Notes: a model not told the origin generated them from the sequence alone. A stretch of DNA of 15,892 nt from Campylobacterota bacterium (GCA_034717975.1 JAYEMF010000064.1:1-15892); one strand, 5' to 3'; positions 1 through 15,892 are shown, numbered from the stretch's first letter. Program-made: numbers and translations.

Positions 1-575
1 CAGAGCGTACAGTCCCAGATACCGTTGCTCTGGACCGCTTCGATCTTCTCCTGAACATCCTGTTCACGTACATCGGTGACATACCGCCAGTTTCGTGTCA
101 GGGCAAACGGACCGATAAAATTCTCATTAACGGCATAGACCGGACAGGCACTGTAACAGGAGCCGCAGAGGATACAGTCGCTCTGCAACTCATTGCTCTT
201 CTCATCCTGGGGAGTAACATTGATGTTTGTATTGTTTTCACTGCTCCAGGCACGGGCAATGGTGTTGAATTTCTGCGCTTTTTCAACATCCACCACAAGG
301 TCGCGAATGACCGGCATATTGCGCAGCGGCTCGATCGTATCGCCATCACGAGGTTTATAGGCGCAAGCCAGCACTTCGGTACCGTTAACCCGCATCGCAC
401 AGCTTCCGCAGATAGAACTTCGGCATCCGGATGAAAAGGTGAGAGTAGCATCCTGTTTGTTCTTGATATTAGTTAATATCTCCAGCAGCGTAGCATCTTC
501 GAGGTCGACATGGTAATCGATCAATGCTTCTTTTACTTCGGGTTCAGTCGTATAGCGTTTGATTGTAATTTTCAC
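1..575 (-). CDS. frdB: Fumarate reductase/succinate dehydrogenase iron-sulfur subunit (partial; runs off the left edge, absent from the ORF track)
   Basis: Manual translation from GTG at 575-573: MKITIKRYTTEPEV...SGCRSSICGSCAMRVNGTEVLAC ([2Fe-2S] motif)...DCILCGSCYSACPV ([4Fe-4S] motif)...GIWDCTL. SD AAGGAGG (587-581) overlaps the upstream TAA stop. Confidence 0.93.
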   Translation of the reverse strand, partial: MKITIKRYTTEPEVKEALIDYHVDLEDATLLEILTNIKNKQDATLTFSSGCRSSICGSCAMRVNGTEVLACAYKPRDGDTIEPLRNMPVIRDLVVDVEKAQKFNTIARAWSSENNTNINVTPQDEKSNELQSDCILCGSCYSACPVYAVNENFIGPFALTRNWRYVTDVREQDVQEKIEAVQSNGIWDCTL

Positions 576-585
576 ATCTGCCTCC

Positions 586-2202
586 TTACGCTATGAAGTC
601 GGCGCAGAGTACGCCGTCCTCTTTCCAGGTTATGGTATGCGCGCCATAAACGGCATCATTTCGTTTCGGAATATCCTTGCGGTAATGCGCGCCGCGGCTC
701 TCATTGCGGCTGATGGCACTGACCAGAACGATCTCGGCCAGTTCGACCATATTGCCAAACTCGATAAACTCGATCAGGTTGGTGTTATAGGCCTTGGACT
801 TATCTTTTGGGCCCATGAACGGCAGCTCTTTTTGAATCTGACGGACAGCACCGAGAACCGCTTTGAGCCCCATATCGTCACGCACCATTCCGGCGCTGCC
901 ATAGAAAATATTGCCCATGAACTCACGTTTCTGGTAGAAGTCGATCTGGTTGGTAAAGTGTTTGACACCTATGCTGAAGTTTCTGTCCCGCTGCAGCTGG
1001 GCTGTATTGTTGCACGCCACCTCGGTCTGATGCGCATAGGCACTCGCATGTACACCGGCCTGCAGGCCAAAAACGATCAGTTCCAGCAGTGAGTTGCCCC
1101 CGAGACGGTTTGCACCGTGAACTTTATGGTTGGCACATTCACCTACCGCATAGAGTCCGTTGACCGCCGTTCTCGAGCTCTCGTCCACTTCGATGCCGCC
1201 CATCGTGTAGTGCGCCACCGGTTTGATCGGGATAAGGTCATGCACCGGATCGATCCCCTCGTAGAGCTGTGCCAGCTTTCGCTCCTGCGGCAGCTGCTCT
1301 TCGATGAACGCTTCACCGAGATGGCGGATATCGAGATAAACCTCACCGCTCTTTTCCGACTCTTCCAGAATTGCCCGGGCGACGACATCTCGCGGTGCCA
1401 GTTCATCGGTAAAGCGTTGATGATCGGCATTGAGCAGATGACCGCCGGCACCGCGGGCACTCTCGGAGATCAGGATGGAGGAGTTTTTCAGGGCGGTCGG
1501 ATGAAACTGGACAAACTCCATATCGGAAAGCTTTGCCCCGGCACGGATCGCTGCAGCCAGACCATCACCCGTACTCCCTGTGGCATTGGTGGAGTGTTTG
1601 TCATAAATACGGCTGTAACCGCCCGTGGCGATGATGACCGCCCTGGCCTCATGCTGTTCGACCTCACCTGTTTTAATGTTCAGTGCCGTCACACCGCTTA
1701 CATGAGAGGTACCGTTCTCATTTTTTTCGATAATGTAGTTCAGCAGGTAACATTCGTTCAGAAACTCTATCTCCTGAGCGTTGCACTGATCGTAAAGCGT
1801 ATGCAGGATCTTAAGCCCCGTATAGTCCTGTGCATAACAGGCACGTGAAGAGGAAGCACCTCCCAGACGACGCTGGGCGATCTGCCCCTCTTCCGTCCGG
1901 CTAAAGGGCACACCGATACGATCCAACCAGCGTACCGCGTCCATCCCGTCACGGCAGAGCACTTCAACCTGCTCGGGTGACGCAAGCCCCTGAGCCGCTT
2001 TGAGCGTATCTTCGATATGCGCCTCAAGGGTATCGGCTTCGGCATTCGCCAAAGCGGCATTGATGCCCCCTTGTGCCATTCCTGTCTGCGAACGCGTCGG
2101 GTACGATTTGCTCAATACCTTGACGCTTGCCCCGGCCTCTTTGGCGGAGAGTGCAGCCACCAGGCCTGCCCCTCCCGCACCGATGATCAGTACATCTGTC
2201 AT
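586..2202 (-). CDS. frdA: Fumarate reductase/succinate dehydrogenase flavoprotein subunit (FAD probably non-covalent)
   Basis: GAGGAG FAD-binding fold; motifs AQGGINAAL, QFHPT, ISESARGAGG, ELAPRDVVAR, HYTMGG, HGANRLGGNSL, RNESRGAH. Directly followed by the Fe-S subunit. SD AAGGA at 2212-2208. Confidence 0.88.
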   Translation of the reverse strand: MTDVLIIGAGGAGLVAALSAKEAGASVKVLSKSYPTRSQTGMAQGGINAALANAEADTLEAHIEDTLKAAQGLASPEQVEVLCRDGMDAVRWLDRIGVPFSRTEEGQIAQRRLGGASSSRACYAQDYTGLKILHTLYDQCNAQEIEFLNECYLLNYIIEKNENGTSHVSGVTALNIKTGEVEQHEARAVIIATGGYSRIYDKHSTNATGSTGDGLAAAIRAGAKLSDMEFVQFHPTALKNSSILISESARGAGGHLLNADHQRFTDELAPRDVVARAILEESEKSGEVYLDIRHLGEAFIEEQLPQERKLAQLYEGIDPVHDLIPIKPVAHYTMGGIEVDESSRTAVNGLYAVGECANHKVHGANRLGGNSLLELIVFGLQAGVHASAYAHQTEVACNNTAQLQRDRNFSIGVKHFTNQIDFYQKREFMGNIFYGSAGMVRDDMGLKAVLGAVRQIQKELPFMGPKDKSKAYNTNLIEFIEFGNMVELAEIVLVSAISRNESRGAHYRKDIPKRNDAVYGAHTITWKEDGVLCADFIA

Positions 2203-2229
2203 CTCTATCCTTCTGGATTAAATTGCCAG

Positions 2230-2235
2230 ATTGTA
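2230..2235 (-). promoter_or_regulatory. Putative sigma70 -10 element (TACAAT) for frdAB
   Basis: attgta on + reads TACAAT on -, 27 nt upstream of the frdA ATG in a 104-bp intergenic gap. Confidence 0.45.
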
Positions 2236-2306
2236 CAAAAGCCGCCGTTAGTATTGGCTAAGCCCGTAGCTGTCTGCTTGGAATTTAGATCTTTTTAAGT
2301 AGCCGC

Positions 2307-4805
2307 TTAACGCTGTTCAGTTTCTTTATAATAGGCTTTAAGCTCTTCTACTGAAAATGGTTTGGCATAGAAGTACCCCTGAATCTCATCGCACTCTTCT
2401 CTCTGCAAAAAGTCCACCTGTTCTTTCGTCTCAACACCCTCAGCCGTAATGGAAAGTTTGAATGTTTTGGCAAGCGCAATGATCGCTTTGGCAACGGCCA
2501 CGCTCTCTTGCGAGGCAGGAAGGTCATCCACAAATGATTTGTCTATCTTTAACCGGGTTACCGGAAGTTTTTGCAGATAACTCATGGAGGAGTATCCGGT
2601 ACCAAAATCATCGATGGCCAGATCTACACCCATCTCTCTAATGCCTTGCAGGGTCTGAAGTGCATTCTGAACATTGGTTGCGATGTAGCTTTCCGTAATC
2701 TCCAGTTCGATCTGGCTGGGGAGGATTCCGGTCATAGTGATACTTTTCTGAAGCGTCTGTATCATATCGCTGTTTTGCAGCTGAACGGCAGAGATATTAA
2801 TACTTACCTTATCAAGCGCATAGCCATCTGCTTGAAGTTTGACAAAATCACTGCAGGCCTGCCGCAGTATCCACTCACCCAGCGGAATGATCAAACGGGT
2901 CTCTTCCGCCAACCCAATAAACTGATCAGGCCGGACAAAGCCCAACTCCAGACTGTCCCAGCGTACCAAGGCTTCGATGGCAGCGATTTTCCCCGTCTGC
3001 AAAGAGATCTTTGGCTGGTAAAGCAGAAAAAACTCTTTGCCGGCTTCGACAGCAAATTTCAGGGCATTCGTTCGGGCCGTTCGCTCTTCGAGGTAATCTG
3101 AAAGCTCTTTGGAGAAGAAACTGTAGCTGTTGCGCCCCACATCTTTCGACTTATACATGGCCAGATCTGCATTCTTGATCAATGCAACACTGTCCAGACC
3201 ATCGTTGGGATAGAGTGAAACACCTATGCTGGTCGTGGTGTTGATCTCATGATCACTGCAGATAAAAGGTGCCTTAAAACTATCCAACAGCTTTTTAATG
3301 ATCACTTCGATTTCACTGACCGTTTCGATGTTTTCGATCATAATGTTAAATTCATCACCGCCGATTCGTGCCAATGTATCCGTCGTACGTACCATACTGT
3401 TCAATCGTTTTGAAACGGCTCTCAGCAGCTCATCGCCAATGTCATGCCCCAGGGTATCGTTGACCTCTTTAAAGTGGTCAAGATCCAGAAAGAGGATCGC
3501 CACTTTTGTTTTATTTCGCGCTGCAAGGTCAATGGCATGTTGAAGCCGTAACGTGAACAGCCTGCGATTTGGCAGATCGGTCAGGGTATCATGATGTGAA
3601 AGGTACTCCAGGTTCTCCTGTGACTTCTGCAGGGCAGATTCACGTTCGCAAATTGTCAAAGCCAACTGGTTTACATTTTTTGAAATTGCTTCAAGTTCAT
3701 CCCCGGTACGTATCGGTTTCGAACGGGAGTAATCTCCCCTCTCGATTTTATTGATCTGTGCCATCAGCTTTTCCAGAGGGTTGGCCAGGCCTCTTTTAAA
3801 GAGGGAACGAAGTGATAACAGTATAAAAGCCGTAACAAGCAGCAAGAGCAGCAGTAACTTCTCTCTGTTTTCATCCAATGCGGTTATCAAAAGTGTTTTA
3901 TTGAGTGTGGCGACCAGATATACGTTGCCATTTTGCGTTGGAAGTATCGCTGCACTGAAATACTCTTCATCTGTCTGCACAATCTTCATACGTTCAAGGG
4001 TATTCTTACCCAGAAGCGGGTGGGAAAGGGAAGCATATTTTTCATCCCGACTGGAAGCAATCGTTATATCCAGGTCATTTGAAAGTGATTGCAAATAGGT
4101 TTTCCCGAGCATATAGGACATCTCTATATGGGCCAGGACCTTCTCTTCTCCCGGCTCAGAGATACTCCGGTGCGATTTAATGAAGATCTCATCATCAAAA
4201 AGGTGATAGGTAAGGGTACTTTTGGCAAGCACCTGCCCTTTATCATAGTAGTCAATGTGTTTAAAGCGCATAAGCTTATACTCTTCAAACGGTTTTTCTG
4301 TGTAAACCTTTTCACTTTCACACCTGCTGTAAAGCACTTTTTCACCACTCTTATAGGAGATGAAGTTGAGGCAATAGCCTTTGGCCTCTTTGGTGACAAA
4401 GGCGATCAGCTCTTCATCTTTATCATAAAGGGCGATGTCATTGTTAAGCGAGAGTTTTACCCTGTCCAACAGCTGTTCGGCAATATTTTTTTTCTCTTCA
4501 TCAAGCAAAACAGCATTATAGTTTTCCTTGTCCTGATAGTTGTTTATCAGGTCAATCGAGGCGAGGAGACTCTCATCATGCTGAATAAAAGCGATCCCTT
4601 TTTTGAGTTCATTCTCACTATTGGTCAGCTCAGAGGCAAGGCGATGGAATCCGTACTCCATCTGCTTCTTGGTCTGTTGAAGATGCTTCTCTTTCAAGAA
4701 GGCATCAAAATAGAAACCCACTACAGCGACAGAGATAATAACGGCTAAAATAACAATGAAAGACAATTTGGCTGTCAGATTAAGTTTCTTGTAAAAAGTA
4801 TGCAT
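2307..4805 (-). CDS. Membrane-bound diguanylate cyclase/phosphodiesterase (TM-periplasmic sensor-TM-HAMP-GGDEF-EAL)
   Basis: Two hydrophobic segments flank a ~280-aa periplasmic region. HAMP (PLEKLMAQINKIERGDYS...GDELEAISKNVNQL), HDTLTDLPNR, DLDHFKEVNDTLGH, RTTD-x5-GGDEF, IEALVRW, DDFGTGYSS, KIDKSF, AEGVET, QGYFY. Confidence 0.95.
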   Translation of the reverse strand: MHTFYKKLNLTAKLSFIVILAVIISVAVVGFYFDAFLKEKHLQQTKKQMEYGFHRLASELTNSENELKKGIAFIQHDESLLASIDLINNYQDKENYNAVLLDEEKKNIAEQLLDRVKLSLNNDIALYDKDEELIAFVTKEAKGYCLNFISYKSGEKVLYSRCESEKVYTEKPFEEYKLMRFKHIDYYDKGQVLAKSTLTYHLFDDEIFIKSHRSISEPGEEKVLAHIEMSYMLGKTYLQSLSNDLDITIASSRDEKYASLSHPLLGKNTLERMKIVQTDEEYFSAAILPTQNGNVYLVATLNKTLLITALDENREKLLLLLLLVTAFILLSLRSLFKRGLANPLEKLMAQINKIERGDYSRSKPIRTGDELEAISKNVNQLALTICERESALQKSQENLEYLSHHDTLTDLPNRRLFTLRLQHAIDLAARNKTKVAILFLDLDHFKEVNDTLGHDIGDELLRAVSKRLNSMVRTTDTLARIGGDEFNIMIENIETVSEIEVIIKKLLDSFKAPFICSDHEINTTTSIGVSLYPNDGLDSVALIKNADLAMYKSKDVGRNSYSFFSKELSDYLEERTARTNALKFAVEAGKEFFLLYQPKISLQTGKIAAIEALVRWDSLELGFVRPDQFIGLAEETRLIIPLGEWILRQACSDFVKLQADGYALDKVSINISAVQLQNSDMIQTLQKSITMTGILPSQIELEITESYIATNVQNALQTLQGIREMGVDLAIDDFGTGYSSMSYLQKLPVTRLKIDKSFVDDLPASQESVAVAKAIIALAKTFKLSITAEGVETKEQVDFLQREECDEIQGYFYAKPFSVEELKAYYKETEQR

Positions 4806-4808
4806 GGT

Positions 4809-5729
4809 TTAAAAAATCGGCCCTACCTCTTCGACATTTTCCTGCGTGACAAGCTTTACGGGGATAAAGATATGCTTTGGGACACTCTCATTGGCAAATA
4901 TCTTCAATGCAATCTCAACAGACTGTTTTCCTCCCAGAGGGAAGAGAATCGAACCGCTCTGTGTTCCTTTTCGAATGGCTTCGCGCGCTTCGCTTGTATA
5001 GTCGCATCCTACCATGATGATAGAAGCCGGATCTATCTTATGCCTATGCAGGGCAGAGCGTACACCGCTTAACATACTGTCGCTCTCCGAGAATATCGCG
5101 TCAATATGGACACCCTCTTCGAGCAGCTTTTCCATCTCTATAATGGCATCTTTACGGAGGTAGTTCCCCGTTCGCTTGATCACCTTGATCTCTTTGTGTT
5201 TGGCTATTTCATCCAGAAACCCTCTGCTGCGAAGCTGTGTCACATCGGCTTTCTGCAGTCCTTCGAAAAGCAGGACACGCCCTTTTCCATTCAGGCGTTT
5301 GGCAATATATTTGGCACCTATGGCCCCTATTTTGATATTGTCCGAATTGATGAATGTCGTATAGTCGCTTCCATTAATGCCGCGATCAACAATAATGACA
5401 GGAATACCGCTGTGATAGGCTTTCGATACAACCGGTACCACGGCATCGGCATCATTCGTACCGACAATAAGCAGGTCCACTTTAGCGGCGATAAAGCGCT
5501 CAATCTGCCGGATCAGCAGCGAAGTCTGCCCTTTGGCATCAGAGTAGGTGAACTTCAGGGCCGGATGCTTTGCCACCGCATCACGGACTTCAAATACCTG
5601 TGCTTTTCGAAAATCATTGGCCATCGTATCCTGAGCAAAAGCTATGGTTTTGACACCTTGGTCTGATGCGCTCAGCATCGTCGAAACAGAGACTAAAAAA
5701 ACAATCAGGGTATATTTTAAACGATACAC
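4809..5729 (-). CDS. Periplasmic sugar-binding protein, RbsB-like type I family
   Basis: GTG start with SD AGGAG (5740-5736); Sec-type signal peptide; family motifs NDFR, DAKGQ, GIPVIIVDRG, SDNIKIG, IDAIFSESD, VGCD. Confidence 0.88.
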   Translation of the reverse strand: MYRLKYTLIVFLVSVSTMLSASDQGVKTIAFAQDTMANDFRKAQVFEVRDAVAKHPALKFTYSDAKGQTSLLIRQIERFIAAKVDLLIVGTNDADAVVPVVSKAYHSGIPVIIVDRGINGSDYTTFINSDNIKIGAIGAKYIAKRLNGKGRVLLFEGLQKADVTQLRSRGFLDEIAKHKEIKVIKRTGNYLRKDAIIEMEKLLEEGVHIDAIFSESDSMLSGVRSALHRHKIDPASIIMVGCDYTSEAREAIRKGTQSGSILFPLGGKQSVEIALKIFANESVPKHIFIPVKLVTQENVEEVGPIF

Positions 5730-5755
5730 TTCTCTCTCCTATAAATTACTTTGCA

Positions 5756-5761
5756 AGTATA
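5756..5761 (-). promoter_or_regulatory. Putative -10 element (TATACT) for the SBP/GGDEF-EAL operon
   Basis: agtata on + reads TATACT on -, 15 nt upstream of the SD. Confidence 0.35.
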
Positions 5762-5883
5762 CATCTTTCTAGCGCCAATATTCCAGTTTTACGCCACGCT
5801 ATTTTCTAAAAAGTTCATTTGAGGCACCTTATTTCTCATCCGCCAAGGGGCTGTTTGCACAATAAGGCTCTCTACCGCTCAGG

Positions 5884-5889
5884 TATAAT
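5884..5889 (+). promoter_or_regulatory. Sigma70 -10 element TATAAT for the AEC-thioredoxin operon
   Basis: Perfect TATAAT 8 nt before the ATG at 5898; no SD between them. Confidence 0.6.
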
Positions 5890-5897
5890 GTCACATC

Positions 5898-6806
5898 ATG
5901 AGTAATGTACTGCTTTCTGTCTTGGGGATCTACCTCTTTATCGCTGTCGGATTTATTGCCAAGATGAGCTTCAAAGAGAAGATCGACGATCGTACCATCA
6001 CCCTGCTCTCTGTCTATTTCCTGCAGGTCTTTCTCACCTTCTGGGGACTTCTCAAACGGCCGATCGACACGACGCTGATGATGGCCCCGGCACTCTATCT
6101 GGGCATCACGCTGATCGCCCTTCTCCTGATGGTACCGCTTACTCGCATCTTTTTCCAGGAACCCAAAGAGCGTTCCATTTCGACAATCGCCGCGCTTATC
6201 GGTAATACCGGGAACCTCGGTATCCCTCTTGGTATCGCCATCTTTGGAGAGGAGTCCATCCCCTACACCACGATGATCAACCTGATGAATGTCTTCATCG
6301 TCTACACCTTCGGCGTCTACTTCTACTCCCGCGGCAGTTTTGATATGCGGGCTTCGCTGATGAATATTTTGAAGCTCCCTATCCTCTGGGCGGCGCTGGT
6401 GGCGGTCACACTCAACCTCACCGGCTATACCCCCGGTCCGGTCATCGACAAGACCCTTCAGATGGGTGCTTACGCCTCCATGGTGATCCAGCTGCTGCTC
6501 TTTGGCATCTACCTCTACGGTGTCAAGCTCCAGAGCATTAACCGTCTCCTTATCGGCTGGGTCAGCAGCGTCAAATTTCTACTTGTTCCTCTCATCACCT
6601 ATGCAGTACTCTCCTTTGTGGAGATGGAGAGCATGGTCAAAGGGGTGCTGTTTTTAGAGATGATGATGCCGCTCGCCGTCGCCAACGTCAACCTCGGCTC
6701 GCTCTACAACTGCCGGCCCAAAGATATCACGGCACTGGTCCTGGTCACCTCGGTGCTCTTTTTGGGCATCATCTTCCTTGCACTTGAGATCATCACAACA
6801 TTTTAG
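5898..6806 (+). CDS. AEC (auxin efflux carrier/malate permease) family transporter
   Basis: 302 aa, about 10 hydrophobic segments, GNTGNLGIPLGIAIFG and MMPLAVAN motifs typical of the family. Confidence 0.88.
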   Translation: MSNVLLSVLGIYLFIAVGFIAKMSFKEKIDDRTITLLSVYFLQVFLTFWGLLKRPIDTTLMMAPALYLGITLIALLLMVPLTRIFFQEPKERSISTIAALIGNTGNLGIPLGIAIFGEESIPYTTMINLMNVFIVYTFGVYFYSRGSFDMRASLMNILKLPILWAALVAVTLNLTGYTPGPVIDKTLQMGAYASMVIQLLLFGIYLYGVKLQSINRLLIGWVSSVKFLLVPLITYAVLSFVEMESMVKGVLFLEMMMPLAVANVNLGSLYNCRPKDITALVLVTSVLFLGIIFLALEIITTF

Positions 6807-6815
6807 GAGTCTATT

Positions 6816-7163
6816 TTGATTGAACTTACCGACACTAATTACACTGCTCATGTCGAATCCTATGCTGGACCGATCTTCATCGACTTCTACTCTCCGATGT
6901 GCGGACCCTGCCAGGAGGTACTGACACAGCTTCCCCATTTGGAGAACTACTTCAAAGAGAGAGCCATGATCGCCAAAGTCAATGTCACCCAAAATCCGAA
7001 ACTGGCAAAGAAGTACGAGATCAGCTCCGTACCCTTTTGCGTGAGTATCGGCAGAGATAAGATGATCAAGGATTATGAACTGGGTGCGGCATCCGTCGAC
7101 CGTTATGTCCGTATGATCAAAAAGGCCGAAGGCAAAGGATTTTTTGCACGCCTTTTTGGATAA
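6816..7163 (+). CDS. Thioredoxin-family protein
   Basis: TTG start after SD AGGAG; IDFYSPMCGPC active site, AKVNV, and cis-Pro loop SSVP; 115 aa. Confidence 0.88.
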   Translation: MIELTDTNYTAHVESYAGPIFIDFYSPMCGPCQEVLTQLPHLENYFKERAMIAKVNVTQNPKLAKKYEISSVPFCVSIGRDKMIKDYELGAASVDRYVRMIKKAEGKGFFARLFG

Positions 7164-7178
7164 GTTGACGGCTAAAAG

Positions 7179-7220
7179 ATGATTAATATCAAGAGATAAC
7201 TACACCGGTTTCGTTACACT
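7179..7220 (+). promoter_or_regulatory. Crp/Fnr-family box (aTGAT-N4-ATCAA) plus TACACT -10 upstream of the sensor kinase
   Basis: ATGATTAATATCAA at 7179-7192 is a 9/10 match to TTGAT-N4-ATCAA. TACACT at 7215-7220 places the box centre at about -41.5. Confidence 0.5.
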
Positions 7221-7229
7221 ACGCCTCTT

Positions 7230-8759
7230 ATGGATTCATTAAAACCGACCGATCTGGATTTCACCCAGCCCATCACTATTGCTCCGCATATCCACTGGAT
7301 CGGTATGTACCTTGAGAATGACCCCTTTCAGTGCCACCCTTACCTCATTGAAAACGGTGACGAATCGATCCTGGTCGACCCCGGTTCCATGCTGGAGTTT
7401 GATGCCGTTGTCCGAAAAGTTCAACTGATCACTCCCCTTAAAAATATAAAATATATCATCTTGCACCATCAAGACCCTGACCTCTGCGCTTCCGTCCCGA
7501 CCATTGAAAAGCTGATCGACCGCAGTGATCTGCTTGTCATCACACACAGCCGTATGGTCCCGCTTGTCAAGCACTACCTCATCAAGTCAGACTATTATGA
7601 GATCGATAAAAACAGCCATCGGCTCATGACAGACAACGGCTTGCAACTGAAGTTTTTAACCACTCCCTACTGCCACTCTCCCGGTGCTTTTGTCACCTAT
7701 GAACCTGAGAGCAAGACCCTCTTCTCCGGCGATATCTTCGGCGGTATCGAAGAGTCATGGGAGTTCTTTGCCAAAGAGGACTATTTCGAGAAAGCCAGAC
7801 AGTTCCATGCCGAGTATATGCCGAGCAAAGATATCTTCAATTATGCCCTTTCCAAGATCGAAAAACTCGATATGGAGCTGATCGCTCCGCAGCACGGTTC
7901 CATCATTCAAAAACCCTATATCGCCGACTTGATCGGAAAGATGAAAGGACTTGACTGCGGCCTCTACATTGAACAGAAGTATAATGATGAACTTATCGAT
8001 ATCATCCACGCTCTGCAGCAAAAAGATGAAGCCCTTAAAGAGCGAGAGACTCTCCTCTTCCAACAGTCGAAGATGGCAGAGATCGGTGAGATGATCGCCA
8101 ACATCGCCCACCAGTGGCGTCAACCGCTCGCCATTATCAATACCATTGTCGCCATTGCCAAAGAGAAGAATCAACTAGAGCTGCTGAACAAAGAGGAGCT
8201 CGCCAAAAAACTCGAAGAGATGGAGAAGAACATCATCTATATGTCCACGACGATCGAAGATTTTATGAACTTTTTCCGTCCGGACAAAATCAAGAATGAA
8301 TTCAGCATACGCAAAGCAGTGAGCAATGCCCTCCATATCCTCTCGGCAAGTCTCAACGAAAACAGGATCGATATTAAGATCGAGGGGGATCACTCCCTCG
8401 TAGTCAACGGCTACCTCAACGAATATACCCAGGTCATTCTAACCATCTTGTCCAATGCACAGGATGCCCTCTTGCACTCTCAGGTAAGCGAACCAAAGAT
8501 CAGCATCACCTTTTACAAACACAACGGTAAGACCATACTTGAGATAGCTGACAACGCAAGAGGCATTCCTGATGAAAATATTGGTCGTATTTTTGACCCC
8601 TATTTTACGACAAAACACCAGTCCATCGGTACCGGCCTTGGTCTCTACATCGCTAAAATGATCATTGAAAAGAGTATGGGCGGTTCGCTTCATGCCACCA
8701 ATACGCCAGAAGGCGCAAAATTCATCATCGGAGTACCCCATGCAGACCCCCATCAGTGA
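7230..8759 (+). CDS. Cytoplasmic sensor histidine kinase with N-terminal di-iron MBL-fold (ODP/FprA-like) domain
   Basis: N-terminal: ILVDPGS, HHQDPDL, PYCHSPG, FSGDIFG, APQHG. C-terminal: H-box IAHQWRQPL (H294), N-box SNAQDA, DNARG, FDPYFTTK, GTGLGL. No transmembrane segment. Confidence 0.92.
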   Translation: MDSLKPTDLDFTQPITIAPHIHWIGMYLENDPFQCHPYLIENGDESILVDPGSMLEFDAVVRKVQLITPLKNIKYIILHHQDPDLCASVPTIEKLIDRSDLLVITHSRMVPLVKHYLIKSDYYEIDKNSHRLMTDNGLQLKFLTTPYCHSPGAFVTYEPESKTLFSGDIFGGIEESWEFFAKEDYFEKARQFHAEYMPSKDIFNYALSKIEKLDMELIAPQHGSIIQKPYIADLIGKMKGLDCGLYIEQKYNDELIDIIHALQQKDEALKERETLLFQQSKMAEIGEMIANIAHQWRQPLAIINTIVAIAKEKNQLELLNKEELAKKLEEMEKNIIYMSTTIEDFMNFFRPDKIKNEFSIRKAVSNALHILSASLNENRIDIKIEGDHSLVVNGYLNEYTQVILTILSNAQDALLHSQVSEPKISITFYKHNGKTILEIADNARGIPDENIGRIFDPYFTTKHQSIGTGLGLYIAKMIIEKSMGGSLHATNTPEGAKFIIGVPHADPHQ

Positions 8760-9426
8760 CATATCGATCCTTATCGCCGAAGATGAAGCGGAGCTAAGAG
8801 AGTTTTTTGCCGAATACCTCCAACTCTTCTTCACTACTGTCTACCAGGCTTCATGCGGCCTCCAGGCACTGGAGCTCTACCACTCCAAAAAACCGGATAT
8901 CATCATCACTGACATCAATATGCCCAACATCGACGGACTGAGCATGATCGGACAGATCCGGAAAAAAGATAAAAAGACCAAGATTATCATTACTACGGCT
9001 CACTCGGATAAAGATAAACTTCTCCATGCTATTGAACTTCAACTCGTCAAATACCTGATCAAGCCGGTCAAAAGCGACGAGCTCAAAGCCCTGCTTTTTC
9101 AGGTTGTCGAAGAGATACGCAGCGAATCAAGCTCTATTAACCTCAAAGACGGCTTTGCCTGGGAGATCAGCTCAAAGCAGCTGCTCAAAGATGGCAATCC
9201 TATCGACCTGAAACAGAGTGAGCGTAAACTTCTGGAGATCCTCTGCCAAAGTCCCAATCAGACCGTCTCCAATGAAACTATTTACAATCACCTCTTTGCC
9301 GATAAACCCGAAAAAGAGTTCAGCCTCAACTCCATCACCTCACTGGTGAAACGCATCCGGACAAAACTTCCACCCAAGATTATCTCCAACAACTACGGCG
9401 TTGGCTACACTATTCACACGGTTTAA
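8740..9426 (+). CDS. OmpR/PhoB-family response regulator (receiver + winged helix)
   Basis: Start re-called to ATG 8740 (SD GGAG 8730-8733), overlapping the kinase stop. Receiver IAEDE, TDINMP (D58), KPV; winged-helix end SITSLVKRIRTKL...NNYGVGY. Confidence 0.92.
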   Translation: MQTPISDISILIAEDEAELREFFAEYLQLFFTTVYQASCGLQALELYHSKKPDIIITDINMPNIDGLSMIGQIRKKDKKTKIIITTAHSDKDKLLHAIELQLVKYLIKPVKSDELKALLFQVVEEIRSESSSINLKDGFAWEISSKQLLKDGNPIDLKQSERKLLEILCQSPNQTVSNETIYNHLFADKPEKEFSLNSITSLVKRIRTKLPPKIISNNYGVGYTIHTV

Positions 9427-9457
9427 TACTCCCCTCTATCTCGTAAATTCAAGTAAC

Positions 9458-9490
9458 CGTCATTCGGGACTTGATCCGGAATCAAGTGAC
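9458..9490. repeat. Palindromic CGTC-tagged REP-like element/hairpin
   Basis: CGTC-ATTCGGGA-CTTGA-TCCGGAAT-C is an imperfect stem; it overlaps a perfect inverted repeat ACTTGAT (9469-9475)/ATCAAGT (9481-9487). Confidence 0.5.
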
Positions 9491-9535
9491 AACATCCCAC
9501 ATAAAAATAGATAATATTTTCCTAAATTTTCCCTC

Positions 9536-9588
9536 TGACAACTACTGACAATCTATTGACAAGCAGTGACAATCTCTTGTATTACAAT
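9536..9588 (+). promoter_or_regulatory. nrdD promoter: four phased TGACAA direct repeats plus TACAAT -10
   Basis: TGACAA starts at 9536, 9546, 9557 and 9567 (period 10/11/10). TACAAT at 9583-9588 lies 10 nt after the last repeat. Confidence 0.75.
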
Positions 9589-9615
9589 GCTTCTTACCAA
9601 AATATGGAGAAGCAT

Positions 9616-11739
9616 ATGCTCACCGAAATTCTCAAACGTGACGGTTCGACTCAAGCGTTTACCTCTTATAAAATTGAAGATGCCATCAAAAAAGCTTTCA
9701 ATAGCGAAAGCGTCATGTATGACAGCGAGATCTTCACCCGCGTCATAAAGCGGCTCTCCAACAAACGTATCGCCGCGGTTGAAGATATCCAGGATGCGAT
9801 CGAACTCGAACTCTATAAAGCACGTTACTTTGAGGTGATGAAATCCTTTATCCTCTACCGTCATATGCATAAGATGCAGCGTGAGCATCTTCTGGGGATG
9901 AACGATGACACTACCTATATCAATGCGGTTCAGACCGTAGAAGAGTATATCAGCGGAACCGACTGGCGCATCAAGGCCAACTCCAACACCGGTTACTCCA
10001 ATGCCGGACTGATCAACAACAGTGCCGGAAAGGTGATCGCCAACTACTGGCTGGACAAGATCTACTCCAAAGAGGAGGGGTATGCCCACCGAAACGGCGA
10101 CTACCACATCCATGACCTCGACTGCCTCACCGGCTACTGCGCCGGATGGAGCCTGAGAGTCCTGCTCGATGAGGGCTTTAACGGGGTACGCGGCAGAGTG
10201 GAGTCAGACGCTCCCAACCACTTCCGCGAAGCCCTCGGACAGATGGCGAACTTTCTGGGCATCTTGCAGAGCGAGTGGGCCGGTGCGCAGGCGTTCAGCT
10301 CATTTGACACCTATCTTGCTCCCTACCTGTTCAAAGACCAGCTCTCCTATAGTGACGTCAAAAAAGCGGTCCGAAGTTTTGTCTTCAACCTCAATGTGCC
10401 GGCGCGCTGGGGTCAAAGCCCCTTTACCAACATCACCATTGACTGGACGGTTCCGAGCGACCTTAAAGATCAGACCCCGACCCGCAATCAGCTTCATCTC
10501 TTCAGAGAGTTAGATGATCACTCACTGCTTGAAGAGGCCATATCACGAGGGGCTGAAGGCCTCGATACCATGACCTACAGACATTTCCAGCCGGAGATGA
10601 ATATGATCAACAAGGCCTACTACGAAGTGATGACCGAGGGCGATCGCAGCGGGCAGCCCTTTACCTTCCCGATCCCGACCGTCAACATTACCGAAGATTT
10701 CGACTGGTACGGCGAGAACACCGACATCCTCTTTGAGAACACGGCAAAGATCGGCTCCTCCTATTTTCAGAACTTCATCGGTTCTCAGTATATCCGTGAT
10801 GAGAACGGCAAGCTGGTAGAGAATCCGGATGCCTACAAACCCGGTCATGTACGAAGTATGTGCTGCCGTCTGCAGCTTGACCTGCGTGAACTGCTTAAGC
10901 GTGGCGGCGGGCTCTTCGGAAGTGCGGAGATGACGGGAAGTATCGGCGTCGTCACCATCAACATGGCACGCCTTGGCTACCTCTTTGCCGATGATGAAGA
11001 TGCCCTGTTCACAGAACTCGACCGCCTGATGGAGCTGGCAAAATCAACACTGGAGAAAAAGCGTGTATTTATTCAGGAGATGTTCGATCGGGGGCTTTTC
11101 CCCTATACCAAACGCTACCTGCCTGGATTTAACAACCACTTCTCCACCATCGGGGTCAACGGCATCAATGAGATGATCCGCAACTTCACCCAGGACATCC
11201 ACTCCATTACCGACAAATGGGGAAGTGAGTTCTCCATAAAAGTTCTCGAGCATATCCGCGACAGGATGGTCGAGTATCAGGAAGAGACGGGCAACCTCTA
11301 CAACCTTGAAGCGACCCCGGCGGAGGGAACGACCTACCGTTTCGCCAAAGAGGATAAAAAACGCTTCCCCGAGATCCTTCAGGCAGGCTATGATGACAAT
11401 ATCTACTACACCAACTCCTCGCAGCTGCCGGCCAACTATACGGACGATCCGTTCGAGGCGCTCACCCTGCAAGACGAGCTGCAAAACAAATACACCGGCG
11501 GGACCGTACTTCACCTCTATATGCGCGAGCGTATCAGCTCTACCGACGCCTGCCGCAAACTGGTGAAAAACGTCATCTCCAACTTCAGGCTGCCCTACAT
11601 CACTGTCACCCCGGTCTTCTCCATCTGTGATAAGCACGGCTATATCAGCGGCGAACATGAGTTCTGTCCGCAGTGCGATGAAGAGCTGATCCATGACTAT
11701 GAACAACCCCAACAAAAGGAAGAACCAAATGCATCATAA
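9616..11739 (+). CDS. nrdD: Class III (anaerobic) ribonucleoside-triphosphate reductase large subunit, lacking the C-terminal glycyl-radical domain
   Basis: Start re-called to ATG 9616 (SD GGAG 9606-9609). ATP-cone start ILKRDGS; HIHDL-x4-YC, FTFPIPT, finger loop RSMCCRL, EATPAEG, YTNSS, TGGTVLH, metal site CDKH-x9-CPQC. Ends without an RVxGY motif. Confidence 0.95.
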   Translation: MLTEILKRDGSTQAFTSYKIEDAIKKAFNSESVMYDSEIFTRVIKRLSNKRIAAVEDIQDAIELELYKARYFEVMKSFILYRHMHKMQREHLLGMNDDTTYINAVQTVEEYISGTDWRIKANSNTGYSNAGLINNSAGKVIANYWLDKIYSKEEGYAHRNGDYHIHDLDCLTGYCAGWSLRVLLDEGFNGVRGRVESDAPNHFREALGQMANFLGILQSEWAGAQAFSSFDTYLAPYLFKDQLSYSDVKKAVRSFVFNLNVPARWGQSPFTNITIDWTVPSDLKDQTPTRNQLHLFRELDDHSLLEEAISRGAEGLDTMTYRHFQPEMNMINKAYYEVMTEGDRSGQPFTFPIPTVNITEDFDWYGENTDILFENTAKIGSSYFQNFIGSQYIRDENGKLVENPDAYKPGHVRSMCCRLQLDLRELLKRGGGLFGSAEMTGSIGVVTINMARLGYLFADDEDALFTELDRLMELAKSTLEKKRVFIQEMFDRGLFPYTKRYLPGFNNHFSTIGVNGINEMIRNFTQDIHSITDKWGSEFSIKVLEHIRDRMVEYQEETGNLYNLEATPAEGTTYRFAKEDKKRFPEILQAGYDDNIYYTNSSQLPANYTDDPFEALTLQDELQNKYTGGTVLHLYMRERISSTDACRKLVKNVISNFRLPYITVTPVFSICDKHGYISGEHEFCPQCDEELIHDYEQPQQKEEPNAS

Positions 11740-11896
11740 TGAAATTCTTGAAAAAGTAAACCACAAACGTACCAAATGTATCATCTATACCCGTGTAATG
11801 GGCTACCATCGTCCGGTAGAGAGTTTTAACATCGGGAAAAAAGCTGAGCACACCGAACGCAAGCAGTTTGTAGAATACAGTAAATGTAGTGCCTGA
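11729..11896 (+). CDS. Stand-alone glycyl-radical domain of class III RNR (55 aa)
   Basis: ATG 11729 with SD AAGGA (11716-11720); YTRVMGYHRPVESFNIGKKAEH matches the NrdD C-terminal Gly-radical signature (G25 at 11801-11803). Confidence 0.88.
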   Translation: MHHNEILEKVNHKRTKCIIYTRVMGYHRPVESFNIGKKAEHTERKQFVEYSKCSA

Positions 11897-12569
11897 GACA
11901 CATCCGCTCTATGATATAACGCCCTTTACGGCGCTCGACTACCCTGATCATCTGGCCGCCATCTTCTGGTTTGCCGGGTGCAATATGCGGTGTGATTTCT
12001 GCTATAACGTCGACATCGTCTTTGGAGAAGGGTCGCTCACGATTGATGAAGCCCTCGAGTTTTTACAGACAAGAGTCGGACTTCTCGACGGTGTCGTTCT
12101 CTCCGGCGGCGAAGCGACACTTTATGACGGCCTTCCAGAGCTCTGCCGCCAGATCAAAACACTCGGTTTTAAGATAAAACTCGACACTAACGGCCTGCAA
12201 ACCGAAATGATCAAGACGCTTGTGGAGGAGAAACTGGTCGACTATATCGCCCTGGACTATAAGGCACCTGCACAGAAGTTTGCCGCGGTAACAAAAAACA
12301 GACACTATGAGAAGTTTGAAAAGACACTCAGGTTTTTAATAGTCTCCGACATTTCCTTTGAGGTCAGAACCACCCTGCATCCCGATCTTCTCAATGAGGA
12401 AGATATCAATCTCATCATCGCTGATCTTAAGGCAAAGGGGTATGAAGGGAATTACTACATCCAACACTTCATCACGGCCGATAAGACGATCGGCAAGATG
12501 GCAGCACCCGAAAAAGCGTTTGACCAGAACAAAGTATCAGATGCCATCCCTGTTTTTTACAGAAATTAA
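11889..12569 (+). CDS. nrdG: Anaerobic RNR activating enzyme (radical SAM)
   Basis: DYPDHLAA, GCNMRCDFCYN (CX3CX2C), SGGEAT, KLDTNG, EVRTT; GTG start overlaps the small ORF. Confidence 0.93.
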   Translation: MPETHPLYDITPFTALDYPDHLAAIFWFAGCNMRCDFCYNVDIVFGEGSLTIDEALEFLQTRVGLLDGVVLSGGEATLYDGLPELCRQIKTLGFKIKLDTNGLQTEMIKTLVEEKLVDYIALDYKAPAQKFAAVTKNRHYEKFEKTLRFLIVSDISFEVRTTLHPDLLNEEDINLIIADLKAKGYEGNYYIQHFITADKTIGKMAAPEKAFDQNKVSDAIPVFYRN

Positions 12570-12982
12570 AATGCCAGAGTAATCATCCAGTAGCGGAGGA
12601 TACGAAGCGTCCCGGCTATGGCAAGAAACCAGAAGATATTCAGGCGCAGCAACCCTGCCGCTAAAGTAACAGGATCACCGACAATCGGCAGCGGTGAGAG
12701 GAGCAGTGCCCAGTAGCCGTATCTTTCACTTAGCTGCAGTGCTTTTCTTCCGCTTTTCGAGCGCTCTACTCTTTGCTGTGCCCAATCACTCAGCCAAAAG
12801 CCGAGTCCGAAGTTCAGCATGATGGCCAGCAGGTTTCCCGAAGATGCGGCAATCAGTGCCGTGGAGTGCTCCATACCGGAAGCGAGTGCCGCGACCAGAG
12901 CGGCTTCAGAGCTGAACGGCAAGAGAGTAGCGGCTAAAAAAGCAGAGAGGAAAAGGCCTAACGGGCCGTAGCTATCGACCAT
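12566..12982 (-). CDS. yqaA: YqaA family (DedA/VTT) membrane protein
   Basis: LFLSAFLAATLLPFSSEA, GNLLA, LSPLPIVGDPVTLAAGLLR, LRY motifs. Confidence 0.87.
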   Translation of the reverse strand: MVDSYGPLGLFLSAFLAATLLPFSSEAALVAALASGMEHSTALIAASSGNLLAIMLNFGLGFWLSDWAQQRVERSKSGRKALQLSERYGYWALLLSPLPIVGDPVTLAAGLLRLNIFWFLAIAGTLRILRYWMITLAF

Positions 12983-13904
12983 TCACAAAGGTTTTAATAT
13001 TGTCGATAACCGAAGCGATCAATTTGTCACGTGCCTCGACAGATGTCCAGGCTATATGCGGAGTGATATAGAGGCGTTCACTATGCTTAATGTTCATTAG
13101 AGGATGCCCTTCACGCATCGGCTCCTGTTCAAGGACATCCAGACCGATATAGATCTCGCGTGCATCGATCACGCGGGCAAGATCATCTTCGTTGACGATG
13201 CCTCCACGGCCCAGGTTTAAAAGAAAAGCGCCCTGTTTCAGCTGCATCAGTTCACTTAGACCGATCAGGTTTTTTGTAGCATCGTTTAGCGGTGCATGGA
13301 TCGTTATGATATCGCTGTTTTCCAGCAAAGCACCCAGTTCGACACGGTGATAGTCACTGTTATGATTGCTACCCGAAGTGGAGCAGTAAAGAACATCCGC
13401 GCCAAATGCCGTTGCTATACCTGCTACACCGTGACCGATCTCACCCAGTCCGATGATCCCCCAGGTTTTACCTTTCAGTTCGAAAAAGGGGCGCTCAACA
13501 TTGGTAAAAACCGGACTCTTCTGCCACTCACCCGATTTAACATACTCATCGTAATAACGCGAGTGACCCATCAGGTAAAAAAGCATGGAGAAGGTGTGCT
13601 GTATCACCGAGTCAGTCGAATAACCCGCAACATTTTTAACGCCAATACCACGTTTGGCAGCCGCTTCGAGATCGACATTGTTCATACCCGTTGCCGCTAC
13701 ACAGATCAGCTTCAGATCAGGGCTTTGGGCCATCATTGCATCACTGATAACGACCTTGTTGGTTACGATAACATCAGCACTAGAGATACGTGAGAGCGTC
13801 TCATCGGCAGCGGTTGTCGGATAGACCTCGACATCACCAAACTGGTTAAAGCCTTCAAGGGATGTCTCACCGAAGGTTAAAGAGTCTAAAATGACAATTT
13901 TCAT
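12972..13904 (-). CDS. D-2-hydroxyacid dehydrogenase (glycerate dehydrogenase/hydroxypyruvate reductase-like)
   Basis: ATGMNNVD, NVAGYST, GIIGLGEIG (Rossmann), HAPLN, NLGRGG, LDVLEQEP, TPHIAW. Confidence 0.9.
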   Translation of the reverse strand: MKIVILDSLTFGETSLEGFNQFGDVEVYPTTAADETLSRISSADVIVTNKVVISDAMMAQSPDLKLICVAATGMNNVDLEAAAKRGIGVKNVAGYSTDSVIQHTFSMLFYLMGHSRYYDEYVKSGEWQKSPVFTNVERPFFELKGKTWGIIGLGEIGHGVAGIATAFGADVLYCSTSGSNHNSDYHRVELGALLENSDIITIHAPLNDATKNLIGLSELMQLKQGAFLLNLGRGGIVNEDDLARVIDAREIYIGLDVLEQEPMREGHPLMNIKHSERLYITPHIAWTSVEARDKLIASVIDNIKTFVNGR

Positions 13905-15070
13905 TACTGAGTATCTTTGATTTTTTCGATCAACACTTTTGATTTTTCCAATGCGGCATCGACTTCATCAAAGACCAACGCCACGGCCAGGCGGCGCCCT
14001 TTATGCGCTTCGGGTTTACCGAAGACACGAACAAAGCTGTTCTCACTGAAAAGTGAAGGGTCCACATCTACGACCGGGGCGCAGCTCTCTACTTCTGATT
14101 TGAACGCAGCCGATGCACCGTCGCCGTAAAAAGTAAAACCTAATGGCAGACCAAGAACAGCACGCAGGTGCAGAGCAAACTCGCTCTGGCTCTGCGTGAT
14201 CAGCGTTACCATACCGGTATCGTGGGGGCGCGGGCTTACTTCCGAGAAGTAGACCTCATCACCGGCTATGAAAAGCTCTACGCCAAACAGACCGCGGCCG
14301 CCAAGACCGTCGGTAATACGTTTGGCTATATCCTGAGACTTCTGTTTGGCAATCGCACTCATCTGCATTGGCTGCCAGCTGAAGACATAGTCCCCATCAC
14401 GCTGGACATGACCGATCGGCTCACAAAAGACCGTCTCGCTACCGTTACGGGCGGTAAGCATTGTGATCTCATAATCGAAGTTGACAAAAGCTTCAACGAT
14501 CAGCTCGCTGGCATCACCTCTGGCCTCTTTGGCCATCTCCCATGAGTTGTCCAGGTCAGCTTCGCTTCGCATCACACTCTGACCATGACCCGATGAGCTC
14601 ATGACCGGTTTAACAACACATGGATACCCAAGTCTGAGCGCTGCAGCACCCATCTCTTCACGTGTTTTAACAAACTCATAAGGCCCGGTTTTAAGGCCCA
14701 GCTCCTCCGCTGCAAACTGACGGATATTTTTACGGTTCATCGTCTTGTTTACCGCTTCAGCATTGGGAATGACATGGAACCCTTCAGCTTCGGCTTTGAA
14801 AAGTGCATCAATGCTGATCGCTTCGATCTCGGGGAGGATATAGTCAGGCTTCTCATGACGGATGATCTCAAGTACCGCTTCACTGTCTTGCATATTGACG
14901 ACATGTGAACGGTGCGCCACCTGATGGGCCGGAGCCGCTTCATAACGATCGACGGCGATCACTTCGATACCGAGGCGTTGCGCTTCAATAGCGACCTCTT
15001 TGCCGAGTTCACCTGAACCCAAGAGCATAATTCGTGTAGCATTGCTTTTTAACGGAGCAGAAAATTTCAT
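13904..15070 (-). CDS. purT: Formate-dependent phosphoribosylglycinamide formyltransferase
   Basis: [55 protein letters not shown]-grasp PurT signatures. Confidence 0.97.
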
Positions 15071-15106
15071 AAAATTCCCTTGAAAATGTAGAATGTAATA
15101 GGAGAA

Positions 15107-15115
15107 ATTATATCA
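15107..15115 (-). promoter_or_regulatory. Extended -10 promoter (TGATATAAT) for the purT operon
   Basis: attatatca on + reads TGnTATAAT on -, 36 nt upstream of the purT ATG. Confidence 0.65.
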
Positions 15116-15134
15116 GGGGGTGACTAAAAAATGA

Positions 15135-15557
15135 CTAACGATGTTTTGGATTCTGATTATTGTCAAAACCATTGGTCGCCGGATCGTAGTGATCGCACTC
15201 ATAAAGCTCAAACCCATCGACCATACGCAAAATATTTTTCATGGTCGTTGGATTGTTGAGGCGACGCGCATTGTGGTTTTGTGTACAATCGTCACAACGG
15301 GAATAAATGCAGGCGATGGCATTACTGACAGTCAATGTTTTTTGCATAGGATCGATACTGTTGATATGTTCGATGCACTTCAGACCATTTTCAATCGCAT
15401 GATCGATCAGAACCAGATCATACTTATCTTTTTTATACATAATGTGGACATCACCGAGCGTCTCGGCAATCTCGACAGTATGGCTATCACGATCTTCCAG
15501 ATTTTGGATACGAATCTGTGTTTGAAGGCTAGGTCTATCAATGTATAGAATTGTCAT
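15135..15557 (-). CDS. Atypical single-domain receiver (CheY-like) protein with a Cys cluster
   Basis: Receiver-like pattern ILYID...KYDLVLID(52)...NG...LTVS; the conserved KP appears as NP; C83-x4-C88-x2-C91 and C121. Confidence 0.65.
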   Translation of the reverse strand: MTILYIDRPSLQTQIRIQNLEDRDSHTVEIAETLGDVHIMYKKDKYDLVLIDHAIENGLKCIEHINSIDPMQKTLTVSNAIACIYSRCDDCTQNHNARRLNNPTTMKNILRMVDGFELYECDHYDPATNGFDNNQNPKHR

Positions 15558-15573
15558 TTAGTTTCTTTGTGTG

Positions 15574-15599
15574 AACAGAAAGCCCGAAGGCTTCCTGTT
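15574..15599 (-). terminator. Rho-independent terminator-like hairpin after rpsU
   Basis: Minus strand AACAGGAAGCC-TTCG-GGCTTTCTGTT: stem with a C(UUCG)G tetraloop and U-rich 3' arm, beginning at the rpsU stop. Confidence 0.75.
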
Positions 15600-15810
15600 A
15601 CAGACGTGATTCGTAACGTCTCATCATATAGAGACGTTTGAGCATCTTTTTACGAGCGCTAATTTTCTGCTTCTTGCGTTTTTCTGTCGCTGTTTCGTGG
15701 AAACGGCGAGCACGAGCTTCAGTAACGATTAGGTTACGGTCAGTCTGCTTTTTGAAACGACGGTATGAAGCATCAAAATTATCGTCATGGCGTAAAGTGA
15801 TACCAGGCAT
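15598..15810 (-). CDS. rpsU: 30S ribosomal protein S21
   Basis: MPGITL...[29 protein letters not shown]...YESRL, typical Campylobacterota S21. Confidence 0.96.
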
Positions 15811-15850
15811 TCACATCACCCACTTTCTTTTAAAATTTGTTTGGACGCGG

Positions 15851-15859
15851 ATTATAGCA
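15851..15859 (-). promoter_or_regulatory. Extended -10 promoter (TGCTATAAT) for rpsU
   Basis: attatagca on + reads TGCTATAAT on -, with AT-rich sequence upstream, typical of Campylobacterota sigma70 promoters. Confidence 0.75.
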
Positions 15860-15892
15860 TACTTTTTTGAAAAAATTATCTTTAAAATTAAA

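Follow-up and report, generated by a model that had tools for sequence, protein, structure and literature searches.

Introduction

Sensor kinases placed over anaerobic genes are known in kind. In FixL/FixJ, the kinase binds O2 through a metal cofactor, a haem in a PAS domain, and a regulator of the FixJ/NarL type turns on low-oxygen genes. A comparable promoter layout is known from the pho box of PhoB, an activator of the OmpR/PhoB family, in which direct repeats phased by helical turns replace the -35 element and end about 10 nt before the -10. For the anaerobic (class III) ribonucleotide reductase (RNR), the two-component system SrrAB of Staphylococcus aureus induces nrdDG under hypoxia and nitric oxide (NO), and SrrB has been proposed to sense impaired respiratory electron flow and not a gas at a metal site (PMC3892780). 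The ODP, a di-iron protein of the metallo-β-lactamase (MBL) fold, is described as standing on its own, with about 250 aa, and passing its signal to a chemoreceptor (PMC7666581), and an MBL motif 2 without the third histidine together with a glutamine in motif 5 are given as hallmarks of the ODP type (PMC7785958).

In this study, we examined a locus that looks like a new way to switch on the anaerobic RNR in the absence of O2. It comes from a sulfur-oxidising bacterium with chemolithotrophic relatives, and the window, that is, the whole stretch of DNA analysed (15,892 nt), is an entire 15.9-kb contig. Our literature search, which lay mostly outside subscription journals, yielded no paper in which a sensor that reads O2 directly controls genes in this group of chemolithotrophs. 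Nor did it yield one that treats a sensor kinase of the ODP or flavodiiron type, or a two-component system acting on nrdD in Campylobacterota.

Results

A first-pass annotation had placed an ODP histidine kinase, an OmpR-type regulator, nrdD, a small open reading frame (ORF) and nrdG in this order at 7230..12569. We found the same order, and each of these parts at that place. The features are as follows:

5898..6806, + strand: AEC-family membrane transporter (Pfam Mem_trans, 3.7e-17), a context gene
6816..7163, + strand: thioredoxin, TTG start after AGGAG (Pfam Thioredoxin, 2.7e-17)
7230..8759, + strand: soluble ODP (di-iron MBL-fold) histidine kinase, 509 aa, from profile and structure alignments; ODP at residues 33-223, HisKA at 286-352 (H294), HATPase at 400-504
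8740..9426, + strand: OmpR/PhoB-type response regulator, 228 aa (Response_reg 3.3e-27, Trans_reg_C 2.2e-13)
9469..9487, no strand: perfect inverted repeat ACTTGAT-N5-ATCAAGT, from the sequence
9486..9515, + strand: sigma-70-like GTGACA-18-GATAAT, a consensus match only (10/12 positions), which includes the TGACAA at 9487
9536..9572, + strand: four TGACAA direct repeats starting at 9536, 9546, 9557 and 9567, phased by 10-11 bp
9583..9588, + strand: -10 hexamer TACAAT, 11 nt past the proximal repeat
9616..11739, + strand: NrdD large chain, 707 aa, with ATP-cone, catalytic barrel and zinc ribbon; glycyl-radical loop missing
11729..11896, + strand: glycyl-radical subunit, 55 aa (TRVMGYHRP), overlapping the end of nrdD by 11 nt and the start of nrdG by 8 nt
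11889..12569, + strand: NrdG radical-SAM activase (TIGR02495, 3.9e-58; 196 bits, cut-off 131)

The AEC gene is probably the first gene of a transcription unit that continues through thioredoxin, kinase and regulator. An AEC gene also precedes the kinase in two related loci (L003 and L005), and a thioredoxin gene adjoins the cluster in three (L003, L004 and L005). Since this neighbourhood is kept and the MCCR motif in the translated NrdD of the window resembles the SCCR of T. maritima NrdD, the thioredoxin is a candidate reductant of the class III RNR; the NrdDh group, to which T. maritima NrdD belongs, is described as including a thioredoxin-using enzyme (PMC4493059).

The kinase and its regulator

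The kinase matches the Pfam ODP family (PF19583) at 3.6e-62 with 210.1 bits, where the cut-off is 27.2, and reaches 212.6 bits when the genome is searched; it also matches HisKA (1.4e-7) and HATPase_c (9.6e-19). It aligns with both solved ODPs (6qrq, E 5e-25; 6qnm, E 4.5e-21), with HHQDPDL at residues 79-85 and PQHG at 220-223 falling on identical residues of the two structures, and structure-sequence alignment also pairs it with 1ycf, a 'nitric oxide reductase', at 9.5e-11. Across 22 relatives, H79, H80, Q81, D82, P83, D84, H149, D168, Q221, H222 and H294 are invariant. The transmitter part carries the phospho-acceptor motif AHQWRQPL (H294) as well as DNARGI and GTGLGL, and so has the N and G boxes of HATPase_c beside the HisKA histidine. 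With 19-residue Kyte-Doolittle means of at most 0.93, the protein shows no evident membrane segment; the kinases of g7 and g8 carry a PAS insertion. Judged by its domain architectures, ODP is in common use as an input module: among 28 sampled representatives, it is fused to kinases, GGDEF/EAL, MCP signalling domains, SpoIIE phosphatases and cyclases. A first characterised ODP kinase would thus inform many proteins.

Translation of the regulator likely begins at the ATG at 8740, which follows GGAG and overlaps the kinase stop by 20 nt, as opposed to the TTG at 8665 in the ORF list. The protein has the acidic pocket of a receiver (ED near the N-terminus, the D in IIITDINMP and the K in KYLIKP) and a winged-helix Trans_reg_C domain. 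Its orthologue (E <= 1e-62) is present in 36 of the 151 family genomes, every time beside an ODP kinase.

The nrdD promoter

Upstream of nrdD, where a phased direct-repeat array had been noticed at first pass, stand the four TGACAA copies listed above. The spacing TGACAA-N4-5-TGACAA has three matches in the window, compared with 0.00 over 200 shuffles, and nowhere else in the 2.52-Mb genome are three or more phased copies found. Relatives keep the proximal pair at the same distance from the -10, two repeats in place of four, and the TACAAT of the window aligns with TATAAT, TATACT or TACAAT in 27 related modules. What these 27 have in common is a repeat pair followed by a -10 at a fixed 11-12 nt and no -35, which is a PhoB-like class II geometry in which repeats phased by 10-11 bp replace the -35. 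The array is the probable operator of the regulator, judged by its layout, with a predicted transcription start near 9595; the ribosome-binding site of nrdD is GGAG at 9606-9609.

Other elements lie further upstream. A fifth, isolated TGACAA is situated at 9487, and the sigma-70-like match at 9486-9515 is not kept in relatives. The inverted repeat at 9469..9487 may form a weak hairpin at the end of the operon, or be a degenerate box of FNR/Nss-like type whose spacer is 5 in place of 4; it is not followed by a T run, and no terminator was predicted there. A regular-expression search upstream of the window's nrdD gave no canonical FNR/Nss box (TTGAY-N4-RTCAA), the sole palindrome being this one with its 5-nt spacer. 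With Rfam, neither the window nor six related loci, whose long nrdD leaders and sRNA-like regions were covered, gave a family at gathering score.

A split NrdD

Both NrdD and NrdG exceed their profile cut-offs and are encoded together, as in a class III RNR system. NrdD scores 1095 bits with NCBIfam PRK08270 (cut-off 548; model positions 2-655 of 684) and aligns with residues 5-706 of the 743 of Prevotella copri NrdD (8p23). It is not a canonical single chain: the large ORF ends behind its CPQC zinc motif, and the glycyl-radical loop lies on the next ORF in another frame, whose 55-aa product matches the last ~33 positions of NrdD models. A frameshift or sequencing error was considered and rejected, as the small ORF of relatives lies in varying frames, up to about 210 nt away and once upstream. 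Of 60 fetched loci of relatives, 57 have the loop on a gene of its own, and small glycyl-radical proteins of 30-97 aa form 2119 clusters. The split that the first-pass annotation had named is a real two-gene arrangement, but it is a trait of the phylum Campylobacterota at large and unrelated to the circuit. Because the large chain has no loop of its own, the small protein would be an obligatory subunit and not a spare of the GrcA/YfiD type. We found no description of a split class III RNR in the literature searched, most subscription journals being beyond its reach; the sources that bear on it name solely phage genes split by an intron or intein, and enzymes of class II that are split (PMC13450708, PMC3653736, PMC9531940, PMC9669993).

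Conservation of the linkage and of the promoter module

In a gene-order survey of 151 family genomes, kinase, regulator and nrdD are adjacent in 14, belonging to five genera (the source genome, six of six in g5, g18, g7 and five in g8). The flanks differ, being an AEC-thioredoxin pair, a GT3/MFS pair or an HI0933-like gene. As gene order is conserved in five genera despite these differing flanks, a regulatory link between the pair and nrdD is well supported by the comparison. All nrdD-linked regulators form a single clade in the tree; the linkage therefore arose once, and the 14 genomes do not represent 14 independent events. Similarly, nrdD is present in 32 of 36 kinase-bearing genomes versus 32 of 115 others, figures that come from related and not independent genomes.

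We scanned whole genomes, with reversed controls, for the promoter module TGACA-N5-TGACA-N10-13-TAYAMT (type A). The source genome has one match, at nrdD (reversed control 0), and ten other genomes have 17, of which 15 lie in intergenic DNA just downstream of the regulator gene (controls 0). Pooled over the 11 genomes, 16 of 18 matches directly follow the regulator gene, to which position the module is almost exclusive, and it stays there even where nrdD is elsewhere (G016, G038 and five g80 genomes). At nrdD itself, type A is found in all 12 fetched loci with an adjacent pair, in 2 of 17 whose genome carries the pair at another place and in 1 of 32 without it. The genome G050, 94% complete in 150 contigs, has a type-A nrdD promoter, yet no ODP kinase or regulator was found in it.

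The pair is missing from 32 of the 64 family genomes that have nrdD. Palindromes of the FNR/Nss type (TTGAY-N4-RTCAA) occur at nrdD in 14 of the 32 loci without the pair, plus four further g80 loci, a pattern to be expected if the pair does the job of an anaerobic activator. Upstream of nrdD in g2, g20 and g21 we found a different repeat, GTGAC-N6-GTGACA, about 35 nt before the -10 (type B), which differs from type A in phasing (11 bp vs 10) and in -10 distance. Type B stands at 15 loci with the pair and 11 without it, one of the latter in a 100% complete genome with zero ODP. Another factor that reads TGACA-like repeats must consequently exist in the family.

Targets beyond nrdD

The first-pass annotation had called the circuit dedicated to nrdD. 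This holds in the source genome, where the module is unique to nrdD, but not as a general statement, given a sister clade, other module targets and nrdD-bearing genomes without the pair. In Sulfurimonas-like genomes, the nirS cluster closes with members of a sister clade of the pair; these two genes stand last in nirS-cytochrome c-nirJ-nirF/N-nirE clusters at 9 of the 14 full-length loci of the first survey, and also in G038 and G040. No exact TGACA pair lies within +/-6 kb of the nir-linked loci L006-L015, while by eye only, degenerate modules directly follow the regulator gene in L006, L007 and L015. In Sulfurovum-like genomes the module is upstream of a hairpin sRNA-like gene, whose putative driver it is, and nrdD there has FNR/Nss-type palindromes. 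Of the type-A modules away from the pair, one precedes nosZ and the other a gene for a NIT (nitrate/nitrite-sensing) domain.

The source genome has a nir cluster, at whose genes the full module was not found. A wider TGACAA regulon in this genome was also considered, with pairs upstream of ccoNOQP (C120:16283), near nir (C149:35348 and 45782) and at C77:23436. There are five exact pairs outside nrdD, a number close to the ~2.5 expected from the TGACAA count (an estimate), and we set all five aside as supported targets, none having a -10 at module distance; the ccoN site is kept, in the same orientation, in 0 of 10 other type-A genomes.

Discussion

The expectation that Campylobacterota generally lack the repressor NrdR was confirmed for the order, in which 0 of 401 genomes exceed the family cut-off, as compared with 9 of 14 control genomes. 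NrdR has no match in the source genome (99.9% complete), which does encode class I NrdA and NrdB. With a class I RNR present and NrdR absent, there is a need for a switch, and the locus offers a compact and testable candidate for it, made up of a soluble kinase, a regulator, a single operator and a single target that is both essential and O2-labile.

The model that we favour, and hold to be reasonably probable from the sequence comparisons, is that the ODP kinase-regulator pair activates nrdD-nrdG under anoxia through the TGACA(A) repeats. A cytoplasmic kinase with an N-terminal di-iron ODP domain would phosphorylate the translationally coupled OmpR/PhoB-type regulator, which in its phosphorylated form would bind the repeats head to tail at the -35 region of nrdD, as in a PhoB-box-like class II promoter, and recruit RNA polymerase to turn on nrdD, the gene for the 55-aa subunit and nrdG. 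The likeliest signal would be the state of the di-iron site, Fe(II)-bound without O2 (or NO) setting the kinase on, and O2-bound, oxidised or metal-free setting it off. Anoxia would then be the sole condition under which the O2-labile class III reductase is produced, and the class I enzyme would serve oxic growth. In this chain, binding, activation as opposed to repression, and both the nature and the sign of the signal are what we infer. The link to O2 is drawn by analogy, from homology to the two chemotaxis ODPs only, and the nirS-linked sister clade and the modules before nosZ and the NIT-domain gene would fit sensing of NO or N-oxides equally well.

In an alternative reading, the same circuit could respond to NO or another N-oxide, with nrdDG as one output of denitrification control, since denitrifying growth is anoxic. 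We regard this as possible though unlikely. The position of the sister-clade pair at the end of nirS clusters points towards it, as do NnrS and a Crp-type regulator between pair and nrdD in G038, the type-A modules before nosZ and the NIT-domain gene, the nir cluster of the source genome and the ODP fold itself, which is that of the NO/O2-reducing flavodiiron proteins such as the aligned 1ycf. The sole characterised ODPs, however, are described as sensors of O2/Fe(II) (PMC7666581, PMC7785958), the module is absent from the nir genes of the source genome, and the FNR/Nss-like boxes that the nir genes of relatives bear could already provide NO control.

Two further readings concern the regulator. 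The TGACA repeats might be read by another, more widespread regulator, the pair adjoining nrdD for a different reason such as control of its own sRNA or operon. The type-B repeats at pair-less loci, the type-A promoter of G050 and the failure of the TGACAA pairs at ccoNOQP and nir of the source genome to recur, in the same orientation, in any of ten type-A genomes are in line with this; yet the concentration of full modules directly behind the regulator gene, with empty controls, the different geometry of type B and the incomplete, fragmented assembly of G050 make it very improbable. Alternatively, the regulator could be a repressor whose phosphorylated form, under O2, coats the four repeats and blocks the upstream sigma-70-like promoter. 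Transcripts from that match would begin some 15 nt ahead of the array, and a second start site upstream of the repeats would leave room for repression; in addition, the source genome has four repeats where relatives have two. But the upstream match is not conserved, and the conserved pair with a -10 at 11-12 nt and no -35 is the layout of an activator-dependent promoter, so that we consider repression very improbable.

A broader and more tentative reading is that kinase and regulator supply the FNR-like gas sensor that Sulfurimonadaceae and Sulfurovum-like bacteria are missing, with a small anaerobic regulon of hairpin sRNAs, nrdDG and, in some genomes, nosZ, joined by a split NrdD with an exchangeable 55-aa subunit. 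If true, a defined operator (TGACA-N5-TGACA in place of the -35) would be assigned for the first time to a sensor kinase of the non-haem di-iron type, and the sRNAs of its regulon, with C-rich or CUCC loops, would be counterparts of FnrS and RoxS. The O2-cleavable loop being separately made, replacement of the small chain alone would suffice after O2 damage, and a separate exchangeable radical subunit would be seen for the first time in an enzyme other than pyruvate formate-lyase.

Compared with FixL/FixJ, the locus would share the logic of O2 at a metal, but with a non-haem di-iron MBL-fold sensor and an OmpR/PhoB-type regulator. With the pho box it shares the geometry of a putative binding site, whereas the half-site is TGACA and the signal different. 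Control of nrdDG by FNR/Nss, of the Crp superfamily, has the same target operon and the same logic (on under anoxia or N-oxides), yet FNR/Nss is a one-component regulator of palindromes, and here two components and direct repeats, with predicted binding, are found. The regulon of SrrAB is large, and its sensor domain is unrelated to that of the ODP kinase. The ODPs of Treponema denticola and Thermotoga maritima (6qrq, 6qnm) belong to the same domain family and have the same metal motifs (HHQDPDL, PQHG), but signal to a chemoreceptor, whereas the ODP domain examined here is fused to a HisKA/HATPase kinase with transcription as its proposed output.

On the side of the enzyme, the split class II RNR NrdJa/NrdJb likewise has its catalytic chain on two consecutive genes, the second encoding the C-terminal zinc-finger part (PMC9669993). 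It differs in class and in break point, as NrdD keeps the zinc ribbon on its large chain and the radical loop alone is separate. YfiD/GrcA of pyruvate formate-lyase is also a small separate protein with a glycyl-radical loop; GrcA, however, serves as a reserve for an enzyme already equipped with a loop, while the large chain of NrdD is without one. A 2026 review knows such spare parts solely for formate lyases and raises the point whether separate radical-carrying proteins exist beyond pyruvate formate-lyase (PMC13450708), on which the split NrdD bears directly.

Results

The window is an entire contig of 15.9 kb, from a 2.52-Mb genome that is 99.9% complete. Seven genes, from an AEC-type transporter to nrdG, follow one another on its plus strand, and the gene order bears out the first-pass annotation, which had placed a kinase and an OmpR-type regulator immediately upstream of nrdD, a small ORF and nrdG.

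Features of the cluster
5898-6806, + strand, AEC-type transporter
6816-7163, + strand, thioredoxin
7230-8759, + strand, histidine kinase, 509 aa
8740-9426, + strand, OmpR/PhoB-type response regulator
9583-9588, + strand, -10 hexamer TACAAT, 11 nt after the last TGACAA
9606, + strand, GGAG of nrdD, then ATG at 9616
9616-11739, + strand, nrdD
11729-11896, + strand, 55-aa ORF
11889-12569, + strand, nrdG

The likeliest regulator start is the ATG at 8740, which follows a GGAG and lies 20 nt within the kinase gene, so that the two genes are probably translationally coupled. Other genes in the window are sdhA/frdA-like, purT, a 2-hydroxyacid dehydrogenase, rpsU and, downstream of a gene for a periplasmic sugar-binding-type protein, one for a HAMP-GGDEF-EAL protein; the latter two (2307-5729, minus strand) are an ordinary c-di-GMP signalling pair.

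Pfam ODP, the di-iron MBL-fold domain, matches the first 223 residues of the kinase with 210 bits, and this part aligns with both solved oxygen-binding di-iron proteins (E 5e-25 and 4.5e-21). Across 22 related kinases the metal-motif residues H79, H80, Q81, D82, P83, D84, H149, D168, Q221 and H222 are invariant, and among them are both hallmarks of the T. maritima ODP, a motif 2 without its third His and a Gln at motif 5, as given in the available text of an MBL-superfamily survey (PMC7785958). The protein also has a phospho-acceptor His (H294) and ATP-binding boxes, while its top 19-residue hydropathy mean of 0.93 leaves no stretch suited to a membrane helix, all in agreement with the soluble ODP-like kinase first proposed. 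Its closest database relatives are labelled Sulfurimonas, Sulfuricurvum and Sulfurovum.

The reductase is split, as had been claimed. The alignment of the large NrdD chain with the P. copri enzyme spans residues 5-706 of the latter's 743. The chain stops just past the zinc-ribbon CPQC; the glycyl-radical loop TRVMGYHRP is encoded by the following ORF, which shares 11 nt with nrdD and 8 nt with nrdG. Of the 60 loci fetched, 57 have this ORF as a gene of its own, whose frame varies and which lies within about 210 nt of nrdD (once upstream of it, in genome G023); this rules out a sequencing or frameshift error as the cause. No match to it was found in the remaining three, G140, G017 and the contig-truncated G027. 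Homologues of 30-97 aa form 2119 clusters in the protein collection and are widespread in Campylobacterota; named genomes of Sulfurovum, Nitratiruptor, Hydrogenimonas and Aliarcobacter contribute some of them, under the labels 'anaerobic ribonucleoside-triphosphate reductase' or 'hypothetical'. According to the available text of a 2026 review (PMC13450708), formate lyases are the only enzymes known to have small radical-carrying proteins, and in the accessible parts of two broad RNR surveys the only split enzymes mentioned are of class II. One Sulfurovum-like genome contains another nrdD copy, in two overlapping pieces (G308:C1:1340791-1342874; query residues 1-456 and 452-693); it is either a broken gene or one whose split lies elsewhere.

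NrdD also has a double-Cys MCCR motif (RSMCCRLQ) resembling the SCCR of T. maritima. The thioredoxin gene accompanies the nrdD cluster in three genera, and G050 has thioredoxin and thioredoxin reductase genes near nrdD. The motif and the travelling gene suggest that the class III enzyme would be thioredoxin-dependent rather than formate-dependent.

The phased array that the first reading had noticed lies in the gap that separates the regulator gene from nrdD, with TGACAA at 9536, 9546, 9557 and 9567, a spacing of 10, 11 and 10. The window has three phased pairs versus 0.00 in 200 shuffles, and three phased copies occur nowhere else in the genome. OmpR/PhoB-family activators use direct repeats one helical turn apart, which replace the -35 element and keep a short, constant distance to the -10.

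The kinase, the regulator and NrdD served as queries against 151 family genomes. Of these, 36 have a full-length ODP kinase (in seven with an inserted PAS domain) and 36 a regulator orthologue (E <= 1e-62) that always adjoins the kinase; nrdD is present in 64. The proposed linkage is conserved: in 14 of the 151, from five genera (the window's own, g5 in 6 of 6, g18, g7 and g8 with five), the three genes kinase, regulator and nrdD lie side by side. These 14 are not independent events. The flanks are an AEC-thioredoxin pair, a glycosyltransferase-3/MFS pair or an HI0933-like gene, depending on genus, which indicates that the three-gene core was kept through rearrangements. In a tree of 19 regulators all nrdD-linked ones form one clade and nir-linked ones another (support 100/99); the linkage thus appears to have arisen once and been kept. 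Order-wide the kinase is rare (21/401 genomes, five families). Family genomes that have no ODP kinase, one of them from the window's own genus, encode ODP proteins of roughly 260 aa that stand alone (G085:C13:22873-23448; G008:C113:28809-29384).

Upstream DNA of nrdD from 60 fetched genomes and the window's own showed three promoter types. Type A, TGACA-N5-TGACA followed after 11-12 nt by a -10, is found at 12/12 loci with the kinase-regulator pair adjacent, at 2/17 where the genome has the pair at another place (G016, G040) and at 1/32 without it (G050). Type B, whose GTGAC-N6-GTGACA stands some 35 nt ahead of the -10, belongs to genera g2, g20 and g21 (15 loci with the pair, 11 without). In these genera the repeat reads GTGACnC-N4-GTGACA, then TTTTATTAT...TTTAAC...TATAAACT, whether the pair is present or absent. 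Type C, the FNR/Nss-type palindrome TTGAY-N4-RTCAA, occurs at 14 of the 32 loci without the pair.

Scanned with the full type-A module (TGACA-N5-TGACA-N10-13-TAYAMT), the window's genome matched once, at the nrdD promoter, against zero for the reversed control; with the pattern relaxed the numbers were 2 and 1. Ten other genomes gave 17 matches versus 0, and 15 of these lie in intergenic DNA right after the regulator gene, where the module stays even if the next gene is not nrdD. The other two precede nosZ and the gene of a secreted NIT-domain protein. In g80, five Sulfurovum-like genomes from a different family, the kinase is 65-68% identical and nrdD lies far from the pair, carrying two FNR/Nss-type palindromes in the four where it was found. 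Here, and likewise in G016 and G038, the module after the regulator gene precedes a predicted short structured RNA. We regard the module's attachment to the regulator gene as the strongest evidence that the regulator would read the repeats.

T-rich TTTTGACAAT(A/T)T(T/C)TGACA pairs also occur in the window's genome at C120:16283(+), C149:45782(-), C149:35348(-) and C77:23436(-), placed upstream of ccoNOQP, beside the nir cluster (ahead of an operon of Sel1-repeat/multihaem cytochrome genes) and in two further intergenic regions. All of these lack a module-type -10, and the ccoNOQP pair is not conserved in relatives.

The sRNA-like loci after the regulator gene in relatives include L199:9382-9436, L201:6729-6780, L202:6404-6458, L186:7703-7764 and 7936-8043, and L190:192-287(-). 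Putative sRNAs behind type-A promoters open with AGAGGUG and close with CACCUCU, a stem kept in all nine folded sequences (z -1.3 to -4.2) and present in G016 as the compensated variant AGAGGUACA...UGUACCUCU; their loops hold C-rich, ACUCCUAAU or AUUCAAAGCC motifs. Rfam gave no match for these regions in g7/g8 loci L086, L087 and L091. The design resembles that of FnrS or RoxS. At nir-linked loci (L006:8175-8300, L007:8189-8310, L015 after 8173), a degenerate form of the module, with TTGACT-N4-GTGACA and TATAAT after it, is followed by a conserved RNA (GAGACUUUCUAAUAUCUCCUUGAUUCAC...) some 70 nt long that ends in a clear terminator hairpin. In g5 and g18 (L003:8250-8467; L004; L005:5115-5330) the type-A promoter lies about 250 nt ahead of the nrdD ATG, and the long leader, for which Rfam gave no match, combines a GAUUCAAAGC motif with a hairpin resembling a terminator (AAAAACCUUGCG...CGCAAGGUUUUU); possibly an sRNA or an attenuator has become fused to nrdD here. 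Hairpins that begin with AGAGGTGCCC or AGAGGTACC occur in the window's genome (C35:11174-11242; C13 at about 22090-22160; C145:114), one with UAUCUCCUUG in its loop and one adjoining GATTCAAAGC; they resemble the relatives' putative sRNAs but have no type-A promoter.

Discussion

The first-pass annotation had called the circuit dedicated to class III RNR. This holds in the window's genome, where the module is unique to nrdD and nrdD would be the only credible target, and fails elsewhere, where nir clusters, nosZ, the NIT-domain gene and sRNA-like genes are associated with it. In Sulfurimonas-like genomes the pair's sister clade forms the final two genes of nirS-cytochrome c-nirJ-nirF/N-nirE clusters. 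G038 has a nir cluster, then the pair, then nrdD 9 kb on; in G040 nir genes, kinase and regulator reach a contig end, which the short contig with the type-A nrdD may join.

As to the signal, homology to ODP and the logic of RNR use suggest O2 or Fe(II): a class I reductase that requires O2 is encoded as well as the O2-labile class III enzyme, and a search of the genome found no NrdR, in line with the lack anticipated earlier. Citing papers, in their available text, describe ODP as an O2 sensor for chemotaxis (PMC7666581). Sensing of NO by the di-iron domain is a serious rival, favoured by the nir, nosZ, NnrS and NIT gene neighbourhoods and by a fold that is also that of NO/O2-reducing flavodiiron proteins.

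No paper describing an ODP-type kinase or the present circuit turned up in our literature search. Among 28 representatives sampled from the 150 listed, ODP is an N-terminal input module in many signalling proteins, fused to simple and hybrid kinases, GGDEF, GGDEF-EAL, GGDEF-receiver, MCPs, one SpoIIE phosphatase and one nucleotide cyclase. FixL is a known O2-sensing kinase. The nrdD array may be likened to the PhoB pho box, with which it shares helical-turn-phased direct repeats at the place of the -35 and near the -10. Two-component control of nrdDG is already known from SrrAB, according to the available text of PMC3892780. The circuit has a well-defined, testable putative operator.
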